In this document: in pieces, positions 1 to 64,000 of the stretch
Layout of the letters: each line of letters starts with the position of its first letter
Numbering within the stretch: position 1 is the first letter of the stretch
Source of the DNA: Bacilli bacterium
Lineage (GTDB): Bacteria; Bacillota_I; Bacilli_A; RF39; UBA660
Length of the DNA stretch: 64,000 bases
Assembly: GCA_036667875.1 (NCBI GenBank)
Contig: JAVWTD010000001.1
Span: forward strand, 5,767-69,766
Direction of reading: 5' to 3'
Position numbers and translations under genes: made by a program
Notes under the pieces: model-generated
Databases searched by the model: none
What the model was told of the DNA's origin: nothing
What the model saw: the letters and a program-made list of their open reading frames with translations, nothing else

Positions 1-351
1 TCCTTCTTCAAAAATAACAAGAGAAGGAATATCAAACGAATTTGTAATTATTCCTAAATCATTAACAATATTTGATACCTTCTTTTTTGAAATATTTTCT
101 AAATCTAAATAATATAAATTAAATTCATAATTTTTAATTAATGTTTCTATTTGTGATTGTTGAAGAACACATCCTCTACAGTCTGCAGAACCAACATAAA
201 TAAGTTGATTACCTTTTGTTTTTTTAACTTCATTTATAATATTATAGGCTTTTTTGCTTGAATTTGTAATTTTTGAAATGTAAATTGAAAATCCTGCTAA
301 TAAAAGAATTGTTGAAAGTGAAATGAAAATAATTGAATTACCTTTATTCAT
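1..351 (-). CDS. thioredoxin-fold, membrane-anchored thiol-disulfide oxidoreductase-like protein (5' part only; gene continues beyond window start)
   Basis: Reverse-strand translation from ATG at 351: MNKGNSIIFISLSTILLLAGFSIYISK...YVGSADCRGCVLQQ... has an N-terminal TM helix and a CxxC (CRGC) motif. Start overlaps the secA stop. Confidence 0.45.
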   Translation of the reverse strand, partial: MNKGNSIIFISLSTILLLAGFSIYISKITNSSKKAYNIINEVKKTKGNQLIYVGSADCRGCVLQQSQIETLIKNYEFNLYYLDLENISKKKVSNIVNDLGIITNSFDIPSLVIFEEG

Positions 352-2844
352 TTATTTACCACAGCATTGCTTGTATTTCTTGCCACTTCCACATGGACAA
401 AGTTCATTTCGTCCTATTTTAGAAACTTTTTTTGGTTGTTTCTTTTTTTCTTTATTTCCGCTTGATGCTTCATTAGGTTTAACAACTTGTTTTCTTTCGG
501 CGTTTTGTCTAACTTCAGCTTTAACGATGTATAAAGTTGTATCCTTATCAATATTAATTAATAGATTTTCAAATAGTTGGAATCCTTCATTTGTGTATGA
601 CCTTAGTGGGTTTTCATTTGCGTATCCTCTTAAATGAATTCCTTCTCTAAGAATAGACATTGTATTAATGTGTTCCATCCAATAAGTGTCAATAACTCTT
701 AAATAAATTGCTTTTTCAAATTCTCTTTTTATTTCTTCTGGTAATGATTGTGTTTTATCTGTTAAATCGTCGACTAATTTTTTAAATAAATATGATATTA
801 CTTCTTCTGTATTTAGTTCAACTAATTCTTCTAGTCTTATTGCTTTTCTTATAAGATTTTCATTGAAATATTCTAAAATTTCTGTTATATCACTATCTAA
901 TAATTTATTGTCAGGTCCTACGTGTGACATAACTAAGTCATATAAGAAATTATCAATAGCTTCTAAAATTAAATCGTGAACAGATTCACTATCTAAAATT
1001 TTATTTCTTTTTTCATATATAATAGTTCTTTGTTGATTTATAACATCGTCATATTCAAGCAATGTTTTTCTTATGTCATAGTTAGATCCTTCAACTCTTT
1101 TTTGTGCTTGTTCTATTGATGAAGATAACATCTTATGTCTAATTGCCATTTCATCATTAAAGCCTATACTTTGTAGTAAACCTTTTGCTCTGTCTGTTCC
1201 GAATCTTACCATTAATTCATCTTCAAAAGAAACAAAGAATTGAGATAATCCTGTATCTCCTTGTCTTCCTGAACGTCCTCTTAATTGATTATCAATACGT
1301 CTAGATTCATGTCTTTCAGTTCCAATAACAACTAGTCCACCTAGTTCTCTAACACCTTCACCTAATTTAATATCAGCACCACGTCCAGCCATATTAGTTG
1401 CAATTGTTACTGCTCCTTTTTGTCCAGCATTTAATATTAATTCACTTTCTTTTTCATGATTCTTAGCATTCAAAACTTCATGTTTAATATGTTCTTTTTT
1501 TAACATACTACTTAATAATTCACTTGTTTCAACTGCTACTGTTCCTACTAATACTGGTTGTCCAGATTCATGTCTTTCTTTTATTTCTTTTACAATTGCA
1601 TTATATTTTCCTTTTTGAGTTGCATATATTAAATCACCATAATCTATTCTTGCAACTTCTTTATTTGTTGGAATTTGAATAACATACATATTATATATTT
1701 CTCTGAATTCCTCTTCTTCTGTTTTCGCTGTACCAGTCATTCCAGAAAGTTTTTTATACATTCTAAATAGGTTTTGGAAGGTAATTGTTGCTAAAGTTTT
1801 TGTTTCTTGATTAATTTCAACACCTTCTTTGGCTTCAATTGCTTGATGTAACCCGTCAGAATATGCTCTTCCTTCCATTAATCTTCCAGTGAATTGGTCA
1901 ACAATTACTATTTTGTTATCTTGAACTACATAGTCAAAATCTTTTTTCATTGAGTAATTAGCTTTTAAAGCTTGATTTATATAATGAACAAGATTAGTAT
2001 TATTTATATCAAAAAGATTATTTATAGAAAAAGATTTCTCTGCTTTTTCTACTCCAAGTGTATCTAAAGTAACACTTTTGGTTTTTTCATCAAATAAATA
2101 TCCTTCATTTTCTTTCAAATTCTTAACAAATCTATCAGTTTGCATATACAGATTTGCTGAATTCATTTGACCTCCAGAAATAATAAGTGGTGTTCTTGCT
2201 TCATCTATTAAAACAGAGTCAACTTCATCGATAATAACAAAGTTGAATGGTCTTTGACATCTTTCTTCTTTTGTTACAACCATGTTATCTCTTAAATAAT
2301 CAAAACCTATTTCATTATTTGTTGAATATAGAATATCGCAACTATAGGCTTCTTTCTTTTCTTTTGGATCCATGTCATGATAATTTACTGCTACTGATAG
2401 GCCTAAAAAACGGTAAATATTGCCCATCCAATTAGCATCTCTTCCAGCAAGGTATTCATTTACAGTTATAATATGTACACCTTCACCTGTTAAAGCATTT
2501 AAATATGCTGGCATTGTTGATGTTAATGTTTTTCCTTCACCTGTTCTCATTTCAGATATATTACCATAGTGAATGGCAAGTCCTCCTAAAATTTGTACAT
2601 AGTAAGGTTTTTCTTTGTTAACTCTATAAGCTGCTTCTCTTGCTGTTGCAAATGCTTCTACTAAGATATCTTCTAATGTTTCTCCGTTTTTAATTTTTTC
2701 TTTGAATTCTTTTGTCTTCGCTTGTAATTTTTCGTCACTTAATTTACTATATTTTTCTTCTAGGGCTACTACTTGATCTGCAATCTCCCTAAATTTAGTT
2801 AATTCTTTATATTCATGATCGAAAATTTTCTTTAAAAATTTCAT
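352..2844 (-). CDS. secA: preprotein translocase ATPase SecA
   Basis: ~830-aa ORF with a DEAD-like motor and a C-terminal zinc finger CPCGSGKKYKQCCG. The likely start is the second ATG at 2844 (AAGGA RBS); the ORF track begins at 2853. Confidence 0.95.
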   Translation of the reverse strand: MKFLKKIFDHEYKELTKFREIADQVVALEEKYSKLSDEKLQAKTKEFKEKIKNGETLEDILVEAFATAREAAYRVNKEKPYYVQILGGLAIHYGNISEMRTGEGKTLTSTMPAYLNALTGEGVHIITVNEYLAGRDANWMGNIYRFLGLSVAVNYHDMDPKEKKEAYSCDILYSTNNEIGFDYLRDNMVVTKEERCQRPFNFVIIDEVDSVLIDEARTPLIISGGQMNSANLYMQTDRFVKNLKENEGYLFDEKTKSVTLDTLGVEKAEKSFSINNLFDINNTNLVHYINQALKANYSMKKDFDYVVQDNKIVIVDQFTGRLMEGRAYSDGLHQAIEAKEGVEINQETKTLATITFQNLFRMYKKLSGMTGTAKTEEEEFREIYNMYVIQIPTNKEVARIDYGDLIYATQKGKYNAIVKEIKERHESGQPVLVGTVAVETSELLSSMLKKEHIKHEVLNAKNHEKESELILNAGQKGAVTIATNMAGRGADIKLGEGVRELGGLVVIGTERHESRRIDNQLRGRSGRQGDTGLSQFFVSFEDELMVRFGTDRAKGLLQSIGFNDEMAIRHKMLSSSIEQAQKRVEGSNYDIRKTLLEYDDVINQQRTIIYEKRNKILDSESVHDLILEAIDNFLYDLVMSHVGPDNKLLDSDITEILEYFNENLIRKAIRLEELVELNTEEVISYLFKKLVDDLTDKTQSLPEEIKREFEKAIYLRVIDTYWMEHINTMSILREGIHLRGYANENPLRSYTNEGFQLFENLLINIDKDTTLYIVKAEVRQNAERKQVVKPNEASSGNKEKKKQPKKVSKIGRNELCPCGSGKKYKQCCGK

Positions 2845-2940
2845 ATTTTCCATCCTTTCTTAACACATTCTATTTTATCAAAAATCTATGACAAATAAAA
2901 GAAAATTTGATGAAATTAATGAAAAATAGACCTTTTTGGT

Positions 2941-3474
2941 CTATTTTGTATCTATGAGTCCATAATTTCCATCTTTACGTCTATATACTACAGAGTCATT
3001 TCCTGTTTCTTCATTTTTAAATATGAAAAATTCATGTCCTATTAATTCCATTTGAAGAATAGCTTCTTCTTCGTTCATAGGTTTCATTTCTAATATTTTT
3101 CTTTTAACTATGAATGATTCATTATTTTCTTCGTTTTCTTTTTCTTGGGTGAAATTTAATTCTTGTATTATTTTTTTGTTCTTTTTGTTATTCATTTTTG
3201 TTTTATTTTTTCTGATTTGTCTTTCCATTTTTTCAGAAACCAAGTCAATTGAAGCGTATAAATCTTTATTTCCTTCTTCAGCTCGAAGTATGATTTTTTT
3301 TGCTGGTATTGTAACTTCCACAGTTTGTTCATTATTTTTAACACTTATTAGAACCGTAGCTGTTAATTTTTTAGGATTTTCAAAATATTTGTCTAGTTTT
3401 CCAATCTTTTCCTTAATGTAAGTTTTAATTGAATCTGTTACTTCTAAATTTTTACCTCTAATAGTAAATTCCAT
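2941..3474 (-). CDS. hpf: ribosome hibernation promoting factor (long HPF)
   Basis: MEFTIRGKNLEVTDSIKTYIKEKIGKLDKYF... matches the HPF/YfiA sigma-54-modulation family with a C-terminal dimerisation domain. GGAGG RBS 8 nt upstream of ATG at 3474; the ORF-track start at 3489 is the RBS itself. Confidence 0.85.
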   Translation of the reverse strand: MEFTIRGKNLEVTDSIKTYIKEKIGKLDKYFENPKKLTATVLISVKNNEQTVEVTIPAKKIILRAEEGNKDLYASIDLVSEKMERQIRKNKTKMNNKKNKKIIQELNFTQEKENEENNESFIVKRKILEMKPMNEEEAILQMELIGHEFFIFKNEETGNDSVVYRRKDGNYGLIDTK

Positions 3475-3588
3475 ATTATCATCCTCCAATGGTAGTATAT
3501 CATAAAATATTTTTGTTTTAAATAGACTAGTATCATTTCACATAATATAACAAAATTAAAACCTTATAGAAAACTATAAGGTCTTTTT

Positions 3589-3801
3589 TTAAACTAATGC
3601 TGTTTTAATTTCTATTACATTCTTTGCTTGTAGACCTTTGTCAGTTTCTACTAATTCAAATTCGACTATTTGTCCTTCTAATAGGGTTTTATAGCCTTCT
3701 GATGCAATTGCAGAATAATGAATGAAGATATCTTCACCGTTTTTATATTCAATAAAACCATATCCTTTTGAATTGTTAAACCATTTTACTTTTCCACGCA
3801 T
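3589..3801 (-). CDS. csp: cold-shock protein (CspA family)
   Basis: 70 aa, MRGKVKWFNNSKGYGFIE...; RNP1/RNP2-like motifs KGYGFI and FIHYSAI. Confidence 0.9.
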   Translation of the reverse strand: MRGKVKWFNNSKGYGFIEYKNGEDIFIHYSAIASEGYKTLLEGQIVEFELVETDKGLQAKNVIEIKTALV

Positions 3802-3919
3802 TTTAAAATCTCCCTTCTAGTAATTCTCTTACATTTCTAATATACAATACCTAGTTTCCTTTTTCAAGAAATATCAACATACAAAAATCGACATATTTTT
3901 CATTTTTTTAAAATTTGTA

Positions 3920-3950
3920 CATCTTAGACGTTTTCACTATCATCTTAGAC
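3920..3950 (+). promoter_or_regulatory. pair of 10-bp direct repeats CATCTTAGAC with 21-bp periodicity, ~45-70 bp upstream of agrB; candidate LytTR response-regulator binding site
   Basis: CATCTTAGAC at 3920-3929 and 3941-3950, separated by 11 bp. A TATAAAT-like -10 follows near 3983. The geometry matches the known AgrA/ComE/PlnC direct-repeat sites (two repeats, centres two helical turns apart). Confidence 0.45.
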
Positions 3951-3992
3951 ATAACCTATTTATTTTTTTTCTAAAAATGATATCATATAAAT

Positions 3993-4595
3993 ATGAGAGA
4001 AAAAGTTATTGAAAAATATGTTTCATTTCTTCTTAAGTATCATACTTATAGTAGAAAAGAAATACTTACAATCCGATATGGAGTAGAAAATACTTTATTA
4101 TTTTTAGAAAAGATTATTATTATTTTAGTAATAGGATATTTATTAGGAATTTTAAAGATAATGTGTATTTTCATGTTATTTTATATGGGAATTAAGACTT
4201 TCTCTGGTGGGATGCATGCAAGCAGCAGCTTTAGTTGTCTCTTAATTTCTTTAGTTATATTTATTGCATCCCCTATCATTGGAGTACATGTATATTTTAC
4301 ATTATTAGAAAAATTTTTGATATCGTTATTCGTTTTTGCTATATTTCTAATATACAGTCCTGCAGATACTCATAAAAAACCAATTAGAGGTCCTAAAATT
4401 AAAATGCTAAAGATCAAGTCTCTTATAATTATTGATCTTTATTGCATATCTAGTTTTTTCGTTACGAATTATATTGGCAATCTATTAATTATAAGTTTGT
4501 TGGTTCAAGCTTGTATGATATCGCCAATTCCATATAAATTATTTGGATTGCCATATAATAATGGAAGGAGAGAAAAAGATGAAAATTTTAGCTGA
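3993..4595 (+). CDS. agrB: AgrB-family accessory gene regulator protein B (AIP precursor processing peptidase, membrane)
   Basis: 200-aa polytopic membrane protein. The KTFSGGMHASS region resembles the AgrB catalytic His/Cys segment. Its 3' end overlaps a small AgrD-like ORF. Confidence 0.7.
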   Translation: MREKVIEKYVSFLLKYHTYSRKEILTIRYGVENTLLFLEKIIIILVIGYLLGILKIMCIFMLFYMGIKTFSGGMHASSSFSCLLISLVIFIASPIIGVHVYFTLLEKFLISLFVFAIFLIYSPADTHKKPIRGPKIKMLKIKSLIIIDLYCISSFFVTNYIGNLLIISLLVQACMISPIPYKLFGLPYNNGRREKDENFS

Positions 4596-4698
4596 CCTTT
4601 TAGGAAAAATAACTCTATCTTTTGGAACATTAGGTGTTACTTATACTTCATGGTTTGTGTTTGATGAAGCTGAATGTCCAGAAGAAATTAATAACTAA
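4579..4698 (+). CDS. agrD: AgrD-like autoinducing peptide precursor (39 aa), absent from the ORF track
   Basis: GGAAGGAG RBS at 4564-4571, ATG at 4579. Translation: MKILADLLGKITLSFGTLGVTYTSWFVFDEAECPEEINN. It has an amphipathic leader, a hydrophobic core YTSWFVF, and an acidic Pro-containing tail DEAECPEE like the staphylococcal DEVEVPKEL tail. A Ser lies five residues before the acidic tail. Confidence 0.6.
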   Translation: MKILADLLGKITLSFGTLGVTYTSWFVFDEAECPEEINN

Positions 4699-4802
4699 GG
4701 AAATTTAAAAAGTTGCTTATCTTGCAAAAAAAAATTGATGATTGGAATTTTAATTCTTTTCATCAGTTTTTTTATATATAATACTTGTATTAAAAAGAAT
4801 TG

Positions 4803-6149
4803 CTATTTTGTAGTAATTCTTTCTTTTTTAGGATATTTATTATTTTTTTTGTAAATTAATGTAAGTTTAATAACATTACCATATATTTTCCTATTGAGTG
4901 TGTATTGAGGATTCTTTTTTAATAATTCATTTACAATTGTAAGTCCATGTCCTCTACCTTCACCATTTGTAGAATAGCCATCTTGAGTCATTTTTTCTAA
5001 ATCAATTTTTCCTTTAAAGGTATTTGATATTGCAATAATAAAATTTTTGTTTTCTAGGTAGGCTTCTATTCCTAAGTATGGTGCTCTATCTAATTTTTGT
5101 TTTTCTAATTCTTGCATTGCATTATCTACAAGAATATTGAATATTTGAGTAATTTTTGCTCCTTCTGTATCATCGATGTATTCATCAGGTAACTTTCTTA
5201 AATCATCATCTATTTTATAAATTACAAATATATTTTTTCTATGTGCTTCAACTATTTTATTATATATTGCGGATTTTAAACTAAGACAATCTATTTTATA
5301 TGCTTCAAATTTAATATTTTCATCATCTTTTATTTTTTTCTTTTTTTCAAAAGAGTTACCAACTAAATCAATGTAATTTTTAACTTTTTGTTCATTAGTC
5401 ATTGCTCTTATTGTACAAAGAATATTATTGTTTTCATGATTTTTTAATCTGTAATCATCAACCATTTTACAAGCATCTTTTTGTGATATTTTCATCATTT
5501 TTGTATCTTCTTTTAATTCACATTTTTCTTGCTCACTTTTATAAAGATACCCTGCTACCATAAACATTGATAAAAAAGATATAATAGTAAGAAATACATT
5601 AAATAAAATACTATCATGAATAAAGTTTGTTATCAAAAGATATGAAAATATAATTAAAAATGTATAAAGAATAAATAATAATGTTTTACTATTAAATCTT
5701 ATAAATTTCTCTGATAAGAAGTCATAACAAATTTTAAGAAATTTAGTTTTAGACAAAATTAATATTGAAATTAAGAAGACAATGTTAAAGACATCAAGAC
5801 TGTAAGATGCCATAAATTCTACGGTTGTCTTATAACCAAATATAAAAATTATTGATATTGAAGTTAAAAGTTCTATACCGGCTATAAAACAATCTATAAA
5901 GATTATTGAAAAGACTATTTCTTTATTACTTTTTTCATATATTGATTTTATTGCTAAATACATTGCTCCAGTTGTCAAAAAAAATGCAAAATCAGTTATA
6001 TTTACAAAGTATTTTATTGAAGGAACAATTAACATTATTAATGATCCTAATGTAAGTTTAATTAGTTTAGGTTTTTGGTCAAAGAATTCTCCTATTATTA
6101 GAAGTATAATTATATTTCCTATTAAAGTTATTATTGTTGAGAATGGCAT
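4803..6149 (-). CDS. agrC: AgrC-like sensor histidine kinase (polytopic N-terminal sensor, GHKL ATPase C-terminal, HPK10 type)
   Basis: 448 aa. The N-terminal ~200 aa carry 5-6 TM helices. The C-terminus has NGEGRGHGLTIVNELL, a G-box-like ATP-lid. It sits directly upstream of, and overlaps, the LytTR regulator gene. Confidence 0.7.
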   Translation of the reverse strand: MPFSTIITLIGNIIILLIIGEFFDQKPKLIKLTLGSLIMLIVPSIKYFVNITDFAFFLTTGAMYLAIKSIYEKSNKEIVFSIIFIDCFIAGIELLTSISIIFIFGYKTTVEFMASYSLDVFNIVFLISILILSKTKFLKICYDFLSEKFIRFNSKTLLFILYTFLIIFSYLLITNFIHDSILFNVFLTIISFLSMFMVAGYLYKSEQEKCELKEDTKMMKISQKDACKMVDDYRLKNHENNNILCTIRAMTNEQKVKNYIDLVGNSFEKKKKIKDDENIKFEAYKIDCLSLKSAIYNKIVEAHRKNIFVIYKIDDDLRKLPDEYIDDTEGAKITQIFNILVDNAMQELEKQKLDRAPYLGIEAYLENKNFIIAISNTFKGKIDLEKMTQDGYSTNGEGRGHGLTIVNELLKKNPQYTLNRKIYGNVIKLTLIYKKNNKYPKKERITTK

Positions 6150-6853
6150 AATATATCTAACTCCTTTTTATATTTTAATGATAATAGATCTACTTCTAAT
6201 CCTGTATCAAATTTTATACTTTTCTTTTTCTTATTGATAGCTACAATTCTTTTTAAATTAACAAAACCAGATTTGTGAGTTTGAACAAAATTTTCATCAA
6301 AATATCTTCTAACTTCAATTAATGTTTTGCTTATCTCATAAGTTCCATTATCTGTAACTATTTCTGTTTTTCTACTAACATTTTCTCTTGAAATATATAA
6401 AACACTTTGTTGTCTAAAATAATAATTTGTTGATTTAGTAATTATTTCTACTACATCGTTTTTTATATCATTTTTTATTATATAATTTAATACATTTTCT
6501 AATCTATTTTTTGTATCTTTATTCTTTGTTATAAAAGATGTGATAAATAAATCTAAAGTCAATATTTCTTCTGCTGATTTTTCGTGACTGGTTAACATAA
6601 TAATATGACTTTTTAAGTCACGACTTCTTATCTTTCTTGCTGCTTCAATTCCGCTGCCTGTTGGTGTTTCAATATCTAAAATATATATTTTGTTTTTATT
6701 ATTTAAATAAGTTGCATCGTAAAACACTTGATTATAGTCATTGAATTTAGAAATCTTATATTCTATTTTTTCTTTCAATAAATAATCGTCTATTACTTCA
6801 ATAACTTTATCAACATATATATCATTATCATCGCAAATAATAATTTCAAGCAT
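6131..6853 (-). CDS. agrA: LytTR-family response regulator (AgrA/ComE-like)
   Basis: MLEIIICDDNDIYVDKV... is a receiver domain with DD and K residues. The C-terminal ~100 aa (FRQQSVLYISRENVSRKTEIVT...FVQTHKSGFVNL) is typical LytTR. Confidence 0.8.
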   Translation of the reverse strand: MLEIIICDDNDIYVDKVIEVIDDYLLKEKIEYKISKFNDYNQVFYDATYLNNKNKIYILDIETPTGSGIEAARKIRSRDLKSHIIMLTSHEKSAEEILTLDLFITSFITKNKDTKNRLENVLNYIIKNDIKNDVVEIITKSTNYYFRQQSVLYISRENVSRKTEIVTDNGTYEISKTLIEVRRYFDENFVQTHKSGFVNLKRIVAINKKKKSIKFDTGLEVDLLSLKYKKELDILCHSQQ

Positions 6854-7112
6854 AATTTTAACCTCCGTTACAACACCTCATGTTGTTAACTATATTAAGT
6901 GTACATTATTTAGAAGTAAATTACAATATTAAAAAGACATTATATGTATCTTTACATGTCTTTTTTGCCATATAATCTAAAACAGATTATGGGTTTTATA
7001 ACATAATAATTTTAATATTTTTTCTTTTCTTTTAGCAATTAAATTATACCATAATTATAGAGTTGTTTTTATAATTTAACTTATTTTTTTTATAAACAAA
7101 ATAAAAAGGATG

Positions 7113-7763
7113 TTATTTCCATCCTTCATACCAATTTTTAATTTTAGTTTTTCCATTATCAATTATTTCTTTGCTTTTTTCTTTTATTTCATTTCCTTTT
7201 TCTTTTACTTCATCAACGGTTTCTTTATATTTATCTTCTCCTACTTTTTCTATAACTTTTTCTTCTAAAAATTCTTTGGTAGACTTTATTTTTTCTTCTA
7301 CATAGATTAACACTTTTCCTGTTTTATCTTTTGTAGTTTCTTTATAATCTGGAATTTTCTTTTCAATTTTTGAATCAATACTGCTAGTTATATTTAAAAT
7401 TTTAGTTTTTGTTGTTTCATTTAATTCGTCAAAAGTAATCCCTTTTATTTCTCCGTTGTAAAATAAGAAGTCAACCAGGTTCACAAATATCTCTTTAGAA
7501 CCTTCTTTAAGTTTATCGAAACTATTGTTTTCCAAAATTTCATTTACTTCACTTTCTTTTTCTTCGAAGTAGTTTATAACATATTCATCCTTATTTTTGA
7601 TTTCTTCTGATTTATCTACATAATCTGTTATTTCAATAATATCATTTTTTGGTTCATTGTTTTCAATTTCTTTTTTATTTGTACAACCTGTTGTTACTAG
7701 AACAAAGCCTGTTAATATTACAAAAACAATTTTTTTTACATTAACATTTTTCATATTAGTCAC
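7113..7763 (-). CDS. lipoprotein, Lys/Glu-rich, function unknown
   Basis: Signal peptide with lipobox LVTTGC. Highly charged repetitive mature region. Confidence 0.5.
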   Translation of the reverse strand: MTNMKNVNVKKIVFVILTGFVLVTTGCTNKKEIENNEPKNDIIEITDYVDKSEEIKNKDEYVINYFEEKESEVNEILENNSFDKLKEGSKEIFVNLVDFLFYNGEIKGITFDELNETTKTKILNITSSIDSKIEKKIPDYKETTKDKTGKVLIYVEEKIKSTKEFLEEKVIEKVGEDKYKETVDEVKEKGNEIKEKSKEIIDNGKTKIKNWYEGWK

Positions 7764-7781
7764 CTCAGTGATATTGTACTA

Positions 7782-8084
7782 CTAATCATCATTTTTTACA
7801 ATAATATCTTTTATTTCATTTATCATAATTTTTTCATTTTCCATTGTTAGTAAATAATCTTTTGTTTTAGCTATTATTTTTTTGTTTATTACTTTATTTT
7901 CTAATTGAATTTCAACATCCATTTTATAAATATACTTTGACGATTTAAATATTTCTGCTATTTTCTTTTGTATAGATATAGGATTTTCTTTTGATGGTTT
8001 AGGATTTTCACCATAAACATATTTTTTGTTATTCATATTATTTTTAATTACAGTATTTTGAAATACTTTTGGAAGTTTTTTCAT
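7782..8084 (-). CDS. hypothetical protein (100 aa)
   Basis: ORF lies between the SGNH hydrolase and lipoprotein genes with an 18-bp spacing, so it is probably co-transcribed. No motif recognised. Confidence 0.35.
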   Translation of the reverse strand: MKKLPKVFQNTVIKNNMNNKKYVYGENPKPSKENPISIQKKIAEIFKSSKYIYKMDVEIQLENKVINKKIIAKTKDYLLTMENEKIMINEIKDIIVKNDD

Positions 8085-8130
8085 TTTTTCATCACCTATT
8101 TAAGTATATGAAAAAAATAGTAAAATCTTA

Positions 8131-9354
8131 CTATTTTTGATACATATGTGTTTGAAAATATTCCATTGCTTTTTTATTACCAGTTTCTGACAAATGAACA
8201 CCTGATTCGTTTGATGCTTCTCTATAATATCCTTTTTTTAATTGTCCATTTTCATCTTTTAAAATTCTTGAAGTATTTAAGAAAGGTATTTTCATTTCAC
8301 TACATAATTTTAACAAATAATAATTCATTTTATTTATTTTTTGATTATTTAATTGCTTTCCTTCACTGTCAAACCTAGAAGCGACTGGAAAAATAGATTG
8401 GACTATAATAACTCCTTCTGGATTTTTTTCTTTCATAGATTTTAATAATTCTTGAAATTTTGTTATAAAATAGTCTATTTCCATTGCTGCAACGCTGTTT
8501 GTTCCTAGACTTAGCAGTAAATATTTTGGTTTTTTTTCTTCATAAGCATCAATCAAAGTTTTTTTTGAATCTATATGATTAATATAAATTGTATTATTGA
8601 ATATTGTTTCTAAATTAACTCCCTCTCTATGCCATAATTGTTTACCGGTTATGTTTTTATTCATGACATAGTATAAAGCAGTTGAATCTCCTGCAAAGAT
8701 AAATTTATTACTATATTCTTCTTTACCATTTTTTGTTTCTTGCAATTGTATATCCTTATAATAAGAATCTAAACTAAATTCTTTTAAATTCATTGTTAAT
8801 GGTGAAGATTTTGTAACTTCTACTTTTCTTTTTTCAATAGCCCTATTACCATTTGAATCGGTTACACTATATTTTATTGTATAGATTCCTTCTTTTTTTG
8901 TATCAACAGTTCCCTCAGTGATGACTTTATCTTTTAAATTACCATCATAATTATCGATAGCGGCATATCCTGGATCATTAAATTTTTCATTAATAATGAC
9001 TACTATACTATTTCCTTCTTTTAATGTAATAATAGGTTTGGATAGGTCTTTCACTTCAATTTTTAAATTTCTTTGATATGTTCTGTTTTTATGTTTATAT
9101 TTAAAATTAATTTTATAAGTACCTAATTCTTTATTATTTATATTACTTTTAATTTTAATGTTACTTTGAATTCTTTTTCCATTAAATGTTGCTGTGTATT
9201 GATCTTTAAATTTTTCATTTAAATCAATAGACTTTGTTTTTAAAACAACTTTAAAAGGATAACTTTGAATATAAAACAATGTATAACCCACTATTACCAA
9301 AGTAATTAATAACAATGCAAAATTTTTTTTCTTTAATTTCTTTTTCTTTACCAT
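8131..9354 (-). CDS. membrane-anchored SGNH/GDSL-family hydrolase with an Ig-like (DUF5011-type) domain
   Basis: N-terminal TM. The central PIITLKEGN...DPGYAAIDNYDGN...YTIKYSVTDSNGN is DUF5011-like Ig. The C-terminus has FAGDST (block I), LSLGTNS (block II) and SGVHLSETG (block V-like). Confidence 0.6.
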   Translation of the reverse strand: MVKKKKLKKKNFALLLITLVIVGYTLFYIQSYPFKVVLKTKSIDLNEKFKDQYTATFNGKRIQSNIKIKSNINNKELGTYKINFKYKHKNRTYQRNLKIEVKDLSKPIITLKEGNSIVVIINEKFNDPGYAAIDNYDGNLKDKVITEGTVDTKKEGIYTIKYSVTDSNGNRAIEKRKVEVTKSSPLTMNLKEFSLDSYYKDIQLQETKNGKEEYSNKFIFAGDSTALYYVMNKNITGKQLWHREGVNLETIFNNTIYINHIDSKKTLIDAYEEKKPKYLLLSLGTNSVAAMEIDYFITKFQELLKSMKEKNPEGVIIVQSIFPVASRFDSEGKQLNNQKINKMNYYLLKLCSEMKIPFLNTSRILKDENGQLKKGYYREASNESGVHLSETGNKKAMEYFQTHMYQK

Positions 9355-9387
9355 ATTCTCACCATATTTTCTTCTATTCTAATTATA

Positions 9388-10167
9388 TCATAATTTTCTT
9401 GTAATAGTATATCCGATTAGTAATAATGCTAAACCTAAAGATATATTTAAAAAATTATAAGGATGACTAAGTGTTTCTTTTAAAATAATAAGGCTAGTGG
9501 ATATTGATAAACCAAAAATTGTATAATATGATTCATATTTAAACTTGTTAAGTACATAATATATTAATTTTGCAAACATAATTACACCAATTATAATACC
9601 AAGGATAAAAAACAGAAATAAAGGAAATTCAAATGTTGAAACTATTTTTAATAATTTTTTATAAATACCTAATGATGAAAAGATTGCAAATCCACTTATT
9701 CCTGGTATTATTGTTGTTAAAGCTTCTATAATTCCTACAATAATAATTGAAAATAGATTTAACTCGATATTAAAATGAAATTTAATTGTACTTAGGAATA
9801 ATAATACTGTAATAGGAAATAATAAAAATAGTATATTTTTTAAGTTTTTCTCTTCTTTGGTAATTTTGTAGATACTAGGTAAACCTCCAAGAATTAAACC
9901 AATAAATAAAAACATTGTTTGAATATAATACTTATTTAATAAAGAGTACATGAACTTGCTTAAAAACATTATAGAAATAACTAGTCCAATTAAAAATTGA
10001 AATAAAAATTTTGCATCATTTTTTTTAATTTTAAGTGGGTTTCCAATAATAAATAGTAATCTATCATATATGTTTAATGAAATAGCTATTAAACTCCCGC
10101 TTACTCCTGGAATTATTTTTCCAGTTCCTACTAAAAGACCTTTAAGAATATTTTTCAAGACCATCAC
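9388..10167 (-). CDS. polytopic membrane protein, possibly DUF368 (PopT-like polyprenyl-phosphate transporter) family
   Basis: 259 aa with ~8 TM helices and two repeated G-x-SG motifs (IPGVSGSLIAISL, IPGISGFAIFSSL) reminiscent of the duplicated GxSRSG motif of DUF368. The assignment is tentative. Confidence 0.35.
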   Translation of the reverse strand: MMVLKNILKGLLVGTGKIIPGVSGSLIAISLNIYDRLLFIIGNPLKIKKNDAKFLFQFLIGLVISIMFLSKFMYSLLNKYYIQTMFLFIGLILGGLPSIYKITKEEKNLKNILFLLFPITVLLFLSTIKFHFNIELNLFSIIIVGIIEALTTIIPGISGFAIFSSLGIYKKLLKIVSTFEFPLFLFFILGIIIGVIMFAKLIYYVLNKFKYESYYTIFGLSISTSLIILKETLSHPYNFLNISLGLALLLIGYTITRKL

Positions 10168-10280
10168 CTATTAAAATATATGCTTATATTGCAAAGTTTT
10201 GTCAATCAAATTAAATATTTTATCATTCTAATTGTTTTTATGTTTTATTTATTATAAACTATGTATAGTAGAGGTGTTTT

Positions 10281-12086
10281 ATGGAACAAAAAGAAATAGT
10301 CGATAGTAACGATTCAACTACAAATCAAAATATAACTGAACCTAATCTAAGTAATGATAAAAAAAATGAGACAGATTTATCTGTTCAGCCACTTAATATT
10401 GATAATACTGTGGAAAACTTGTCATTAGACGAAAATAATCAAGAAAAAGATAATGAGTTGATTATGGATGCTGTGGAAAAAACTAATGTGGATGATAATG
10501 AAAATAGTTTTACTGTGGAAAACAATAATGTAGATGATGAAAAAAATACTTTTACTGTGGAAAACAATAATGTAGATAATGGAAAAAAGAAAAAAATGTT
10601 ATTTGTTCTTTTAATTATTGCTTTTCTTTTAATCTTTATTTTTGCGGGATATAAGGTTAATGAATTTGTTCAAAAGAAAAAAACGGAAAATAAAAAACCT
10701 CCAATTATAATTGATAAAGATGATGATAAAGACAAAGAAGATAATGATAAGTTTGTACCAGAAGTAGTTTCAAATATTGATGTCATTTCTGTTTCTAGTG
10801 CTATTAATGAAGGCGTTTTGGCTGATGATTATTATTTTTCAGACTCTGTTTTTATAGGGGATAATACTATTTCAAAATTTAATAGTTATCTTTCAACTAA
10901 ACCTAATGGATTTTTAGGGAAACCATTTATCTTATATGATTCAAAGTTAAGTACTAATACTTTAGTTTCAGAAGTTAATGAAAAGTCTAATCATCCAGTT
11001 TATAATGGCACTAAAATGCTTGTTGAAGATAGTGTCAAGTTAATGGGAGCGAAGAAAGTATTTATTAATTTAGGGCATAATGATATTTTAAGTTCTGGTA
11101 TTAATAATACATTATCAAATTATAAAACTCTAATTAGTAGGATAAAAACAAAGAATCCTAATACAAAAATTTTTATTATTAATGTTGGTTATATGTTTAA
11201 AGGAACAGAGACAAAAAAAATGAATAATACTTTAATAAGAGAATTAAATGAAAAACTAAAAAACAGTTCTGCTACATGGGGTGCAATTTATATAGATATG
11301 GCTCATACAATGATAGAAAGTAATGGTTATTTAAAAGAAGAATTTTATTCTGAAGAGTCTTTACTTATTAATAATCTTGGTTATAATGTATGGGTAAATG
11401 TTCTTAGAAGAATTGCTTCTACTCAGATTGAAGCTGAAATTTTAAGCACTGCTTCATCTTTATTAAAAGCTTGTGAAACTAGTCCTTCGTATGATGCATA
11501 TAACAAGGCAGTAAAGGCTGTTGATAGAGTTCCTGAAGGAATTGCTAAAGTAGACTTTAAAAACCGTTTAATCAAGGTCTTAGCGGTTATTGAAGCTAAT
11601 TATAGTAATAAACTTACTGAAATTAAAATAAACAATGTAGCAATCGCTCTTACTAGTGGTAACTATAATTATTCTTACAATGTTCCAAATGATGCTTCAA
11701 CTGTTAATATATCAGTTAAAAAAATAAGTAATAACGCAATTGTTGAAGGTGAGGGGAATGTTAATTTAAATTTAGGAGAAAATATTTTAAAAATCATCGT
11801 AAAAAATAATGGTGAGATTATTACATATACTTTGAAAATATATAGAGCCTATGATGATAGTATTTTAAAAGTTACTATTGATAATAAGGATATAGGTTTA
11901 GATACTTTATCTTTAACTGTTCCAGCACAAGTTTCTAGTGTAATTTTAAAAGTAACTCCAACTTATTCTGGGGCAACAGTAACAGGGGAAGGTACTTTGA
12001 GTTTGGTAACCGGTACTAATACCTTCAAATTCAAAGTTTATGAAAAGATTTATACTTTAACAATTATTAGAGAGGTTAGTTCTTAA
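10281..12086 (+). CDS. membrane-anchored SGNH-like protein with an Asn/Asp-rich N-terminal region and C-terminal beta-rich repeats; catalytic Ser apparently replaced (GDN)
   Basis: AGAGGTG RBS. Has N-terminal TVENNNVD repeats, a single TM (LFVLLIIAFLLIFIFAGY), FIGDNTIS (block I with N in place of S), NLGHNDI (block III) and DMAHT (block V). The C-terminal 200 aa show repeated Ig-like segments. Confidence 0.5.
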   Translation: MEQKEIVDSNDSTTNQNITEPNLSNDKKNETDLSVQPLNIDNTVENLSLDENNQEKDNELIMDAVEKTNVDDNENSFTVENNNVDDEKNTFTVENNNVDNGKKKKMLFVLLIIAFLLIFIFAGYKVNEFVQKKKTENKKPPIIIDKDDDKDKEDNDKFVPEVVSNIDVISVSSAINEGVLADDYYFSDSVFIGDNTISKFNSYLSTKPNGFLGKPFILYDSKLSTNTLVSEVNEKSNHPVYNGTKMLVEDSVKLMGAKKVFINLGHNDILSSGINNTLSNYKTLISRIKTKNPNTKIFIINVGYMFKGTETKKMNNTLIRELNEKLKNSSATWGAIYIDMAHTMIESNGYLKEEFYSEESLLINNLGYNVWVNVLRRIASTQIEAEILSTASSLLKACETSPSYDAYNKAVKAVDRVPEGIAKVDFKNRLIKVLAVIEANYSNKLTEIKINNVAIALTSGNYNYSYNVPNDASTVNISVKKISNNAIVEGEGNVNLNLGENILKIIVKNNGEIITYTLKIYRAYDDSILKVTIDNKDIGLDTLSLTVPAQVSSVILKVTPTYSGATVTGEGTLSLVTGTNTFKFKVYEKIYTLTIIREVSS

Positions 12087-12087
12087 A

Positions 12088-12120
12088 AAAAGATATAAAT
12101 TAAATTTATATCTTTTTTTT
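12088..12120. terminator. bidirectional rho-independent terminator between convergent genes
   Basis: AAGATATAAATT/AAATTTATATCTT perfect hairpin, flanked by an A-run upstream and a T-run downstream. Confidence 0.5.
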
Positions 12121-12441
12121 ATCTATGTCATGTACTATATTATAAATGCAAGAATAACTATGTTTTCCATAAAACTTATAAAACTTTCTTATTGATGCTG
12201 ATGATCTGGTATATAACTGTCTAATCTTTTTAATTTCTTCTTCACTTAAAGCGTTGTGAGGTGATTTATTTTTATTTCCATGGTCTAACGAAATTGTTCC
12301 ATTCAAAATTTCATTTTTAAGTTTAAAAAGATATTTAGGATGATATCCAGTTATAACAGAAATTTCTTCATAAGATAAATATGTATCATTAGCAATTTTT
12401 TTATTTATAAGTTTAATAGCTTCTTTTTTATCTTTTTTCAT
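12106..12441 (-). CDS. HTH-domain protein resembling the N-terminal DNA-binding part of a DDE transposase (no catalytic domain; possible IS remnant)
   Basis: GGTGA RBS upstream of ATG at 12441. MKKDKKEAIKLINKK...ISVITGYHPKYLFKLKNEILNGTISLDHGNKNKSPHNALSEEEIKKIRQLY follows a transposase N-terminal HTH/HGNxGxxPxNALSEE pattern. The ORF-track N-terminal extension to 12600 is probably spurious. Confidence 0.35.
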   Translation of the reverse strand: MKKDKKEAIKLINKKIANDTYLSYEEISVITGYHPKYLFKLKNEILNGTISLDHGNKNKSPHNALSEEEIKKIRQLYTRSSASIRKFYKFYGKHSYSCIYNIVHDIDKKKI

Positions 12442-12542
12442 TGTAGTATCACCTATTATAATTGTAACACTAGCTATGTATAATTGCAACAGAAAAGTAA
12501 TAAAATCGAATAAAGATAAATTTAAGGTAATAAATAAAATAG

Positions 12543-12679
12543 TTTTCCACAATATATGTGGAAAACTATTAATTCGTTTGTAGTATAAAGACTTTTCCAC
12601 AGTATTAAAGCATAAATTTTAGTGAAAACAACACTAATATAAGAATAATTAATAGTATAATAATTTTTACTGTGGAAAA
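12543..12679. promoter_or_regulatory. cluster of four DnaA-box-like 9-mers (TTTTCCACA/TGTGGAAAA), including a perfect inverted pair, ~50 kb from oriC
   Basis: TTTTCCACA at 12543-12551 and TGTGGAAAA at 12557-12565 form the palindrome TTTTCCACAATATATGTGGAAAA. Further boxes: TTTTCCACA at 12593-12601 and TGTGGAAAA at 12671-12679. Confidence 0.45.
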
Positions 12680-14632
12680 CTTTCTTGTTTCTTGTTTATT
12701 TGTATTTTCAGATAATTTATTTTCTATTGTTTTTCCTTTGTTTATATTTTCTTTTTCTCCATTATAACCAATAACAAAATATTCTTCATTGTTATTTATG
12801 GATTTATAAATTAAATTCATTATATTTTCAGAAAGAATTTTAATAAATTCTACTTTATATTCATTTTCATCATTGATTTTATCGCTTGGCTTTAAAATAA
12901 TTTCTTTATCTTTTAAACTATATACGTTAATTATGTTTTCTAAAATATTTTTTCTAATTTCATTTTCACATTGGTAAAGATAAAGAGCATTTTTTATGTT
13001 ATATTTCTTTGCTTTTTTGAAACTTTTCGTTATATATTCTAAAGTCTTAAATGGTAATATTTTATCTATTTCATATAAAACATATTTTGAATTGAATTCT
13101 GAAATGTTTTTGTAAGGATTTAGTTCTTTTGAATAAATAATTTTACTTATTACTTTATCGATTAGATGTTCTAAAGTATCAAATTCATAAATTCCTTTAA
13201 AATCAGTTAAAGCATTTTCAAAATAATAAAATTTATCATTTTTAAGATAAACTAAAAAGAAATGTGGATCAGTAATTACTGTTTTATTATCACTATTAAT
13301 TTCAGTGCATATCACAAATCTTTTTACCTTTATATTATTTGCTTCTAAAAAGCAAGCTTCAAATTCAATTTGTTCATTACTACTTGCTACTTCTGAATTA
13401 AAAATATCAAGTGGATAGTTTTGAGAATATATTTTATTTAGTATAAAGTTTGTTGTTGATATGCTTTTTAAAAGTTGTGTGACTTCAATTTGAGTAGGAT
13501 TTATTTCATTTTTATGTTTAGAATAATATTTATTTAAAAAAGCTATGATTTCTGGATTATCGTATGTTATTTTTTTATTATTTCTTCCCTCAATTGATTC
13601 TAAAGCACCAAAAGGTATTTTATATGTTTCCGAGTCTATTTCAACAGTTGTTCCATATTCAATATTATTTGACATATATTTTAATAATGATTCTTCATCT
13701 ACAATTGAGTAACTTCTAAATATTTCTAAAATCTTTTTATTATTATATTTTTTGATAAGGTTAAAATTGTTTTCTATTTTAGTTTTATATATTTTTGCTT
13801 CTTTTTGTTCTAACTCTAAATCAAAAATTTCTTCGATTTTTTTTAATTTCTTATCATCAAAATTTCTATTTATAAATTTTCCTATTTCTTCGTAATAATT
13901 TTTAAATAGACAATCAAGTAATGAATATTTGTCACAGATACAATTATTTAAATAGATATCATTTTCATTTAAGCCTTTAATTTTTTCTGTGTTTAAAAAA
14001 TTTGTAATAGGAAATAATTTAAAATTATTTCCATCACTTATTCCATAGGTATTTAAGCCTATATTATTGTTATCAATTAAAATATTAAATAATATCATTT
14101 TTATATATTCACTTTTAATTATTTTTGAATTTTCAATTGAGAGGGGAATTTCTATTACTTCAATAATATCTTTTGTATTTTTTTCTTTATCCATTTGAAT
14201 AATTTTGTCTATTGTTTTACATTCTTTTTCATTTGATGTTAATAGTATATAATTTTTATTTTCATATTTTATTCTTTTTATATCTACAACATTTAATTCT
14301 AATAGTTTACCAATCTTCATTAAAGCAATCTCTAAATCATTTAAAGTTAGTGATTTATGTGTTTTTAAATATCCCACATTATTATCTACTTCTACTTTTA
14401 TATTTTTTTTGCTTTTTTCTATAATTTTTATTTCTATATTTTTATTTTGATTATATTCATTTTTTTTGTTTTCAATATAAATATGGTTTTTAATGCTTTC
14501 TTCGATTAAATCTTCAATTTCATTTTTTGTATATTCTTTCGATTTAATTTCATTTCTTATTTTATTTTTTTCATCTATTTTTAGTATTGATTTTTCTTTT
14601 AATTTTGTTTCTAAAAATTCTTGATTATTCAT
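12605..14632 (-). CDS. large hypothetical protein (675 aa) with a C-terminal transmembrane anchor
   Basis: Lys/Asn/Glu-rich. The C-terminal KFSTVKIIILLIILILVLFSL is a TM helix. No confident family assignment. Its last codons carry one of the DnaA-box-like motifs. Confidence 0.5.
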   Translation of the reverse strand: MNNQEFLETKLKEKSILKIDEKNKIRNEIKSKEYTKNEIEDLIEESIKNHIYIENKKNEYNQNKNIEIKIIEKSKKNIKVEVDNNVGYLKTHKSLTLNDLEIALMKIGKLLELNVVDIKRIKYENKNYILLTSNEKECKTIDKIIQMDKEKNTKDIIEVIEIPLSIENSKIIKSEYIKMILFNILIDNNNIGLNTYGISDGNNFKLFPITNFLNTEKIKGLNENDIYLNNCICDKYSLLDCLFKNYYEEIGKFINRNFDDKKLKKIEEIFDLELEQKEAKIYKTKIENNFNLIKKYNNKKILEIFRSYSIVDEESLLKYMSNNIEYGTTVEIDSETYKIPFGALESIEGRNNKKITYDNPEIIAFLNKYYSKHKNEINPTQIEVTQLLKSISTTNFILNKIYSQNYPLDIFNSEVASSNEQIEFEACFLEANNIKVKRFVICTEINSDNKTVITDPHFFLVYLKNDKFYYFENALTDFKGIYEFDTLEHLIDKVISKIIYSKELNPYKNISEFNSKYVLYEIDKILPFKTLEYITKSFKKAKKYNIKNALYLYQCENEIRKNILENIINVYSLKDKEIILKPSDKINDENEYKVEFIKILSENIMNLIYKSINNNEEYFVIGYNGEKENINKGKTIENKLSENTNKQETRKFSTVKIIILLIILILVLFSLKFML

Positions 14633-14720
14633 GTTCTACATCACACCTATCTTTTTCATTATAACATTTTAATTTGCAAAAAAAAACAGTATTTAAGATA
14701 AATTAAAAAACTTATTAAGT

Positions 14721-15824
14721 TTATTTTAATAAGTTTTTAATCTTTTCCCAAGGAAGATCTAAGTCATCTCTTCCAAAATGTCCATAAGCCGCTAGTTCAT
14801 AATATTTAATATTTAATAAATTCAATTCGTCAATCATGTTTGAAACAGTAAAATCAAAATTTTTAGAAACAAAGTTTTCAATTACATTTTTTGTTACTTT
14901 TTCAGTATTAAATGTTTCTATCATTATTGATATTGGCTTTTCTTTACCTATTGCATAAGATACTTGAATCTCACATTTTTCTGCTAAATCATGGGCTATA
15001 ATATTTTTTGCGACATATCTACAATAATAAGCTGCGGAACGATCAACTTTTGATGGGTCTTTACTGCTTAAACATCCTCCTCCAACTCTTGAATAACCAC
15101 CGTAAGTATCTACTATAATTTTTCTTCCTGTTGTTCCTGAATCACCGAATGAACCTCCGATAACAAATGATCCACTTGTATTTATAAGGAATTTTGTTTT
15201 TTTATCAATTAATTCTTTTGGTATAACTGGCTCAATTATATTTTTAATTATATATTCCTTTAAATATTCTTGTGTAACTTCTTTGTCATGTTGACTTGAT
15301 ATAATAACTGTATCGATTCTTGTTGGTATTCCATTATTATATTCAATAGTTACTTGAGTTTTTCCATCAGGTTTTAAAGGTGATTTATTGTCACTTTTTC
15401 TAACAATTGTCATTTGTTTTGCAAGCTTATTAGCTAGACATATAGGTAATGGCATCAATTCTTTTGTTTCATTACATGCGTAACCAAACATAATTCCTTG
15501 GTCTCCAGCATGTATTTTATTTTTTTCTACTGCTTTGTTGATTTCTTCTGATTGAATTCCAACTTTTACAAGTACTTCATATTTTTCGTTATATCCAATT
15601 TCTTTTATAACGTTTTTAGCAATTTCTTCATAATTTAAATTAGCTTTTGTTTTTGCTTCTCCATATATTAATATAAAATTATCTTTTATGGTAGCTTCTA
15701 CAGCCATTTTGCTGGTTTTGTCAATCATAAGAGCAGTATCTAAAATTTTGTCTGCGATTTTATCACAAATTTTATCTGGATGTCCTTCCGTTACAGATTC
15801 ACTAGTAAAATAATATTTTTCCAT
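14721..15824 (-). CDS. metK: S-adenosylmethionine synthetase
   Basis: FTSESVTEGHPDKICDKIAD, GDQGIMFGYA and GGGAFSGKDP-like motifs. Confidence 0.9.
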   Translation of the reverse strand: MEKYYFTSESVTEGHPDKICDKIADKILDTALMIDKTSKMAVEATIKDNFILIYGEAKTKANLNYEEIAKNVIKEIGYNEKYEVLVKVGIQSEEINKAVEKNKIHAGDQGIMFGYACNETKELMPLPICLANKLAKQMTIVRKSDNKSPLKPDGKTQVTIEYNNGIPTRIDTVIISSQHDKEVTQEYLKEYIIKNIIEPVIPKELIDKKTKFLINTSGSFVIGGSFGDSGTTGRKIIVDTYGGYSRVGGGCLSSKDPSKVDRSAAYYCRYVAKNIIAHDLAEKCEIQVSYAIGKEKPISIMIETFNTEKVTKNVIENFVSKNFDFTVSNMIDELNLLNIKYYELAAYGHFGRDDLDLPWEKIKNLLK

Positions 15825-15844
15825 ATTTCCTCCTCTATAACTCT

Positions 15845-15990
15845 ATCAAAAAAAACTCTTAAGAAAGAGTTTTACGTACCTTTATAAATACTTCTTTCTT
15901 ATCGTTATTAGCTGTACCACCTTGCTTATTGCAGGTTGGTGTGAGATCTTAGAGCTAATTCTCTCCCTCACTCTTGATAAAAGTTATATC
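15845..15990 (-). promoter_or_regulatory. SAM-I (S-box) riboswitch with intrinsic terminator in the metK leader
   Basis: Reverse strand reads CUUUUAUCAAGAGUGAGGGAGAG..GCUCU..CACACCAACCUGCAAUAAGCAAGGUGGUACAGCUAAUAACGAUAAGAAAG, matching the S-box consensus UUAUCAAGAG.GG.GGAGGGA...CAACC...GGUGCUAA...GAUAAG. It is followed by AAAACUCUUUCUUAAGAGUUUUUUUU. Confidence 0.8.
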
Positions 15991-16025
15991 TAAATTATAT
16001 CATTTTAATTTTTTTTGTCAAGATA

Positions 16026-17189
16026 TTATAAATCTTTTCCAGCACTATATCCTGTTGATAATGCTAGTGTTAAATTATACCCACCAATAGGTCCATGTAT
16101 ATCTAAAGCTTCTCCTATAAAGTAAAAAGTTGGATTTATAGTTGATTCAAATGTTTTGCTATTTATGAATTTCATGTCTATTCCTCCACCTGTAACGTAT
16201 GCATTTTTTAATGATTCTACAGATTTAATAGAGTATTTCATATGCTTTAAAATATTTATAATATAAATAGTATTTTTTTTGCCTAATTGTTTTATTTTGG
16301 TTTCTCTTTTAATATTTGCTTTTTCTAAAATAAAATCACTATATTTTTTTGAAAAAATAGTTGATAAAAAAGTATGGATTTCTTTTTCTTGATCAAAGTT
16401 TTTAATTTTAAATGCTAGTATTTCTTCACTTTGATATGGAATATTATCTATTTCAATTTCTTTATATTTTTCTTTAAAGATATGTTCACTCATTAGCATT
16501 ACACTTGTCCCACTTAATCCTTTATGAGTATAAATTAAATTTCCTTCTTTAATTATTTTTCCACATTTAACCAAAACATTATCAATTGATGTTCCAGGAA
16601 TATTAGGAGGATCTATCAGATTTATTGATACTTCAGCAGGATAGACATTTGTAATTGGTTGCTTTATCATTTTTGCAAATTTTAGATTATCTCCTGTTGA
16701 ACCAGTTTGAGGAAAGCTTAGTCCTCCTGTTGCTATAATGATTTTTTTTGTTTCATATATATTTTTATTAGTTATTACTTTTCCTTTTTCTAAGCCTATT
16801 ACTTCTTCATTAAAGTGAATATCACCTTTATAACTATTTAAAAGTGCTTCTAGTATAACAAAAGATTTATTTGCAACAGGAAATATTTTTCCATCTTCTT
16901 CTTGTTTAAGTTTTACATTCTTTTGCTCAAAAAAGAGCATTATTTCTTTTGGTCCAAAAGTATTAATAGTGCTATACAAATATTTTTTATTGTGATTTAC
17001 ATTTTCCAAGAAAGTATTTAAGTCTTTTTTATTAGTTAAGTTACATCTTCCTCCACCTGTTAAAAGTAATTTCTTTCCAGCGTTACTATTTTTTTCGATA
17101 ATCAGTACTTTTTTATGACATTGAATGCCAGCCATTAAGCCTGATGGACCTGCGCCTATAATTATTGCATCATACATATTTTCACCCAA
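16026..17189 (-). CDS. HI0933/BaiN-family flavoprotein (NAD(P)/FAD-dependent oxidoreductase)
   Basis: YDAIIIGAGPSGLMAG (FAD fold) and GGGRCNLTN signature. Confidence 0.8.
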   Translation of the reverse strand: MGENMYDAIIIGAGPSGLMAGIQCHKKVLIIEKNSNAGKKLLLTGGGRCNLTNKKDLNTFLENVNHNKKYLYSTINTFGPKEIMLFFEQKNVKLKQEEDGKIFPVANKSFVILEALLNSYKGDIHFNEEVIGLEKGKVITNKNIYETKKIIIATGGLSFPQTGSTGDNLKFAKMIKQPITNVYPAEVSINLIDPPNIPGTSIDNVLVKCGKIIKEGNLIYTHKGLSGTSVMLMSEHIFKEKYKEIEIDNIPYQSEEILAFKIKNFDQEKEIHTFLSTIFSKKYSDFILEKANIKRETKIKQLGKKNTIYIINILKHMKYSIKSVESLKNAYVTGGGIDMKFINSKTFESTINPTFYFIGEALDIHGPIGGYNLTLALSTGYSAGKDL

Positions 17190-17402
17190 ACTTATTATAT
17201 CATGAAATTCTTTTTTGTTGCTAAATAGTACATATTTTAAATAAAAAGTCCTTGACTTATAATCTATATTAGATTATGATATAGTAGTTAAGAAACAATA
17301 TAGAAGTGTTTATATATTATTTATTATAAATATTAAACATTCTACGAAAAAAATTTACTAAGCATAAGATTAAATAAGAAAATAATTCAAGGAGGAAGAG
17401 TA

Positions 17403-17930
17403 ATGAATTGTATAAGAAAGATAACAGATGAAGATTTAGGGTTAGAATCGGTTAAATTTAATAATCCTCGCATAAGATTAGGTGCTAGAGGTATTGTTAT
17501 TAGGGATAATGGAGATATTGCTGTATTTAATAAAACGGTAAAAAATGAATACAAATTGCCAGGTGGTGGAATTGATGAAGATGAAGAACCTCGTGAGGCA
17601 TTTAAAAGAGAAGTTTTAGAAGAAACAGGTTGTACTATTGAAATTATTAATGAATTAGGTTTTATTGAAGAACTTAAATCATTAGATAATTTTATGCAAA
17701 AATCATTTGTATTTGTAGGTCGTGTTATTGAAGATACTCATAACTTTGAACTAACAGAAAAAGAAAAAGCAGAGGGTGCTAGACTATTATGGTGTAAGCC
17801 AGATGAAGCATTAAAATTAATTGAAAATTGTTCTAAAGATTTGAAGGCTTCTGCTTATGAAAATTTATATCATAGTAAATTTATTTGTCTAAGAGATCAA
17901 GAAATCATGAAAACTTATTTATCTATATAA
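17403..17930 (+). CDS. NUDIX hydrolase
   Basis: Nudix box GGGIDEDEEPREAFKREVLEETG. Confidence 0.8.
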   Translation: MNCIRKITDEDLGLESVKFNNPRIRLGARGIVIRDNGDIAVFNKTVKNEYKLPGGGIDEDEEPREAFKREVLEETGCTIEIINELGFIEELKSLDNFMQKSFVFVGRVIEDTHNFELTEKEKAEGARLLWCKPDEALKLIENCSKDLKASAYENLYHSKFICLRDQEIMKTYLSI

Positions 17931-17936
17931 TATGAA

Positions 17937-17970
17937 AATAGCTATTCAGTAATGAATAGTTATTTTTTGA
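17937..17970 (+). terminator. rho-independent terminator after the NUDIX gene
   Basis: AATAGCTATTCA-GTAA-TGAATAGTTATT hairpin (one mismatch) followed by TTTTT. Confidence 0.4.
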
Positions 17971-18026
17971 ATTAGTAATTTATTATATATATTAGACTAT
18001 AAAAAAAAGGATTTTTAATTCTTTTT

Positions 18027-19886
18027 TTATGATATTATATCACATATTAAATTTGTAATTTCTGTTGGATTTTCAAGTTCTAGTCCTTCAATCATTCTTG
18101 CTTGTGCATATAATACTTTTGTATATTTTTCTAGTTTTTCTTTGTCATTTTCATATAATGTTTTTATTTTTTCTGCTATTTTATGATTTTGATTTATTTC
18201 TAAAACCATATTAGCTTTAATTTTTTCATCTGTTGGCATTGCATTTAAAACTTTTTCCATTTCAATAGATACATCACCTACGGTTGATAAACAAACTGGA
18301 TGACTTTTAAGATTGTTAGTAAATTTAACATCAATATTATTTAATGAGTTTTTCATAATTTCTAATATATTTTTGTTTTCCTCATTAATTTTTGATATTT
18401 CTTCTTTTTCTTTGTCAGAGTCAATATCTAATTTCTTTGTCGAAACATTTACAAAGTTCTTTTCTTTATGACTAACAAGAATTTGGAATACAAATTCATC
18501 AATTGCGTCATCAAGATATAAAACATCATATTTTTCTTTTACTTTTTCAACTTGTGGAAGATTGTCAATTGCTTCAATTGTTTGTCCACAGGCATAAAAT
18601 ATTTCTTTTTGATCTTCTTTCATATTTTCTACATATTCATCAAGTGTTACATAGTCTTTTTTTGTTGATGAATAAAAAATAAGTAAATCTTTTAATTTTT
18701 CTTTATCCATTCCATAATTATTATAAGCACCAAATTTAATAGCTGATCCAAAGTTTTTAAAGAATTTTTTGTATTCTTCTTTGTCTTCCATCATATTCTT
18801 TAATTCTTTGATTAATTTTTTTTCTAAACTTTTAGCAATTTGTTTTACTTTTGTATCTTGTTGTAACATTTCTCTTGATATATTTAGTGATAGATCTTCG
18901 GTATCTACAATTCCTTTAATAAAACTAAAGTAGTCAGGTAATAATTCTTCACATTTATCCATAATTAGCACACCGTTTGTATATAGTTGTAATCCTTTTT
19001 TATACTCTTTTGTGTAATAATCTTGGCTTGTGTGACTTGGAATAAAAACAAGACTATTATAACTACATAAACCTTCTACACTAAAGTGAATAGTTTTTTG
19101 AGGTTCTTTGTAATCATAGAATTTTTCACTATAGAAATTTATATATTCATCGTTTGTAATATCTTTTTTTTCTTTTTTCCAAAGTGGAATCATTGAATTT
19201 AATGTTTGTAATTCCTTAACATCCTCGTATTCATCAGTGTTTTCTTTTTTTACACTATTTGTTATTTCCATTTTAATTGGAAATTTTATGTAATCTGAAT
19301 ATTTCGATATCAACTCTCTTAGTTGATATTCAGTTAGATATTCACTATAATTTTCTTCGTCAGTGTCATCTTTTAAATATAACTTAATTGATGTTCCATT
19401 TTTATTATTGTCTATTTCTTTTATTTCATATCCGTCAATTCCGTTTGAAGTCCAAAGATATGATTTTTCTTCATTATATTTTTTGCTTATTACTTCTACT
19501 CTTTTTGCAATCATAAATGAAGAATAAAATCCTACTCCAAATTGTCCAATTATATTTAGGTCGTTTTGATTTTTGTTTTCTTCTTTAAATGAAAGTGATC
19601 CACTTTTTGCAATTGTTCCTAAATTATCTTCAAGTTCTTCTTTTGCCATACCTATTCCATTATCAATAATGGTTAATGTTCTTTTTTTATCGTCTACTTC
19701 TATTAATATTTGAAGTTCTTCTTTATTAACCTTTATTTTATTATCTGTTAATGATGTGTAGTACAATTTATCAATAGCATCACTTGAATTAGATATTAAT
19801 TCTCTTAAAAATATATCTTTATTTGTATATATAGAATTAATCATCAATTCTAATAATCTTTTTGATTCTGATTTAAATTGTTTCAT
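18027..19886 (-). CDS. htpG: molecular chaperone HtpG (Hsp90)
   Basis: ELISNSSDAIDKL..., IGQFGVGFYSSFMIA. AAGAGGT RBS before ATG at 19886; the ORF-track start at 19955 adds a 23-aa extension. Confidence 0.9.
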   Translation of the reverse strand: MKQFKSESKRLLELMINSIYTNKDIFLRELISNSSDAIDKLYYTSLTDNKIKVNKEELQILIEVDDKKRTLTIIDNGIGMAKEELEDNLGTIAKSGSLSFKEENKNQNDLNIIGQFGVGFYSSFMIAKRVEVISKKYNEEKSYLWTSNGIDGYEIKEIDNNKNGTSIKLYLKDDTDEENYSEYLTEYQLRELISKYSDYIKFPIKMEITNSVKKENTDEYEDVKELQTLNSMIPLWKKEKKDITNDEYINFYSEKFYDYKEPQKTIHFSVEGLCSYNSLVFIPSHTSQDYYTKEYKKGLQLYTNGVLIMDKCEELLPDYFSFIKGIVDTEDLSLNISREMLQQDTKVKQIAKSLEKKLIKELKNMMEDKEEYKKFFKNFGSAIKFGAYNNYGMDKEKLKDLLIFYSSTKKDYVTLDEYVENMKEDQKEIFYACGQTIEAIDNLPQVEKVKEKYDVLYLDDAIDEFVFQILVSHKEKNFVNVSTKKLDIDSDKEKEEISKINEENKNILEIMKNSLNNIDVKFTNNLKSHPVCLSTVGDVSIEMEKVLNAMPTDEKIKANMVLEINQNHKIAEKIKTLYENDKEKLEKYTKVLYAQARMIEGLELENPTEITNLICDIIS

Positions 19887-19964
19887 ATTTATACCTCTTT
19901 TCTGGAGTGTTTTACCACCTCTATAAGTTATACCACTCTTTTTAGCAGTTGTCAATATAGAGTG

Positions 19965-20771
19965 CTAAAATTTATTTTTATGATTTTTTTTGAAATATTT
20001 TGCTATAAAATATGTTAAAGTTAGTGCTATAGAAATGATAATATAAAATAACATTATATTATTTATAGCATCAATATTTAACTTTATCGGTAATTTTAAT
20101 TTGTCAGAAATTTTAAAATTTATCTTATTTATAAAATTTGGTAATAAGAAAATAAATGAAATTCCTACTGTAAAAAAAGATATAGAAAAATTTAGTAACC
20201 AATAATCTGCTAAAACTATTATAAGTAAAGATAAAACAGTGATAATTGCAATAATACAATATAATAAAATCTTAGATGATAAAAAATTATAAATTTTTAT
20301 TATATTTTTTTGTTTGTCAGTAAGGTTGTTTTTGAATGTTTGAGTCAATTTTTTGTATATTTTATCTTCATTTTGTTGATTTATTATTTCAATAACTTTT
20401 TCTTTTTGTTTATCAGATAATGTTGTATTATTGACTATATTAATAAATTCTTTTTTTGTATTTGGAGTCTTTTGATTTTCATTTGATAATACGTTATCAA
20501 TAAATGTCTGCAAATATATTTTAGTTATATTTTCTAATTCATTACTTATTAATATTTGATTTTCAATTTCATTAATGTCTTTTGAATTCAAAGTTGCTAA
20601 ATTATTTTTTATAGACGATATTATGACAGTTTTTACTTCTGTTTTAACAAACGATTCGTTTATACTTTTAATACTTATTTCTTTAAGTGTTAAAATTAGA
20701 GCAAACAATGATAGAGTAATCATAAAAATAAAAGTTAATAGAATGGTAAAGATTTTTTTCAATAATTTCAT
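19965..20771 (-). CDS. hypothetical membrane protein
   Basis: N-terminal TM, Asn/Lys-rich central region, three C-terminal TM helices. Confidence 0.45.
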   Translation of the reverse strand: MKLLKKIFTILLTFIFMITLSLFALILTLKEISIKSINESFVKTEVKTVIISSIKNNLATLNSKDINEIENQILISNELENITKIYLQTFIDNVLSNENQKTPNTKKEFINIVNNTTLSDKQKEKVIEIINQQNEDKIYKKLTQTFKNNLTDKQKNIIKIYNFLSSKILLYCIIAIITVLSLLIIVLADYWLLNFSISFFTVGISFIFLLPNFINKINFKISDKLKLPIKLNIDAINNIMLFYIIISIALTLTYFIAKYFKKNHKNKF

Positions 20772-20876
20772 AAGTATTCCTCCTTAAAATATTATACTAC
20801 AATTATATAATAAAGTAGAAGTATTAATTAATCAATCAAAAAACATAAGCATAAATATATATAAAGGAATGATAAA

Positions 20877-21191
20877 ATGTTTGAATTTATAGCAAAATAT
20901 TGGTTAGAGGTAATTTTTGGATTATTTTTAAGTTTTATTGCTTTTGTTTTTAAAAGATTACTCACTTATAAAGATAATATTGAAAACATAAATGATGGTA
21001 TGAAAAGTATACTTAGAATAAAAATAAGTGAAAATTATGAAAAAATTATTGAAAAAAATTGCATAACTCTTTATGATAAAGAAGGAGTAATGGATATGTA
21101 TGAATGTTATAAAAAATTAGGTGGAAATGGTTTTATAGATGAACTTATTGAAAATATTAATAAAATACCAATTAAAGAAAATTGCAAATAA
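20877..21191 (+). CDS. hypothetical small membrane protein
   Basis: N-terminal TM (WLEVIFGLFLSFIAFVF), 104 aa. Confidence 0.4.
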   Translation: MFEFIAKYWLEVIFGLFLSFIAFVFKRLLTYKDNIENINDGMKSILRIKISENYEKIIEKNCITLYDKEGVMDMYECYKKLGGNGFIDELIENINKIPIKENCK

Positions 21192-21226
21192 AAACTAGAA
21201 ATTTAGTTTTCTAGTGCTTTTTTTTT
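21190..21226. terminator. bidirectional terminator overlapping the stop of the convergent gene
   Basis: ACTAGAAA-TTTAGT-TTTCTAGT hairpin flanked by an A-run and a T-run. Confidence 0.45.
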
Positions 21227-21442
21227 GATATTTCTCATATAATCTTTTTTTGCTTCTGTTGTTGGATAAAATCCTTCTTTTTCAGCTGCGTTGAATGTAA
21301 TTTTCTGAGCATTTAAATATTCATCTAAAACTTCCTTAAATTGGTCTGTTAATTCTTTTGACTCTATTACTCCGTGAAACGAAGTTCCACATAAACCTTT
21401 TAATAAGGTTAATATATTTCCCATAATTATTTTATCTTCCAT
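21203..21442 (-). CDS. Coat_F-domain (spore coat protein F-like) small protein
   Basis: LTLLKGLCGTSFHGVIESKELTDQFKEVLDEYLNAQKITFNAAEKEGFYPT parallels the CotF-like core L..YLC.TY...I.ES....LR..L......Q......M...GWYP. Confidence 0.5.
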   Translation of the reverse strand: MEDKIIMGNILTLLKGLCGTSFHGVIESKELTDQFKEVLDEYLNAQKITFNAAEKEGFYPTTEAKKDYMRNIKKKALEN

Positions 21443-21452
21443 TTTTATCCTC

Positions 21453-21659
21453 CTATAATAAATTAGTTAAAGATTGTATTTGTTTATCATTTATGCAACT
21501 TACTTCATCGATTGCGCTTTTCAATTCTTCGCTTTTTAATTGAAAGACTAGATTTTTTATTACTTCTTCAAGTTGTTTTCCTTGACCAATAATATCTTCA
21601 ATATAAGCTAGTTCTTTTGTAGTCATTTTATACCTCCTGTAATTATTATGATGAAACAT
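21453..21659 (-). CDS. small helical protein, possible Coat_F-like partner
   Basis: 68 aa, TTKELAYIEDIIGQGKQLEEV..., adjacent to and co-oriented with the Coat_F-like ORF. Confidence 0.3.
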   Translation of the reverse strand: MFHHNNYRRYKMTTKELAYIEDIIGQGKQLEEVIKNLVFQLKSEELKSAIDEVSCINDKQIQSLTNLL

Positions 21660-21812
21660 AAGTTTTATATTCAGTATTTATAAAAAAAATCTCAATTAAA
21701 ATTAAGATTCTATTTATTTTCGTAATAATTTTTTAAATCGCTATCATTAATAAGACAAAAACACAATTCTTTTAAAATTCTTGCTTGTTTTATCATTTTT
21801 TCACCCATTTTA

Positions 21813-22196
21813 TTATGTATTTTTATTCAGTCTTTTATACATAATTTCTTTATTTATTTTAAAATTTAATCCAAATGGATCAATTACAAATCCTTCTATT
21901 TTTTCATCTATCAACATTATACACATTTCTTTAATTGATTTAAATATAAAATTTAGTTGATTTTTTTTGCCCCATTTTTCAAATTCTTCTATAGATGTAA
22001 AACAGGGTACAAATTTTAAATTTCCATCTGTTATAAGTGGTAAATCTTTTATTTCCTTTTCTATTGAGTTTATAGGTAGTAAAAAGTTTGATTTTTCTAA
22101 TTCAATTAACAATCCTTTATAATTATTTGTTTTTTGCATTTCTTTTATCTTTTTGTTTGGAAAGTTATCTTCAAATAAAGTGAGTCCATCAAACAT
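21813..22196 (-). CDS. SseB-like protein (tentative)
   Basis: LLPINSIEKE...LKFVPCFTSIEEFEKW resembles the SseB N-terminal motif around FTS.EE. Confidence 0.3.
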   Translation of the reverse strand: MFDGLTLFEDNFPNKKIKEMQKTNNYKGLLIELEKSNFLLPINSIEKEIKDLPLITDGNLKFVPCFTSIEEFEKWGKKNQLNFIFKSIKEMCIMLIDEKIEGFVIDPFGLNFKINKEIMYKRLNKNT

Positions 22197-23376
22197 TATT
22201 TAAATTTTTTATTGCATTATCTATTGCAATTTTTCCATACTCATAAGTTAATCCGCCTTGAAGATATGCAATATAAGGTGCTCTTATAGGTCCATCACAA
22301 GATAATTCAATTGATGATCCTTGTGTAAACGAACCTGAAGCCATAATTATTTCATCATCATAACCTGGCATATTTGAAGGAATTGGTAGTGCAAATGAAT
22401 CTATAGCGGAAGATTTTTGTATGGATTGAATAAATTTTATAAGTTCTTCTTTATTTCCAAATATGATATTTTGTACTATATCAACTCTTTTATCATTATA
22501 TTTAGGTTCTACCTTGTATCCCGTTTTTTCAAGCATATAAGCAGCGTACACGGCAGTTTTGAGACTACTTGATACAACTGATGGTGCTAAGTATAAACCT
22601 TGTAAAATCATCTTATTTATACCAAGAGATGGTCCTACTTCTTTTCCTTCCCCTGGTAGTGTTAATCTTTCTGCACATAATTGTACTAAATCTTTCCTGC
22701 CAGATATATATGCACCATTTGGGGCTAATCCTCCACCTAAATTTTTAATAAGAGATCCTACAATTAAATCGGCTCCAACATGAAGAGGAGAGTTGTATGT
22801 AACCAATTCACAGTAACAATTATCTACCATTATTATTATATCTGGAGAAATATTTTTTATAAATTTTATGATTTTTTCTATTTTTTCTAAACTTAAACTT
22901 TTTCTTGTTGAATAACCTTTTGATCTTTGAATTTCAATTAATTTAATTTTTTTTGAGGTAATAGTTTCTTTTATTTTCTCATAATCAAAATCATTATCAA
23001 TTAAATCAATCTGTTCATATTTGATATTATAAGATTTTAAGGAACTAGGGTTATCTGTTATTCCGATTACTTGATGTAATGTGTCGTAAGGAAGTCCAGA
23101 AATTGATAGCATAATATCATTAGGTCTTAATAAACCAAACAAAGCTACTGTTAAAGCATGACTACCTGAAATCAGTTGACTTCTTACCAAACTATCTTCT
23201 GCTCCTAGAACATCACTAAATATTTTTTCTATAACGTCTCTTCCTAAGTCATTATAGCCATATCCAGTTGTACCATTAAAATGTACTTCAGATAGATTAT
23301 TTTTATGAAATGAATCTAAAATTCTTTTACTATTTTTTAAACATAAATCATCAATTTTTTTAAATTCTTCTTCCAT
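22189..23376 (-). CDS. YnbB/aluminium-resistance family PLP enzyme (Met_gamma_lyase-like)
   Basis: 395 aa; FHKNNLSEVHFNGTTGYGYNDLGRD...SGSHAL... is typical of PF06838. Confidence 0.7.
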   Translation of the reverse strand: MEEEFKKIDDLCLKNSKRILDSFHKNNLSEVHFNGTTGYGYNDLGRDVIEKIFSDVLGAEDSLVRSQLISGSHALTVALFGLLRPNDIMLSISGLPYDTLHQVIGITDNPSSLKSYNIKYEQIDLIDNDFDYEKIKETITSKKIKLIEIQRSKGYSTRKSLSLEKIEKIIKFIKNISPDIIIMVDNCYCELVTYNSPLHVGADLIVGSLIKNLGGGLAPNGAYISGRKDLVQLCAERLTLPGEGKEVGPSLGINKMILQGLYLAPSVVSSSLKTAVYAAYMLEKTGYKVEPKYNDKRVDIVQNIIFGNKEELIKFIQSIQKSSAIDSFALPIPSNMPGYDDEIIMASGSFTQGSSIELSCDGPIRAPYIAYLQGGLTYEYGKIAIDNAIKNLNNV

Positions 23377-24077
23377 TAGTTTTTCCCTCCATCTACTCTT
23401 ATTGTTGTTCCATTAATGTATGTTGAATCAGCAAGGAATAAAATTACTTTAGCAATTTCTTCTGGTTCTGCAAATCTCCCTAATAAAATTTTTTTATTTT
23501 CTTGTTCTATAAATTCTTCATCTAGTTCTTTATTCATTTCTGTATTAACCCATCCTGGAGCAATATCATTTACTCTTACATATGGTGCAAATTGACATGC
23601 TAAATTTTTTGTTAAAGATATCAATCCGGCTTTTGAAGCGTCATAATCTATACTCATTGGATAAAATGTATCTATTCCATTAGTTGAAGTTATATTTATA
23701 ATAGATCCATCTTTTTGATTAAACATATACTGTCCAAAAAGTTTAGATAATAAAAAAGGTCCAACTAGATTAGTTTCAAGAGTTTTAATAAAATTATTTT
23801 TTGTTTTATTTTCAAAAAGTGTATCAATTGCAATAGCAGCGTTATTTACTAATACATCTATTCTTTTGTATTTTTCAATAACAAAATTATATAATTCATT
23901 TATATTTTTTTCATCAGTTAAGTCTAATTTAAAAAGGGTTATATTTTCTTTTTTTAATTTTATTGCATTTTCTTTATTATTACAATAACATAATACTATT
24001 TCATAGTTTTCAGCTAATTTTGATAATGAAGCTCCTATTCCAGAACTCCCTCCTGTTATTACCATAACTTTTTTCAT
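23376..24077 (-). CDS. SDR-family oxidoreductase
   Basis: VMVITGGSSGIG (TGxxxGxG), NNAA, catalytic YxxxK (YDASK). Confidence 0.8.
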   Translation of the reverse strand: MKKVMVITGGSSGIGASLSKLAENYEIVLCYCNNKENAIKLKKENITLFKLDLTDEKNINELYNFVIEKYKRIDVLVNNAAIAIDTLFENKTKNNFIKTLETNLVGPFLLSKLFGQYMFNQKDGSIINITSTNGIDTFYPMSIDYDASKAGLISLTKNLACQFAPYVRVNDIAPGWVNTEMNKELDEEFIEQENKKILLGRFAEPEEIAKVILFLADSTYINGTTIRVDGGKN

Positions 24078-24183
24078 AAATCTATCCTCTTTCTTTTATA
24101 TATTATAACATATAATTTTTTTTTTTAATATTTTATTATAATAATTTATTTTGTATGATATAATTAAAATATGGTGATGAATA

Positions 24184-24540
24184 ATGAGTATATTTGAAAT
24201 ATTTAAAGAAAAGAAAACAATAAACAAGAAAAAATATGATTCCATATTAAGCAGAGATTTAACTGAAGAAAATGATTTTATTAGAGATGATTTCATGATG
24301 TCTATTGAAGAGGTTATTTTAGAAAATGGAAAAGATATTTGTTTAAATGGAAAAATTGATGCTGGAAATGTAAAAATAGGGGATGTATTAAAATATAATG
24401 GATTTAAAACTTTTATTGTAAAAAAAATTATTTACAAAAAAAATGAGGTTGAATTCGCTGAAAAGGGAAATTACATAAAATTATATTTTGAAAAGTGTAA
24501 TATGAATGAAATTGAAAAAGGTGGGGTATTAAAAAAATAG
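24184..24540 (+). CDS. standalone EF-Tu domain-II-like beta-barrel mini-protein (118 aa)
   Basis: DDFMMSIEEVILENGKDICLNGKIDAGNVKIGDVL...EIEKGGVLKK aligns by eye with EF-Tu [36 protein letters not shown]...EIERGQVLAKPG. It has its own TATAAT-like -10 and a GGTGATG RBS. There is no G domain or domain III in any flanking frame. Confidence 0.5.
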   Translation: MSIFEIFKEKKTINKKKYDSILSRDLTEENDFIRDDFMMSIEEVILENGKDICLNGKIDAGNVKIGDVLKYNGFKTFIVKKIIYKKNEVEFAEKGNYIKLYFEKCNMNEIEKGGVLKK

Positions 24541-24552
24541 TAAATCTAATTA

Positions 24553-24915
24553 CTATTTTTTTTTACAATCATTACATATTCCATGTATTTCAATATTATG
24601 TGATGTTATTTCATATCCTTTTACAATTTTAATTGGACATACTTTTAACATTTCTTTTTTATGACATATATCACATTCTACAAAGTGAAAATGGTCATTT
24701 TTTATCAAGGAATAATATATTTCATTATCTCTTACTTCTTTAGTAATAATTTCTTTTTGTAAGAATAATTCAATAACTCTATATATTGTTGATTGATCAA
24801 TATCTTTACAATATTCTAAAAGACTTTTTACGGTAGTAGGTTTTTTTAAGGTTTGATAGATTTTAATCCTTTGCGTCGTTTGCTTTATATTTTTTTCTTT
24901 TAATTCTTTAATCAT
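24553..24915 (-). CDS. Fur-family metalloregulator (Zur/PerR-like)
   Basis: QRIKIYQTLKK...STIYRVIELF winged HTH, HFHFVEC, CxxC pairs (CDICHKK, CNDCKKK). Start overlaps the upstream permease stop (ATGA). Confidence 0.8.
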   Translation of the reverse strand: MIKELKEKNIKQTTQRIKIYQTLKKPTTVKSLLEYCKDIDQSTIYRVIELFLQKEIITKEVRDNEIYYSLIKNDHFHFVECDICHKKEMLKVCPIKIVKGYEITSHNIEIHGICNDCKKK

Positions 24916-25772
24916 ATAAATAATATTATATCTATCAATAATCCTGAAAATAATCCTATTAAATATAAAATAGATAAAATTTTAAAATTTTCTTTTATAT
25001 CACTATTAGATTTAAACAATACTAATAATGCTACACCAGATCCTGTTAGAAGACCAGAAATCATAGATCCAAAAGTGATTGCATTTGCTAGATATAGTTC
25101 GGTTATTAAAACACTAGCAGCACAATTTGGTATTAATCCAAACAAACTTGTTACAATAGGGCCAAAGAATGTTCCTTTCAAAAGTAATTTTGCTAAATTG
25201 TTTTCTCCAATATAATATATTATTGTATTCAAGCATAGTGAAACAAAAATTAAAAATATTATAATATTAATTGAATGTTTTAAACTTGATTTTAGAATTC
25301 CGTGTTCACAGTCACAGTGTTCTTCTTCACATATTTCATGAATTTTTTTATTAGTATTCTTATTTTTACTTATAAAAAAGTCTATAACTATTCCACATAT
25401 TAGTGCAATAAAAAATTTAACTAATAAGATAGAACTTATGATAGTGAATGGCACTTGTTTTGACAACATGATTGGTAACATTTCATCAGAAGTTGCAAGG
25501 TAAATAGAAATTAAAGTTCCCATTGATATGATTCTAACTGCATAAAGATTTGATGCTGCAGCACTAAAACCACATTGTGGGAATAAACCTAAAATAGATC
25601 CAATTAAGGGACCAAACTTTCCTGATTTTTGTAATATTTTTTTGTTTTTACTTGTTAATTTATGCTCTATGAATTCCATTAATAGAAATGTTAAAAATAA
25701 AAATGGAAATAGTTTTATAGAGTCAGTTAATGTCTCGATTATTATTTCTTTCATAATTCCTCCTAAATGCAA
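24912..25772 (-). CDS. polytopic permease with duplicated P-x-C motifs and a Cys/His-rich loop (DUF318/ArsP- or CcdA-like; tentative)
   Basis: LFPQCGFSAAAS and LIPNCAASVLI form an internal repeat. The cytoplasmic loop is HEICEEEHCDCEHG. The gene is translationally coupled to the Fur-family gene. Confidence 0.4.
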   Translation of the reverse strand: MHLGGIMKEIIIETLTDSIKLFPFLFLTFLLMEFIEHKLTSKNKKILQKSGKFGPLIGSILGLFPQCGFSAAASNLYAVRIISMGTLISIYLATSDEMLPIMLSKQVPFTIISSILLVKFFIALICGIVIDFFISKNKNTNKKIHEICEEEHCDCEHGILKSSLKHSINIIIFLIFVSLCLNTIIYYIGENNLAKLLLKGTFFGPIVTSLFGLIPNCAASVLITELYLANAITFGSMISGLLTGSGVALLVLFKSNSDIKENFKILSILYLIGLFSGLLIDIILFI

Positions 25773-25844
25773 AAAACTTGCAACTATATAATAACATTTA
25801 CAAAAGGTTTTGTAAAGAAAATGTTTATTATAAAATCAGCTTTA

Positions 25845-26138
25845 TTAATTGTAGTTATCTTTTTCAACGTTTTTTACAATTGATAAATCTCTTGTTGTAA
25901 TTAAAAACTCTTTTTCTTTTTTGGTTAATTTTTTTATATGATACTCTAATTTAGAGGCGAGGCTTTTTCCGTTTGTTTCCCAAAATGTTTCTAGTTTAAC
26001 AACGCTATGTGTCAATGTATATTTAGCACATTTCTTTGTTTTTTTTATATGTTCATTTAATCTTTTTTCCAAATTATTTGTTATCCCTGTATAAAGAGAA
26101 TTATCTTCACATCTTAATATATAAATATAATACTTCAT
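25845..26138 (-). CDS. GIY-YIG nuclease family protein
   Basis: YYIYILRC...LYTGITNNLEKRLNEH. Confidence 0.8.
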   Translation of the reverse strand: MKYYIYILRCEDNSLYTGITNNLEKRLNEHIKKTKKCAKYTLTHSVVKLETFWETNGKSLASKLEYHIKKLTKKEKEFLITTRDLSIVKNVEKDNYN

Positions 26139-26269
26139 TTTGTTTCTCCTATTTAATTTCTTTTACTAATTATACCATTAATAAATGCTAAAATTAGTAT
26201 TTCAAATATACTTATTGTGTTATATTTGTATTAAAGGTATAATTAAACTAGGTAGAGAGGATTGATTTT

Positions 26270-26704
26270 GTGAAACAAGAAATAAAAAAATTATTTAACA
26301 TTGCATTTTTGTATTGTATTTTGGCGATGATAGGAGGAGTTTTTTTTAGAGAATTTACGAGAATGAATAACTTTAACGGTGTAACAAGTTTAAGTTTAAT
26401 ACATACTCATTTTTTTGTACTAGGAACCTTTTTGTTTTTAGTCTTAATTTTTATAGAAAAAGAATTTAAAATTTCAAAGATTAAAAATTACAATGCGTCT
26501 ATTTTAATTTATAACTTAGGTTTAATTATTACATCAATAATGTTTTTTATAAGAGGAATTTGTGATGTTTCTTTTAAACTATCATCTATGTATGATAAGA
26601 TTATTTCAGGATTTTCAGGAATAGGTCATATAACTTTAGGAATAGGATTAGTAATGATTCTTTTAATAATTAAAAAAAGTATATATGATTTTGTTAATAA
26701 ATAA
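26270..26704 (+). CDS. small 4-TM membrane protein (DUF2871-like; tentative)
   Basis: 144 aa, REFTRMNNF...LIHTHFFVLG. Confidence 0.35.
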   Translation: MKQEIKKLFNIAFLYCILAMIGGVFFREFTRMNNFNGVTSLSLIHTHFFVLGTFLFLVLIFIEKEFKISKIKNYNASILIYNLGLIITSIMFFIRGICDVSFKLSSMYDKIISGFSGIGHITLGIGLVMILLIIKKSIYDFVNK

Positions 26705-26738
26705 AAAAGAAACTCATAAAGTTTCTTTTATTTTTTAA

Positions 26739-26815
26739 TGGGGCGACTAAAGGGAATCGAACCCTTGAGTAACGGAACCACAATCCGCCGTGTTAACCAC
26801 TTCACCATAATCGCC
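26739..26815 (-). tRNA. tRNA-His (anticodon GTG) with genome-encoded G-1 and CCA
   Basis: Reverse strand: G-GCGATTA...anticodon loop TTGTGGT...TAGTCGC-C-CCA. G-1 pairs with C73, T-loop GGTTCGATTCC. Confidence 0.85.
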
Positions 26816-26883
26816 AAATTCATATTTAGTTTATCAAAAAAAATTAAAAAAAGCAATACTTTTCTTAAAAATAAACAAACTAT

Positions 26884-26968
26884 TGGTACCGGTAGTCGGA
26901 CTTGAACCGACACGGGCAAAACCCACTTGATTTTGAGTCAAGCATGACTACCATTCCATCATACCGGC
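26884..26968 (-). tRNA. tRNA-Leu (anticodon CAA), class II long variable arm, encoded CCA
   Basis: Reverse strand: GCCGGTATGATGGAATGGTAGTCATG-CTTGA-CTCAAAA-TCAAG-variable arm GTGGGTTTTGCCCGTGT-CGGTTCAAGTCCGAC-TACCGGTACCA. Confidence 0.85.
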
Positions 26969-27014
26969 ATACAAATATATTATAGCATATATTTATATAA
27001 ATGAAACTTTTTTT

Positions 27015-27575
27015 TCAATTCTCTTTGTATTTGGTTTCATATAAATCGCTTTCGTTCGTATATTTTTCAATATTATCGGCTATTTTTGGCAAGTCTTCAA
27101 TTGTTTTCATACCTAAATAATCAAGAAATTGATCTGTAACAGAATATAAAATTGGCTTCCCTGGCAAATTAGATCTACCGTCTTCTTTTATTAAATTCCT
27201 ATATAGCAATTTTTTTATTTGATAAACACTATCTACTCCTCTTATTTCATCTACAAAAGTTCTTGTAATAGGGGAATTATAAGCAATAATTGCTAATGTT
27301 TCTAGAGCTGATTGTGACAATTCGCCTTTTTTTTCTTTATTTATAAGTTTTTCAAAGAATTTACAATGTTCTTTTTTTGTAACTAGTTTATATTTATTTC
27401 CTAAAAATGCTAATCTAAAACCTCTTACTTCATTTTCATAAGTTTTCTCTAAAATTATTAGAACTTCTTCTAATTTTTTATCATCTATTTCCAGAATATC
27501 TTTTAAATCGTCAAATGTTATTCCTTCATCTCCTACTACATAGAGTATTCCTTCAATTATTCCTATATACTCCAT
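27015..27575 (-). CDS. scpB: segregation and condensation protein B
   Basis: GIIEGILYVVGDEGITFDDL..., winged-helix ScpB pattern, directly downstream of scpA. Confidence 0.85.
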   Translation of the reverse strand: MEYIGIIEGILYVVGDEGITFDDLKDILEIDDKKLEEVLIILEKTYENEVRGFRLAFLGNKYKLVTKKEHCKFFEKLINKEKKGELSQSALETLAIIAYNSPITRTFVDEIRGVDSVYQIKKLLYRNLIKEDGRSNLPGKPILYSVTDQFLDYLGMKTIEDLPKIADNIEKYTNESDLYETKYKEN

Positions 27576-28298
27576 TTAATCACCTAAACTTTCTAAATAA
27601 ATTTTACTAAAATTTATGTCTTGAATTATTGATATTTCATTTAGTTTTGCTAAATTTAAAATTGATAAAAATGTAACTATAATATATTCTTTTGAATAAA
27701 CATCAAAAAGACTTGTAAATTCAACCTTTTTCTTTTCCTTAAGAATAAATTTAATTTGATTACATCTTTCTTTTATAGAGTATTCTTTATTAGTTATTTT
27801 GGTTTCTAATGGTTTGTCAAGTTCTTTTCTTTCTATCATTTTATTAAAAGCTGACATTAAATCATTAATGTTAAAGTTTTCAGTCAGATCTTTTGTTTTG
27901 TTATCATATATATTTAAATCTGTTGCTTTTTTTGTAAATATTTGATTTCTTTCTTTTTCAAGATTTTTTAATTTTTGTGTTACTTCTTTATATTTTTCAT
28001 ATTCTAAAAGTTTTTTTATCAAATTTTCTCTAGGATCTTCTTCAAATTCATCTTCTTCTAAAATTTTCTTTTTAGGCAATAAAATATATGATTTTATTTC
28101 TATCAGTTCAGCAGCCATTACTAAATATTCTGAAGCAATATTTAAATTTAATTGCTCCATAAGCTTTAAATAATTCATGTATTGTTTTGTTACATCATTA
28201 ATTGATACATCAAATATATCAACTTTAGATTCTTTGATTAGATGTAATAATAAATCTAAGGGTCCTTCAAAATCTTTTATTTCAATAACATAATTCAT
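27576..28298 (-). CDS. scpA: segregation and condensation protein A
   Basis: FEGPLDLLLHLIKESKVDIFDVSINDVTKQY. Confidence 0.85.
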   Translation of the reverse strand: MNYVIEIKDFEGPLDLLLHLIKESKVDIFDVSINDVTKQYMNYLKLMEQLNLNIASEYLVMAAELIEIKSYILLPKKKILEEDEFEEDPRENLIKKLLEYEKYKEVTQKLKNLEKERNQIFTKKATDLNIYDNKTKDLTENFNINDLMSAFNKMIERKELDKPLETKITNKEYSIKERCNQIKFILKEKKKVEFTSLFDVYSKEYIIVTFLSILNLAKLNEISIIQDINFSKIYLESLGD

Positions 28299-28372
28299 AA
28301 TTCACATCCATGTCTATTAAACAATTATATCATAATTTTATTATATATGATATAATATGCATGGTGATTTAA

Positions 28373-28675
28373 ATGAAAAATTTTACTATGAAAGACGAAA
28401 AATTTGTTTGCGAAAATTGTAATAGGGAAGTAACAAAATTGAATTATACAGCTAGAGATCATTGTCCATTCTGTTTATTTTCTAAACATCTTGATATATT
28501 ACCGGGTGATAGATTAAATAAATGTCAAGGTTTGTTAGAACCCATTGGAATAGAAAAATTTAAAAATACTTTTAAAATAATATATAAATGTCAAAAATGT
28601 GGAGAAACCCATAAAAATATTGTTGCAAATGATGATAATGAAAATTTAATTATACAATTATCTATTGTAAAATAA
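28373..28675 (+). CDS. RNHCP-domain zinc-ribbon protein
   Basis: CENCNRE...ARDHCPFCLFSKH...CQKCGETH: four Cys pairs, RDHCP variant of the RNHCP motif. Confidence 0.5.
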   Translation: MKNFTMKDEKFVCENCNREVTKLNYTARDHCPFCLFSKHLDILPGDRLNKCQGLLEPIGIEKFKNTFKIIYKCQKCGETHKNIVANDDNENLIIQLSIVK

Positions 28676-28696
28676 AAAAGAGTAAAAACTCTTTTT

Positions 28697-29224
28697 TTAA
28701 AACCCTAAAATTCTTATAATTATTGGAAAAAAGGCAATTGCTAATAAAATTACAGCAATAAATACAACAATATATATAATGTTTTTTTTGAATTTTGCAT
28801 CGTCTGCTTTTAATTCTCTTTTTATTACTCGTTCATCAAGAACTTCTTCTACTTTAGCAATTTCTTCAACTTTTAGGTCTTCTGCGTTAGCTGTTCCAGT
28901 TACTTTAAATTTTTCTTCTTCATTAAAAACTTTTGCTTTAATTTCAGAATTAGAATCTACAGTTACAGTTTTTATCTCCATATCTTCCATTCTTGTAGGT
29001 GCATTGGCTGAAACTTTAATTTCAACTTTGTTTTCTACGTTAGGATTTAATACTCTTTGAGTATTAAATTCTGGATTTGGTTTTGTATTTATTGGAGGTA
29101 TAGAATTTTCAATATTTGTTTGTTCACTATTTTGAACATTATTTAATGTATTATTATTTTCTAAATTATTTTGGTTTTTTATTTCATTATTTGATTCATT
29201 CATATTATTACCATTCACACTCAA
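28697..29224 (-). CDS. Asn-rich protein with C-terminal TM anchor
   Basis: Low-complexity N/Q-rich N-terminus, C-terminal IIYIVVFIAVILLAIAFFPIII. Confidence 0.45.
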   Translation of the reverse strand: MSVNGNNMNESNNEIKNQNNLENNNTLNNVQNSEQTNIENSIPPINTKPNPEFNTQRVLNPNVENKVEIKVSANAPTRMEDMEIKTVTVDSNSEIKAKVFNEEEKFKVTGTANAEDLKVEEIAKVEEVLDERVIKRELKADDAKFKKNIIYIVVFIAVILLAIAFFPIIIRILGF

Positions 29225-29825
29225 AACCTAAACTTGCATATTCCTCTGTTACTTGAACAGTATCTTGATTATAAACTCCAACAAGTTCTAAGGTTTCATC
29301 ACTTTCTATTTTTATATTTTTAATTGATGCCTTACTTAAATCAATTACTGAACTAATTTTTAATGCTGTTGAACTACTTTGTGAAGTTACTATACTGTAC
29401 CCCTTCAATTTTAGGTTAGTTGTTTTCCTTTTCTTATATCTATTATTTTCTGAATAAATATAATTCATGTATTCATCAGAGGTTCCTGAAAAGTTTAGTT
29501 CTTCAACAATACTTTTTAGTTTATTATTAGAATGATAAAGTTTAACAGTTATAAGTTTATCTCCTCCTGATTCAGATACAGTTTTGCTACATACTCCATA
29601 ATCTTGTCCTATTGGTTTAACTACTTCATATTCTTCTTTTGGCTTGTCTACAGGTTTTTCTACTTCTTCAGTGTTTGGTTTTTGAAATAATTGTCCTGTT
29701 TTAATTTTGGATACAAATTGATAAACATCCTTCATATTTATTATGAAAAAAAATAACAATCCGATTAAAACAGCATAAAGTATTCCTTCACTTTTCATTT
29801 TTACATTAAAACCCATTTTATTCAT
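29208..29825 (-). CDS. N-terminally membrane-anchored hypothetical protein
   Basis: TM at residues 14-32, then a beta-rich ectodomain. The 3' end overlaps the next gene by 17 nt. Confidence 0.45.
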   Translation of the reverse strand: MNKMGFNVKMKSEGILYAVLIGLLFFFIINMKDVYQFVSKIKTGQLFQKPNTEEVEKPVDKPKEEYEVVKPIGQDYGVCSKTVSESGGDKLITVKLYHSNNKLKSIVEELNFSGTSDEYMNYIYSENNRYKKRKTTNLKLKGYSIVTSQSSSTALKISSVIDLSKASIKNIKIESDETLELVGVYNQDTVQVTEEYASLGFECEW

Positions 29826-29946
29826 TTGACATCTCTCCTATCATACTAATTATATCAAATTATAATTAAAATATAAAGATATAACTATATTTCTTTAAAT
29901 ATAATTTTACGTCAATACATTTTTTTGCAATAATCTTACTTTTACA

Positions 29947-31185
29947 TTAAATAATCGAACGTTTTAATTTAACTACTGTCTCTACATGATAAGTATTTGG
30001 GAACATATCAAAAGGAGTAATTTCTAAAACTTCATATTTTTCCTTTAAAATATTTAAATCTCTTGCTAAAGTAATTGGATCACAAGAGACATATACAATT
30101 TTTTCTGGTTTTATTTGATAAATATCTTTTATGATGCTTGTCGTTAATCCACTTCTCGGTGGATCTACAATAATAGCATGAAATTTTTGATTAATTTCTT
30201 TAATTACTTTTTCTGTATCACCACAGATGAAATCTATATTTGAAATATTATTTATTTTTTTGTTTGTCTTCGCATCTTCGATTGCTGATTTTGATATTTC
30301 AATTCCCAATACTTTTTTTGCTTTTTTACTTGCAAATATTCCTATTGTTCCTGTACCACAATATAAATCTAAAATGTTTTGTGTTCCATCTAAATCTAAA
30401 TATTCTAAAACTTTATTATATAAATTTAATGTTTGCTCAGTATTAACTTGAAAAAAGGCTAGGGGACTAACGATAAATTCAAAAGTGTCTAATTTAGCCA
30501 AAATCTTACTTTCATCTTTTATATTGTAATGATTTTTTTCTATAAATGTGTTAAGTATTATATCGTTTTTATCAGAGTATTTTTGTATATCATCTATATT
30601 AGACGATTCATGTAAATATAAAGTTAAGGCAGTTTTAGAGGAATTAATATTTCTAATTGATATTTCATTAATATTTTTAAAATTATTAATTTGATTTAAA
30701 TCCTTTATAATTTTATTAATTTTATTGTTTGCTAATAAACATTCATTAATTAAAACTAATGAATTAGTTCTCCTTTTATAAAAGCCTAGACCATTTTGTA
30801 CTTTAAGAGTTATTTTATTTCTATAATTAAATTGATTTGGGCTTTCCACTATAGGTTCTACATTATCTATGTTAGCATATTTTTTCATTATATCTTTTAT
30901 TTTTTCGTTTTTATAATTTAATTGATTATTGTAATTAATATGTTGTAAGTCGCATCCTCCACATTCTTTATAATGAGGGCATTTACTTTCAATTCTATCT
31001 TTACTTATTTTAATCATTTTAACTAATGAAGCTTCATTATATTTCTTTTTTTGATTTATTATTTTTATATCTGCAATTTCTCCTGGTAGAGTATTTTCTA
31101 CAAAAGTAATTTTACCATCTATAAAGCAAATACCTCTTGCTTGATGATCTAATTTTTCTATTTTAACTTCCAAAGTAAACACCAC
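29947..31185 (-). CDS. rlmD: 23S rRNA (uracil-5-)-methyltransferase RlmD/RumA family (TRAM + Fe-S + SAM MTase)
   Basis: TRAM-like N-terminus, Cys cluster CPHYKECGGCDLQH, SAM motif LDLYCGTGTIG, catalytic PPR. Confidence 0.85.
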   Translation of the reverse strand: MVFTLEVKIEKLDHQARGICFIDGKITFVENTLPGEIADIKIINQKKKYNEASLVKMIKISKDRIESKCPHYKECGGCDLQHINYNNQLNYKNEKIKDIMKKYANIDNVEPIVESPNQFNYRNKITLKVQNGLGFYKRRTNSLVLINECLLANNKINKIIKDLNQINNFKNINEISIRNINSSKTALTLYLHESSNIDDIQKYSDKNDIILNTFIEKNHYNIKDESKILAKLDTFEFIVSPLAFFQVNTEQTLNLYNKVLEYLDLDGTQNILDLYCGTGTIGIFASKKAKKVLGIEISKSAIEDAKTNKKINNISNIDFICGDTEKVIKEINQKFHAIIVDPPRSGLTTSIIKDIYQIKPEKIVYVSCDPITLARDLNILKEKYEVLEITPFDMFPNTYHVETVVKLKRSII

Positions 31186-31280
31186 TTTCTTTATATAATT
31201 ATATCATGTATGTTTCTTTTTTTAAATAGGTCATAATATTATAATTTTTATTTTAAAAAAAACATAGTTTCCTATGTTTG

Positions 31281-32270
31281 CTAATTATCAATTAAGTTTA
31301 AATTTTCAAGCATTATTCCTGTACCTTCTGCTACACAAGTTAAGGGGTTACTTGCAACATAAACAGGAACTTTTAGTTCTTGCTCTAATAATCTATCTAG
31401 ACCATCTATTAAAGCTCCTCCTCCAGTTAATACAATTCCTTTATCAATTATATCTGCTGATAATTCTGGTGGAGTTATTTCTAATATATTTTTTACATTT
31501 CTTATAATTTCATCAACAGATTCAAACAGTGCTTCTTCGACCTCTTCTGATGAAATGACTATTGTTTTTGGTAAACCTGTAACAATGTCTCTTCCTCTTA
31601 CATCCATTTTTTCATTTTTTTTATTTGAAAATACTGTACCAATTGTTAGTTTTATTTTTTCAGATGTCGTTTCACCTATAAGAAGTTTGTATTTGTTTTT
31701 TATATATTTTGTTATTTCTAAATCAAATGTATTTCCAGCTATTTTTATACTTGCACTGTTTACAATGCCTCCTAGAGACAATACAGCTATATCTGTAGTT
31801 CCTCCACCTATATCAATAATCATGTTTCCACTTGGCTTAGATATATCTAATCCTGCTCCTATTGCTGCAACTTTAGGTTCTTCTTCAATAAAAACTTTTC
31901 TTGCTCCTGTTTTCTCAGTTGCTTCTCTAATTGCATTTTTTTCAACTTGAGTAATATTAGAAGGACAGCAAATAAGTATTCTTGGCTTTGAGAATGGATT
32001 TTTTCCATTTATTTTTTTTATGAAACTATTTAGCATTATTTCTGTTAATTCAAAATCTGCAATTACCCCATCTTTCATAGGTTTAATGGCTTCAAATTTT
32101 CCTGGAGTTTTCCCTAGCATTTCTTTTGCTTCTGTTCCAACTGCTAATGATTTTTTTGTTTCCAATTCAATAGCAACGACACTGGGCTCATTTAAAACAA
32201 TTCCTTGACCTTTTATATAAATTAATACATTAGCCGTTCCTAAATCTATTCCTATGTCATGAAAAAACAT
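31281..32270 (-). CDS. mbl: rod-shape protein MreB/Mbl
   Basis: DIGIDLGTANVLIY..., actin-fold ATPase motifs. Lies downstream of spoIIID, as for Bacillus mbl. Confidence 0.9.
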   Translation of the reverse strand: MFFHDIGIDLGTANVLIYIKGQGIVLNEPSVVAIELETKKSLAVGTEAKEMLGKTPGKFEAIKPMKDGVIADFELTEIMLNSFIKKINGKNPFSKPRILICCPSNITQVEKNAIREATEKTGARKVFIEEEPKVAAIGAGLDISKPSGNMIIDIGGGTTDIAVLSLGGIVNSASIKIAGNTFDLEITKYIKNKYKLLIGETTSEKIKLTIGTVFSNKKNEKMDVRGRDIVTGLPKTIVISSEEVEEALFESVDEIIRNVKNILEITPPELSADIIDKGIVLTGGGALIDGLDRLLEQELKVPVYVASNPLTCVAEGTGIMLENLNLIDN

Positions 32271-32274
32271 TTTA

Positions 32275-32523
32275 TCACCTTGCTTTATATTTTAATTTGG
32301 TTGCTTCTCCACCTTTAATATGTCTTATTTTAAGATGATAATCCATTATGCATTTTACTTTAGCATATTTCTTTTTATCTATTTTTTTTAATCTTTCTAC
32401 TAAATCTTTGTGAACTGTACTTTTAGACACATTAAACTTTAAAGCGATTTCTCTTACTGTTTCGTTTGTTTTTATAATATAATTATATTCTTCTAAAATT
32501 CTTTTTAATATTAAAGAATCCAT
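32275..32523 (-). CDS. spoIIID: sporulation transcriptional regulator SpoIIID
   Basis: 82 aa. VREIALKFNVSKSTVHKDLVERL...YHLKIRHIKGGEATKLKYK closely parallels the B. subtilis SpoIIID HTH and C-terminal basic region. Confidence 0.8.
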   Translation of the reverse strand: MDSLILKRILEEYNYIIKTNETVREIALKFNVSKSTVHKDLVERLKKIDKKKYAKVKCIMDYHLKIRHIKGGEATKLKYKAR

Positions 32524-32561
32524 ATAACACCTCTACTAAAGTATATAGATTCTTTTTCTTA

Positions 32562-33248
32562 TTATTCCTTTATATTATTTATGTTTTTATCAAAATAGAA
32601 TTCAGGATCAACTATTTTGTCATCAACAATTAATTCAAATAACAAATGTGATTTTAAATCTTTATTAAGATTAGATTCTCCACTTGAAGCAATTTTTTGA
32701 CCTTGTTTAACAACATCGTTTTGTTTTACTAAAACGTCTTTTACGCTTTGATAAATACTAATTATTTTATTTTGATGTTCTATTTCGATTACTGTTCCAA
32801 CTAAATCATCTTCTTTTACACTTATAACTTTACCATCTAAAATAGACACTATATCAAAATTATCTACTCCTCCATATGCGATTGAACAGTTTTGCATATA
32901 TGTTGATTCATAAAAAATAATTGAATTTTCTTGATTCAGCTCTTCATCTTTATAGTCATAAAAATCTTTTAAAACTTTAACATCTTTACTTAGAAATGGT
33001 TTATTAATTTTTATTTCATTATTAGAAACCATTACTTCATCATCAAAAACTGTTTTATTTACATAATTTAAATCTTTTGGTTTTGATTTTTCTGTTTCGG
33101 ACAAATTATTATTTGTATAAAAAATCAATGAAACAAAGGCTGTAAAAATTAGTAAAACTGTTGCTATTTTTGCTGATTTTCTTACTCTATATTTTTTCAT
33201 CTTTTCACCTCTACTTATATTTTGTAAAGTTTTTATTTTTTTATACAA
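32562..33248 (-). CDS. spoIIQ: membrane-anchored degenerate M23/LytM-domain protein (SpoIIQ-like)
   Basis: N-terminal TM. The LytM fold reads GTVIEIEHQNKIISIYQSV...GQKIASSGES...SHLLFEL, with the HxH catalytic motif degenerated to SHLLF, as in SpoIIQ. Sits between spoIID and spoIIID. Confidence 0.55.
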   Translation of the reverse strand: MYKKIKTLQNISRGEKMKKYRVRKSAKIATVLLIFTAFVSLIFYTNNNLSETEKSKPKDLNYVNKTVFDDEVMVSNNEIKINKPFLSKDVKVLKDFYDYKDEELNQENSIIFYESTYMQNCSIAYGGVDNFDIVSILDGKVISVKEDDLVGTVIEIEHQNKIISIYQSVKDVLVKQNDVVKQGQKIASSGESNLNKDLKSHLLFELIVDDKIVDPEFYFDKNINNIKE

Positions 33249-34144
33249 GATATTTTGGTGTTTTGATAATAATATTTTAAGATCTCATCATATTTATAAT
33301 TTTTAAGTGCCATAGCTTGGGCACCGTACTGACTCATACCAACACCGTGACCATATCCTTTTGATACTATTTTTATAATATCATTTTCTGAATTTATCTT
33401 AAAATAAGTCGAACGTAAATTTAAAATTTCCATTACTTTAGATGCTTGAAATTCTACATTATTAATAATAATTTTTTTGTTTCTTCCTGTAGAGGTAGTT
33501 TCAATATAATTGACATTTAGAATAGAAGAAGAGGGGAGAGAAAGTTTTTTAAAAAATTCAGATTTGCTAAAAAAAATGTTTTCAGTAAAAACTGGTGATA
33601 TATCATCCCATTTTGAATCAACACTTTTTAGATATGGTTTTTCTGTTCCAAATATTTCTTCAGAATTTTCAGTTTTTCCAGTACTCGTAGAAAAAAAGAA
33701 AGTATATGCTATTTCTCCTTTATATTCTAAATATTGTCCTTCTGTTTTTTGTACAGCTTCCTTAATCTTATTAATATTGTTGATATAGTCATTTTTCCAA
33801 GTTTTTTTTAAATATTCATAATCTAAATATACTTGATTCATTACTGTATCAACTAAATCATAATCTTTTCCTTTGTTTTCATTTATTTTAATTAAAGCGT
33901 AACTTCTTGCAGCAACTGCTTGAGCTTTAAGGGCTTCAATATCAAAAGATACGGGCATTTCACCAGCTAGAACACCTACTATGTAATCTTCAAAATAAAC
34001 TTTATCAATTTTATCAGCTCTTTTTATTCTTACTTTAAAAGAATCAATATGACTAAATGATATTTCTTCTTTTTTAAAAAAAATATTTACAACTATAAAT
34101 GGTATAAGAATTATTAGCATTGAAAAAAGCAGTACTTTTTTCAT
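33233..34144 (-). CDS. spoIID: stage II sporulation protein D (SpoIID/LytB lytic transglycosylase family)
   Basis: YIVGVLAGEMPVSFDIEALKAQAVAARSYAL... and GYGHGVGMSQYGAQAMA are SpoIID-domain signatures. N-terminal TM. Confidence 0.8.
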   Translation of the reverse strand: MKKVLLFSMLIILIPFIVVNIFFKKEEISFSHIDSFKVRIKRADKIDKVYFEDYIVGVLAGEMPVSFDIEALKAQAVAARSYALIKINENKGKDYDLVDTVMNQVYLDYEYLKKTWKNDYINNINKIKEAVQKTEGQYLEYKGEIAYTFFFSTSTGKTENSEEIFGTEKPYLKSVDSKWDDISPVFTENIFFSKSEFFKKLSLPSSSILNVNYIETTSTGRNKKIIINNVEFQASKVMEILNLRSTYFKINSENDIIKIVSKGYGHGVGMSQYGAQAMALKNYKYDEILKYYYQNTKISCIKK

Positions 34145-34359
34145 ATAAACCTCCTTTATATTACTTGTACTACTTTATAAAACTTGAATTTAAAAAGAAA
34201 TCGAACAAAAAGTTTGTTGAAAGGTAGGATAGAGACATTGTTAATAATAAAAACAATATCTTAGCCTGGTTTATTTTGTATGGTTGTATAATTTTTTTAT
34301 AATCTAAAGCATTTAATGCGTATAATGACAAAGGTACCGTCAATATATAAAGTATTGCT

Positions 34360-34797
34360 TTAATTGTCAAAAGAATCAACCATTTCGTTACGTCTTATGT
34401 GTCTCTCTTCGTTAGAAAATTTTGTTTTTACAAACATATCTAAGATATCTCTTGATCTGTAAACACCCATTTCTGTTGAAAAAGCGGCCATATTTGCGTT
34501 ATTATGGAATCTTGTGTAATATGCGTCTCTTAAGGTATCTAATTTTGCACATCTTATTCCTTTTACTTTATTAGCGGCTATAGACATTCCTACACCTGTT
34601 CCACATAATAATATTCCGAAATCTACTTCTTTATTACAAACCTTTTCTGCACATTTAAAAGCTAATTCTGGATAGTCAACAGGTTCTTGAGAATCAACTC
34701 CTAAATCTATAACATCATATCCTTTATGCTCTAAATAGTTTTTAAAATCATACTTCATTTTAACCCCATGATGGTCATTTGCTATTGCAATAGTCAT
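34360..34797 (-). CDS. rpiB: ribose-5-phosphate isomerase B (RpiB/LacAB family)
   Basis: MTIAIANDHHGVKMKY...GILLCGTGVGMSIAANK. Confidence 0.85.
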   Translation of the reverse strand: MTIAIANDHHGVKMKYDFKNYLEHKGYDVIDLGVDSQEPVDYPELAFKCAEKVCNKEVDFGILLCGTGVGMSIAANKVKGIRCAKLDTLRDAYYTRFHNNANMAAFSTEMGVYRSRDILDMFVKTKFSNEERHIRRNEMVDSFDN

Positions 34798-34931
34798 GTT
34801 ATCATCCTTTCTAAGATAATTAAATTATATCATAACTTTTCATAGATGTAAATTAATATTGTATGTTGAAAGTGTAAAGTTTCATTTTTTTAGAAATATA
34901 AAAGGAAAAGAGCACAATAGTGCTCTTCATT

Positions 34932-36371
34932 TTATTCTTTTAATATATTTTTTAAAACGATAGTTTTTGTTCGAGATAATTCTTTAAGAGTCGATGATAT
35001 TCCTTCATTTCCGATACCACTATATTTCCATCCACCGAAAGGCATTTCTGCCGATCTAAAGAAACTTGCACCATTAATTACTGCTCCTCCAACTTCAAGA
35101 GCATTAGCTACTTTAAAAGATTTTTTCATATTTTCACTTATTACGCTACCACATAAACCAAATGAAGATTGATTTGCAATCTCTATAGCTTCATTAATTG
35201 TATCAAATCCTATGACTGAAATTACGGGTCCAAAAATTTCCATATCTTTTGCAACATCCATATCTTTTGTTACATTATCAATGATTGTTGGTTCATAAAA
35301 TGCACCTTTTCTATGACCACCAATTACGATATTGGCACCAGCATCTATTGTTTGTTTAACTTGTTCTTCAACTTTTTTAGCTGCTGATTCGTTAATCAAA
35401 CAACCTATTTGTGTTGAAGGGTCTGAAGGTAAGCCTTGTTTTAAAGTTTTGATTTTTTTTACCATTTTTTCTATATATTTATCTTTTATAGAATTATGAA
35501 TTAAAAATCTTTTACTAGAACAACAAACTTGACCTGTATTATAAAGCCTTCCCCATACAGTTTCTTCAACTGCTAAATCTAAATTTCCATCTTCTAAAAC
35601 TATAAAGGCATCATTTCCACCTAACTCAAGCATTACGTGAGTCAAATTTTTACTACAAGTAGCCATAGTTTCCATACCAGCTCTAGTTGAACCGGTTAAA
35701 CTTACACAATGAACTAGAGGATGAGCAGCAAGCTCATGGCCAACAATTTCACCTTTTCCATGAATAATATTAACAACTCCAGCAGGTACTCCTGCTTTTA
35801 AGAGTAGTTCGACATATCTTGATAAAGTTAAAGGATTACAAGAAGATGGTTTTATTATGACTGAATTTCCCATTATTAATGCCGATGGTACCTTTTGCCC
35901 AAAAAGGTCACAAGGGAAATTAAATGGAATTATACAAGCGACTACACCGAGTGGTTCTTGTACTGTAAATTGAATTGTAGATTCTTGTCCTGGTTCTGAA
36001 CCAACTGGAATGTTCAAACCATACATGTGTTTAGCACGTTCTACATAACCATTAACAAATATTTTAGTATTTCCGATTTCCGCAATTGCTTCAGATATAG
36101 GTTTCCCTGTTTCATCTGATAGCAATTTTGATAAAGATTCTTTTTCATTTTCAACGAGACAAGCAAATTTTTTTAAAATTTCTCCACGCTCATGCATGGG
36201 AGTCTTCGACCATTTTTTATAAGCTATATTAGCGATTTTAACTACCTTATCTACGTCTTCTTTAGTAGATGAAGGAATAGTATCAATTAATTCATTAGTG
36301 GCTGGATTTATTATTTCAATAATTTGATTATTACTTGAATCAAGTAACTCATTCCCAATTATATTTTTCAT
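34932..36371 (-). CDS. NAD(P)-dependent aldehyde dehydrogenase
   Basis: 479 aa; ELGGNDAFIV (catalytic Glu region), GQVCCSSKRF (catalytic Cys), GSTRAG. Confidence 0.85.
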   Translation of the reverse strand: MKNIIGNELLDSSNNQIIEIINPATNELIDTIPSSTKEDVDKVVKIANIAYKKWSKTPMHERGEILKKFACLVENEKESLSKLLSDETGKPISEAIAEIGNTKIFVNGYVERAKHMYGLNIPVGSEPGQESTIQFTVQEPLGVVACIIPFNFPCDLFGQKVPSALIMGNSVIIKPSSCNPLTLSRYVELLLKAGVPAGVVNIIHGKGEIVGHELAAHPLVHCVSLTGSTRAGMETMATCSKNLTHVMLELGGNDAFIVLEDGNLDLAVEETVWGRLYNTGQVCCSSKRFLIHNSIKDKYIEKMVKKIKTLKQGLPSDPSTQIGCLINESAAKKVEEQVKQTIDAGANIVIGGHRKGAFYEPTIIDNVTKDMDVAKDMEIFGPVISVIGFDTINEAIEIANQSSFGLCGSVISENMKKSFKVANALEVGGAVINGASFFRSAEMPFGGWKYSGIGNEGISSTLKELSRTKTIVLKNILKE

Positions 36372-37534
36372 TCTTCTTTATCGAATCCTGTAAATGATAA
36401 CATTAATCCACCACACGTATTTCTTGAGTGTTCGTTATAACCATACTCACCAAATGTGAAAATTGTTATAAAAGGAACATCTTTAGTAACACTTTTAATA
36501 CTATTATATACTTCTTCTAGTCTATCACCAATACCTACTTTTCGACCACCACAATGTACTAAAAAGTAAGCACCTGGATTTTTTAATTTCTTATTAACTT
36601 CATTTAATGTTTTACCAGTTGAAGATATTAACTCATCAACTGTAGATTCCATTTGAATAATTGCAGTATTTTCTACTACTTTATTACCTAGACTAATACT
36701 ATAATCATCATTACCTGCCATAGGATGTCTAATTGCTATTAAATCTCCCAATGATTCTTTAACTCCTAATGGCTTAGTAACCGATGCAACTAATAAGTTG
36801 CTACCCATAAGATCATTAACACTTGCTCCAGTCCATTCAGCATATTTTTTCAATGCTGGGACACCATCGATTTCAATTAAATTACGATCATTTTTTACTT
36901 TAGTGATTATACCTACATTTTTAGATTCTTTATAAGCACCTGTATAAACTGTTTCAATAGGTTTTTCAGTATAGAAGAATGCCACAGCTACACCATCAGA
37001 AAATGATTGATCATTGCATATTATTTTCCAATCACCTGAAATTGTATTGTCAGCTGCTGACCCTCCAAAAAATGGAACATCACCGATTACATCTTGTATA
37101 CCTTTAACATAAGACTCTTCTTCCTTAGGAGATGCAACCATATAATAATATGATGGGGCAAAATCTGCTCCTGCATTTTCTAAGGCTTCATAAGCGACCA
37201 TACGACCTGTTTCACGAGCGTCTTTTTTAAGTGGACTACCGGCAACACCAACAATCATTGATTCTTCTTCTATTGTAAGCATTCCAGCAAATCCATGATC
37301 AGAAGTAATTATTCCATCAGGAACAATTATTCCTCCTGAAGAAGTACATCCTATAAATGGAATGTCTTTCATTACTGATTGTACTCCTTTTATAACTTCT
37401 TCTTGATTGTAATCAACAGAAGTATATAACATACCTATTTTTGTCTTTTTTAAATTGTTTTGTGCCTTTAAAGCAGTTTCTTTTCCTGCTTCAAAAGCAT
37501 TCTCTAATGTACTATATCCAACATTAGATTTCAT
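36368..37534 (-). CDS. FIST-domain sensor protein (FIST_N + FIST_C)
   Basis: GGGAGGT RBS before ATG at 37534. IPFIGCTSSGGI..., VPFFGGSAADN..., FLVHCGGR...FTFGEYGYNEH follow the FIST N/C pattern. The stop overlaps the ALDH start (ATGA). Confidence 0.55.
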   Translation of the reverse strand: MKSNVGYSTLENAFEAGKETALKAQNNLKKTKIGMLYTSVDYNQEEVIKGVQSVMKDIPFIGCTSSGGIIVPDGIITSDHGFAGMLTIEEESMIVGVAGSPLKKDARETGRMVAYEALENAGADFAPSYYYMVASPKEEESYVKGIQDVIGDVPFFGGSAADNTISGDWKIICNDQSFSDGVAVAFFYTEKPIETVYTGAYKESKNVGIITKVKNDRNLIEIDGVPALKKYAEWTGASVNDLMGSNLLVASVTKPLGVKESLGDLIAIRHPMAGNDDYSISLGNKVVENTAIIQMESTVDELISSTGKTLNEVNKKLKNPGAYFLVHCGGRKVGIGDRLEEVYNSIKSVTKDVPFITIFTFGEYGYNEHSRNTCGGLMLSFTGFDKEE

Positions 37535-38244
37535 AATTATACCTCCCAAATATTCTTTCATTATGACTATTCTAGAGGTTTAACTAAATACTATCACGAC
37601 ACTTAATTAAACACTTTAGATTAATCATGTCATTAGCAAAGGTTTTTACAAAATATTATTATCTACATTTCCCTTTTCTCATATTAATTCATTATTTGGA
37701 ATTCTAATAATATTATTGTAATTTTGATGTAATAAATACTCAAAATACTTTTGTTTGTAATATATTTCCAAATTACAAACTATCAATAACCAAATTTTTG
37801 TAAGTATAATTTATATGCTATTTTAATTCTTTTCCATATTTTAATGGCTATTATGCAAAATAAATTAATACTTTTAGAAGATTTAGAAAAAATAAACTTA
37901 AACTACTTCAGGCCCACTGTAATAATTTAAATAAGTTTTATATATCTTTTTTGCTTATGATTTTTTTAGTAGAAGTCGATACTAATTAAATTAATAATGT
38001 AATTCCTTTTAACATTAGTAATTATCTATTTTAGTTGCCCATAACTAATTTATAGATGCCTTTTTACAGGTCTTGTTTAAAATCATAATACTAAGATATT
38101 TTTAACTTTGCCAATCTATCTACCTCTTCTAGTTTCATTATAACACCACTTTTAATAAGAGCAATACCTAAATTCATTTTTTTGTCAAACTGTACATTTG
38201 TATTTACAAAAAACAAAAATAATAAAAAAAGAAAGTATATCTTT

Positions 38245-39315
38245 CTATTTTATTACTATCTGATATGGGTTTTCAATAGTGCCATATCCTTTAAAAAGAA
38301 CATCTTTATTTAATGTAAAGACGGGTCTTACGTAAAACTGTTCATTTTCAATTGCACTTTCAATTTCTCCGTTATTTCTTATAATTAAATTTGAATTACT
38401 TCTAGAATCTATTGTAAAATAATCATATTTTGCCTTTAACCAATTTAAAGGGGCACACAATTTGCTTTCACTGATTGTTTCTTTACACTTTTTATTTTTT
38501 GTTGTATTTAAATATTCATTTACATTTAATAGAGAAATTGTAGAGTAAAAAAGTTGTTCTTCTATTCTTTCATCTTTTTTATAAATATATTTTTTGTATT
38601 CATTTTCTACAAAATTACGATTATTTCTTAATTTATTTGTATCCTCACTAGCATTTAAATAAAATGATACAGTATTATCTTCAAACGATATAATTTTTAA
38701 ATTTTGTTTATATTTGCTCCAAGTCATTTTAGTTAAAGGTTCGTTAATTATAATTTTAATATATCCATTGTCATCTATTGAAACAATTCTGTAAACTGTA
38801 TCATCAATTATTAAATAATTATTTGGATTTTCTCCTTTAAAATAATAATTACCGTTATCCTCTTTATAAATTCCATCAATTTCATGAGCTAAAGAAACAT
38901 TAATTCCAGCGAATTTTACTGATTGCTTGATTTTACAATTATCTGTTTCTTCTATTAAAATATCATCATTATCATATTTTTTAGTGATACACCATTCTTT
39001 ATCGTTAGCAATGATTTGTATTTGTCCATTTTTACTTAAATATATTTTCCCTTTTTGTGGAAGTTTAGATTCAATAATTAGTCCTTCTTCAACAATATTC
39101 CAATTTTCAATTGTAAACACTTTATATTCTTCTTTAAATTCTCTTGTGGATAGATAATATTTATCCACTTCATTTATTACTTTGTTTACATTTTCATTTA
39201 ATAATTTTTTATATTTTTGTTTTATTTTAATCTTTGCAAATGGATACATAATTAATATACTCATTAATATTATTATACTTATACTTAATATAAAAATTTG
39301 TTTTTTTTCTTTCAT
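38245..39315 (-). CDS. N-terminally anchored extracytoplasmic hypothetical protein
   Basis: TM at residues 8-26; 330-aa ectodomain rich in Tyr/Asn with two conserved Cys pairs. An AGAAAG-TATAT-CTTTCT hairpin terminator lies just downstream (38228-38250). Confidence 0.45.
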   Translation of the reverse strand: MKEKKQIFILSISIIILMSILIMYPFAKIKIKQKYKKLLNENVNKVINEVDKYYLSTREFKEEYKVFTIENWNIVEEGLIIESKLPQKGKIYLSKNGQIQIIANDKEWCITKKYDNDDILIEETDNCKIKQSVKFAGINVSLAHEIDGIYKEDNGNYYFKGENPNNYLIIDDTVYRIVSIDDNGYIKIIINEPLTKMTWSKYKQNLKIISFEDNTVSFYLNASEDTNKLRNNRNFVENEYKKYIYKKDERIEEQLFYSTISLLNVNEYLNTTKNKKCKETISESKLCAPLNWLKAKYDYFTIDSRSNSNLIIRNNGEIESAIENEQFYVRPVFTLNKDVLFKGYGTIENPYQIVIK

Positions 39316-39383
39316 TCTACCACCTAATTAATTATATTATAGCAAACTTTTAATAATAAGTAAAAAAAAAATAATTTATTCAA

Positions 39384-39593
39384 TTATTTTTCAGTACTTA
39401 TACCATATTTACGATTAAATTTTTCTACGCGTCCAGTTTTTGTAGCTGAACCTTGTTTTCCTGTAAAAAATGGATGACATTTATCACAAACTTCAACATG
39501 TAAATCTGGTTTATTTGATTTAACGGTAAATGAATTTCCGCAAGCACAAACTACAGATGTTTCCACATAGTTAGGATGTATTCCTTTTTTCAT
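39384..39593 (-). CDS. rpmE: 50S ribosomal protein L31 (zinc-binding type A)
   Basis: MKKGIHPNY..., CACG...[10 protein letters not shown]. Confidence 0.9.
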
Positions 39594-39777
39594 AATATTT
39601 CTCCTTCCGCCATGACAATATATAAAGTCATAGTAATTTTTGCGCCTTTATTATAACAATTTTACATATGTAAAGTCAACTGTTAAAATTAAAAATCACA
39701 AATATGCTGTTAAAAAACGCTTTTTAATTACTATATGGTACAAAAAGACTCTAACTTAAAATTATACACATAATAAT

Positions 39778-40452
39778 TTAATCGGTCAAAGTTTTATTTT
39801 TTATTATATTTATTATTTTATTACTGATTTTCTTATTTGTTTTATAATCTAAAAACAATGAATTTTCGTTTAAATTTTCATTTTTTACTTCTATAAAATT
39901 TATATTTATTTTTTTACATTCTTCTTTTATTTCTTTATTTAATTTTTTTATATATAAATTATTTTGTTTTTGATTTTCTAAATTTTTATATGGATTATAT
40001 AATGCAGTGAAAAATATATCTTCCTTAGAATATTCTCGAACACTATTTAAAAAACATATAATATCATTTCTAATTTCAATTAAATTATTAGAATCATTAT
40101 TATTTAGATTTAAATTAAATAAGTAATCTGGAAGTCCTAATGATATTGTTATAATATCAGCTTTTATTAGTGCATTTTTAAACGTTATTTTTTTATTGTT
40201 ATATTTTATTTCTTTATTATCTTCTAAAAAATTAATATAGTCTGTTGTTCTATAAGAAACATTGGAAAACATATCTATATATTTTTCTAATATATTATTA
40301 TCTTTTAAATATTTTTTTATTATAATATTATAATCATCTATTTTATTTGTTGAATTGCTAATTGATAGATAATATATTTTTTTTTCATAAGTTAATAGAT
40401 ATACAAAAATTAAAGAAAAAAGTATTAAAGAGATTGTTAAAATTTTTTTCAT
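39778..40452 (-). CDS. secreted/anchored hypothetical protein, possibly degenerate SGNH-like
   Basis: Signal/TM at the N-terminus. LSISNS and ITISLGLPD are loosely reminiscent of SGNH blocks I/II with Ser replaced. Weak assignment. Confidence 0.35.
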   Translation of the reverse strand: MKKILTISLILFSLIFVYLLTYEKKIYYLSISNSTNKIDDYNIIIKKYLKDNNILEKYIDMFSNVSYRTTDYINFLEDNKEIKYNNKKITFKNALIKADIITISLGLPDYLFNLNLNNNDSNNLIEIRNDIICFLNSVREYSKEDIFFTALYNPYKNLENQKQNNLYIKKLNKEIKEECKKININFIEVKNENLNENSLFLDYKTNKKISNKIINIIKNKTLTD

Positions 40453-40490
40453 AAAACCTCCATTAAAAAAAGTATATTAATTCTACTTAA

Positions 40491-41744
40491 TTATACTTCT
40501 TCAATTTGAATTTTAGCACCAACATTACTTAATTTTTCAATAATGTTTTCATAGCCTCTTAATACATGTTCAATATCTGTCACAATAGTTGTTCCTTCGG
40601 CTCTTAATCCTGCCAATATTAGGCATGCTCCTGCACGGAGATCAGTCGCTTTAACTACTTTCCCTTTTAAAGAAGAAGGTCCTGTTATCAATGCTTTTTT
40701 ATCTTTAACAACTATATTTGCACCCATTTCATTAAGAAAAGGGATATTTTGAAATCTATTTTCATAAATTGTTTCTTCTAAGATAGATTCGCCATTACAT
40801 TGAGTTAAAAGCGTTACAATTGGTTGTTGTAAATCTGTTGGAAATCCAGGGTATCCTAGTGTTTTGATATTTACTGAATTTAAAGTTTTACAGTGAGAAA
40901 TATTGATAAAATCTTCACCAATTTCCATTTTTACACCCATTTCTTCTAATTTAAAAAGAAGGTTTTGAATGTGGTCAGGAATTATGTTAGTTATTTTTAG
41001 ATTATCACCTAATAGTGCACCTGCAATAACATAAGTTCCAGCTTCAATTCTATCTGGAATTACTTCTATATAAGTTTTATGAAGTTTGGTTACTCCTTCA
41101 ATCACAATCTTACTGGTTCCTGCTCCTTTTATATTTGCTCCCATATTATTTAAATATGTAGTAACATTTACTATTTCAGGTTCCTTAGCTGCGTTTTCTA
41201 TTATTGTTTTTCCTTTTGCTTTTACTGCAACTAGTATAGTATTAATAGTTGCTCCAACACTAGGCATATCCAAATATACATTAGAACCAATTAGTTCTTT
41301 TGCATCAATTATAAACTTATTATCTATTTCTTGGACAGTAGCACCTAATGCTTTAAATCCTTTTAATGTTTGATCTATAGGTCTTGCACCAATGGAACAT
41401 CCACCTGGAAAATACATTTCAACATGCTTGTATTTCCCAAGAAGAGCTGACATAAAATAATAAGATGCTCTTAATCTTTTTGAAATACTTTCAGGAATTT
41501 CCTTATTTTCAATCGATGAAGAGTCTATTTCCATTCTTTTACTATCTCTTTTAACTTTTGCCCCTAAAAATTCAAGAATATCATTTAACGCTTCAATATC
41601 AGAAATATTAGGTATATTATCTATTATTGCTGTTTCGTCACATAAAATAGATGCTGGTACAAGGGCTACTGCACTATTTTTTGAACCTCCAATGTTGATT
41701 TGTCCTGTTAAAGTTTTATTTCCTTCGATTTTTATTTGTTTCAT
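40491..41744 (-). CDS. murA: UDP-N-acetylglucosamine 1-carboxyvinyltransferase
   Basis: IEGNKTLTGQINIGGSKNSAVALV..., catalytic Cys loop PGGCSIGARPID. Confidence 0.9.
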   Translation of the reverse strand: MKQIKIEGNKTLTGQINIGGSKNSAVALVPASILCDETAIIDNIPNISDIEALNDILEFLGAKVKRDSKRMEIDSSSIENKEIPESISKRLRASYYFMSALLGKYKHVEMYFPGGCSIGARPIDQTLKGFKALGATVQEIDNKFIIDAKELIGSNVYLDMPSVGATINTILVAVKAKGKTIIENAAKEPEIVNVTTYLNNMGANIKGAGTSKIVIEGVTKLHKTYIEVIPDRIEAGTYVIAGALLGDNLKITNIIPDHIQNLLFKLEEMGVKMEIGEDFINISHCKTLNSVNIKTLGYPGFPTDLQQPIVTLLTQCNGESILEETIYENRFQNIPFLNEMGANIVVKDKKALITGPSSLKGKVVKATDLRAGACLILAGLRAEGTTIVTDIEHVLRGYENIIEKLSNVGAKIQIEEV

Positions 41745-41756
41745 AATATTTTCTCC

Positions 41757-42608
41757 TTAAGCTTTATTTATTGAATTTAGCAAAACAACTTTATTTTTAA
41801 TTGCTTCTTTTATATTTTTTTCACCAGCGCCAATTACTTTTCTTGGGTCATAAACTGTTTTATTTTTTTCTATAAACTCTATAACAGCTTTATGCCATTC
41901 TATTTGTAATTCTGTATTTATATTAATTTTACATATACCACATTCAATAGCTTTTTTAATTTTATCATCTGGAATACCTGTACCACCATGAAGAACAAGT
42001 GGAAGATTAGTTTTTTCACTAATTATTTTCATTCTTTCAAAATTTAAATTTGGTTCTCCTTTATAAATACCATGAACACTACCTAAAGCAGGTGCTAATG
42101 CGCATAAATTAGTTTCTTTAACCATTATGGTGCAGTCTTCAACTTTCGCGTGTAATACTTCATTTGAGATTCCATCTTCATTACCACCAATATGTCCAAT
42201 TTCTGCTTCTACAGAGCATCCAAATTTATTTGCATAAGCAATTACTTCATTAGTTATATTTATATTTTGTTTCAAATCATACTTTGAAGCATCAATCATT
42301 ACCGAACCAAATCCTCCATCTATTGCGTTTTTACAACATTCAAATGATGAACCATGATCAAGATGTAAACATACGGGTATTGTTATTTTTAGATCTTCTA
42401 ATAATCCTTTAATCATATTAGATATCACTTTATATCCACCCATGTATTTTGCAGCACCTTCACTAACTCCTAAAATGACAGGGGTTTCTAATTCTTGACA
42501 TTCTTCAAGAATATACTTTGCCCACTCTAAATTATTTATATTAAAATGGGGAACTGCATATTTTTCGTTTTTTGCTTTATTAAGCATTTTCTTCATATTT
42601 TCTAACAT
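41757..42608 (-). CDS. fba: class II fructose-bisphosphate aldolase
   Basis: YAVPHFNINNLEW..., LHLDHGSS, VMIDAS. Confidence 0.9.
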   Translation of the reverse strand: MLENMKKMLNKAKNEKYAVPHFNINNLEWAKYILEECQELETPVILGVSEGAAKYMGGYKVISNMIKGLLEDLKITIPVCLHLDHGSSFECCKNAIDGGFGSVMIDASKYDLKQNINITNEVIAYANKFGCSVEAEIGHIGGNEDGISNEVLHAKVEDCTIMVKETNLCALAPALGSVHGIYKGEPNLNFERMKIISEKTNLPLVLHGGTGIPDDKIKKAIECGICKININTELQIEWHKAVIEFIEKNKTVYDPRKVIGAGEKNIKEAIKNKVVLLNSINKA

Positions 42609-42756
42609 TCTATCACCATCTCAATTATATATTTTTTTTTGTAAAAAGGCAAACATAATAAAAATAAAAATGAATTAATTTCTAAAATCAAATCATTTTA
42701 TCTTTTATATATCGCTTATTATAATTATTTCCCATAAAACATTGAATTTTTAGCGC

Positions 42757-43212
42757 TTATTTGTGATAGGATTCATTTTTTATTATTTTATAACTTCTAT
42801 AAATTTGTTCAAGAAGTAATACTTTAAATAATTGATGAGGGAAAGTCAATTTTGAAAAAGATAATGATAAATTACTTTTTTTCTTTATATCGTCATGTAA
42901 TCCGTACGACCCACCAATGATAAATGTAATACTAGGATACTTGATGAAAGTTTCATCTATTTTTTTGGCAAATTCTTCACTTGACATTTCATTTCCCAAA
43001 ATTTCCATTGTTATTATGTAATCTTTTTCATTAATATATTTCATTATATTTTCTTTTTCTTTTTCTAGTACAATTTTTTTATTATTAAATTCATAATCAC
43101 TAAGTTCAATAAACTCTAATTTAGTATATTTTGAAATTCTTTTAGAATATTCTAATACTGCATCTCTAAGATATTTTTCTTTAATTTTTCCAATTGAGAT
43201 AACTTTTATCAT
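42757..43212 (-). CDS. rlmH: 23S rRNA (pseudouridine1915-N3)-methyltransferase RlmH
   Basis: 151-aa SPOUT fold; MIKVISIGKIKEKYL...FIIGGSYGL. Confidence 0.85.
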   Translation of the reverse strand: MIKVISIGKIKEKYLRDAVLEYSKRISKYTKLEFIELSDYEFNNKKIVLEKEKENIMKYINEKDYIITMEILGNEMSSEEFAKKIDETFIKYPSITFIIGGSYGLHDDIKKKSNLSLSFSKLTFPHQLFKVLLLEQIYRSYKIIKNESYHK

Positions 43213-43955
43213 ATACTAAATACCTCTGTTCTTTCATTTTGAGTTGTTATAATTATTTCTTTATCAAAATCTATCAAGTCTGACACAGTTGAATACGCTA
43301 ATTCACTTGAATTATTATTTTCACTTAAATGTGCTAAAACTATTTTTTCGGTTTTAGTACCTATAAAAGACTTTAAATAATAGGAACAGTCTTTATTTGA
43401 AATATGACCGCTATCTCCTAAAATTCTCATTTTTAAAAAGTGTGGTCTATTACTAGACATTAGAAGGTCAACATCATGATTTGCTTCAATTATGTAAACT
43501 GTTCTATTAAATAATAAATTGTTATATTTTTGATTTATATATCCAGTATCAGTTATGTAAACTAAATCTTTATCAAGATGTTTGAATAAGTAACCTCTGC
43601 ATTCTGCAACATCATGAGATAATATAAAACTAGAAACACTAAAATCATTGATTATAATTTCATTTTCATTTAAATAATATTTTTCTAATTTAAAAGGTAA
43701 TTCATTCATAGTCTTAGATGATATATATATTGTTGGATTAATAACTTTAATAATTCTTTTTAAAGCACTAATATGATCTATATGAGAGTGTGTAATAAAT
43801 ATTCCTTCTATTTCACATGGTTCAACATTAATTTCAGCTAATTTATTTGAAATGTAAAGGAAATTAGTACCGGCATCTATAAGAAATTTATGATTTCCTA
43901 TTTGAATGAAAGTACAATTTCCTTTTGATCCACTTGCTAATACACAAAATTTCAT
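43209..43955 (-). CDS. MBL-fold metallo-hydrolase (YycJ/WalJ-like)
   Basis: FIQIGNHKFLIDAGT, ITHSHIDH. Confidence 0.75.
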   Translation of the reverse strand: MKFCVLASGSKGNCTFIQIGNHKFLIDAGTNFLYISNKLAEINVEPCEIEGIFITHSHIDHISALKRIIKVINPTIYISSKTMNELPFKLEKYYLNENEIIINDFSVSSFILSHDVAECRGYLFKHLDKDLVYITDTGYINQKYNNLLFNRTVYIIEANHDVDLLMSSNRPHFLKMRILGDSGHISNKDCSYYLKSFIGTKTEKIVLAHLSENNNSSELAYSTVSDLIDFDKEIIITTQNERTEVFSI

Positions 43956-43958
43956 TAT

Positions 43959-45440
43959 TTAATAAAATGCGTAAGGATTAATAAATGCTGAATAATTAAA
44001 TCCTGGATGTGATGAACCTGAATACATTTCAAAGTGTAAATGACTTCCCGAAGTTTGACCTGTTAGTCCTACAAAGCCTATTAACTGACCACGTTCTACT
44101 GGGAATCCAGCTTTTACACCAGGTGCAATAGCAGAAAGGTGAGCGTATCCACTACCATATCCGTTATTATGATTTATAGCAATGAATGTACCATATGTTC
44201 CATATCCATACGTTGCCATTGTAACAGTACCGTTGTTAGCGGCATAAACAGGTGCACCATAATAATTTGTTATATCTAAAGCTTGATGGAATGAACAAGA
44301 TCCACTAAAACATCTATTTCCGAATCCAGATCCTATAGTAGTACTAGATGTTGGCCATGTCCAATATTTACCACCAACACCTGATATATATTTAGTTCCT
44401 ATTAGAACTATTTTATTAGTTGATGGTTTAAGTACTGATTGTTCTAATACTTCATTTTTTAAAATAAAGCCATTTTTTGAAACAATATTTTGTTTAATTC
44501 TTGATAGTCCATTTTCTCCATTTTGAATAGTTTCTTCATCACCTGCTAAAACAGAATCAGAAGGTCTTTCTTCAACACTATAATACAATTCTTGATCAGT
44601 AACTTTAGTAATAGAAGAAACTACATCCACCACAGGATCAGCGTATGAAACTGAAACTACTTGACCTGGATAAAGAATATTGTCAATGGATGTAAATTCA
44701 GGATTTGAAACTAAAAATTCTTGAACACTTATCTTATTATCTTTCGATACCGATTCAATAGTATCATTTTGTTGCACGATATATTCTTTGTTTTTTTCTG
44801 TAGTTGAAAATAGAATGTATTGTGATAATTCTTCTGAATTATTATAAATAATTTCATTGACAGGAATATTTGTCTTTTTGCTAGTAATTATATTGTCAAC
44901 ATATATACTGTCATATTTTAAGCCTGTTGTTTCTATTTCTTTTTGAGTCTCATCTAAATATGAATTATAATTTTCTTCTCCAATAAAAGCAATTATTGTA
45001 TTTTTAATTGATTCTTTGAAAATTGAATTATTTGTTACATATATAACATTATTTTCTATTTTTTGATTACCATCTTTTGTTTGAATCTCTTTTTTGATAG
45101 TATATTGATATCCTTTTATTGTAAAAGGTTTAAGATTTTGTAATTTTTTATAGACATCTTTAACTTCATCTGTTTTGTTATTGAAAGTAATAATCTTTTT
45201 AATATCAAGACCATTAGGGATATCAACTTTTTTAACATTATATTTATCTTTTATATTAGATCCTTCTTTGTCTATATAATCTTCTAATTCTTTTTTATCT
45301 TTTATTACTCCTAATATTTGATCATCTAAATACACTTGATAAAAATTATTAGGACTTGTTCTTTGGTTATTATTTATCCCAATAAAGCATACAAACATAC
45401 TTACAACAATTACAAATATCCATGGAATTACTTTTTTCAT
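43959..45440 (-). CDS. membrane-anchored LysM + M23 family metallopeptidase
   Basis: N-terminal TM. The LysM-like block is YIVQQNDTIESVSKDNKISVQEF. The C-terminal M23 domain has HQALDI...GYGSGYAHLS...GQTSGSHLHFEM (intact HxxxD and HxH). Confidence 0.75.
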   Translation of the reverse strand: MKKVIPWIFVIVVSMFVCFIGINNNQRTSPNNFYQVYLDDQILGVIKDKKELEDYIDKEGSNIKDKYNVKKVDIPNGLDIKKIITFNNKTDEVKDVYKKLQNLKPFTIKGYQYTIKKEIQTKDGNQKIENNVIYVTNNSIFKESIKNTIIAFIGEENYNSYLDETQKEIETTGLKYDSIYVDNIITSKKTNIPVNEIIYNNSEELSQYILFSTTEKNKEYIVQQNDTIESVSKDNKISVQEFLVSNPEFTSIDNILYPGQVVSVSYADPVVDVVSSITKVTDQELYYSVEERPSDSVLAGDEETIQNGENGLSRIKQNIVSKNGFILKNEVLEQSVLKPSTNKIVLIGTKYISGVGGKYWTWPTSSTTIGSGFGNRCFSGSCSFHQALDITNYYGAPVYAANNGTVTMATYGYGTYGTFIAINHNNGYGSGYAHLSAIAPGVKAGFPVERGQLIGFVGLTGQTSGSHLHFEMYSGSSHPGFNYSAFINPYAFY

Positions 45441-45443
45441 AAA

Positions 45444-46805
45444 TCACCTATTTTCCACTTCTTTATTAACAATACTAACAAACTTACTTAAATTTTTATG
45501 AAATATAAGATTTATAGTATCAGTAGGGCCACTTCTGTGTTTGGCTATTATAAATTCACTTTGACTATCATTACTTTCATCTTGGTCTTTTTTTAAAGTA
45601 TAGTAATCATCTCTATATAAAAATGCAACTATATCAGCATCTTGTTCAATAGATCCTGACTCTCTTAAATCTGAAAGCATTGGTCTTTTTTCATCTCTTT
45701 GTTCAACACCACGAGATAATTGAGCTAAAGCTACAACTGGAATATCTAACTCCATTGCCATTGTTTTTAAAGATCTTGATATTTCAGAAACTTCTTGTTG
45801 TCTATTTCCTTGATATTTTGGTGAACCTTGAATAAGAGTTAAATAGTCAATTATGACAATTCCAAGACCATTTTCTGATGATGCTAAACGTCTACATTTT
45901 GCTTTTATTTCTCCAATTGTCATTCCAGAAGTATCATCAATAACTAAATTTGTTTCTCCAAGTCTTGCTACTGCTTCATTAATCTTTTTAAAATCATCTT
46001 TTTCTATTTCACCACGTTTTAAATTTCCTAAATCAATTTCACCACACGCTGAAATCATTCTCATCGCTAATTGTTCGGCACCCATTTCCATATTGAAAAG
46101 AGCAACAGTCTTAGATGTTGTCATCGCCATATTTGTTGCTAAATTTAAAGCAAACGCTGTTTTCCCCATGGCTGGTCTTGCAGCAATAATTATTAATTCA
46201 TGTGGATGAAATCCAGTTGTAATTTTATCTAAATCGTCAAATCCTGTTGAAAGACCAGTTATTTCTCCTTTGTTTTTTGCAATTCTCTCTAATTGTTCAA
46301 CTGTTTTATTCAAAACTTCTTGAATTGTTCTAAATTCAGAACCTTTTCTGGTTTTTACAACGTTTAAAATTTTTGTCTCTGCACTTTCTAATATATCTGA
46401 AAGATTATCACTACCTTTGTAAGCATCATCAATAATTAACGATGATTCATTAATCAATCTTCTTAAGACTGCTTTTTCACTTACAATTTTAATATATTCA
46501 TCTATATTTGCAGCACTAGGTACAGTATTTAGTAAAGAAGCCACATATTCTGAACCACCTATGTTTTTTAAAATATTTCTTTTTTCTAATTCTGCTATAA
46601 CAATAGCACCATCTATATTGGTGTTATTTTCAATCATAGTTTGCATAACTTCAAATATTTTTTTATGAGACTCTTTATAAAATAATTCAGATGATAAATT
46701 TTCAACACATTTTTTTGCAGCTTGATCTGATAAAAACATTGAACCTAGAACACATTGTTCTACTTCAATATTATGAGGCATAATTTTATCATCCATAATT
46801 TTCAC
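45444..46805 (-). CDS. dnaB: replicative DNA helicase (DnaB family; dnaC in Bacillus nomenclature)
   Basis: Walker A GARPAMGKTAF, Walker B IVIIDYLTLI, arginine finger RESGSIEQDAD. Confidence 0.9.
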   Translation of the reverse strand: MKIMDDKIMPHNIEVEQCVLGSMFLSDQAAKKCVENLSSELFYKESHKKIFEVMQTMIENNTNIDGAIVIAELEKRNILKNIGGSEYVASLLNTVPSAANIDEYIKIVSEKAVLRRLINESSLIIDDAYKGSDNLSDILESAETKILNVVKTRKGSEFRTIQEVLNKTVEQLERIAKNKGEITGLSTGFDDLDKITTGFHPHELIIIAARPAMGKTAFALNLATNMAMTTSKTVALFNMEMGAEQLAMRMISACGEIDLGNLKRGEIEKDDFKKINEAVARLGETNLVIDDTSGMTIGEIKAKCRRLASSENGLGIVIIDYLTLIQGSPKYQGNRQQEVSEISRSLKTMAMELDIPVVALAQLSRGVEQRDEKRPMLSDLRESGSIEQDADIVAFLYRDDYYTLKKDQDESNDSQSEFIIAKHRSGPTDTINLIFHKNLSKFVSIVNKEVENR

Positions 46806-47252
46806 CTAACTTTCTTTAGATAATTCAACCTGTAATTCTGCAACAACTTTTTTATGCAAATTTATTTTTAAAATATGCATTCCTAAACAATTTAAATTTA
46901 TATTTTTATCAATTGTTTTTTTATCTATTTCTATTTTTTTGTTTTTTAATTCTTGTACAATTTGCTTTGGACTAATTGTTCCAAAAACTTTATCAAATGA
47001 ACCTGTTTTAACTTTAAATTTTAATGTAATTTTTTCTATTTGTTCTTTAATTTTTAGAGAATCATTAATTTTTTCATTTTCTTCAAGTTCTTTTTTCTTT
47101 GTCAAAGTGTCTTGATGTTTTAAATTACCATCATTGGCAATTACTGCATATCCGTTTTTAATTAGAAAATTCATTCCATATCCATCTTTAACTTCTTTGA
47201 TCTCACCAATTTTTCCTTGGCCTTTTAAGTTTTTAACAAAAATAACTTTCAT
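46806..47252 (-). CDS. rplI: 50S ribosomal protein L9
   Basis: [31 protein letters not shown]. Confidence 0.9.
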
Positions 47253-47348
47253 ATTTTCACCTCACTACCATTATACTATATTTTTTGATAATTGTCTTTA
47301 TAAAAAAAAATAAAAATTGTTGGGAAATGATTATTATAGTTCATATAA

Positions 47349-48275
47349 TCAATTCTTTTTTTCTTTTATTCTTTCTGCTAAATCTTGTATTTTTTTCATT
47401 CTATGATTAACACCTGACTTTGAAATAAGGTTACCAGTTTCATAAGAAATTATTTGGCTTAATTCTAAAAGTGAAGCATCCTCGTATTTCAGTCTATAAT
47501 TTGCAATAACTTGTTCTTTTTCATCAAGTAAATCTAAGCCACCGATATTTATTATTAAATTTATATCGTCTGCTTGTTTCATTGCAGTTGTTATAATTTT
47601 ATCAACATTAGCTTGTTCCATATTATTTAAACGATTTGTCATATTTTTGTGATCTCTATAAATTCTAATATCCTCATAATACATTACTGCATTTGAAGCA
47701 CTAATGATTCTTAAAAAGTCACCGATTTTTTCTGCTTCTTTTATATAAACCATAAATTTATTTTCTCTTTTAATTATTTTGCTGTTTAAATAAAATTCAT
47801 TTAATATTTTTACAACAAAATTAGAGTATTCTTCATTATTAAATAAGAATTCTAAATGGTATCTAGATTTTTTAGGATCATTTATGCTTCCTGAAGAAAT
47901 AAATACTCCACGCAAGTATGCTCTCATAGTATCCATATCATCAATAATATATTCTTCAGGAATATCTAGTAATTTTTTATTAAATATGGCTAATTGTTCA
48001 AGAATATTATATATATTATTATTTATTTCAATAATATATATTAAGTTTTTATTATAATTGTATCCTTTTCTAATTGTTATTTTAGGTTGTACATCAAATA
48101 ACTCTTTAAATAAGGAATATATTTTCCTTGCGACACTTGAATTTTCGGTGTCTATTTTAATCTTTTCTTTACTTATCTCACTATTTTTAACAATTGCAGA
48201 TAATTCCGCAATATTTTCGGTTTTTATTCCTGAAATCTTACTAACTTCAGTTTTAACTACACTAGTAAAAGACAT
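47349..48275 (-). CDS. whiA: DNA-binding protein WhiA
   Basis: MSFTSVVKTEVS..., LAGLIDADGH-like degenerate LAGLIDADG repeats, C-terminal HTH. Confidence 0.85.
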   Translation of the reverse strand: MSFTSVVKTEVSKISGIKTENIAELSAIVKNSEISKEKIKIDTENSSVARKIYSLFKELFDVQPKITIRKGYNYNKNLIYIIEINNNIYNILEQLAIFNKKLLDIPEEYIIDDMDTMRAYLRGVFISSGSINDPKKSRYHLEFLFNNEEYSNFVVKILNEFYLNSKIIKRENKFMVYIKEAEKIGDFLRIISASNAVMYYEDIRIYRDHKNMTNRLNNMEQANVDKIITTAMKQADDINLIINIGGLDLLDEKEQVIANYRLKYEDASLLELSQIISYETGNLISKSGVNHRMKKIQDLAERIKEKKN

Positions 48276-49229
48276 TTAATTATTAATTAATTCAGAAAAA
48301 ATAAAAAATGCAAGTTTTAAAACATTGTGTCTAATAATTTCATTCTCATATAAAACTAAATCATCTTCAATAACTTTTACACCCATATGTATTAATTTTT
48401 CTTTATCAAAAACTACTTGGTCTTTTTGTTCTAGAGTTTCATATTTTTTTACGATTTCCTCATTTAATTTGTCATTATTTAATATTACTGTATTAATTTT
48501 TCTTTTTCCTAAATAACTATTTAATAGTCGTATGTGATCACTTACTGTAAAATCATCAGTTTCGCCTGGTTGTGTCATTAAATTACATACATAAGTTATA
48601 TTAGCAGTACTTTTATCAATTTCCTTAATTATGTCTTTACAAATAAGGTTTGGTATAATACTTGTAAATAAACTACCCATACTTAATATAATAGCATCTG
48701 CTTCTTTAATAGCGTTTAGTGCTTCTTCAGTTACAATAGGTTTTTCTTTATAATAAACATTTTTAATTTTATTATGAGACATGGTAATATTATGTTCACC
48801 TTCAACTATTGTTCCATCCATCATTTTTGCAACTAAAACCACATTATCTTCCGTTAGTGGTAAAACTTTACCTTTTAAATTTAAAACTTTACTTAATGAT
48901 TGAATTCCATCTGACATGTTGCCGGTAATGTTAGCCATCGCTGTTAATAATAAATTGCCTACTGCATGTCCATTTAAATCACTATTAGTTTTAAATCTAT
49001 AGTTTAATAATTCTTCTACTAATGGCTCAGTTTCAGAAAGAGCAGTTATAACTTTCCTAATATCTCCTACAGCTGGTGTATTAAATTCTTCTCTTAATCT
49101 ACCAGTACTACTTCCATCATCACATACTGAAACAATTGCAGTAATATCTACAGGATACATCTTAAGACCTTTTAAAAGAAATGATAAACCTGTTCCTCCA
49201 CCTAAAATAACTATCTTTTTTTTATTCAT
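48276..49229 (-). CDS. yvcK: gluconeogenesis factor YvcK (CofD-like, UPF0052)
   Basis: IVILGGGTGLSFLLKGLK...VCDDGSSTGRLR. Confidence 0.85.
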   Translation of the reverse strand: MNKKKIVILGGGTGLSFLLKGLKMYPVDITAIVSVCDDGSSTGRLREEFNTPAVGDIRKVITALSETEPLVEELLNYRFKTNSDLNGHAVGNLLLTAMANITGNMSDGIQSLSKVLNLKGKVLPLTEDNVVLVAKMMDGTIVEGEHNITMSHNKIKNVYYKEKPIVTEEALNAIKEADAIILSMGSLFTSIIPNLICKDIIKEIDKSTANITYVCNLMTQPGETDDFTVSDHIRLLNSYLGKRKINTVILNNDKLNEEIVKKYETLEQKDQVVFDKEKLIHMGVKVIEDDLVLYENEIIRHNVLKLAFFIFSELINN

Positions 49230-49238
49230 ATATACCTC

Positions 49239-49643
49239 CTAATTGTAATTGTCTTCTAAGACAATACCTGATCCACATTCACCTTGATAAATAATGTAAT
49301 AGCCTAAGTTTCCAGTACCACAAAATTTGTTGGTTTTAACATTTTCTAAAAAATAATTTTTATTTCTATAATAAATTTTTCCAGAAATTATTTCATCACT
49401 ATTTTCAAATTGTATAGTACCATCTGTTATGTCTATTCCAAGATTAGTAAAACCTTCATAATCATTTTCTGCATTATACATTTTTGCAGAATCAATAATG
49501 GCATTTAGTGTTTGCTTAAAAGCATTTTTCTTTGAATTTTTTAAGGAATTAGAGATAATAGGAACGCTAATCAATCCTATTATACCTAATAAACTAATAA
49601 CTGCTAATAATTCTACCAATGTAAATCCTAATTTTTTTTTCAT
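49239..49643 (-). CDS. prepilin-type N-terminal cleavage/methylation domain protein (ComGC/PulG-like pseudopilin)
   Basis: Class III signal KKKLGFTLVELLAVISLLGIIGLISVP (G|FTLVE), then a small globular domain with a C-terminal Cys pair. Confidence 0.6.
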   Translation of the reverse strand: MKKKLGFTLVELLAVISLLGIIGLISVPIISNSLKNSKKNAFKQTLNAIIDSAKMYNAENDYEGFTNLGIDITDGTIQFENSDEIISGKIYYRNKNYFLENVKTNKFCGTGNLGYYIIYQGECGSGIVLEDNYN

Positions 49644-49796
49644 ATTTATTTTTATAATAGGTATAGAAAAGATAATAATTATTATTTTATTGTCTAGTCT
49701 TATTTATTATGCTATTTCAATTTATAATTATGACTTTTAGCAATAATACTTAACCTATTTCTCCTTTCTTCTTTTTTCCTACTAACATTATATCAT

Positions 49797-49820
49797 AAAA
49801 AAAAGAGTATACTCTTTTTA
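49797..49820 (-). terminator. rho-independent terminator immediately after lgt
   Basis: mRNA sense: UAA-AAAGAGUAUACUCUUUUUUUU. A perfect AAGAGUA/UACUCUU hairpin plus U-run. Confidence 0.55.
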
Positions 49821-50630
49821 TTTGCTTTCTCTAAAATTATCGATGTCATGATATTGATTGGATAATTTTGAACCTTTACTAGATTTAATATATAGAAGTA
49901 AGCCGACTATAATCATAAAAAGCGAAACTATTTGAGCAATTTTAAATGATCCTAGCATTAAACTATCTGTTCTTAAAGATTCAACAAATAATCTTCCTAT
50001 TCCATACCAAACAAGATAGAATGAAGTAAGTTGGTTTACTTTTAAATACTTATATTTTCTTATTAATATAATAATAATAAATCCAACAAGGCACCAAAGT
50101 GATTCATAATAAAATGTTGGTTGATAATAATATCCATTAATTTTCATTCCTTCAATTACGAAATCTGGAACAAATAAAGATTTTAAAAATTCAATTGTAG
50201 TTCCTCCTCCATGAGCTTCACTATTGAAAAAATTACCCCATCTTCCTATTGCTTGTCCAATTAGTAATGCTGGAACTGTAAAATCAATAAAATATTTAAA
50301 ACTAATTTTATATTTTCTACAATAAAATATTATAAATAGAAGACCTGCTAGCAATCCACCATGTATTGCTAGACCACCTTCCCAAATTTTAAATATGTCA
50401 ATTAGATTTTTAGAATAATAACTAAAATTAAATAATACATAGTATATTCTTGCCCCAATTAATGAAATGGGTATTAACCAAAAAAACAAATTAAGTGTAA
50501 AGTTTTCAGGAATATCAAATTTTTTTGTTTCTTTTAAAACTATATTTCCACCAATAAGTAAGGCTAAAAAAATAAAAAAGGAATACCAATATATTTTTAT
50601 AAAACCGATATCTAATAAAATTGGATTCAT
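49818..50630 (-). CDS. lgt: prolipoprotein diacylglyceryl transferase
   Basis: IYWYSFFIFLALLIG, GARIYY, WEGGLAIHGG signature. Confidence 0.85.
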   Translation of the reverse strand: MNPILLDIGFIKIYWYSFFIFLALLIGGNIVLKETKKFDIPENFTLNLFFWLIPISLIGARIYYVLFNFSYYSKNLIDIFKIWEGGLAIHGGLLAGLLFIIFYCRKYKISFKYFIDFTVPALLIGQAIGRWGNFFNSEAHGGGTTIEFLKSLFVPDFVIEGMKINGYYYQPTFYYESLWCLVGFIIIILIRKYKYLKVNQLTSFYLVWYGIGRLFVESLRTDSLMLGSFKIAQIVSLFMIIVGLLLYIKSSKGSKLSNQYHDIDNFRESK

Positions 50631-51052
50631 TATTTCACTCTCCTTAAAATTGATTTAATTATTATTTCTTGAAGTAAAAAATTCATAAGAGAAATTAAAA
50701 TTGCAACTACAAAAGACATAAAATAACCTTTTATTGTAAAATGTCCTCCAAGAATAAAATCTGCAATATTTAATATTAATACATTAATTACTGGATAAAA
50801 GAGACCAAATGTCAACCCAGTTAGAGGTAGTGTCATCCAAACTAATAATGGTTTTATAGTTTTATTTAGTATATATATTATTATTGATGTAATTAATCCC
50901 CAAAACCCAAAAAAATATGGATCTATATATATAGTTTTTTTAAATATAGTTGACGTTGCTATTAAAATTAATGCATAGCCAACCATATAAATTAACCAAT
51001 CTATAAATTTGTTTAGTCTTACTTTTTTATTATCTACAACAATTATTTTCAA
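50630..51052 (-). CDS. DUF360/phage-holin-4_2-like small membrane protein (YvlD-like)
   Basis: 140 aa, four TM helices. Resembles the lgt-yvoD neighbourhood in Bacillus. Tentative. Confidence 0.4.
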   Translation of the reverse strand: MKIIVVDNKKVRLNKFIDWLIYMVGYALILIATSTIFKKTIYIDPYFFGFWGLITSIIIYILNKTIKPLLVWMTLPLTGLTFGLFYPVINVLILNIADFILGGHFTIKGYFMSFVVAILISLMNFLLQEIIIKSILRRVK

Positions 51053-51090
51053 AATATCATCTCCTACTCTATAAGTATATCATATTTATA

Positions 51091-51918
51091 TTAATTTTTG
51101 AATGAACAATGCTTACAAAGTTCTTCAACTCTTTTATTATCCTTAAAATTTTTAATTATTTTTTGTGTTTTTTCACTTTCAATTATTTCTTTTAAATCAT
51201 TATTTTTGATGTTTCCTAGACTTATTATTCCTTCTGCATCTAAACAACAAGGTACAACTGTTCCATTACTTAAAATGCCAATATGAGTTTTTAAACCATT
51301 ACAAAAACCAAACTCATTATACGACTCATTTTCAATAGATGGCCACTCAAATTCAAAATCTTTATTTATATATAAATTGTTATCAATTTTAAAATTCATC
51401 ATGTTTTTAAGGTTTAAAATTGAATTTTCATCTAATTTGTACCACTCAGATATAATATTAGTAAGTTTTTCAAATACTTTATCTTTTGATGAATAAGTCC
51501 AATACCTATATACAATAAAAATATTATTATTATTTTTCATTATTAAATCCACAAAATGAAATAATTTTTTAATTTCATCAATATCACTATATGAATGTAA
51601 ACTTATATTTATTTGCCTAATAGAAGAACTTTTAGAGATTACATCAATGTATTTTTCTATTAAAGATCCATTAGTTGTTATATTTACATTTATATTGCTT
51701 TTATCACAAACTTGTATTATTTCTTCAAATTTTGAATGAAGTAATGGTTCACCTTTAATATGGAGATAAATATAATTTGTATAATTTTTTATTTCTTCTA
51801 AAGTTTTTTTAAATAGTTCTAGCGACATTTCTTCTTTTGGTCTTTTTGATACTGAACAAAATGTACATGATTTGTTACAAATGTTGGTTATTTCAACATA
51901 AACTTTTTTAAATTTCAT
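51091..51918 (-). CDS. radical SAM enzyme with C-terminal twitch/partial-SPASM Cys-rich domain
   Basis: CNKSCTFC (Cx3Cx2C) at residues 14-21. C-terminal CNGLKTHIGILSNGTVVPCC (Cx12Gx4C) plus CKHC. 275 aa. Start lies 1 nt after the uvrB stop. Confidence 0.7.
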   Translation of the reverse strand: MKFKKVYVEITNICNKSCTFCSVSKRPKEEMSLELFKKTLEEIKNYTNYIYLHIKGEPLLHSKFEEIIQVCDKSNINVNITTNGSLIEKYIDVISKSSSIRQINISLHSYSDIDEIKKLFHFVDLIMKNNNNIFIVYRYWTYSSKDKVFEKLTNIISEWYKLDENSILNLKNMMNFKIDNNLYINKDFEFEWPSIENESYNEFGFCNGLKTHIGILSNGTVVPCCLDAEGIISLGNIKNNDLKEIIESEKTQKIIKNFKDNKRVEELCKHCSFKN

Positions 51919-53865
51919 TTATATATTTCCTTTTAATTCAAACAAAATATCTCTTAATTCTGTTGCTCTTTCAAAATCTAATTCTTTTGCTGCATTCATC
52001 ATTTCTTTTTCAATTTTAATAATTAAATTTTGTTTTTCCTTTCTGCTTAATTTTTCACCTGTTTCTTCTTTTTCAGAAATATTTGAAATTACATCTCTTA
52101 TTTCTTTAATAATAGTAGTAGGGGTGATATTATTAATTTTATTATAATCATCTTGTATTTTTCTTCTTCTTTCTGTTTCGCTTATAGCAATTTCCATAGC
52201 TTCACTTATTTTATCAGCATACATTATAACTTTACCATTTGAATTTCTAGCAGCTCTTCCTATTGTTTGTATTAAACTTCTTGAACTTCTTAAAAATCCT
52301 TGTTTATCAGCATCCATAATTGCAACTAAACTTACTTCTGGAATATCAATTCCTTCTCTAAGAAGATTTATACCTACTAATACGTCGTATTTTCCTTTTC
52401 TTAAGTCTCTTATTATTCTCATTCTATCAAGAGTTTTTACTTCACTATGTAGATAAGCAACTTTAATATCTATTTTTTTCAAATAGTTTGTTAATTCTTC
52501 AGCCATTCTGATTGTAAGTGTAGTGATTAAAACTTTTTCATTGATAATTATTTTTTTATTTATTTCTGAAACTAAATCATCAATTTGTAATTTTGTTGGT
52601 CTAATTTCAACTATAGGATCTAATAATCCTGTAGGTCTAATAATTTGTTCTATAACTATATTAGTTTTTTCTTTCTCATAGTCCCCTGGAGTTGCAGAAA
52701 CATAAATTATATTATTCATTTTCTTTTCAAACTCTGAAAACTGTAATGGTCTATTATCTAATGCACTAGGTAATCTAAAACCAAAATCAACTAAAGAAGA
52801 TTTTCTCGCTTGGTCTCCATTATACATTCCTCTTACTTGTGGAACAGTTACATGTGATTCGTCAATAATCATTAGAAAATCATCTCCAAAAAAGTCGATT
52901 AGAGTAGTAGGTGTTTCTCCTTTTTGTTTAAGTGACAAATGTCTTGAATAGTTTTCAACTCCACGACAAAAACCTGTCTCAGTTAGCATTTCTATATCAA
53001 AATTTGTTCTTTCGTTAATTCTTTGAAATTCGATTAGTTTGTTTTCTTTTTTAAATTTAATTAATTGTTCTTCTAATTCTTTTTTTATATTAACTATTGC
53101 AACTTTTAGTTTTTCTTCGCTTGTAACAAAGTGACTAGCCGGAAAAATAGAAATACTTTTTTTACTTTGATAAACAATTCCTGTTAAAGTGTCAAATTCA
53201 CTTATTTTTTCAATCTCATCTCCAAAAAATTCTACTCTTATACCTTTACCATGTTGATTAACAGGAATCAACTCTAACACATCACCTCTAACACGAAAAC
53301 TACCTCTTTTTAAATCCATATTATTTCTTTCATATAACATTTCAATTAATTTTTCTATAACTTCATTTCTTTCAATTATCATTCCTTCAGTTAGAGTAAG
53401 CATTTTATTTTTATATTCTTCTTTATCTCCAATACCATAGATACATGAAACAGATGAAACTACAATTACATCGTTATAATTAAGTAGGGAACTAGTAGCA
53501 CTGTGTCTTAACTCATCAATTTCGTCATTTATAGACGAATCTTTTTCAATATAAGTGTCTGTTTTAGCAACGTATGCTTCTGGTTGATAATAATCATAGT
53601 ATGATACAAAATATTCGACATGATTATTGGGAAATAGTTCTTTTAACTCACCATAAAGTTGACCTGCAAGTGTCTTGTTATGAGCAAGAACTAGTGTTGG
53701 CTTCTGAACTTGTTCTATTACATTGGCTACAGTAAATGTTTTACCACTTCCAGTAACACCTAATAATATTTGTTCTTTTTTTCCATTTTTAATACCTTCA
53801 ACTAATTTATGTATTGCTTGTGGTTGATCACCGCTAGGTTTATATTTTGATTCTAATTTAAACAT
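51919..53865 (-). CDS. uvrB: excinuclease ABC subunit B
   Basis: [15 protein letters not shown] Walker A, helicase motifs, C-terminal UVR domain RATELRDIL. Confidence 0.95.
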
Positions 53866-53993
53866 AATTTCCTCCTTTTTATAGATTAATCTTTTTAAAT
53901 TTATCTTATTTTAACATTATTAATACCAAAAAACAACAAATTGTTGATTTAGTTTAATTGCCATTTATAAGTTTTAAAAAAAGTAAGATGAAC

Positions 53994-56150
53994 TTACTTT
54001 TCAATTCTAAACATTATTTGGTACATATTCTCAAAATCAAAATCTTCAGTATTTATATTATATCCTAGTCTTTTTATTTTTGAAACACATTCTTTAATAG
54101 CATCCATAGCAAGATTCATATTATTATTTGATTGCAATTGATTTGATACTATATTTTGTGTCATATAACTAGACATATTGTTTTCAGGAGTTTTATTTTG
54201 TTGTACTTGTTGATTATTAACCTGATTAACGTTTTGATTTGTAAATTGATTTTGTATTATAGGTTCTGAGTAATTATTTTGTGTATAAGGCATTTGTTGT
54301 GTTTTAACTTCAAATTGTTCTTGTGTTGGTAGTCCAAATTGATTAACAGGATTGTTATTTTTATCAATATTTTCCATCATTACTGGTTGAAAAAATTGAT
54401 TGAATTTATTTTCTTCTTTTGGTTCTTCTTTAAATTGACTAACTTCATCTAAAGATTTTAAAACAGGTTGGTTTTCTTGATTTATATTCATGGCATTTAT
54501 TAAATTATCTGACATATTAAATTCAAATGGATTACTGTCAAGTTTAAATTCTTCATTTTTATTTGTTTCTTCTTGTATAGGTAAACTAAAGAATTTTCCT
54601 GGTTGAAGTTCCTCATTTTCTTCTTCGTAAGATTTTAATGTAGTATTACTAGGTTTAAGAAGAGGACCATTATTTGAAAAAATATCAATTGCTTCATTTG
54701 TTTGTTCAGATAAATATTCTGGTTGATTAAATTCTTTGCTTTCATTTATATCAACAGCTTCATTTTGTATTTTATCTATATCCATAAATCCAGGATTTAT
54801 AAAATTATTATTATTTGATTGAATATTAACATTTGGTTCTTCTATTCCTAAATTATTTGTATTAGGTAAAGTGTTGTTAGTATTAGTAAAATCATTTTGA
54901 TTGTTTTCTACAATTGGAGTTACTGGAATACTAAAATCGTTTGATATTGTATTATTTGCCATATCAAATGGATTAAATTCTTTAGGAGCACTTGTTTGTT
55001 GATTATTTTGAAAATAATCAGGAGTCATGAAATTATTATTTTGAAAATTATTTATTGGTTCATTGTTCATTGTTGGTTCCTCTTCTATAATAATAACTGG
55101 TTCTTCATTTTTGTTATTATAACTTTCTTCTTTTACAACTTCTTCAATTGTATTATTATATGGATTAAAAATATCAATATTTTTTTCTACATTTAATTTA
55201 TTTTCAGTTTTTTCTTCTAATAAATTAGGAAATATTGTTTCTTCATTACCTTCAAAAATAGGTACTGCGTTTTCTTCCTCATTATTTTCATTAAAACTAT
55301 TGAAGTCAAAATTATTATTATAATTTTTAATAACATTTTTTGGATAATTATAGTTATTATCGAAAAAAGATTTTTTTTCATCTTCATTTACATTACTGCT
55401 TGGAACATTAAATTCTGATATTGCATTATTTTGATTATCATTAGTAGTGTAAGTAGTATTTTCAAAAACATTTTTTTCCTCAGAATTGATATTATTTTCT
55501 GGTTTAATAATTTTATCTACATTATTGTTTCCAAAAATATCTTCCCCTTTTAAAATTTTAGCAATTTCATCATCAGCTTTTCTAACTGTTAATCTTTCAT
55601 TTATGATTTTTGTCAACATTTTCCTTTGAATTATTGGATTTGTTAATCTAAGTAAAGATCTTGCATGTCTTTCTGAAATTTTTTCTTCAAGAAGAGATTC
55701 TTGAATTTCATCATCAAGATTAAGAAGTCGTAATTTATTTGCAACTGTAGATTGTGTTTTGCCTAATTTTGTTGCAAGTTCTTCTTGAGTAAGAAATCCC
55801 ATATCAAGTATTTTTTTATAAGATATAGCTTCTTCTATTGGTGTTAAATCTTTTCTTTGAACATTTTCTATTAAAGCTACTTCAGCACTATCTTTATCAT
55901 TTAGTTCGGTTACAACTGCTGGAATATAATTTTTTCCTGCTAATAAAGATGCTTTAAATCTTCTTTCACCTGCAATTATTTCAAATTTATCGCCCATTTT
56001 CCTAACAACAATAGGTTGAATAACCCCATGTTCTCTTATTGAATCAGATAATTCATTTATTGAATCTTCATTAAATTTGATACGCGGTTGAAATCTATTA
56101 GGTAAAATATCATTTATATCTAAATTAACAATTTTTTTCTCTAAATCCAT
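53994..56150 (-). CDS. noc: ParB-family protein with Noc-like C-terminus and a ~460-residue Asn/Gln-rich low-complexity insertion
   Basis: N-terminal 200 aa are canonical ParB (PNRFQPR, GERRFKAS, HTH TQSTVANKLRLL). C-terminal INTEDFDFENMYQIMFRIEK parallels B. subtilis Noc LNTEEEEFEEYIQLTIRIPK. The middle ~460 aa are N/Q/E-rich with no globular signature. Position (after rsmG) matches noc. Confidence 0.7.
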   Translation of the reverse strand: MDLEKKIVNLDINDILPNRFQPRIKFNEDSINELSDSIREHGVIQPIVVRKMGDKFEIIAGERRFKASLLAGKNYIPAVVTELNDKDSAEVALIENVQRKDLTPIEEAISYKKILDMGFLTQEELATKLGKTQSTVANKLRLLNLDDEIQESLLEEKISERHARSLLRLTNPIIQRKMLTKIINERLTVRKADDEIAKILKGEDIFGNNNVDKIIKPENNINSEEKNVFENTTYTTNDNQNNAISEFNVPSSNVNEDEKKSFFDNNYNYPKNVIKNYNNNFDFNSFNENNEEENAVPIFEGNEETIFPNLLEEKTENKLNVEKNIDIFNPYNNTIEEVVKEESYNNKNEEPVIIIEEEPTMNNEPINNFQNNNFMTPDYFQNNQQTSAPKEFNPFDMANNTISNDFSIPVTPIVENNQNDFTNTNNTLPNTNNLGIEEPNVNIQSNNNNFINPGFMDIDKIQNEAVDINESKEFNQPEYLSEQTNEAIDIFSNNGPLLKPSNTTLKSYEEENEELQPGKFFSLPIQEETNKNEEFKLDSNPFEFNMSDNLINAMNINQENQPVLKSLDEVSQFKEEPKEENKFNQFFQPVMMENIDKNNNPVNQFGLPTQEQFEVKTQQMPYTQNNYSEPIIQNQFTNQNVNQVNNQQVQQNKTPENNMSSYMTQNIVSNQLQSNNNMNLAMDAIKECVSKIKRLGYNINTEDFDFENMYQIMFRIEK

Positions 56151-56234
56151 AACATCCCTCTATTCTATATACTATAATACTATATATTTTCTAAAAACTC
56201 AATATTATTTGGGAAATATTTCCCAAAAAAAAAC

Positions 56235-56939
56235 CTATAATGGTTTTTTCTTTATTTCTGCATATTTTCTTGGATAAATTTTATTGGTTTCTTTTATTTT
56301 TTTATATTTTAGTAAACACCTATTACTATTTTCAAAAGGTAATTTAAATTCTATTTTTTCTTCTATATTAATAGAAAGTTTATCACATGCATTACTAGTT
56401 TTTATTTCTTCATCACTAATATTTGCTTTCATAGGTATAAAATACTTATTTACTTTAACTAGAGGAACACAAATCTCCATTAAAATAGGAAGCGAAGCAA
56501 CTGCTCTTGCTGTAACAACATCAAATTGTTCTTTATTTTTTACTCCAAATTCTTCACTTCTTGTATGAATTGCAATAATTTCAGTTAATTCTAATTCTTT
56601 TATTACTTCATTTAAGAAATTAATCCTTTTATTTAATGAATCTATAAGTACTACTTTTATGTGTGGAAACAGTATTTTAATAACAAGCCCTGGAAATCCA
56701 GCACCACTTCCAACATCACATAAACTTTCTACAGTATTTAAGTCAATAATTTGATTCATAGTGGCTGAATCATAAAAATGTTTTAAATATACTTCTTTTA
56801 TTTCAGTGATTCCTGTTAAATTCATACTTTTATTCCATTCAACTAGAATTTCGTAATATTTTTTTAGTTGATTTAACTGATTAATAGAAACATGAATATT
56901 AATATCTTCTAAAGCTTTTATAAAATCATTTTCTTTCAT
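56235..56939 (-). CDS. rsmG: 16S rRNA (guanine527-N7)-methyltransferase RsmG (GidB)
   Basis: NLTGITEIKEVYLKHFYDS..., DVGSGAGFPGL SAM motif. Confidence 0.85.
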   Translation of the reverse strand: MKENDFIKALEDINIHVSINQLNQLKKYYEILVEWNKSMNLTGITEIKEVYLKHFYDSATMNQIIDLNTVESLCDVGSGAGFPGLVIKILFPHIKVVLIDSLNKRINFLNEVIKELELTEIIAIHTRSEEFGVKNKEQFDVVTARAVASLPILMEICVPLVKVNKYFIPMKANISDEEIKTSNACDKLSINIEEKIEFKLPFENSNRCLLKYKKIKETNKIYPRKYAEIKKKPL

Positions 56940-58800
56940 TATTGAACTCCTTTTTTAAATATATCATTAAAATAGAAATATCTGCAGGATTTACTCCACT
57001 AATTCTTAAAGCTTGTCCTATAGAAGAAGGGTTAACCTCTTTAAGTTTTTGTTTAGCTTCACTAGCTAGATTATGTATTTTGTTATAATCTATATTCATA
57101 GGTATTTTTTTGTTATCTAAATCCAACATTTTTGCTGCTTCTTTATTTGCTTTAATAATATAACCTTCATACTTATTATTTATATAAACTTGTTCTTTTA
57201 CTTCTTCACTAAAGTCTAGTTTTAAAAAATGCTCAATATTGTTCATTTTTATTTCAGGTCTTTTTAACAAATCATATAGACTTATTCCATCATGTATTAT
57301 TGTTGAATTAATTTCTAAAAGATATTTATTAACTTCTTCTTTTGGTGTTATTTTATTTGTTTTAAGTATTTTTGTTAAGTCCTCAATATTTTTAATTTTT
57401 AATTGAAATTCATTAAATTGATTATTATTTATTAAGCCAACTTCATATCCTTTATTTCTAAGTCTAATATCAGCATTATCATGCCTTAAAAGCAATCTAT
57501 ATTCAGCTCTTGAAGTAAGTAACCTATATGGATCTCTTACTCCTTTTGTTATTAAATCATCAATTAAAACTCCTATATATGCTTCGTTTCTTTTTAAAAT
57601 AAGAGGATCTTTTCCTTCAATTTTTAAAGAAGCATTGATTCCTGCCATAAGTCCTTGACATGCAGCTTCTTCATAACCACTTGTACCATTAATTTGTCCT
57701 GCGGTAAAAAGGTTTTCTATAATTTTAGTTTCTAAAGATTGTTTTAATTGTGTTGGATAAATTGCATCATACTCGATAGCGTATGCATATTTGACTATTT
57801 TAGCATTTTTTAATCCAGGAAGACTATGTATCATTTTTTCCTGAACATCATGAGGCATACTTGTTGAAAATCCTTGAACATAAATATCATCATAATATTT
57901 ACTTTCTGGTTCTAAAAAGAGTTGATGTCTTTCTTTATCACTAAATCTTACAACTTTATCTTCAATAGATGGACAATATCTTGGTCCTACACCTGTAACA
58001 TCATTTAATCCTCCATACATGCTTGATTTATTTAAATTTTCTTTAATTATTTCGTGTGTTTCTTTAGTAGTGTAAATTAAATGACATGGTACTTGTTCTT
58101 CTATTTTATAAGAAGGATTGTTATCAAAACTAAATGTTCTTAAAACTTGATCACCAAGTTCTTCTTTTGTTAACGAAAAATCAATAGTTTTTTTATCAAT
58201 TCTTTGAGGAGTTCCAGTTTTTAATCTTATAATTTTTAATCCATATTCTTTCATTTTATCACTAAGATGATTACTTGGTTTTTCTCCGTGTGGACCTTCT
58301 CTTCTTCTAATATCTCCAACCATAATGTCAGCTTTTAAATAAGTACCCGTAGTTAGAATAACAATTTCAGATAATATTTTAGTTCCATCTTCTAGAACAA
58401 CACCTTTATTTACATTATTTTCAATAATTAAATCTTCAACAAGAGATTCTTTTATTTCAAGATTTTCTTGATTTAATAGTGTTTTCAACATTTCTTTTGG
58501 GTAAGTAATTTTGTCAGCCTGAGCACGAAGTGCTTGAACTGCTGGTCCTTTGGCAAAATTTAACATTTTTATTTGAATTTGTGATTTATCTGCATTTTTT
58601 CCCATTTCTCCACCGAGGGCATCAATTTCTCTTACTACTATTCCTTTAGCACTTCCTCCGATTGATGGATTGCAAGGCATATCTGCTATATTTTTAATAT
58701 TCCCTGTAATTAGCAAAGTTTTATGTCCTTTTCTTGCAGAAGCAAGACTTGCTTCGCATCCTGCGTGTCCACCACCAACGACTATAATTTCATATTCCAT
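56926..58800 (-). CDS. mnmG: tRNA uridine-5-carboxymethylaminomethyl modification enzyme MnmG (GidA)
   Basis: YEIIVVGGGHAGCEA FAD motif; 624 aa. Confidence 0.95.
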   Translation of the reverse strand: MEYEIIVVGGGHAGCEASLASARKGHKTLLITGNIKNIADMPCNPSIGGSAKGIVVREIDALGGEMGKNADKSQIQIKMLNFAKGPAVQALRAQADKITYPKEMLKTLLNQENLEIKESLVEDLIIENNVNKGVVLEDGTKILSEIVILTTGTYLKADIMVGDIRRREGPHGEKPSNHLSDKMKEYGLKIIRLKTGTPQRIDKKTIDFSLTKEELGDQVLRTFSFDNNPSYKIEEQVPCHLIYTTKETHEIIKENLNKSSMYGGLNDVTGVGPRYCPSIEDKVVRFSDKERHQLFLEPESKYYDDIYVQGFSTSMPHDVQEKMIHSLPGLKNAKIVKYAYAIEYDAIYPTQLKQSLETKIIENLFTAGQINGTSGYEEAACQGLMAGINASLKIEGKDPLILKRNEAYIGVLIDDLITKGVRDPYRLLTSRAEYRLLLRHDNADIRLRNKGYEVGLINNNQFNEFQLKIKNIEDLTKILKTNKITPKEEVNKYLLEINSTIIHDGISLYDLLKRPEIKMNNIEHFLKLDFSEEVKEQVYINNKYEGYIIKANKEAAKMLDLDNKKIPMNIDYNKIHNLASEAKQKLKEVNPSSIGQALRISGVNPADISILMIYLKKEFNNERK

Positions 58801-58815
58801 TTTTACACCTTATTT

Positions 58816-60174
58816 CTACTTTCCTAAACAAAATTGACTAAATAACTGATTTATTAATTCATCTTGATAAGTTTCTCCAATAATTTCACCCAGTATATTC
58901 CACATGTTTTTTATATCTATTTCAATCATATCTATAGGCATTTGCATATCCAATCCTTTATAAACTTCATTTAAACAAACATAAGCTTTCTCAAGTAATG
59001 ATATACTCCTAGCATTTGTTAAATAAGTGAGGTCATCAGTAATTACTTTTTCAAGATTAAAAATTTCTTTTATTTTATTTTTTAAAAGATCTATTCCTTT
59101 ATCTTCTAAGGCACTAATTTCAATTATATTTGATAAATTATTTGGTAAACACAATTTTTTTTCTAAATCACTTTTATTTACAACTATAATATAATTTTTT
59201 TCTTTTACTTTTTCTAAAAGTTCTATTTCTTTAGTTGTCAAAATTTCATTATTATTTAAAACAAATAAAATTAAATCCGATTTTTCAATAAGTTCAAGAC
59301 TTTTTTTAACACCTATACTCTCAACTAAATTAGATGTATCTCTTATACCAGCTGTATCTATCATATTTAATAAAATACCATCAATTTGTACTGTACCTTC
59401 TATTATATCTCTTGTTGTTCCTTCAATATCTGTAACAATTGCCTTATCTTCATTTAAAAATCTGTTTAAAATACTACTTTTCCCAACATTTGGTTTACCA
59501 ATAATAGATGTTTTTATTCCTTCTTTAATCAATTTCCCATTTTCACTTTGATCTAAAATATTTTTAATTTTAATTTTTAAATTATCTAGTTTGGGTTTAA
59601 CTTTTTCATTAGTTAGTTCTTCAATGTCTTCATATTCAGGATAATCAATATTCACTTCTATATTTGCTAAAATTTCAACTATTTCTTGTCTTAGTTCTCT
59701 AATTAAGTTAGACACTTTACCATCCAATTGATTAATAGCGATATTTCTTGATTTTTCTGTTTTTGAATTAATTAAATCAATTATACCTTCTGCTTGTGTT
59801 AAATCTATTCTTCCATTTAAAAAAGCTCTTTTTGTAAATTCTCCAGGTTCTGCTAATCGACAACCGTTATTTAATAGAAGTTTTAAAATCTTATTTGTAG
59901 TAGTTATTCCACCATGTGCGTTTATTTCTACTACATCTTCTGTTGTAAATGTTTTAGGTGCTCGCATAACACTTATTAATACTTCATCAATAATATCTTT
60001 ATTATCAATAATATGGTCATAATTTATAGTATGTGATTTTACATCTAATAATCTTTTTCTTTTTGTTATTTTATTGGCAATTTCAATTGCATCATTGCCA
60101 CTTACTCTTATTATAGAAATGGCTCCAACACCAAGTGCAGTTGATACTGCAGTTATTGTATCATTCATATTCAT
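58816..60174 (-). CDS. mnmE: tRNA modification GTPase MnmE (TrmE)
   Basis: G-domain GKPNVGKSS, DTAG, NKSD; C-terminal CLGK. Confidence 0.9.
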   Translation of the reverse strand: MNMNDTITAVSTALGVGAISIIRVSGNDAIEIANKITKRKRLLDVKSHTINYDHIIDNKDIIDEVLISVMRAPKTFTTEDVVEINAHGGITTTNKILKLLLNNGCRLAEPGEFTKRAFLNGRIDLTQAEGIIDLINSKTEKSRNIAINQLDGKVSNLIRELRQEIVEILANIEVNIDYPEYEDIEELTNEKVKPKLDNLKIKIKNILDQSENGKLIKEGIKTSIIGKPNVGKSSILNRFLNEDKAIVTDIEGTTRDIIEGTVQIDGILLNMIDTAGIRDTSNLVESIGVKKSLELIEKSDLILFVLNNNEILTTKEIELLEKVKEKNYIIVVNKSDLEKKLCLPNNLSNIIEISALEDKGIDLLKNKIKEIFNLEKVITDDLTYLTNARSISLLEKAYVCLNEVYKGLDMQMPIDMIEIDIKNMWNILGEIIGETYQDELINQLFSQFCLGK

Positions 60175-60176
60175 AT

Positions 60177-60710
60177 TTATTTTATCCTCCCTTTAAAAAT
60201 CAATGCTAATCCTATATATTTGTACCATTGCTTTGGATAAAGTAAAACTTCTAGTGAGACAGCTTTATCTACTAGACTAACAATCCAAGACTCTAAATAG
60301 ATAGGTGGTTTTATTGTTAATGGAAACATATGCTTTTCAATAATATCCTTAATTTTTTCATCACTAAACTCTGGAAAATTAATTTCTGTATTTTTATATG
60401 CTTCTTTTGCATGTATAAAACCGTGAAGATTTTTTATTCCCTTTTTAGGATTCGTTTGCCAATCATCACAATAGAAATCATGAAGAAGTCCTCCAATTGC
60501 AGTTTTTCTACAATCAAGATGCATAATTTTAGCGATTTTATAAGAATAAAAGGATACAAACAAAGAATGAGTATAAACAGATCTATTTTCATGGTGGTGA
60601 AATGTCAATCTTTTTTTAAATTCATCATTATTAAGAATAATATTAACAGCTTCTTGATACTCTTTATCAAACTTACTTTTTAAATTTTCAATTATTTTTT
60701 CTTCCTTCAC
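60177..60710 (-). CDS. HD-domain phosphohydrolase
   Basis: H...H and LLHD motifs (HSLFVS...GGLLHDF). 177 aa, inserted between jag and mnmE. Confidence 0.5.
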   Translation of the reverse strand: MKEEKIIENLKSKFDKEYQEAVNIILNNDEFKKRLTFHHHENRSVYTHSLFVSFYSYKIAKIMHLDCRKTAIGGLLHDFYCDDWQTNPKKGIKNLHGFIHAKEAYKNTEINFPEFSDEKIKDIIEKHMFPLTIKPPIYLESWIVSLVDKAVSLEVLLYPKQWYKYIGLALIFKGRIK

Positions 60711-60771
60711 TCGTATTCCTCCCTCTAATTGATTAATTATACACTATTTTAATAAAAAAAAGAAGATAAAA

Positions 60772-61368
60772 TTAATCTTCTTTAAATCTTATAACAACAT
60801 AACGTTCAGGGTTTTCACCAAAACTTTCTGTTTCTAAATTTTTATATTCACTTATAATTGTATGAACTAATCTTCTCTCATAAGAATTCATTGGATCAAG
60901 TTTAGCTTCAATTTTTGATTCTGAAACTTCTTTTGCTATTTTTTTAATTTCTGATTCTAATCTTTTTTGCTTTTTTTCTTTGTAGTTAGCAACATCAACA
61001 TTTATTCTAATATTAAAATTAGTAAGATTAGAAATTATTTGATGAATAAGTAATTGAATAGAATTTAGTGTTCTTCCATCTTTTCCTATTATCAATGAAT
61101 TATCTTCTGAATCAAGTACTACATTATAACATTCATTTTTATATATCATTTCTGATTTAATATCAATTTTTAAAGATTTACCAAGGTTTAGAATAAACTC
61201 TTTTATAAATTCTTTTATATCATCTTGTTTAATATATTTTAATTCATATTTTTTACTTTTAAATAATTTACCAGGTATTTCATTTACAATATAATGAATT
61301 TCATTGCAATCAACTTCGTTTAATAAAACTTTTTCATCTTTTCCTTCAATTTTAAATACTTCTATCAT
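60772..61368 (-). CDS. khpB: RNA-binding protein Jag/KhpB (KH + R3H)
   Basis: KH-like LIIGKDGRTLNSIQLL and C-terminal R3H region. Downstream of yidC as in the spoIIIJ-jag operon. Confidence 0.8.
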   Translation of the reverse strand: MIEVFKIEGKDEKVLLNEVDCNEIHYIVNEIPGKLFKSKKYELKYIKQDDIKEFIKEFILNLGKSLKIDIKSEMIYKNECYNVVLDSEDNSLIIGKDGRTLNSIQLLIHQIISNLTNFNIRINVDVANYKEKKQKRLESEIKKIAKEVSESKIEAKLDPMNSYERRLVHTIISEYKNLETESFGENPERYVVIRFKED

Positions 61369-62288
61369 TTTTCAATTCCTCTTTTAACATATAAATTTTG
61401 TACAATTGTAAATGTTGAATTTGTAATCCAATATAATGATATTGCTGATGAAACAGTAAATGAAGCTGTTCCTATCATTACTAGAGTTATATTTCTCATC
61501 ATTTTCATTTGTGATTCTTGTTCAGCAGACATAGCTGCTCCTGAATTCAATTTAAATGAGTAAAATGTAACTAAGAAAACTAATAATGCTAGTATTAAAT
61601 AATAATAATTACCGTTACCTATTGAAACAAGAGGACTTGTACCTAATTCAAAAGGTCCGAATTTTCCTTCAAAAACAGCTGGTAATCTATAAAGTGCTTC
61701 GTAGAAAGCCATAAATAAAGGCAATTGAATGAATGAAAATAAACATCCAGACATTGGATTAATATTATATTTTTTATAAAGCATAAGCATTTCTTGACTT
61801 TTTTGCATCATACTATCTTGATCAGTTTTATTTACATATTTTTTTTCTAATCTATCTAACTCAGGCTTTACTTTTTTTAAATTTTCTGACTGTAGTGCTG
61901 CTTGTTTAGTAAAAGGAACCATTAAAGATCTTATTAATATAGTTACAATTATTATTGCAACACCACTATTTTTAACTATTTTACTAACTTGAAGTATAAA
62001 CCAAGCAAGAGGTTTAACAAAAATAGATGTCCAAATTCCTTCATATCCACCACTTGTTATCTTAAATGATGTACATTTAGGAAGATTAGATATATCTTTT
62101 TTTTGTCCTTTATAAACATCTAAAGTCGATTTAGCCTCAGGTTGACATAAAATATTATCAACTAAGTTTTGACCAGTTATTTCGTCTTTTACAATTTTAT
62201 TATTTTTATCCTTAACATAGTTTGTACATCCTGTTAAAATAAAACAACTAATTATTAAAGTCAAAAATAAAACAGATTTTTTCTTCAT
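61365..62288 (-). CDS. yidC: membrane protein insertase YidC/SpoIIIJ (lipoprotein type)
   Basis: Lipobox LTGC, five TM helices, conserved YidC core. Confidence 0.85.
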   Translation of the reverse strand: MKKKSVLFLTLIISCFILTGCTNYVKDKNNKIVKDEITGQNLVDNILCQPEAKSTLDVYKGQKKDISNLPKCTSFKITSGGYEGIWTSIFVKPLAWFILQVSKIVKNSGVAIIIVTILIRSLMVPFTKQAALQSENLKKVKPELDRLEKKYVNKTDQDSMMQKSQEMLMLYKKYNINPMSGCLFSFIQLPLFMAFYEALYRLPAVFEGKFGPFELGTSPLVSIGNGNYYYLILALLVFLVTFYSFKLNSGAAMSAEQESQMKMMRNITLVMIGTASFTVSSAISLYWITNSTFTIVQNLYVKRGIEK

Positions 62289-62292
62289 TAAA

Positions 62293-62625
62293 CTACTCCT
62301 CTACAATTTTTAAATCTCTTAGAGATTTAACTAAAGCATTTTCCATTTCATTATAATCTATATTTAAAATGCTTCCTTTTAATATTATAATACAATTAAA
62401 ACCTTTTTGGTAGTTATTTTTATCAATAATTGATCTAACTCTTCTTTTATACTTGTTTCTAGTAACTGCATTACCAATTTTTTTACCAACAGAAATACCA
62501 AAATGATAAATTTCATCATTGCTTTTTTCTATGTATATAACAAAATATTTGCTTTTAAAAGGTTTAAAACTTGAAATAATACGATTAAAATCTCTATTAT
62601 TTTTTAAAACATTACATTTTTTCAT
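62293..62625 (-). CDS. rnpA: ribonuclease P protein component
   Basis: 110 aa basic protein, FGISVGKKIGNAVTRNKYKRRVR (RNR motif region). Confidence 0.8.
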   Translation of the reverse strand: MKKCNVLKNNRDFNRIISSFKPFKSKYFVIYIEKSNDEIYHFGISVGKKIGNAVTRNKYKRRVRSIIDKNNYQKGFNCIIILKGSILNIDYNEMENALVKSLRDLKIVEE

Positions 62626-62671
62626 ATATAATCATTCTCCTTAATTAAAAAACCACTTTTCAGTGGAATTA

Positions 62672-62794
62672 TTAATGAGTTAAAACTTTACGTCCTTTTC
62701 TTCTTCTTCTTTTAACGATTGAAGATTTAACACGAGCTAAGAAACCTATTTTTTTACTTCTTCTTCTAGTATTTGGTTGAAATGTTCTTTTCAT
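62672..62794 (-). CDS. rpmH: 50S ribosomal protein L34 (absent from the ORF track)
   Basis: Reverse-strand ATG at 62794: [40 protein letters not shown] (40 aa), the classic L34 sequence. Confidence 0.85.
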
Positions 62795-63278
62795 TTTTTA
62801 CACCTCCTGAACTTAAATTTCGGTTGCTTTATACATTATATATTCAAAAGCTTGTTTTGTCAATAAATTTATATGGATTGTGGAAAAAAAATATGATTAG
62901 TATGTGATAATGTCTTAAGTGGTGGTACTGGCTAATTATATGGATTGTGGAAAAAACCTATGAAATTTACTTTTGCACAGTAAAAAAAATATTAATGTGG
63001 AAAATTGTTGTTGTATTAATTAATTATAATGATGCAATCCACATTTTCTGTGGAAAACTTAATTATGCACTTGTGTATAACCATTTATCAACATTTTTGT
63101 GGATTACTTTATAGTATCCATTGTTTTTAAAGTCTTTTTTTTCCACAATTTTATTTTTTCGTAATAATATAATATTTCCCAATGTTTTCTTTATAATATA
63201 AGTGCTTTTTTTTACAAATGATATTGTAATTTTAAAGAAAATAATCTAAAATGGGATTAGACGAAGTGAGGTGATGAA
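62795..63278. other. chromosomal replication origin (oriC) between rpmH and dnaA, with at least seven DnaA boxes and an AT-rich unwinding region
   Basis: TGTGGAAAA at 62879, 62946, 62996 and 63049. AATCCACAT at 63036. TGTGGATTA at 63098. TTTTCCACA at 63139. A 21-bp direct repeat TTATATGGATTGTGGAAAAAA occurs twice (near 62866 and 62935). A very AT-rich stretch at 63150-63240 precedes the dnaA RBS. Confidence 0.75.
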
Positions 63279-64000
63279 ATGGGACTTGATTATAATTCGA
63301 TATGGAATAAGTTTTTAGAAAAAATAAAAACAGAAATTGAACCCATTAATTACGAAACTTGGTTTGAGGATACTAAACTAATTGAGATTAAAGAAGGTAT
63401 AGCTAAAATACAAGTAAATATGCCTCTTGCTAAAAAGCACATAAAAGAAATATATAATAATAAAGTTACTTATATATTTAATAACATAACAGAGTCTAAT
63501 TTTACAATAGAATACTTCACAGAAGATGAAATAGAAACGAATATAATTATAGATGTGGACAAAATAGGAATTCCAAAAGATAATAATTTTGAATCTAATC
63601 TTGACCCAAACTATACATTTGATACATTTTTACTTGGTAAATCAAATAAATTTGCTAAAATGAATGCAGTTGCAATAGCGGAAAGACCTGGGCAGATATA
63701 TAATCCTTTATTTATATATGGACCAAGCGGGGTAGGAAAAACTCATCTGATGCACTCAATAGGCAATTATATTGTTAAAAATTCAAATAAAAAAGTACTC
63801 TATGTAACAAGCGAAAAATTTGTTGATGACTTTGTTAAGATTTTTATAGCAAAGAAAGAAAAAGAAAACTACAAATCAACAGATGAATTTAAAGAAAAAT
63901 ACAGAAACATTGATGTTCTGATTATAGATGATATCCAATATCTTCAAGAAGCCACTAAATCACAACAAGAATTTTTTAATACATTTAATGATTTATACAG
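63279..64000 (+). CDS. dnaA: chromosomal replication initiator DnaA (5' part; truncated by the window end)
   Basis: GAGGTGA RBS, ATG at 63279. MGLDYNSIWNKFLEKIKTEIEP..., AAA+ Walker A GPSGVGKTHLMHSIGN, DVLIIDDIQYL Walker B. Confidence 0.9.
   Translation, partial: MGLDYNSIWNKFLEKIKTEIEPINYETWFEDTKLIEIKEGIAKIQVNMPLAKKHIKEIYNNKVTYIFNNITESNFTIEYFTEDEIETNIIIDVDKIGIPKDNNFESNLDPNYTFDTFLLGKSNKFAKMNAVAIAERPGQIYNPLFIYGPSGVGKTHLMHSIGNYIVKNSNKKVLYVTSEKFVDDFVKIFIAKKEKENYKSTDEFKEKYRNIDVLIIDDIQYLQEATKSQQEFFNTFNDLY

Follow-up and report, generated by a model that had tools for sequence, protein, structure and literature searches.

LytTR sites consist of repeats of 9-11 nt separated by spacers of 11-13 nt, and they share no consensus (PMC4847170). 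In Staphylococcus aureus, the agr promoters P2 and P3 are preceded by two direct repeats to which an AgrA dimer binds; both promoters are suboptimal and depend on the activator (PMC4227749). The SilA site in the sil system of Streptococcus pyogenes comprises two 10-bp repeats, DR1 and DR2, around an 11-bp A/T-rich spacer; the site is needed for peptide-induced activation by SilA, a LytTR regulator, and changes of 1 bp in the spacer are deleterious (PMC2766830). Boxes of the ComE/BlpR/PlnC type are 9-bp repeats with 12-bp spacers, which amounts to 21-bp phasing, and they stand before -10-only promoters of peptide precursors (PMC2766830; PMC4005675).

We analysed a 64-kb stretch of DNA from a Bacilli bacterium, hereafter called the window, in which a pair of direct repeats precedes the agrB gene of an agr-like locus. 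The dimensions of this pair, two 10-bp repeats and an 11-bp spacer, are identical to those of the SilA site, whereas the box sequence differs and the sil signal, a linear peptide resembling ComC, has an ABC exporter in place of the AgrB/AgrD system found here. The 21-bp phasing is shared with the ComE/BlpR/PlnC systems, and the window regulator has its best full-length structural match in ComE. Peptide chemistry and box sequences of these systems differ from those of the window, and their regulator and kinase genes usually lie inside the autoinduced operon, unlike in the window. Relatives of the window organism share the divergent two-promoter layout of S. aureus agr, but the divergent partner is a cold-shock protein gene (csp) in these relatives and RNAIII in S. 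aureus. In further contrast to S. aureus, agrBD and the kinase/regulator genes form separate convergent units here, the latter boxless, agrB is probably leaderless, and the window regulator is only distantly related to AgrA.

The S. aureus AgrA box has the consensus ACAGTTAAG, whereas the boxes here follow the pattern ATTTYARACAW. A consensus for AgrA and LytTR sites in general, [TA][AC][CA]GTTN[AG][TG], was reportedly given by Nikolskaya and Galperin in 2002; judged by eye, the window repeat CATCTTAGAC agrees with it at about 4 of the 8 specified positions. Because of this mismatch with the AgrA consensus, we regard the element as a LytTR-type site and not as an AgrA box in the narrow sense. 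The centre of the proximal box lies near -46 here, compared with about -60 in S. aureus (PMC4227749). Read by analogy with these systems, the window element is a P2-type autoinduction element of an agr-like system, a known kind of switch. Literature searches returned no description of the boxes or of a link between agr and csp.

Results

Genes of the agr-like locus

Left of the csp-agrB spacer, secA (352-2853) and hpf (2941-3489) run leftward, and the cold-shock gene csp (3589-3801) is encoded on the - strand. Right of the spacer, agrB (3993-4595, + strand) encodes a protein of 200 aa that matches Pfam AgrB at 6.5e-29 and whose N-terminus lines up with the start codons of its orthologues. The catalytic residues His75 and Cys82 are invariant among 38 homologues, as expected of an agr-type peptidase. 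A small ORF with its own Shine-Dalgarno sequence overlaps the end of agrB (4579-4698, + strand) and encodes an agrD-like precursor of 39 aa, MKILADLLGKITLSFGTLGVTYTSWFVFDEAECPEEINN; this ORF is annotated as a gene in MAG records. Downstream of agrB, more than 40 loci carry a member of an AgrD family with the tail ...x6-DEPECPKSLIK. Consistently, the window precursor ends in TYTSWFVF-DEAECPEEINN, and its DEAECPEE tail fits the family tail. An AgrD precursor is expected to have a ring-forming Cys some five residues ahead of an acidic tail that contains Pro. In more than 35 relatives, the residue six positions ahead of the DEP tail is a Cys (..AC-x5-DEPECPKSLIK), where the window has Thr followed by Ser. 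The ring-Cys position is likewise occupied by Thr in L012, L052 and L083, and by Ser in L050. With Thr or Ser at the ring position, the signal peptide could possibly be a lactone and not a thiolactone.

The - strand beyond agrD carries an AgrC-type histidine kinase gene (4803-6149, 448 aa) and a response regulator gene (6131-6853, 240 aa), whose ORFs overlap by 19 nt (6131-6149). The kinase has a Pfam HATPase_c_5 match (2.9e-09) and a hydrophobic N-terminal half, and its position is kept in relatives. A sequence-only reading had placed a LytTR response regulator 2 kb from the repeats; indeed, the gene product combines a receiver with a LytTR domain (Pfam Response_reg 1.4e-09, LytTR 2.2e-10) and has the AgrC-type kinase beside it. 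An alignment with ComE (4cbv, E = 7e-5) extends along the entire regulator and pairs its Asp60 with the phospho-acceptor region of ComE. The top structure match overall, 5uic, covers the receiver domain only, and ComE is the nearest structure of a LytTR regulator; no AgrA chain fell below E = 0.001 in this comparison.

In every locus, agrBD is convergent with the kinase/regulator genes, and a single autoinduced agrBDCA operon is not formed. No box pair was found upstream of the kinase/regulator operon in the window, where the best score was -1.4 bits. Among the other loci, a pair precedes the regulator gene in L021 (strong) and in L019 and L093 (both weak), and in no other. An Rfam scan gave no match in the csp-agrB region. 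Across the whole window, the only matches at Rfam gathering thresholds are a SAM riboswitch and two tRNA genes (15896-15983, 26742-26814 and 26887-26968, all on the - strand).

Relatives of the locus

The exact AgrB sequence occurs only in assemblies labelled "MAG: Bacilli bacterium", on six contigs (L001-L006). The spacers of these contigs are 100% identical, but the contigs as a whole are 99.5-99.9% identical, so that the same-species comparison is uninformative. In a search of 5.8 billion proteins, AgrB identity falls from 100% straight to 42% or less. With homologues of intermediate distance missing, alignment-based phylogenetic footprinting could not be applied, and the analysis relied on statistics of position and spacing.

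The gene order is preserved in ~85 loci of related uncultured Bacilli: secA-hpf-csp is divergent from agrB-agrD, which in turn faces the kinase and LytTR regulator genes. The syntenic loci were taken from 7 species-representative genomes and 80 metagenome contigs (human gut, rumen, caecum). Across these loci, SecA is 58-77% identical, and AgrB, kinase and regulator are just 23-42% identical. Clustering of the csp-agrB spacers yielded 49 non-redundant sequences. The contigs L007 (CAYJEO010000011.1, "uncultured Muribaculaceae") and L009 (CAVDCT010000007.1, "Roseburia sp. AF12-17LB") carry the same Bacilli-type locus of 27% GC and are probably mis-binned or mislabelled.

A pair of identical 10-mers upstream of agrB

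A sequence check confirmed two identical 10-mers, CATCTTAGAC, on the + strand at 3920-3929 (distal box) and 3941-3950 (proximal box), with starts 21 bp apart. They had been placed ~45-70 bp before agrB; the upstream location is correct, and the exact span is -73 to -43 from the ATG at 3993. In the register of the family motif described below, the distal box corresponds to the 11-mer ATCTTAGACGT (3921-3931) and the proximal box to the 11-mer ATCTTAGACAT (3942-3952). Between the exact repeats lies a non-repeated spacer of 11 bp, GTTTTCACTAT (3930-3940, + strand), and the + strand context reads TTTGTA CATCTTAGAC GTTTTCACTAT CATCTTAGAC ATAACC. This layout of 10 + 11 + 10 is that of a LytTR-type site, as had been proposed, and it falls within the repeat and spacer lengths reported for such sites (PMC4847170).

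The two boxes are the only exact copies of CATCTTAGAC in the 64-kb window. Copies with one mismatch occur only at 43711-43720 and 46108-46117 on the - strand, where they are intragenic and have no partner. Comparing the 11 nt downstream of the two copies gives 4 identical positions of 11, as expected by chance at 25% GC. That identity stops at the 10-mers speaks against a recent tandem duplication and argues for selection on two short sites. The window has a GC content of 24.9% and contains 28 exact close-range 10-mers at spacings of 11-40, most of them pure A/T. Since close-range 10-mers are this common, the significance of the pair rests on the GC content of CATCTTAGAC (4 of 10 positions, 40%) and on its location. 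When the 191-bp csp-agrB spacer (3802-3992) was shuffled 500 times, 0.2% of the shuffled sequences contained a repeat as informative as this one, counting every spacing between 12 and 36 (p = 0.002).

A search for similar pairs had been suggested as a means to define the regulon, and within the 64-kb window it returned no second pair. When the consensus TTTYARRCA-N12-TTTYARRCA was searched with up to 3 mismatches, 23 matches were found in the window compared with 16.3 expected, which is not distinctive. Exact 10-11-mers recurring at 21-33 bp were also seen at 7176-7290 and 7960-8010, inside the - strand ORFs 7113-7763 and 7782-8084, whose Lys/Glu-rich products match nothing in Pfam. Such repeats probably reflect the coding sequence and have no connection with the boxes.

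Paired boxes at 21-bp spacing in related loci

We scanned the 49 spacers for self-repeats, taking the best ungapped repeat per spacer at each spacing from 10 to 45. The best self-repeat had a spacing of 21 bp in 10 of the 49 spacers and of 20 bp in 5, with ~1.4 expected for each, and 21 bp was within the top three spacings in 20 spacers. Read toward the nearer gene, the family motif is ATTTYARACAW, which is A/T-rich and weak. The 11-mer ATCTTAGACAT of the window matches the csp-facing boxes of L049, L054, L068, L010 and L088 at 9 of 11 positions. Across the spacers (14.3 kb in total), matrix matches of at least 7 bits were paired on the same strand at a distance of exactly 21 bp in 22 cases, compared with at most 3 cases at any other spacing. 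Shuffled spacers gave 0.035 pairs at 21 bp, and one such pair was present in the remaining 322 kb of the loci, where it precedes the L021 regulator gene. The pairs take two placements, either ~40-70 nt before the agrB ATG or ~120-200 nt before the csp ATG.

For cross-validation, a matrix was trained on the csp-facing pairs of 17 other loci, with no agrB-facing site and without the window. In 28 of 49 loci, compared with 6.1 predicted by uniform placement, the best agrB-facing 21-bp pair found with this matrix had its end 40-69 nt ahead of the ATG, and 21 bp was the best spacing (of 12-40) in 20 of 49 loci. In the window, the top pair was 3921/3942 with 12.8 bits, that is, the repeats noted beforehand. 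The window repeat is thus a local instance of a lineage-wide element, and the pair is conserved in orthologous promoters, its 21-bp spacing, motif and position recurring in those 28 loci. No pair above threshold was found in 19 of the 49 relatives.

Boxes within a pair are more alike than boxes of different loci (7.71 versus 6.78 of 11 positions, permutation p < 0.0002), as expected if one lineage-specific protein reads both boxes. With a strict leave-one-out matrix (small pseudocount), the window boxes scored poorly, at -2.0 and 5.1 bits, as neither C at motif position 3 nor G at motif position 10 was seen elsewhere. Given this weak score and the indistinct consensus search, the motif identifies an element only in combination with pair identity, spacing and promoter geometry.

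The agrB promoter

Promoter geometry was derived from the 34 pairs above threshold, which include both orientations, agrB-facing and csp-facing. In 30 of the 34, a TAnnnT begins 28 nt (21 cases) or 29 nt (9 cases) past the proximal 11-mer. Other offsets account for at most 5 cases each, and a control on the mirror side had no peak. A TG extension at -15/-14 is present in 14 of the 30 family promoters.

The sequence-only reading had taken a TATAAAT as the -10 element. This heptamer lies at 3986-3992, abuts the agrB ATG and would put the start of transcription inside the ORF; we rejected it on geometry, as it misfits the conserved distance between boxes and -10. On the strength of the conserved 28-29 nt, the -10 of the window is most likely TATCAT (3981-3986) with a TG at 3978-3979, giving a predicted extended -10, TG-A-TATCAT (3978-3986, + strand), in place of TATAAAT. 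It is separated from the proximal box by an A/T-rich gap of 28 nt (3953-3980, + strand), in keeping with the family geometry. No -35 is recognisable in the window, and ATTTAT occupies that place (3958-3963). The window promoter thereby resembles other LytTR-type promoters, with the pair just 5' of a predicted -10 and a poor -35. Supporting the idea of an autoregulation site, the pair, a related motif and the distance to the -10 are all conserved at the same place in the orthologous loci of related species.

The predicted -10 would set the start site at 3993, the A of the agrB ATG, which implies a leaderless mRNA. From this geometry, agrB mRNA is probably leaderless, and agrB has no Shine-Dalgarno sequence. 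Consistently, the proximal box lies 40 nt from the agrB ATG in the window versus 50-56 nt in relatives; the relatives have a leader of 13-20 nt with a GGAGG-type ribosome-binding site, and window agrB has no such site and probably no leader.

The csp side of the spacer

A csp-facing 21-bp pair occurs in 22 of the 49 relatives, 4 of which also have an agrB-facing pair. Examples are L068 (3815-3880), L049, L054, L041, L044, L079, L010, L052 and L092, among others. The csp-facing pair, usually the stronger one, is followed at 28 nt by a TG-extended TAAAAT of its own, and no terminator lies between it and csp. These features suggest that the csp-facing pair belongs to a box-dependent distal csp promoter in a P2/P3-like divergent layout. 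In the window, no csp-facing pair was found in the spacer (3802-3992), which is the shortest among the 43 spacers bounded by csp.

The csp promoter of the window comprises a -35 TTGAAA (3867-3862), a 17-bp gap and a -10 TATATT (3844-3839), and it is conserved as TTGAAA-17-TATAnT. About 12 nt upstream of this -35, nearly all 43 loci contain a conserved TGTCGAAnTTTG box, located in the window at 3881-3899 (CAAAAATCGACATATTTTT on the + strand, TGTCGATTTTTG read toward csp). L049, L021, L093 and L012 each have 2-3 copies of the box, phased at 10-11 bp, and the box may be a site for another regulator. A small ORF, MSKFD..., over the TGTCGAA box upstream of csp was considered and discarded, as in the window it is cut down to 6 codons and no ribosome-binding site precedes it.

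Discussion

On the evidence of repeat identity, spacing, motif and promoter geometry, we consider it quite probable that the boxes are the site at which the phosphorylated LytTR regulator (6131-6853) activates a leaderless agrBD transcript and so closes a positive feedback. Because their starts are 21 bp, or two helical turns, apart, both boxes lie on one face of the helix. In the proposed mechanism, a dimer of the phosphorylated regulator would bind the boxes, at about -72 to -41, and would recruit RNA polymerase to a -35-less promoter with an extended -10 (3978-3986). From this promoter, transcription of a leaderless agrB-agrD mRNA would begin at the ATG (3993). AgrB would then process and export the AgrD-derived peptide, the peptide would activate the AgrC-type kinase (4803-6149), and the kinase would phosphorylate the regulator, raising agrBD transcription. 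Since the kinase/regulator operon is convergent and boxless, the feedback would act on signal production (agrBD) only.

Which protein reads the boxes bears directly on this mechanism. A Mantel test of box divergence against LytTR-domain divergence showed no correlation (rho -0.05, n = 14 loci). As box divergence does not track that of the LytTR domain, the link to the adjacent regulator rests on co-localisation. Another factor might therefore bind the boxes, either a paralogous LytTR regulator encoded beyond the 64 kb of genome covered by the analysis or an unrelated reader of direct repeats, with the adjacent regulator acting elsewhere; that the boxes are unlike the known AgrA or ComE consensus would suit such a factor. 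Nevertheless, we regard this as unlikely, since the pairs cluster in the spacer beside the agr genes and are nearly absent from the other 322 kb, and the sole pair outside a spacer, in L021, precedes the regulator gene itself. Direct repeats of the OmpR type have a spacing of ~10-11 bp. By comparison, the 21-bp phasing observed here is a hallmark of LytTR sites (PMC4847170).

A regulator bound at the pair could also serve the other gene, so that the site would control the divergent csp, or csp together with agrB, and not agrB alone. A pair of the same motif with its own -10 faces csp in 22 of 49 relatives, and the window pair lies just 118 nt from the csp ATG. In the window, however, the asymmetric motif reads ATCTTAGACAT toward agrB, the best csp-facing pair reaches only -2.8 bits, and the 28-nt distance from box to -10 is found on the agrB side only. 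Together with the conserved TTGAAA-17-TATATT promoter that csp owns (3867-3839), this makes control of csp from the window pair very improbable.

The effect might also have the opposite sign, as some LytTR proteins do repress, for instance AgrA acting downstream of the bsaA promoter (PMC4227749). It is nonetheless hard to believe that the regulator binds here to repress or tune agrBD, with the pair as an operator and not an activator site: the pair lies upstream of the -10 and beside the missing -35, the position used by activating LytTR regulators, and both the -10-only promoter and the need for a feedback loop favour activation. Finally, although the A/T-rich window holds 28 exact close-range 10-mers, a functionless chance repeat or decayed tandem duplication is scarcely credible in view of the p value of 0.002 within the spacer, the identity that ends exactly at the 10-mers, and the conservation of spacing, motif, position and -10 distance while AgrB is only 30-42% identical.

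We thus favour activation of agrBD by the adjacent regulator through the paired boxes. More tentatively, and with somewhat more doubt than belief, we suggest that the window pair could be the surviving half of an ancestral divergent region of the P2/P3 kind. Under this scenario, the direct quorum-sensing output in this lineage of gut Bacilli would be an RNA chaperone made from a long-leader csp transcript, in place of an RNAIII-like RNA. The csp-facing half would have been lost in the window species, L009, L033 and L051, leaving a bare autoinduction loop, a leaderless agrBD mRNA and an AgrD with Thr/Ser.

For the window organism, the biology implied by our model is conventional, namely positive feedback on signal production. 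The analysis provides a testable cis-element and promoter model for agr-type signalling, comprising the boxes, a 28-nt gap, an extended -10 and a leaderless start, in a lineage of uncultured, very low-GC Bacilli from gut and rumen without prior regulation data. The family pattern, ATTTYARACAW-N10-ATTTYARACAW followed by 28 nt and TAnnnT, is usable for a readout of the regulon in complete genomes; its searchable form is ATCTTAGACNT-N10-ATCTTAGACNT with up to 3 mismatches, then TAnnnT after 27-30 nt. What may be new to specialists is that, in relatives of this organism, boxes of the same motif face the gene of a cold-shock protein.

Follow-up and report, generated by a model that had tools for sequence, protein, structure and literature searches.

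Which residue closes the ring of an agr-type autoinducer peptide (AIP) when the core of its precursor has no cysteine? This question is raised by the window, as we call the whole stretch of 64,000 nucleotides analysed here, which harbors a complete agr-type locus consisting of AgrB, AgrD, a convergent AgrC-like kinase and a LytTR regulator. It is a chromosomal agr-type quorum-sensing locus of an uncultured low-GC Bacilli bacterium. The core of its AgrD is devoid of Cys and has two hydroxyl residues side by side, Thr23 at the position for a 6-residue ring and Ser24 at the position for a 5-residue ring. A preliminary description of this DNA had named Ser24 as the ring-forming residue.

Organization of the agr-type locus

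The features of the locus are as follows.

3920-3950, + strand: perfect 10-bp direct repeat, CATCTTAGAC-N11-CATCTTAGAC, period 21 bp, located 43 nt ahead of the agrB start
3993-4595, + strand: agrB, 200 aa, integral-membrane cysteine-peptidase-like AgrD-processing enzyme (PF04647, E 6.5e-29)
4563-4570, + strand: Shine-Dalgarno-like GGAAGGAG for agrD, 8 nt ahead of the ATG, within the last agrB codons
4579-4698, + strand: agrD, encoding the 39-aa pro-peptide MKILADLLGKITLSFGTLGVTYTSWFVFDEAECPEEINN, as read and translated from the window
4728-4773, no strand assigned: hairpin between an A-tract and a U-tract (dG -20.2 kcal/mol, z -3.5, 0 of 200 shuffles folding as well)
4803-6149, - strand: AgrC-like sensor histidine kinase, 448 aa (PF14501 HATPase_c_5 at 2.9e-09)
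6131-6853, - strand: AgrA-like response regulator with receiver and LytTR DNA-binding domains (PF00072 at 1.4e-09, PF04397 at 2.2e-10)

The 3′ end of agrB shares 17 nt with the start of agrD, both being on the + strand. Thus, the ribosome-binding site and ATG that had been placed inside the 3′ end of agrB are indeed there, and the AgrD layout proposed for the product of this downstream gene, an amphipathic leader, a hydrophobic core and an acidic D-E-x-E-x-P tail, is supported. Similarity to the AgrD family is found with the NCBIfam model TIGR04223 (quorum_AgrD, “AgrD family cyclic lactone autoinducer peptide”), against which the peptide scores 26.6 bits for a cut-off of 19 (E 4.8e-06). The Pfam model PF05931, whose use had been suggested and which is built on staphylococcal sequences, gives 14 bits, below its gathering score of 22.7. 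The peptide had been taken as unlisted and liable to be missed by default annotation; however, GenBank already lists exactly this sequence for several MAGs (MEG0021322.1 and others) under the title “MAG: cyclic lactone autoinducer peptide [Bacilli bacterium]”.

An identical or near-identical peptide is carried as a called gene by 21 contigs, on each of which agrB and the kinase gene flank it, and an AgrD-like ORF of 34–40 aa occupies the equivalent position in related genomes, the query of the homologue search being the 51-aa upstream-extended agrD ORF. Since the TIGR04223 score, the constant context on the 21 contigs and the ORFs at the same position in relatives come together, the ORF is not a chance one, and it is almost certainly the true agrD of a working agr locus. 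A phmmer search of the 39-aa peptide against 1.84 billion representatives returned only itself at E ≤ 0.001, and a search of PDB sequences gave a single chance match to a thyroid hormone receptor (E 0.67).

The surrounding genes form a conserved slot, SecA-HPF-CSD-AgrB-AgrD-HK-RR, in the window and in related genomes. The kinase has a hydrophobic, multi-pass N-terminal half, with segments within residues 1–203 by crude hydropathy, and a GHKL ATPase domain. The top NCBIfam match of the regulator is quorum_RR_AgrA, but its score is far under the equivalog cut-off. Between the convergent agrBD and kinase/regulator genes, the hairpin at 4728-4773 is likely a bidirectional intrinsic terminator.

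LytTR operators consist of two repeats in a 21-bp architecture. The repeat upstream of agrB, with one match against none in 100 shuffles, is accordingly a candidate binding site of the LytTR regulator, that is, an autoinduction operator. The strict 21-bp-period search upstream of agrB in orthologous loci detected such a repeat in the same species only, and by eye a degenerate copy, CATTTTAGAC-N11-CATTTTATGC, is seen at the same place with the same period in locus L025, the closest relative.

Register of the ring position in the AgrD family

The pro-peptide is divided into a leader (residues about 1–20), a core (21–28) and a tail (29–39), and the parts that matter for the ring are the following.

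4645-4662, + strand: predicted macrocycle T23-S24-W25-F26-V27-F28, beginning at the family ring position, 11 residues before the conserved Pro (Thr23 codon at 4645-4647, Ser24 codon at 4648-4650)
4663-4695, + strand: C-terminal recognition tail DEAECPEEINN, predicted to be removed by AgrB, with the family-conserved Cys33 (4675-4677) and Pro34

To locate the ring position in the family, a profile was made from AgrDs adjoining AgrB relatives. It yielded 856 peptides, of which the best 120 were tabulated together with P0002, a one-residue cluster variant of the window peptide. Among these 121 tabulated peptides, 118 read ...G-S-x-A-C-x5-D-E-P-E-C-P-x-S-L-I-K, where two Cys precede the conserved Pro, one in the core at a distance of 11 residues and one immediately adjacent to it. 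Almost every one of the 121 has the DEPECP tail, and the core Cys, found in about 97% of the tabulated family, is absent from the window peptide. Syntenic orthologues show the same spacing of 11 residues between the core Cys and Pro, for example L008 (..SSG-C-FLAFV-DEPECP) and L010 (..SQA-C-FACLF-DEPECP).

In an alignment (A4) that includes S. aureus AgrD, D29, E30, E32 and P34 are invariant and the ring-Cys column of the own family falls on Thr23 of the window peptide, while window Ser24 aligns with S. aureus Cys28. The register put forward for Ser24 therefore stands with regard to S. aureus and fails with regard to the peptide's own family, where Cys is located one residue earlier.

Cys28 is the ring nucleophile of S. 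aureus AgrD (PMC4979651). In C. thermocellum, an LC-MS/MS-confirmed lactone is formed through Ser25, 10 residues before the conserved Pro35, and the ring ends at Phe29 (PMC5322536). With the cleavage site transferred from these two organisms, the rings of the present family would have six residues, a size documented in some clostridial AIPs (PMC12312760). The 5-residue ring S-W-F-V-F of the preliminary description is thus probably wrong, as judged from the 118 of 121 tabulated peptides and the syntenic orthologues.

Cys33, the only Cys of the peptide, was considered as a ring former and rejected: it corresponds to the family-wide tail Cys, which 118 of the 121 tabulated peptides have in addition to a core Cys. 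Its earlier assignment to the removed tail is consistent with this, Cys33 being the conserved residue of DEPECP. Because Cys33 is no ring candidate and the tail Cys is conserved in the family, an O-ester product is the best reading, and the oxygen-ester (lactone) product already suggested for this peptide appears the most likely outcome from a core without Cys.

Closest relative and the cysteine-free class

The closest relative, P0184, was found by a profile weighted to cysteine-free peptides. It is the AgrD of locus L025 (MKFFADLVGDLALLIGKAGVTYTPWFLFDEAECPEEINK), about 67–68% identical to the window AgrD, and its core and tail read GVTY-T-PWFLF-DEAECPEEINK. Thr23 is conserved through a synonymous change (ACT in the window, ACA in L025), whereas the codon of Ser24, TCA in the window, is CCA in L025 and encodes Pro. 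The claim that Ser24 is the nucleophile meets a difficulty here, as this relative has Pro at the site and keeps Thr23. Thr21 is also kept in L025, but not throughout the cysteine-free set. L025 has the same layout as the window locus with agrB intact, and GGAAGGAG likewise precedes its agrD. The agrB of L025 is left uncalled in its source annotation. Identities between the window and L025 are 68% for AgrD, 48% for AgrB, 42% for the regulator and 29% for the kinase.

Including the window peptide, 11 cysteine-free sequences were found without conditioning on the ring position (P0001, P0184, P0092, P0181, P0186, P0204, P0194, P0195, P0203, P0180, and P0197). All 11 have Thr (nine) or Ser (two) 11 residues before Pro, a ratio of 7 to 2 when counted as 90%-identity clusters. 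Furthermore, within a 90% cluster the ring residues vary (VMFVF, VMFVL, VHFIL) while Thr is constant.

More sequences came from a metagenome pattern scan, in which Ser or Thr was required at the ring position. It gave at least 120 matches, and most of those listed are chance hits to unrelated ORFs. At least eight genuine AgrDs are among the matches listed, and six were added to the cysteine-free set; these six count for recurrence only, since the pattern demanded Ser or Thr there. L030 (..GSKA-T-YIYIF-DEPECP) and L097 (..GSKA-T-IVFIF-DEPECP) provide clean Cys-to-Thr contexts, and L112 (..TPY-T-PWLFW-DEPECP) has Pro after Thr, as in L025. Ser or Thr one residue later is a property of the window peptide only, being seen in none of the other 16 cysteine-free relatives (10 unbiased and 6 from metagenomes).

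Altogether, at least five sequence groups include Thr-type peptides, which are found on tens of contigs and in several deep lineages, and their loci keep the kinase, the regulator and an intact AgrB with the invariant His and Cys. A change from Cys (TGY) to Thr (ACN) takes two substitutions, via Ser. Given these two steps, the finding of Thr more often than Ser hints at selection for Thr, perhaps through a greater stability of its ester.

AgrB of the Thr-type loci

The window AgrB, named “accessory gene regulator B family protein” in GenBank, is an isolated sequence: the protein search gave best matches of about 42% identity, its relatives are 34–48% identical with a maximum of 48%, and a search of PDB sequences gave no match. 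Across 20 AgrBs of the clade, of all types, G73, H75, C82, P123, D125, T126 and P130 are invariant. Among these, His75 and Cys82 are the putative catalytic residues, which we take to correspond to H77 and C84 of S. aureus AgrB.

No position of the alignment of the 20 AgrBs separates Thr-type from Cys-type enzymes in a column scan. One candidate signature of the Thr type, loss of the Trp two residues before the catalytic Cys, was rejected because the AgrBs P0131, P0158 and P0171, which also lack this Trp, pair with Cys-type AgrDs. A neighbor-joining tree groups the nine Cys-type AgrBs in a single clade, outside which the Thr-types lie on deep branches; with highly divergent sequences and uneven sampling, this topology is not robust, and it is compatible with single as well as multiple origin.

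Proposed product and alternative explanations

On balance, the best explanation is that agrD encodes a lactone closed between Thr23 and Phe28, with the ring T-S-W-F-V-F. The parts of this explanation differ in strength: the analysis establishes which genes are present, how the locus is arranged, how it is conserved and where the ring position falls, whereas the cleavage site, the ester, the choice of hydroxyl and autoinduction are predictions. The ring is very probably closed through oxygen and not through Cys33, and, given an ester, Thr23 is the probable nucleophile in preference to Ser24. By analogy with S. aureus and C. thermocellum, from which the site is transferred, we infer cleavage between Phe28 and Asp29.

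AgrB, through His75 and Cys82, would cut at Phe28/Asp29, release DEAECPEEINN and hold Phe28 as an acyl-enzyme thioester. As the core has no cysteine, this thioester would be resolved by a side-chain hydroxyl to give an O-ester (lactone). The hydroxyl of Thr23 is predicted to be the most likely acceptor of the Phe28 acyl group, since Thr23 sits at the ring-Cys position of its own family, and the product would be the 6-residue T-S-W-F-V-F. The leader would be trimmed by some peptidase. The secreted peptide would then be sensed by the kinase, and the LytTR regulator would probably activate agrBD via the CATCTTAGAC repeats.

The alternative with the most in its favor, although rather unlikely, is that Ser24 is the nucleophile and closes a lactone ring of five residues, S-W-F-V-F, to which an exocyclic tail, for instance (T)YT-, is attached, as in the S. 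pseudintermedius AIP or the C. thermocellum pentapeptide. Calculated [M+H]+ values are 768.3715 for the tail-free ring TSWFVF, 931.4349 for Y-TSWFVF, 1032.4825 for TY-TSWFVF and 667.3238 for a bare SWFVF ring, which could arise only with Ser24 as the nucleophile; products that include both Thr23 and Ser24 have equal masses under the two models. Ser24 is a chemically precedented candidate because its spacing to the conserved Pro, 10 residues, is that of the staphylococcal Cys28, with which it aligns, and of Ser25 in the Ser25–Phe29 lactone of C. thermocellum (PMC5322536). Among oxygen-linked AIPs, only serine lactones are proven (PMC12312760; PMC8251862), and neither an AgrB-made threonine ester nor a threonine-linked AIP was found in the open-access literature searched, which gave Cys- and Ser-linked AIPs only. 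The secondary hydroxyl of threonine is also a poorer nucleophile than that of serine, which counts against Thr23. Moreover, the register of the window AgrB could have shifted, since this enzyme is divergent and at most 48% identical to any relative. Against Ser24 stand the Pro that replaces it in the intact locus of the closest relative, the lack of Ser or Thr at that site in all 16 other cysteine-free relatives, and the family Cys one residue earlier.

It is improbable that no stable ester is formed at all, the acyl-AgrB being hydrolysed to a linear peptide, or the product becoming a head-to-tail lactam. For the latter, the leader would be cut directly before Thr23, and the free amine could turn the ester into the lactam by an O-to-N acyl shift, as in clostridial cAIPs. 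Such a route has a parallel in tail-free thiolactone AIPs, which rearrange to homodetic cyclopeptides, in a study that left the serine-lactone case open (PMC8251862). In most Cys-type relatives a small residue, Ala or Gly, precedes the ring Cys (..SxA-C), which would fit a cut before the nucleophile; however, the residue before Thr23 is Tyr22, which is not small, and a cut there is not suggested in the window peptide. The lactam route requires the Thr ester as an intermediate, and thus it extends the Thr23 lactone model and does not replace it. With a linear product, there would be no reason for one position to be so strictly Thr or Ser.

Finally, it is highly improbable that agrD is decayed and non-signalling, with the peptide inactivated by loss of the ring Cys and the ORF kept only by linkage. 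In favor of decay, the core Cys of nearly the whole tabulated family is missing and phmmer gives no significant match to the peptide other than itself. Against it, 21 contigs carry the peptide together with an intact agrB, kinase and regulator, AgrD has diverged less from its L025 counterpart than AgrB, regulator or kinase have, and the Thr-type class occurs in several deep lineages with an intact locus each time.

Comparison with known AIP systems

The nearest known group is the DEPECP-tail AgrD family of uncultured Bacilli, members of which are named “cyclic lactone autoinducer peptide” in GenBank. The window peptide shares with it the genomic slot between SecA-HPF-CSD and HK-RR, a length of about 39 aa, the style of the leader, the D-E-x-E-C-P tail with its Cys, and the hydrophobic 5-residue stretch before the tail. 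It differs in that the ring Cys is replaced by Thr and the tail end xSLIK by EEINN.

Compared with S. aureus AgrD and its product AIP-I, a thiolactone with a 5-residue ring, the precursor layout and the D-E-x-E-x-P tail are common, and the His...Cys dyad of AgrB has the same spacing. In contrast, the window peptide has no core Cys, probably forms a 6-residue ring and falls below the gathering score of PF05931; agrCA are co-transcribed in S. aureus, whereas the kinase and regulator genes of the window are convergent with agrBD.

Published serine lactone AIPs come from S. pseudintermedius, E. faecalis (GBAP) and C. thermocellum (PMC12312760; PMC5322536; PMC8251862). Lactone AIPs are thus less confined to S. 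intermedius-group staphylococci than had been supposed, as both GBAP and the pentapeptide of C. thermocellum belong to the serine lactones (PMC12312760; PMC5322536). In the AIPs of S. (pseud)intermedius, GBAP and the pentapeptide from C. thermocellum Clo1313_2818, an oxygen ester takes the place of the thioester, as predicted here. They use Ser, while the comparison of the window peptide with its relatives points to Thr one residue earlier. The Ser of C. thermocellum lies 10 residues before the conserved Pro, like window Ser24 (PMC5322536; PMC12312760), but its agrD has no adjacent agrB, agrC or agrA, unlike the complete locus of the window. GBAP has a 9-residue ring against the six residues predicted here.

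In ring size, the predicted product resembles the clostridial six-residue-ring AIPs and cAIPs, such as Rc-AIP1 of Ruminiclostridium cellulolyticum, which are six-residue macrocycles including tail-free forms (PMC12312760; PMC8251862). The clostridial cAIPs start from a Cys thiolactone, while the window product would start from a Thr ester, and a possible O-to-N shift in the latter would be analogous to the S-to-N shift of thiolactones (PMC8251862).

Implications

The kind of gene and its annotation are already known; the threonine nucleophile and the recurrence of a Thr-type class would be new. AIP chemistry as now described comprises Cys thiolactones, rarely Ser lactones, and lactams that arise from tail-free thiolactones. 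In a recent study of AIPs across the microbiome, Cys or Ser is taken as the nucleophile (PMC11953309), and pipelines that seek these residues would mis-assign the ring in the present case. If the serine model is right, the locus would add another lactone AIP in an uncultured Bacilli lineage, which is useful but ordinary.

Tentatively, AgrB-type enzymes in this clade of uncultured low-GC Bacilli may close the macrocycle with a threonine side chain as the nucleophile and make an unrecognised AIP chemotype, 6-residue threonine lactones or cyclic hexapeptides derived from them by acyl shift. Such a threonine-linked class, if true, would be a fourth AIP chemistry and would widen the substrate scope of AgrB, with a bearing on the structure prediction and synthesis of AIPs from microbiomes.

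Divergence of the sensor kinase

The AgrC-like kinase of the window (4803-6149) could be aligned over its full length with that of L025, the agr locus of the closest AgrD relative, at 29% identity, while only the C-terminal half was alignable with the kinases of the more distant orthologous loci L008 and L021, at 27-28% over about 250 aa. Judged from these alignments, the sensor half is the fastest-diverging part of the kinase. In this the kinase resembles staphylococcal agr with its hypervariable specificity groups.

Organization and annotation of the loci

No recognizable Shine-Dalgarno sequence for agrB was found in the region read (window 3960-3995), the ATG at 3993 being immediately preceded by TATCATATAAAT. 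The agrB mRNA may be leaderless, or the real start may lie elsewhere; the corresponding start in L025 is GTG. Beyond the LytTR regulator, and further along the window, the following features are found.

Genes beyond the regulator and RNA elements in the window
7113-8084, (-): two same-strand ORFs, 215 aa and 99 aa long, immediately downstream of the regulator
8131-9354, (-): GDSL-type lipase/acylhydrolase protein
9388-10167: VCA0040-like (undecaprenyl-phosphate translocase-like) gene, between the two GDSL-type genes
10281-12086, (+): GDSL-type lipase/acylhydrolase protein
15896-15983, (-): SAM riboswitch (S-box leader, RF00162), 56.5 bits, gathering score 44.4
26742-26814, (-): tRNA gene (Rfam)
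26887-26968, (-): tRNA gene (Rfam)

The 215-aa and 99-aa ORFs may share a transcript with the kinase and regulator genes. A Pfam search of these two ORFs gave no matches, and similar-sized genes without a Pfam match also follow the regulator in the related loci L013-L018, L021 and L025. One of the two GDSL-type proteins carries bacterial surface Ig-like domains.

Among the related loci, agrB is uncalled in L014 and the kinase in L023, both being otherwise identical to their neighbors; a frameshift, an assembly variant or a mere index gap may underlie these cases. The agrBD locus L001 (contig CAYJEO010000011.1; agrD at 4584-4706) encodes a Ser-type AgrD entirely devoid of Cys (..GSEA-S-LVVIF-DEEETPKSLIK). 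Its MAG is labeled "uncultured Muribaculaceae" (Bacteroidota), and the contig is probably mis-binned. A masked run (X in translation) lies just upstream of L001 agrB.

Possible leader cleavage site in Cys-type relatives

Ala or Gly almost invariably precedes the ring Cys of the Cys-type relatives (..G-S-x-A / C), as tallied for P0005-P0123 among the best 120 of 856 profile matches. On sequence, this arrangement looks like a signal-peptidase-type site, and cleavage there, before the ring Cys, would make the Cys-type products tail-free thiolactones. Such thiolactones, if made, would tend to rearrange by an S-to-N shift to cyclic hexapeptides, as has been described for clostridial cAIPs.

Follow-up and report, generated by a model that had tools for sequence, protein, structure and literature searches.

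A predicted agr-type quorum-sensing locus with two convergent operons and a cysteine-free AgrD core in an uncultured lineage of Bacilli

In agr systems AgrB, a membrane Cys/His peptidase, cleaves the tail from the precursor AgrD and cyclises the product through a ring-forming residue that lies four to five residues before the cleavage site, either a cysteine, which gives a thiolactone, or a serine, which gives a lactone. Autoinduction of these systems goes through paired LytTR direct repeats of about 9-10 bp, with a 12-bp spacer, that are found upstream of the agrB promoter. The catalytic dyad of Staphylococcus aureus AgrB is His77/Cys84 (PMC10482373). Among clostridia, agr genes have been described as agrBD-only loci, as an agrBD operon apart from an agrCA operon, listed in BDCA order (C. 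acetobutylicum), and in the order agrACDB (C. difficile agr2) (PMC12312760, PMC10301443, PMC3754575), and the last of these has been suggested to be a single transcript (PMC3754575). Signals closed through serine are represented by S. pseudintermedius RIPT[STGFF], C. difficile agr2 NSA[SSWVA] and E. faecalis GBAP (PMC12312760).

In the window, by which we mean the whole 64-kb stretch of DNA that was analysed, we find the same four components as in S. aureus agrBDCA (Table 1). Each of them matches its family, which bears out both the gene identities and the convergent agrBD/agrCA layout that the earlier note had read from the letters, and an ORF check of the window returned exactly the same coordinates and strands for all four. 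We put at about 0.8 the probability that the locus works as an agr-type quorum-sensing system with a cyclic peptide as its signal and its genes in two convergent operons, because the four components match their families, the AgrB dyad is invariant, the geometry of the boxes and the -10 element fits, and the layout is conserved. The four-gene switch is real but fairly ordinary and does not alter how agr systems are understood in general; its main oddity is Ser/Thr where relatives have the ring-forming Cys. In public gene calls, six near-identical MAG contigs carry the same five gene models, which include csp and a 39-aa AgrD, and the four ORFs are intact on at least six independent MAG contigs. 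No second copy of an agr, kinase or LytTR gene occurs within the 64-kb window.

Table 1. Features of the agr-type locus and its surroundings, in window coordinates.
Feature	Position	Strand	Details
csp, cold-shock domain protein	3589-3801	-	70 aa; PF00313 on public gene calls; divergent from agrB
Direct-repeat box pair, predicted LytTR regulator site	3920-3951	+	CATCTTAGAC-N11-CATCTTAGAC, then A
Predicted extended -10 of the agrBD promoter	3978-3986	+	TGaTATCAT; hexamer begins 29 nt after the proximal box
agrB	3993-4595	+	200 aa; Pfam AgrB PF04647, 101 bits vs cutoff 23
agrD	4579-4698	+	39 aa; NCBIfam TIGR04223, 26.6 bits vs cutoff 19
Predicted bidirectional intrinsic terminator hairpin	4728-4773	both	A-run and T-run flanks; 22-nt arms
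agrC-like sensor histidine kinase gene (HPK10 type)	4803-6149	-	448 aa; Pfam HATPase_c_5
agrA-like response regulator gene (REC + LytTR)	6131-6853	-	240 aa; Pfam Response_reg + LytTR
Spacer with candidate kinase/regulator promoter(s)	6854-7112	-	259 bp; promoter-like sites; without LytTR boxes
AT-rich hairpin (AAAAAGACAT / ATGTCTTTTT)	6931-6965	-	regulator upstream region; -9.6 kcal/mol, z -2.6
Terminator-like hairpin	7105-7127	-	end of lipoprotein-like gene 7113-7763; 8 pairs, then T-run

His75 and Cys82 of AgrB are invariant across a 26-sequence alignment and stand seven residues apart, the same spacing as that of the S. aureus dyad. The protein has about 4-6 hydrophobic segments and is predicted to act as a membrane-bound cysteine peptidase in the cleavage and cyclisation of AgrD. 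Since the AgrB profile gave only chance matches among PDB sequences, its active site has no structural anchor and was assigned from the alignment and the literature. The agrD start overlaps the 3' end of agrB by 17 nt, and its Shine-Dalgarno sequence, GGAAGGAGAG, is found inside agrB, 6 nt 5' of the agrD ATG. AgrD has no Pfam match at E<=0.01, and its identity is settled by NCBIfam, in which TIGR04223 is the 'AgrD family cyclic lactone autoinducer peptide'. The window AgrD resembles that of S. aureus in its amphipathic N-terminus and in its acidic tail of the form D-E-x-E-x-P. The kinase belongs to the AgrC type, with S. aureus AgrC as its sole match among PDB sequences (6e52, 4bxi; E 1e-4). 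Its 'KNHENNNIL' stretch aligns to the AgrC H-box, His237 being the aligned residue, and its N-terminus is polytopic, with about 6-7 hydrophobic segments in the first ~200 residues. The kinase and regulator genes share 19 nt, and GGAG lies 11 nt upstream of the kinase ATG; a GGAGG Shine-Dalgarno sequence lies upstream of the regulator gene. The regulator, which shares the REC + LytTR architecture of its S. aureus counterpart, matches ComE (4cbv) over its full length, and its ILDIE (Asp60), LTS (Thr88) and TK (Lys110) motifs align with the receiver motifs of a solved response regulator, so that Asp60 would be the phospho-acceptor. The top NCBIfam match of the regulator is AgrA, but at 35 bits against an equivalog cutoff of 400 bits, and we therefore term it AgrA-like rather than an AgrA orthologue by NCBI's rule.

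The plus-strand agrBD genes converge on the minus-strand kinase and regulator genes across a spacer of 104 bp. The hairpin in this spacer has an MFE of -20.8 kcal/mol (z -3.5) on the plus strand, while on the minus strand the same stem (-12 kcal/mol) is followed by U9. Because so strong a hairpin lies between them, the two halves are taken to be separate transcription units, and predicted terminators bracket both operons. In S. aureus a single P2 transcript carries all four genes, whereas the window has two convergent operons with a terminator between them, and only agrBD is therefore predicted to be auto-induced. S. aureus also has a divergent P3 with its own box pair and RNAIII, neither of which was found in the window, and sequence identities between the two systems are very low. 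The C. acetobutylicum-type agr likewise has agrBD and agrCA as separate transcription units, but in BDCA order instead of convergent, and a LanM-like gene follows its agrCA, whereas the window ORFs beyond the regulator have no LanM/LanC domains (Pfam). When read from the regulator end, the window locus has the positional order A-C-D-B of C. difficile agr2; the latter, however, is reported to be probably transcribed as one unit and belongs to a Clostridium-class pathogen, and no sequence-level closeness to it was found. S. pseudintermedius agrBDCA and E. faecalis fsrABDC differ from the window in operon structure as well. The claim of the earlier note that clostridial agr loci are usually convergent was not confirmed, as the literature describes other arrangements (PMC12312760, PMC10301443, PMC3754575) and, in what we searched, holds no usable statement that convergent loci are typical of clostridia.

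The AgrD sequence is MKILADLLGKITLSFGTLGVTYTSWFVF followed by DEAECPEEINN, in which the DEAECP tail aligns with the DEPE[CM]P tail of the family. The predicted core is [SWFVF] or [TSWFVF], with Ser/Thr in place of the Cys of S. aureus; as neither core contains a cysteine, a lactone product is expected. Relatives have a Cys six residues before DEP (exactly six residues before [DE]E in 75 of 83 family AgrDs), whereas the window AgrD has Thr at -6 and Ser at -5 from the DE tail. It is the most deviant of the 83 compared, having no Cys and a tail that reads PEEINN against PKSLIK in the family, and the only other Cys-less AgrD, L025, comes from a locus with a split kinase gene. At somewhat better than even odds, we consider the most likely product to be a ring of five residues, [SWFVF], closed as a Ser-lactone and carrying a short tail at its N-terminus. 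Such a TYT[SWFVF] peptide would be comparable to S. pseudintermedius RIPT[STGFF] and GBAP, both Ser-lactones from AgrB/FsrB-type enzymes, in the Thr-Ser junction and the aromatic C-terminal ring residues, although the GBAP ring has nine residues; it would share a serine-based lactone and a Ser-x-W core with the C. difficile agr2 autoinducer.

It is possible, if rather unlikely, that the Thr at the family Cys position acts as the nucleophile instead, giving a six-residue Thr-lactone, [TSWFVF], that keeps the ring size of the relatives. The near-uniform position of the family Cys argues for this, as does L025, which has Thr at that same position and no nearby Ser. A six-residue ring, [CVLVTL], is established for C. 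acetobutylicum-type AgrD (PMC12312760, PMC10301443), and the C-x5-[DY]EP spacing of the window's relatives predicts rings of this size, the window peptide having Thr in place of the Cys. The Ser at -5, however, gives a canonical five-residue ring in a Thr-Ser context that resembles the S. pseudintermedius peptide; L025, the sole support for the use of Thr, has a disrupted kinase, and no Thr-lactone autoinducing peptide was found in the literature searched. In general chemistry a secondary alcohol is, moreover, a poorer nucleophile. With either nucleophile the locus offers a concrete candidate signal that could be synthesised, namely the lactone of [SWFVF] with a TYT tail or that of [TSWFVF], from an organism represented only by MAGs.

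The two boxes upstream of agrB are identical at 10/10 positions and are spaced 21 bp start to start (3920-3950), comparable to the paired direct repeats about 21 bp apart that serve autoinduction upstream of the S. aureus agrB promoter. The pair is unique in the 64 kb, even when three mismatches are allowed, and matches were obtained in 0/100 shuffles. In reverse complement, [TC]GTCTAAGAT, the pair agrees with two copies of the family motif TG[TC]NT[GA]AAA[TC] at 21 bp, and in relatives pairs of this motif are found upstream of agrB or csp. Placing the window boxes in the same orientation as the TGTCTGAAAT repeats of the relatives was rejected, as the invariant TG is then mismatched and the PWM score is -4.8 versus +14.6 for the reverse complement. 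The PWM was derived from the very loci that it describes, and the score of 14.6 alone is within the range of shuffled sequence, which yields about 2 PWM pairs per 64 kb; the PWM by itself is thus weak evidence, and the case for the boxes rests on their perfect duplication, position and geometry. The offset to the -10 is independent of the PWM. Among relatives a -10-like hexamer is found at an offset of 29 or 30 in 14/15 agrB-side and 27/31 csp-side pairs, against 2/15 and 7/31 at the same offsets on the control side, and the window boxes have the orientation and offset common to 41 of these 46 promoters. TAAAAA(T) at 3972-3978 was also considered as the -10 and dropped, since the family offset is 29-30 and not 20-21. 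Being perfect, unique and in agreement with the family motif, the repeat singled out by the earlier note is real and likely a LytTR site; a search for further copies, whether exact, with up to three mismatches or by PWM, gave none elsewhere in the 64 kb, and the window shows no target of the system beyond its own feedback loop.

The agrB ATG (3993) comes 7 nt after the -10, has no Shine-Dalgarno sequence and aligns with the starts of homologues. Given this -10, we predict an agrBD mRNA that is leaderless, a further difference from S. aureus, and, with paired direct repeats just upstream of the agrB promoter, auto-induced. Neither the cysteine-free AgrD core nor the box/-10 geometry for a leaderless agrB mRNA figured in the earlier note.

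In a functional system of two convergent operons, AgrB would remove the acidic C-terminal tail of AgrD, after ...SWFVF and before DEAECPEEINN, and transfer the acyl group onto an AgrD side chain that acts as the nucleophile, and a second protease would trim the N-terminal leader. As in the family at large, the extracellular peptide would be sensed by the polytopic AgrC-like kinase, with phosphorylation of the REC + LytTR regulator on Asp60. The phosphorylated regulator would then bind the two boxes, a function suggested by their geometry, and activate the promoter whose extended -10 lies 29 nt downstream, and the leaderless agrB-agrD mRNA would provide positive feedback on signal production only. 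The kinase/regulator operon would have its own box-less and probably constitutive promoter in the spacer upstream of the regulator gene, and both operons would end at the shared bidirectional terminator.

The synteny of csp, agrBD and a converging agrCA is kept in relatives, the convergent layout next to the cold-shock gene being found in 73 of 74 informative species-level relatives (the AgrB-pattern scan of genome contigs needed PYNNY and left out the window's own species, which has PYNNG). The host of the locus is a Bacilli bacterium that is AT-rich, not a Clostridium, and known from MAGs only, and its relatives are recorded as uncultured members of the Bacilli, Mollicutes or Tenericutes. 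A Bacilli/Mollicutes-like lineage that is uncultured and AT-rich would thus keep all parts of a peptide quorum-sensing circuit at one constant position in the chromosome, beside csp. About 30 relatives have a box pair on the csp side with a -10 at offset 29/30, and csp is predicted to be a direct target of the system in many of them. The promoter rule of box-N11-box, 29-30 nt and -10, which points to the cold-shock protein gene as a conserved direct output in relatives, may allow target prediction for this regulator family in hundreds of MAGs. In the window a csp-directed pair is absent, the single pair in the 185-bp csp-agrB spacer pointing to agrB, and csp has only a proximal promoter, TTGAAA-17-TATATT (3867-3839). 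No Rfam RNA was found in this spacer and no RNAIII-like gene was found; the literature searched had nothing usable on AgrA control of csp or on agr in RF39-type bacteria. A bolder reading, which we regard as doubtful, joins a six-residue Thr-lactone signal to a deeply branching, syntenic agr family of uncultured Mollicutes-like Bacilli in which a P3-like divergent promoter drives csp in place of an RNAIII-type effector, this output having been lost here and the leaderless, self-inducing agrBD loop kept.

We consider it improbable that the locus is instead a decaying or signal-blind remnant, in which loss of the ring Cys ended cyclisation and the genes persist by recency. Its AgrB/AgrD pair is indeed the most divergent of the family: AgrD has no Cys, AgrB has Lys at position 68, where Arg is nearly invariant, and PYNNG for the family PYNNY, the nearest AgrB is 42% identical, and at the other Cys-less locus the kinase is broken. 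None of the four ORFs is truncated, however, and their catalytic and phospho-transfer residues are intact; the boxes agree perfectly with each other and stand at the correct offset from the -10, and a Shine-Dalgarno sequence precedes agrD and both the kinase and the regulator gene. Ser-lactone systems are functional elsewhere, and an identity of 42% to the nearest relative implies long independent evolution without ORF decay.

For the two-operon system, a promoter of the kinase/regulator operon in the spacer upstream of the regulator gene, as had been proposed, is plausible. The terminator-like hairpin at 7127-7105 (-11.3 kcal/mol, z -2.9), which is predicted to insulate the operon from read-through, precedes several promoter-like sites, among them a candidate extended -10, TGGTATAAT, at 7051-7043 and weaker sites nearer the regulator gene. 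In 36/74 relatives the 250 nt that precede the regulator gene contain a TGnTAnAAT element. A search of the window with up to 3 mismatches and the family PWM gave no box pair upstream of the regulator gene, and only 5/74 relatives have one, in a non-activating orientation. That the kinase and regulator genes lack a promoter of their own and are expressed via read-through from the lipoprotein-like gene would agree with the placement of all three genes on the minus strand and with the sigma-70 matches in the spacer, which are weak to moderate and do not exceed those in shuffled sequence; the T-run that follows the 7127-7105 hairpin, the extended -10, and the frequent TGnTAnAAT in relatives with other upstream genes nevertheless make it very unlikely. 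An equally poor prospect is that the system acts directly on the adjacent envelope genes at 7.1-12.1 kb (a lipoprotein-like ORF and the genes for two GDSL/SGNH hydrolases and a DUF368/VCA0040-like protein), a suggestion of the earlier note that is without support: they adjoin the agr locus and are envelope-related by Pfam, but the 64 kb has no box pair except the one upstream of agrB (<=3 mismatches; family PWM), a terminator lies between the cluster and the regulator operon, relatives have unrelated genes there (cation ATPase or FeoAB), and their conserved second target, csp, is on the other side.

The AT-rich hairpin in the regulator upstream region may be an attenuator, a processing site or a chance structure.

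The four agr-type ORFs, for which an earlier note had given coordinates and strands, are reproduced exactly in our ORF analysis of the window (G+C ~24%), and the gene models are identical in the public gene calls of six near-identical MAG contigs. AgrB, already labeled "accessory gene regulator B family protein" by NCBI, has its His75/Cys82 dyad intact, as judged by alignment and the published dyad (PMC10482373). The agrD gene begins 17 nt inside the end of agrB, with GGAAGGAGAG 6 nt 5' of its ATG; its product has no match in Pfam and is recognized by the NCBIfam model for "AgrD family cyclic lactone autoinducer peptide". The kinase N-terminus contains ~6-7 hydrophobic segments, S. aureus AgrC provides its sole matches among PDB sequences, and its "KNHENNNIL" is aligned with the AgrC H-box. 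In the regulator, alignment with solved regulators matches the receiver motifs surrounding Asp60, Thr88 and Lys110, and ComE is matched over the full length. The kinase and regulator genes overlap by 19 nt, the kinase gene having its own GGAG, and no agr paralogues were found in the window. Every sequence-level feature of agr membership was found save the ring cysteine, and we put the probability that the locus encodes a working circuit of the agr type, with the wiring set out below, at about 80%. Staphylococcal agr is a single operon and the window locus is not, and the LanM-like partner of the C. acetobutylicum type is missing from the window locus by Pfam. What sets the locus apart is its predicted lactone-type core, a predicted leaderless, auto-induced agrBD, its lineage and a family-level link to a cold-shock gene, csp.

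Features of the agr locus and neighboring elements (window positions)
Feature	Position	Strand	Evidence
csp (cold-shock gene)	3589-3801	-	
(A/T)TTCGACA(A/T) element	3884-3895		
Box pair	3920-3950		two perfect copies of CATCTTAGAC, 21 bp apart
Predicted agrBD -10	3981-3986	+	TATCAT, preceded by TG at 3978-3979
agrB	3993-4595	+	Pfam AgrB, 101 bits
agrD (39 aa)	4579-4698	+	NCBIfam TIGR04223, 26.6 bits (cutoff 19)
Hairpin, convergent spacer	4728-4773	+/-	+ strand: -20.8 kcal/mol, z -3.5; - strand: same stem, then U9
agrC-like kinase (448 aa)	4803-6149	-	HATPase_c_5 GHKL domain (Pfam)
agrA-like regulator (240 aa)	6131-6853	-	Response_reg + LytTR (Pfam)
AT-rich hairpin	6931-6965	-	10-bp stem
Candidate regulator-kinase promoter	7051-7043	-	extended -10 TGGTATAAT
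Terminator-like hairpin	7127-7105	-	end of lipoprotein-like gene
ORF	12106-12600	-	no Pfam match
ORF (675 aa)	12605-14632	-	no Pfam match
metK (S-adenosylmethionine synthetase)	14721-15824	-	
SAM riboswitch	15896-15983	-	S box, 56.5 bits

NCBI MAGs named "Bacilli bacterium" contain the exact AgrB on 18 contigs, and the second-best AgrB in a collection of 5.8 billion proteins is only 42% identical, which marks the window species as an isolated branch. Relatives found by a profile scan with one genome per species numbered 140 (L-numbers below), and we retained the 80 best. The titles of their records name uncultured Bacilli, Mollicutes or Tenericutes; among them are Candidatus Pelethosoma (Mycoplasmatota incertae sedis) and a contig of 1.2 Mb that is labeled circular. 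Kinase and regulator converge on agrBD in 71 of these best 80 loci, a convergent kinase stands at the contig end in two, six are too short to tell, and one, L040, has no adjacent kinase or regulator. A divergent cold-shock gene lies upstream of agrB in the loci read in detail, and beyond it L007 has secA and hpf, the same as the window; beyond the regulator, the relatives have differing genes, such as a cation ATPase or FeoAB. The convergent arrangement is therefore a trait of this lineage passed on vertically and not a clostridial import. The earlier note calls this arrangement the usual one in clostridial agr loci, which found no confirmation in three papers (PMC12312760, PMC10301443, PMC3754575); the arrangements described there are agrBD-only loci, agrBD and agrCA as separate operons in C. 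acetobutylicum, listed in the order BDCA, and agrACDB in C. difficile agr2, for which one transcript has been suggested (PMC3754575). Two tandem AgrC-like kinase genes rather than one lie between agrD and the regulator gene in L020, L061 and L089, and at L040 (5285-7910) agrBD is followed downstream by zinc-ribbon membrane proteins and a receiver-domain protein.

Of the 83 family AgrDs compared, 75 place a Cys exactly six residues ahead of the [DE]E-x-x-x-P tail, the spacing of the six-residue C. acetobutylicum ring [CVLVTL] (PMC12312760, PMC10301443), and six place it seven residues ahead; only the window and L025 peptides have a core without Cys. In the window AgrD, which reads ...GVTYT-S-W-F-V-F and then DEAECPEEINN, the Cys position is taken by Thr, followed by Ser, and Thr also occupies the Cys position in L025 (...KATPWLWF, then DEPETP). 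By this alignment, the ring cysteine would be replaced either by Ser, which has known precedent in the Ser-lactone autoinducers of S. pseudintermedius (RIPT[STGFF]), C. difficile agr2 (NSA[SSWVA]) and E. faecalis (PMC12312760), or by Thr, for which our literature searches found no lactone linkage in AgrD-derived peptides. We favor a five-residue Ser-lactone, [SWFVF], as the probable signal; a six-residue Thr-lactone, closed at the aligned Cys position, is about half as likely. At L025 (4717-6028) the kinase gene adjoining the Cys-less AgrD is split into two ORFs, through either pseudogenization or an error in MAG assembly.

The box pair upstream of agrB is the predicted site of the LytTR regulator, and its repeat is found nowhere else in the 64 kb, even at three mismatches, nor in shuffles. 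The relatives' family motif, TG[TC]NT[GA]AAA[TC], is likewise paired at 21 bp, and the window boxes fit it only when reverse-complemented (PWM 14.6 vs -4.8 in the same orientation). Once all pairs were aligned in one direction, the motif reading ATTTCAGACA, a hexamer resembling a -10, in many cases with the TG extension, was seen in the relatives at 29-30 nt past the proximal box, on its downstream side: it is present at offset 29/30 in 14/15 agrB-directed pairs (control side 2/15) and 27/31 csp-directed pairs (control side 7/31). As the -10 had no part in the choice of pairs, this offset test is independent of the PWM. The pattern that would mark regulator targets in the window species is [AT]TCTTAGAC-N11-[AT]TCTTAGAC, 29-30 nt and then the -10, and it is this offset rule that places the predicted -10. 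The agrB ATG (3993) begins 7 nt past that -10 and no Shine-Dalgarno precedes it, yet the AgrB N-terminus aligns with its homologues; together these lead us to predict a leaderless agrB-agrD mRNA. In the relatives the agrB leader is ~12 nt (-10 to ATG 19 nt), with GGAGG.

No box pair is found upstream of the regulator gene in the window, and only 5/74 relatives have one, in non-activating orientation. In the predicted circuit, only signal production would be under positive feedback, and the expression of sensor and regulator would not depend on it. In one subclade (L015, L028, L046, L048 and L070; e.g. L048 7366-7400) a strong pair 5' of the regulator gene faces in the opposite direction, into a cation-ATPase gene at its 3' end, with no -10 at the usual offset.

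A long hairpin in the 104-bp convergent spacer, with an A-run on one side and a T-run on the other, has the structure that a bidirectional terminator would have. The lipoprotein-like gene upstream of the regulator ends in a terminator-like hairpin, so a separate promoter for the regulator-kinase operon is required in 6854-7112, in line with the earlier note; weaker candidate sites lie closer to the gene than the extended -10. The AT-rich hairpin between the candidate promoters and the regulator gene may act as an attenuator or have arisen by chance.

About 30 relatives (L021, L025, L026, L029, L039, L073, L078, L086, L088, L090 and ~20 more) carry a second box pair that is directed at csp and lies ~160-170 nt before the csp ATG; an extended -10 (TGnTAnAAT) follows 29-30 nt downstream of the pair, ~130 nt ahead of the ATG. 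This pattern suggests that the agr-like regulator controls csp directly, as a conserved target across the relatives' family, in a two-pair layout similar to that of S. aureus P2/P3, csp standing where RNAIII would be. A csp-directed pair is absent from the window (3802-3992), where the csp-agrB spacer is 185 bp vs ~300 in the relatives and csp has only a proximal promoter, TTGAAA-17-TATATT. In nearly all relatives the (A/T)TTCGACA(A/T) element is conserved upstream of csp, perhaps as a part of its 5' leader.

The cell-envelope gene cluster at 7.1-12.1 kb, put forward earlier as a candidate regulon, is unsupported, being non-syntenic in the relatives and terminator-insulated; it also has no boxes, which our search of the 64 kb found only at agrBD. 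The two ORFs adjoining this cluster are lineage-specific orphans, the longer of them very rich in K, N, I and E and bearing a hydrophobic segment at the C-terminus. Beyond them, the SAM riboswitch lies immediately 5' of metK.

Follow-up and report, generated by a model that had tools for sequence, protein, structure and literature searches.

Closest described systems

Proteins of the DUF368 family have been described as PopT, a transporter of undecaprenyl phosphate (UndP) (10.1101/2022.02.03.479048; PMC9876793), and the movement of polyprenyl phosphate is the only activity demonstrated for them (10.1101/2022.02.03.479048). Flippases of this kind may lie in pathway-specific clusters, as with UptA and LTA glycosylation or DUF368 and archaeal AglB (10.1101/2022.02.03.479048). 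In the LTA glycosylation operons of B. subtilis, which include UptA, and in the DedA-PAP2 and DedA-UppP pairs, a carrier-lipid flippase is encoded beside enzymes that belong to the pathway setting the carrier free. The published neighborhoods of DUF368 are the archaeal AglB glycosylation clusters, and we found no reported link of this family to an SGNH protein or to a small cytoplasmic protein. A second group of reference systems comprises the MBOAT-SGNH and AT3-SGNH pairs (PatA/PatB, OatA, and DltB/DltD) and the Ape esterases, in which an outward-facing SGNH domain works at the cell wall alongside a polytopic membrane protein.

Organization of the locus

The window, that is, the whole stretch of 64,000 nucleotides that was analyzed, derives from an uncultured low-GC gut bacterium of the Bacilli. 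Its minus strand carries four co-directional genes, in the order DUF368/PopT-like protein, SGNH-Ig, orf100, and lipoprotein, which make up one tightly packed transcription unit with intergenic gaps of 33, 46, and 18 nt and with Shine-Dalgarno-like sequences before the starts of the last three. The operon is closed by a terminator-like hairpin on the same strand (7105 to 7127; an 8-bp stem with 3 GC pairs, followed by a T-rich tail), which overlaps the stop codon of the lipoprotein gene. Upstream, a divergent intergenic region of 113 nt (10168 to 10280) separates the DUF368 gene from that of a further SGNH-like protein, SGNH-2, on the plus strand (10281 to 12086). The order and positions of the four genes, as well as their divergence from the second SGNH-like gene, agree with a preliminary description of this DNA. 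A single sigma-70-like match (plus strand, 10199 to 10226) lies inside the intergenic region, and it is weak evidence because the region is AT rich.

We give about even credence to an accessory role for the operon in the cycle of polyprenyl phosphate (lipid II or wall polymers) of a low-GC member of the Bacilli that is walled and of the rod type; known families, plus one uncharacterized family (orf100), are newly arranged in it. The window also encodes MreB, an M23 hydrolase, Lgt (49818 to 50630), and a protein matching the EPSP_synthase family, which we read as a putative MurA-type enzyme. As in the UptA and DedA examples, a carrier-related enzyme can accompany the flippase, given that BacA/UppP is encoded near DUF368 in two related loci (L014 and L103). 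Different from those examples, the DUF368 protein is joined here by an SGNH-fold ectoprotein, a lipoprotein, and a small soluble protein that no Pfam model covers, and neither a glycosyltransferase nor a phosphatase gene is part of the operon.

The DUF368 protein

The first gene of the operon (9388 to 10167, minus strand) encodes a polytopic membrane protein of 259 amino acids of the DUF368/VCA0040-like (PopT-type) family. Its assignment to DUF368, already proposed in the preliminary description, is supported by the match to PF04018 (E value of 2.1e-32; 113.1 bits against a cutoff of 26; profile positions 1 to 228 of 246), the domain shared with the PopT proteins of S. aureus (SAOUHSC_00846) and V. 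cholerae (VCA0040). On the other hand, the score against the NCBIfam PopT equivalog NF052563 is 90.4 bits, compared to a cutoff of 400, and on these profile scores we regard the protein as a member of the family but not as a certified PopT equivalog. Multiple hydrophobic segments span residues 51 to 209, and two internal repeats each contain a PGxSG motif (GKIIPGVSGS at residues 16 to 25 and IIPGISGF at residues 153 to 160). Furthermore, residues 5 to 113 of the N terminus of the relatives' proteins also match the second half of the window protein, and the predicted arrangement is that of a polytopic protein with two inverted repeats bearing re-entrant loop motifs. The size, the topology, and the internal 2-fold repeat with its two PGxSG loops are thus comparable to those of PopT, by analogy with which the protein would flip undecaprenyl phosphate inward again, to the leaflet facing the cytoplasm.

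orf100 and the conservation of gene order

The third gene, orf100 (7782 to 8084, minus strand), encodes a soluble, presumably cytoplasmic protein of 100 amino acids, devoid of hydrophobic segments, for which no match was found in Pfam, NCBIfam, or the PDB. That it is a real gene, as had been suggested, is indicated by orthologues with 36 to 52% identity across dozens of loci, where both an N-terminal KKLPxVFAN motif and the C-terminal domain are conserved; the family comprises 2,890 homologous clusters at 90% identity. In relatives, its neighbors are DUF368, SGNH-Ig, or peptidoglycan polymerases of the SEDS family, and Pfam recognizes SEDS, MurG, MurT, a GatD-like protein, and Lgt beside it. 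It is possible to hypothesize that orf100, from the cytoplasmic side, pairs with or regulates membrane proteins engaged with the lipid carrier, namely, PopT here and SEDS in other lineages.

Gene order was examined from two anchors. Of 16 GTDB species representatives carrying SGNH-Ig, 10 have DUF368 immediately upstream of it and 9 have orf100 immediately downstream. When orf100 was taken as the anchor, 61 metagenome loci had enough upstream flank, and the adjacent gene was a divergent SEDS gene in 24 cases, DUF368 in 22, and SGNH-Ig in 6. In a set dereplicated at 70% identity of orf100, which also took in 12 earlier loci that carry orf100, 29 clusters were classifiable, and the neighbor is SGNH-Ig (12 clusters), DUF368 (10 clusters), SEDS (3 clusters), or another gene (4 clusters, 3 of them with DUF368 within about 5 kb). 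The order of DUF368, SGNH-Ig (where present), and orf100 is conserved over deep divergence, a point that the preliminary description had proposed to check. In these neighborhoods, the deepest and most persistent link of DUF368 is that with orf100, not that with an SGNH enzyme.

Since the genes occur in mix-and-match subsets, their association is looser than that of a fixed complex: one locus lacks SGNH-Ig (L004), another lacks both DUF368 and orf100 (L009), and the lipoprotein is replaced in three more. All the loci come from metagenome-assembled genomes of one clade of related uncultured Bacilli/"Tenericutes", so that the synteny is perhaps partly inherited rather than selected. Such considerations, together with the independent loss or exchange of components and the lack of DUF368 beside SGNH-Ig in 6 of the 16 species, would fit the absence of any common pathway, with a housekeeping UndP flippase lying among unrelated envelope genes on a compact, gene-dense chromosome and an order inherited in one clade. 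We hold this to be unlikely on the whole, in view of the adjacency of DUF368 and orf100, which is kept down to 36 to 45% orf100 identity while the outer flanks are wholly different (P-type ATPase, LicD/SDR, FeoB, or MetK). Moreover, where orf100 is found away from DUF368, it adjoins another gene of the lipid II cycle, SEDS, and not a random gene.

The link to polyprenyl-phosphate-dependent envelope synthesis, which had been put forward from the window itself, is borne out by the relatives' neighbors, which include SEDS, MurG, MurT/GatD, BacA/UppP, and LicD. In the loci where SGNH-Ig occurs without DUF368, its surroundings are peptidoglycan genes: in L009 a MurJ/Polysacc_synt flippase, Alr, and an ATP-grasp protein, and in L002 and L013 a Mur ligase, AsnB, and PBP5. 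LicD, SDR, and a sugar-transferase cluster also recur, and for this reason a teichoic acid or a capsule, not peptidoglycan, could be the polymer concerned. DUF368 would then recycle the carrier of a secondary wall polymer, and SGNH-Ig would trim or bind its acyl groups. LicD lies beside orf100/DUF368 in many loci (more than eight), a Bac_transf cluster with GT2/GT4 abuts the module in L015, choline-binding repeats occur on some active relatives of SGNH-2, and the UptA/LTA and DUF368/AglB clusters offer a precedent for pathway-specific flippases (10.1101/2022.02.03.479048). We nevertheless consider a dedicated secondary polymer decidedly unlikely, given that the window has neither LicD nor a glycosyltransferase beside the module and that the strongest alternative neighbors are peptidoglycan genes (SEDS, MurG, MurT/GatD, MurJ-like, Alr, and PBP5).

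A link to sporulation or the cortex, with orf100 as a morphogenetic protein of the CotO type and with spore peptidoglycan as the target of the SGNH protein and the lipoprotein, is very improbable in our view. It is suggested by a subthreshold match of the C-terminal region to Spore_coat_CotO (PF14153) in 4 of 11 orf100 orthologues, but the best of these (E value of 9e-4; 19.7 bits) is far under the gathering cutoff of 35, and orf100 of the window has no match to this profile. SEDS paralogues adjoin orf100, and in L052 a sigma-factor-like open reading frame (ORF), read by eye, follows. The window does encode a protein with a SpoIID domain; such domains are also found outside sporulation, however, and no other sporulation genes were seen among the approximately 40 window ORFs scanned. 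The adjacent PopT, UppP, and MurG genes have vegetative functions.

The SGNH-Ig protein

The second gene of the operon (8131 to 9354, minus strand) encodes a protein of 407 amino acids, whose single N-terminal transmembrane helix is followed by a pair of Ig-like domains and then by an SGNH domain outside the cytoplasm. The architecture suspected in the preliminary description was recovered with both expected profiles, Bact_surface_Ig-like (PF16403, formerly DUF5011; E value of 1.7e-26) and Lipase_GDSL_2 (E value of 2e-10). SGNH-Ig is thus anchored in the membrane, with its SGNH fold facing outward on a stalk formed by the two Ig-like domains. Its AlphaFold model (pLDDT of 85.7) is matched by Foldseek with a probability of 1.0 to 2hsj, 6njc, 7pzg, and 4iyj, the matches including sialate O-acetylesterases and PAF-AH Ib.

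For both SGNH domains of the locus, the best matches in sequence and fold are PAF-AH-like and carbohydrate O-acetylesterases, namely, 2HSJ of S. pneumoniae, the Bacteroides/Phocaeicola sialate O-acetylesterases 6NJC and 7PZG, PAF-AH Ib, and CE3, with which they have in common the SGNH fold as well as the GxN(D/S) motif of block III. The SGNH-Ig model also resembles, weakly, the fold of the Ape-type O-acetyl-peptidoglycan esterase Ape1 (4k3u; Foldseek rank 42). In SGNH-Ig, blocks I to III are retained as GDS (Ser224), EGV (Gly245), and GTNS (Asn286), and family alignments show the GDS nucleophile motif to be invariant across about 130 members. In contrast, the DxxH of block V is altered: His387 is kept, but the Asp is replaced by Ser384 (NESGVHL, compared to DGIH[L/P] in the other members and DGLH in 2hsj). 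Of the catalytic triad whose integrity had been in question, Ser and His therefore stand and Asp does not. In addition to the loss of this Asp, the TM anchor and the two Ig-like domains set SGNH-Ig apart from the 2HSJ, 6NJC, and 7PZG esterases. SGNH/CE2 enzymes with Ser-His dyads have been described (PMC9487903), and such a dyad is possible from the residues kept in SGNH-Ig. In a sister lineage the His is lost too, and the operon retains the gene all the same.

No support was found for a separate pathway that acylates a glycopolymer, one form of the modification pathway envisaged in the preliminary description. Different from PatA/PatB, OatA, and DltB/DltD, the operon has no MBOAT/AT3 partner nearby: Pfam searches within about 7 to 8 kb detected no such gene in the window or in six related loci. 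Furthermore, the erosion of the catalytic residues in both SGNH proteins is evidence against an essential step of O-acyl chemistry. The same observations bear on the possibility that SGNH-Ig is an O-acyltransferase resembling PatB or the C-terminal domain of OatA, with the donor delivered via DUF368 instead of an MBOAT/AT3 protein, which would constitute a two-component system of a novel type for acylating the envelope. A polytopic membrane protein and an outward-facing SGNH protein in one operon are formally like the MBOAT-SGNH and AT3-SGNH pairs (PMC12148441, PMC9487903), and the esterase reading comes without an identified source of substrate. Yet DUF368 is not known as an acyl carrier, its demonstrated cargo being polyprenyl phosphate only (10.1101/2022.02.03.479048); 10 of the 29 clusters pair DUF368 with orf100 and contain no SGNH gene; the catalytic Asp is gone here and the His in the sister lineage; and the nearest folds are esterases. 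We find this acyltransferase scarcely credible. Within an accessory operon of the lipid carrier cycle, SGNH-Ig would act in the wall compartment on nascent glycan, most likely, considering its residues, as a weak Ser-His O-acetyl esterase or as a binder of acetylated glycan.

The divergent SGNH-2 protein

SGNH-2 (601 amino acids), with a partial Pfam match, consists of an acidic low-complexity N terminus, one TM helix, an SGNH-fold domain, a helical region, and two beta-sandwich domains. Its model (pLDDT of 93.2) has the SGNH fold, and Foldseek retrieves 2hsj, 6njc, and PAF-AH. The family comprises 2,415 proteins, and block I reads GDS in 50 of the 51 other aligned members, compared to GDN in SGNH-2, with Asn195 in place of the nucleophile, and GDE in its orthologue. 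Block III is kept (GHND, residues 265 to 268). In block V, the family consensus SDxYVH aligns to SEE-SLLIN in SGNH-2, which has no His, and to INN-ERVIS in the orthologue, while DGLH of 6njc aligns to ESLL. The GDN and GHND readings of the preliminary description hold, but not its claim that the DxxH of block V is preserved; the candidate D339-M-A-H342 (DMAH) aligns with the noncatalytic "DIAxxL" stretch of the family.

By alignment, SGNH-2 is thus a catalytically dead SGNH fold, more clearly so than had been supposed, because the nucleophile and the base are both gone, different from the 2HSJ, 6NJC, and 7PZG esterases. The SGNH-like domain is the best conserved part with respect to the orthologue (52%, compared to 22 to 43% elsewhere). 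A comparable situation is offered by the LytM-domain proteins EnvC and NlpD, catalytically dead homologues of cell wall enzymes that act as regulators or binders. In SGNH-2, as in the SGNH-Ig lineage that lacks the His, an enzyme fold is likewise well conserved and catalytic residues are lost; the fold differs from theirs, and a regulatory role would be an analogy.

The view of two SGNH proteins framing a transporter was not borne out, and to call them paralogs is an overstatement. The two SGNH domains share 25% identity over 114 residues (E value of 3e-07) and belong to different subfamilies. Moreover, SGNH-2 occurs only in the window species and in one sister species, which lacks SGNH-Ig, and is therefore a lineage-specific insertion and not a conserved part of the module. 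We suggest that it is a recently inserted noncatalytic surface protein, sharing the promoter region, which would probably bind wall glycan rather than modify it.

The lipoprotein and the upstream gene

The last gene of the operon (7113 to 7763, minus strand) encodes, as previously proposed, a lipoprotein: a signal peptide (hydrophobic segment at residues 6 to 30) with the lipobox VTTGC (Cys27) is followed by an acidic linker and a conserved helical domain ending in KxWYEGWK, and the window includes an Lgt gene. Translation probably begins at the ATG at 7754, which GAGGTG precedes. Pfam returned weak apolipoprotein/YtxH-like helical signals and nothing stronger. Orthologues occur in 4 or 5 of the 16 genome loci and in several metagenome loci, among them L001, L004 to L008, L010, L043, L075, and L102; the lipobox ends in TGC or SGC in three of them (L004, L008, and L010), two (L006 and L007) lack the Cys and are apparently TM anchored, and L009 carries a further TM-anchored version. 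The helical lipoprotein may act as a partner at the outer face of the membrane.

Beyond SGNH-2, the small and highly conserved orf164 (12106 to 12600, minus strand; probably about 111 amino acids from the ATG at 12441) matched no Pfam family and is possibly helix-turn-helix (HTH)-like in sequence. Its membership in the operon module is uncertain; its identity among relatives is 62 to 76%, and in L008 and L102 its gene lies directly upstream of DUF368.

Operon organization and protein families

On the minus strand, the locus comprises four tightly spaced genes, which encode a DUF368/VCA0040-like protein (positions 10167 to 9388; 259 aa), the SGNH-domain protein SGNH-Ig (9354 to 8131; 407 aa), the 100-aa protein orf100 (8084 to 7782), and a lipoprotein (7763 to 7113; 216 aa, with the ATG at 7754 as the likely start), with intergenic gaps of 33, 46, and 18 nt and a terminator-like hairpin at the operon end (7127 to 7105, minus strand). 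GGTGA-type ribosome-binding sites precede the starts of SGNH-Ig, orf100, and the lipoprotein. The 601-aa SGNH-2 (10281 to 12086, plus strand) starts 113 nt from the operon on the opposite strand. A promoter consensus scan returned 70 matches versus 49 expected and is uninformative at the G+C content of the window (about 24%). The nearest database proteins belong to MAGs named "Bacilli bacterium," "Tenericutes," or "Erysipelotrichaceae."

The product of the first gene matches PF04018 in Pfam (113 bits; E value, 2e-32) and presents a two-repeat layout with two PGxSG motifs. Since it scores 90 bits against the 400-bit cutoff of the NCBI PopT equivalog, we consider it a member of the DUF368 family, which may flip undecaprenyl phosphate (UndP) by extension from the published work on PopT, the UndP flippase of this family (10.1101/2022.02.03.479048; PMC9876793). 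The comparison of its sequence with all PDB chains gave nothing usable. Flippases of the PopT/DUF368 type were identified only in 2022, and to our knowledge nothing is known about their partners and regulation.

The lipoprotein carries a signal peptide and a VTTGC lipobox and has no match in Pfam, NCBIfam, or PDB; at permissive thresholds, its orthologues gave weak apolipoprotein/YtxH-type helical noise in Pfam. As for orf100, it presents no hydrophobic segment, a conserved KKLPxVFAN N terminus, and a conserved C-terminal domain, and it likewise has no match in Pfam, NCBIfam, or PDB, a profile search of all PDB chains having yielded nothing usable. Its family counts 2,890 clusters at 90% identity, and the best-scoring 120 are all devoid of a Pfam domain. 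A CotO/sporulation reading was not adopted, as the match of the orthologues is subthreshold at permissive settings and the window protein has none.

Conservation of the gene order and partners of orf100

An alignment scan of GTDB species representatives identified 16 SGNH-Ig loci, all from uncultured Bacilli or "Tenericutes," with DUF368 immediately upstream in 10 and orf100 immediately downstream in 9. This order is kept down to 42 to 44% SGNH-Ig identity, while the outer flanks vary. Where DUF368 is missing, SGNH-Ig adjoins a MurJ/Polysacc_synt flippase, an alanine racemase, and an ATP-grasp protein (relative locus L009) or a Mur ligase, AsnB, and PBP5 (L002/L013); conversely, a sister species (L004) retains DUF368, orf100, and the lipoprotein without SGNH-Ig. 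In the most distant relatives, with no DUF368 nearby, SGNH-Ig is followed by a DUF4358 lipoprotein, a recurrent SGNH and lipoprotein pair (L017, 9363 to 9827; L018, 5304 to 5774; L019, 2353 to 2826; L021, 11226 to 11675), which was recognized by Pfam in L017 only and elsewhere by similar sequence.

A metagenome scan anchored on orf100 was evaluated at the 61 loci whose upstream flank spans 900 nt or more. The immediate neighbor on that side is a same-strand DUF368 gene in 22 of them, same-strand SGNH-Ig in 6 (with DUF368 further upstream in 5), and a divergent FtsW/RodA-type SEDS gene in 24; the other 9, where DUF368 lies within about 6 kb in 6 cases, often show orf100 followed by LicD and then DUF368 on the opposite strand. 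After dereplication at 70% orf100 identity and pooling with 12 loci (L001, L004 to L008, L010 to L012, and L014 to L016), the 29 classifiable clusters have SGNH-Ig (12), DUF368 (10), SEDS (3), or another gene (4) adjacent. The SEDS assignments are supported by Pfam E values of 1e-44 to 1e-89. Furthermore, MurG, MurT with a GatD-like protein, and Lgt adjoin orf100, as recognized by Pfam, and BacA/UppP is found near DUF368 in L014 and L103. Thus, orf100 is the most persistent partner of DUF368. Lacking a Pfam model and following popT or SEDS genes in many gut Bacilli, it represents a concrete and cheap partner candidate.

In one subclade, the position of the lipoprotein after orf100 is occupied by a Cys-rich protein (about 200 aa; CSECTYL...GKYYCEK...) that matches no Pfam family (L011, 11651 to 12262; L014, 11567 to 12172; L016, 4047 to 4646; L103, 7406 to 8011). 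Moreover, in many relatives (L001, L005 to L007, L010, L012, L020, L043, and L075), the gene immediately upstream of DUF368, on the same strand, encodes a P-type cation ATPase of about 860 aa (Cation_ATPase_N/C, E1-E2), which is absent from this position in the window.

Catalytic residues of SGNH-Ig

SGNH-Ig is composed of an N-terminal transmembrane helix, two Ig-like domains (PF16403), and a C-terminal SGNH domain, in which the GDS serine is invariant in an alignment of about 130 family members. Block V is canonical, DGIH(L/P), in more distant members; the Asp is replaced in the clade of the window, and the sequence of the window protein is NESGVHL, in which Ser384 and His387 fall, a register borne out by the alignment to 2HSJ. 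Since Ser-His dyads are functional in some SGNH/CE2 enzymes (PMC9487903), it is possible, by analogy, that SGNH-Ig is still catalytically active. In a well-sampled sister lineage of 21 clusters, represented by the SGNH-Ig protein P0054 (L102, 7001 to 8221), the block V His is replaced by Tyr, the block III Asn by Asp, and the block II Gly by Lys, and the gene still lies between DUF368 and orf100. It follows that catalysis is unlikely to be the reason for the retention of SGNH-Ig.

We also considered a PatB/OatA-like transferase role for SGNH-Ig, which is unlikely, given that neither an MBOAT nor an AT3 partner occurs within about 7 to 8 kb at the annotated loci examined. Fold searches placed both SGNH domains of the locus among generic PAF-AH-like and carbohydrate esterase folds, which do not discriminate the substrate.

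SGNH-2, a putative pseudoenzyme

With the SGNH-like domain of SGNH-2 as the query, 2,415 relatives were retrieved from 1.8 billion representative proteins, and the alignment of 52 of them gave a consensus with GDS in block I, HP, GxND in block III, and SDxYVH in block V. At blocks I and V, the family alignment shows GDN and SEE-SLLIN in SGNH-2 and GDE and INN-ERVIS in its sole close orthologue (47% identity); the alignment to the sialate O-acetylesterase 6NJC gave the same outcome for block V, with DGLH opposite ESLL. The preliminary description, otherwise largely accurate in its observations, had recognized a preserved block V in SGNH-2, but the DxxH in question (DMAH, aa 339 to 342) aligns with a noncatalytic "DIAxxL" stretch, and the real block V has no His. 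Judged from these alignments, SGNH-2 is predicted to be catalytically dead.

The model of SGNH-2 (pLDDT, 93) presents an intact fold, which in structural searches matches 2HSJ, sialate O-acetylesterases, and PAF-AH Ib best, and the dead domain is the best-conserved part of the protein, with 52% identity to the orthologue versus 22 to 43% elsewhere. This pattern suggests that SGNH-2 is a pseudoenzyme maintained by selection rather than a decaying gene. It was found in this species and one sister species only, and the corresponding slot between orf164 and DUF368 is vacant in relatives such as L008 and L102; we read it as a lineage-specific insertion. Its cytoplasmic N terminus (10281 to 10600, plus strand), an acidic, low-complexity region containing a short tandem repeat (NSFTVENNNVDDEK / NTFTVENNNVDNGK), is poorly conserved in the orthologue (22% identity).

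A recent paralogy of SGNH-2 and SGNH-Ig was rejected, as the two proteins fall into different subfamilies, with 25% identity over 114 aa. Of the lipid-linked modification pathway initially proposed, with two divergent SGNH paralogs around DUF368, the envelope module using a lipid carrier stands, whereas the paralogous pair does not, and a new acylation pathway is not demonstrated. The locus shows envelope SGNH "esterases" that lose their catalytic residues stepwise and yet are conserved and in place, so that automatic "GDSL esterase/lipase" annotations can be wrong on the chemistry.

Possible role of the operon

The best-supported reading is that of an accessory operon of the polyprenyl-phosphate cycle, in which the DUF368 protein would act as a PopT-type flippase, orf100 would be a cytoplasmic protein following carrier-handling membrane proteins, SGNH-Ig would be a protein of SGNH fold that faces outward and is losing its chemistry, and the fourth gene would provide a helical lipoprotein. 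We infer these activities, as well as any physical coupling, from the operon anatomy, family membership, and synteny, which are directly observed. The operon could serve peptidoglycan, for which the neighbor set is strongest, or alternatively teichoic acid or capsule, considering the LicD, short-chain dehydrogenase (SDR), and Bac_transf neighbors. LicD-family genes are recurrent neighbors of DUF368 or orf100, frequently accompanied by a short-chain dehydrogenase (L011, L015, L022, L026, L031, L034, L037, L039, L078, L083, and L096), and in L015 a Bac_transf and GT2/GT4 cluster abuts the module, which hints at such a teichoic acid or capsule connection.

It is also possible to hypothesize, although we regard it as rather improbable, that orf100 founds an unrecognized family of small cytoplasmic partners of lipid-carrier machines (PopT here, SEDS elsewhere), and that the operon is a PopT-centered assembly in which a lipoprotein and an increasingly noncatalytic SGNH ectoprotein connect the recycling of the carrier with outer-face wall synthesis.

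Published analyses of DUF368 neighborhoods concern archaeal AglB clusters only (10.1101/2022.02.03.479048), and in the published literature we found no relevant report on a DUF368-SGNH link, on DUF5011 with GDSL, on DUF4358, or on this arrangement. Two elements are new: orf100 has a conserved link to PopT, or alternatively to SEDS, and both SGNH proteins are losing their catalytic residues step by step. The locus is thus a new arrangement of known families and one uncharacterized family in organisms not yet culturable, so that any impact depends on heterologous tests.

Host cell wall and flanking genes

Between 29000 and 62300, the window carries genes for MreB, an M23/LysM/G5 hydrolase, Lgt, a SpoIID-domain protein, and an EPSP_synthase-family match, read as a MurA-type enzyme. 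The origin-proximal genes DnaB, ParB, GidA, MnmE, and YidC in the same region place the window near the replication origin. A wall-less "Tenericutes" host was rejected on account of MreB, the MurA-type enzyme, the M23 hydrolase, and Lgt in the window and of SEDS, MurG, MurB, and PBP5 in relatives. Despite the "Tenericutes" labels of its relatives, the host is therefore walled and probably rod shaped.

Beside the operon lies a complete agr-like quorum-sensing set (3993 to 6853), with AgrB (3993 to 4595, plus strand), an AgrD-like peptide (about 4579 to 4698, plus strand; ...TSWFVFDEAECPEEINN), a GHKL histidine kinase (4803 to 6149, minus strand), and a LytTR response regulator (6131 to 6853, minus strand), and the set is likewise conserved on the downstream side of the module in L001, L005 to L007, L010, L043, and L075.

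On the other side, orf164 (12106 to 12600, minus strand; probable start, 12441) has no Pfam or NCBIfam match and is possibly HTH-like by sequence reading. Its identity in relatives (62 to 76%) exceeds that of any module gene, and it is the immediate upstream neighbor of DUF368 in L008 and L102, with a single P-type ATPase gene intervening in many other relatives; it could have a regulatory role or belong to the module as an additional member. A hairpin whose 14-bp stem is perfect (12538 to 12570) separates its likely start from the stop of orf675 (12605 to 14632, minus strand), a 675-aa protein of no Pfam or NCBIfam family, with a single C-terminal hydrophobic tail anchor, which is kept beside MetK in L004, L008, and L102.
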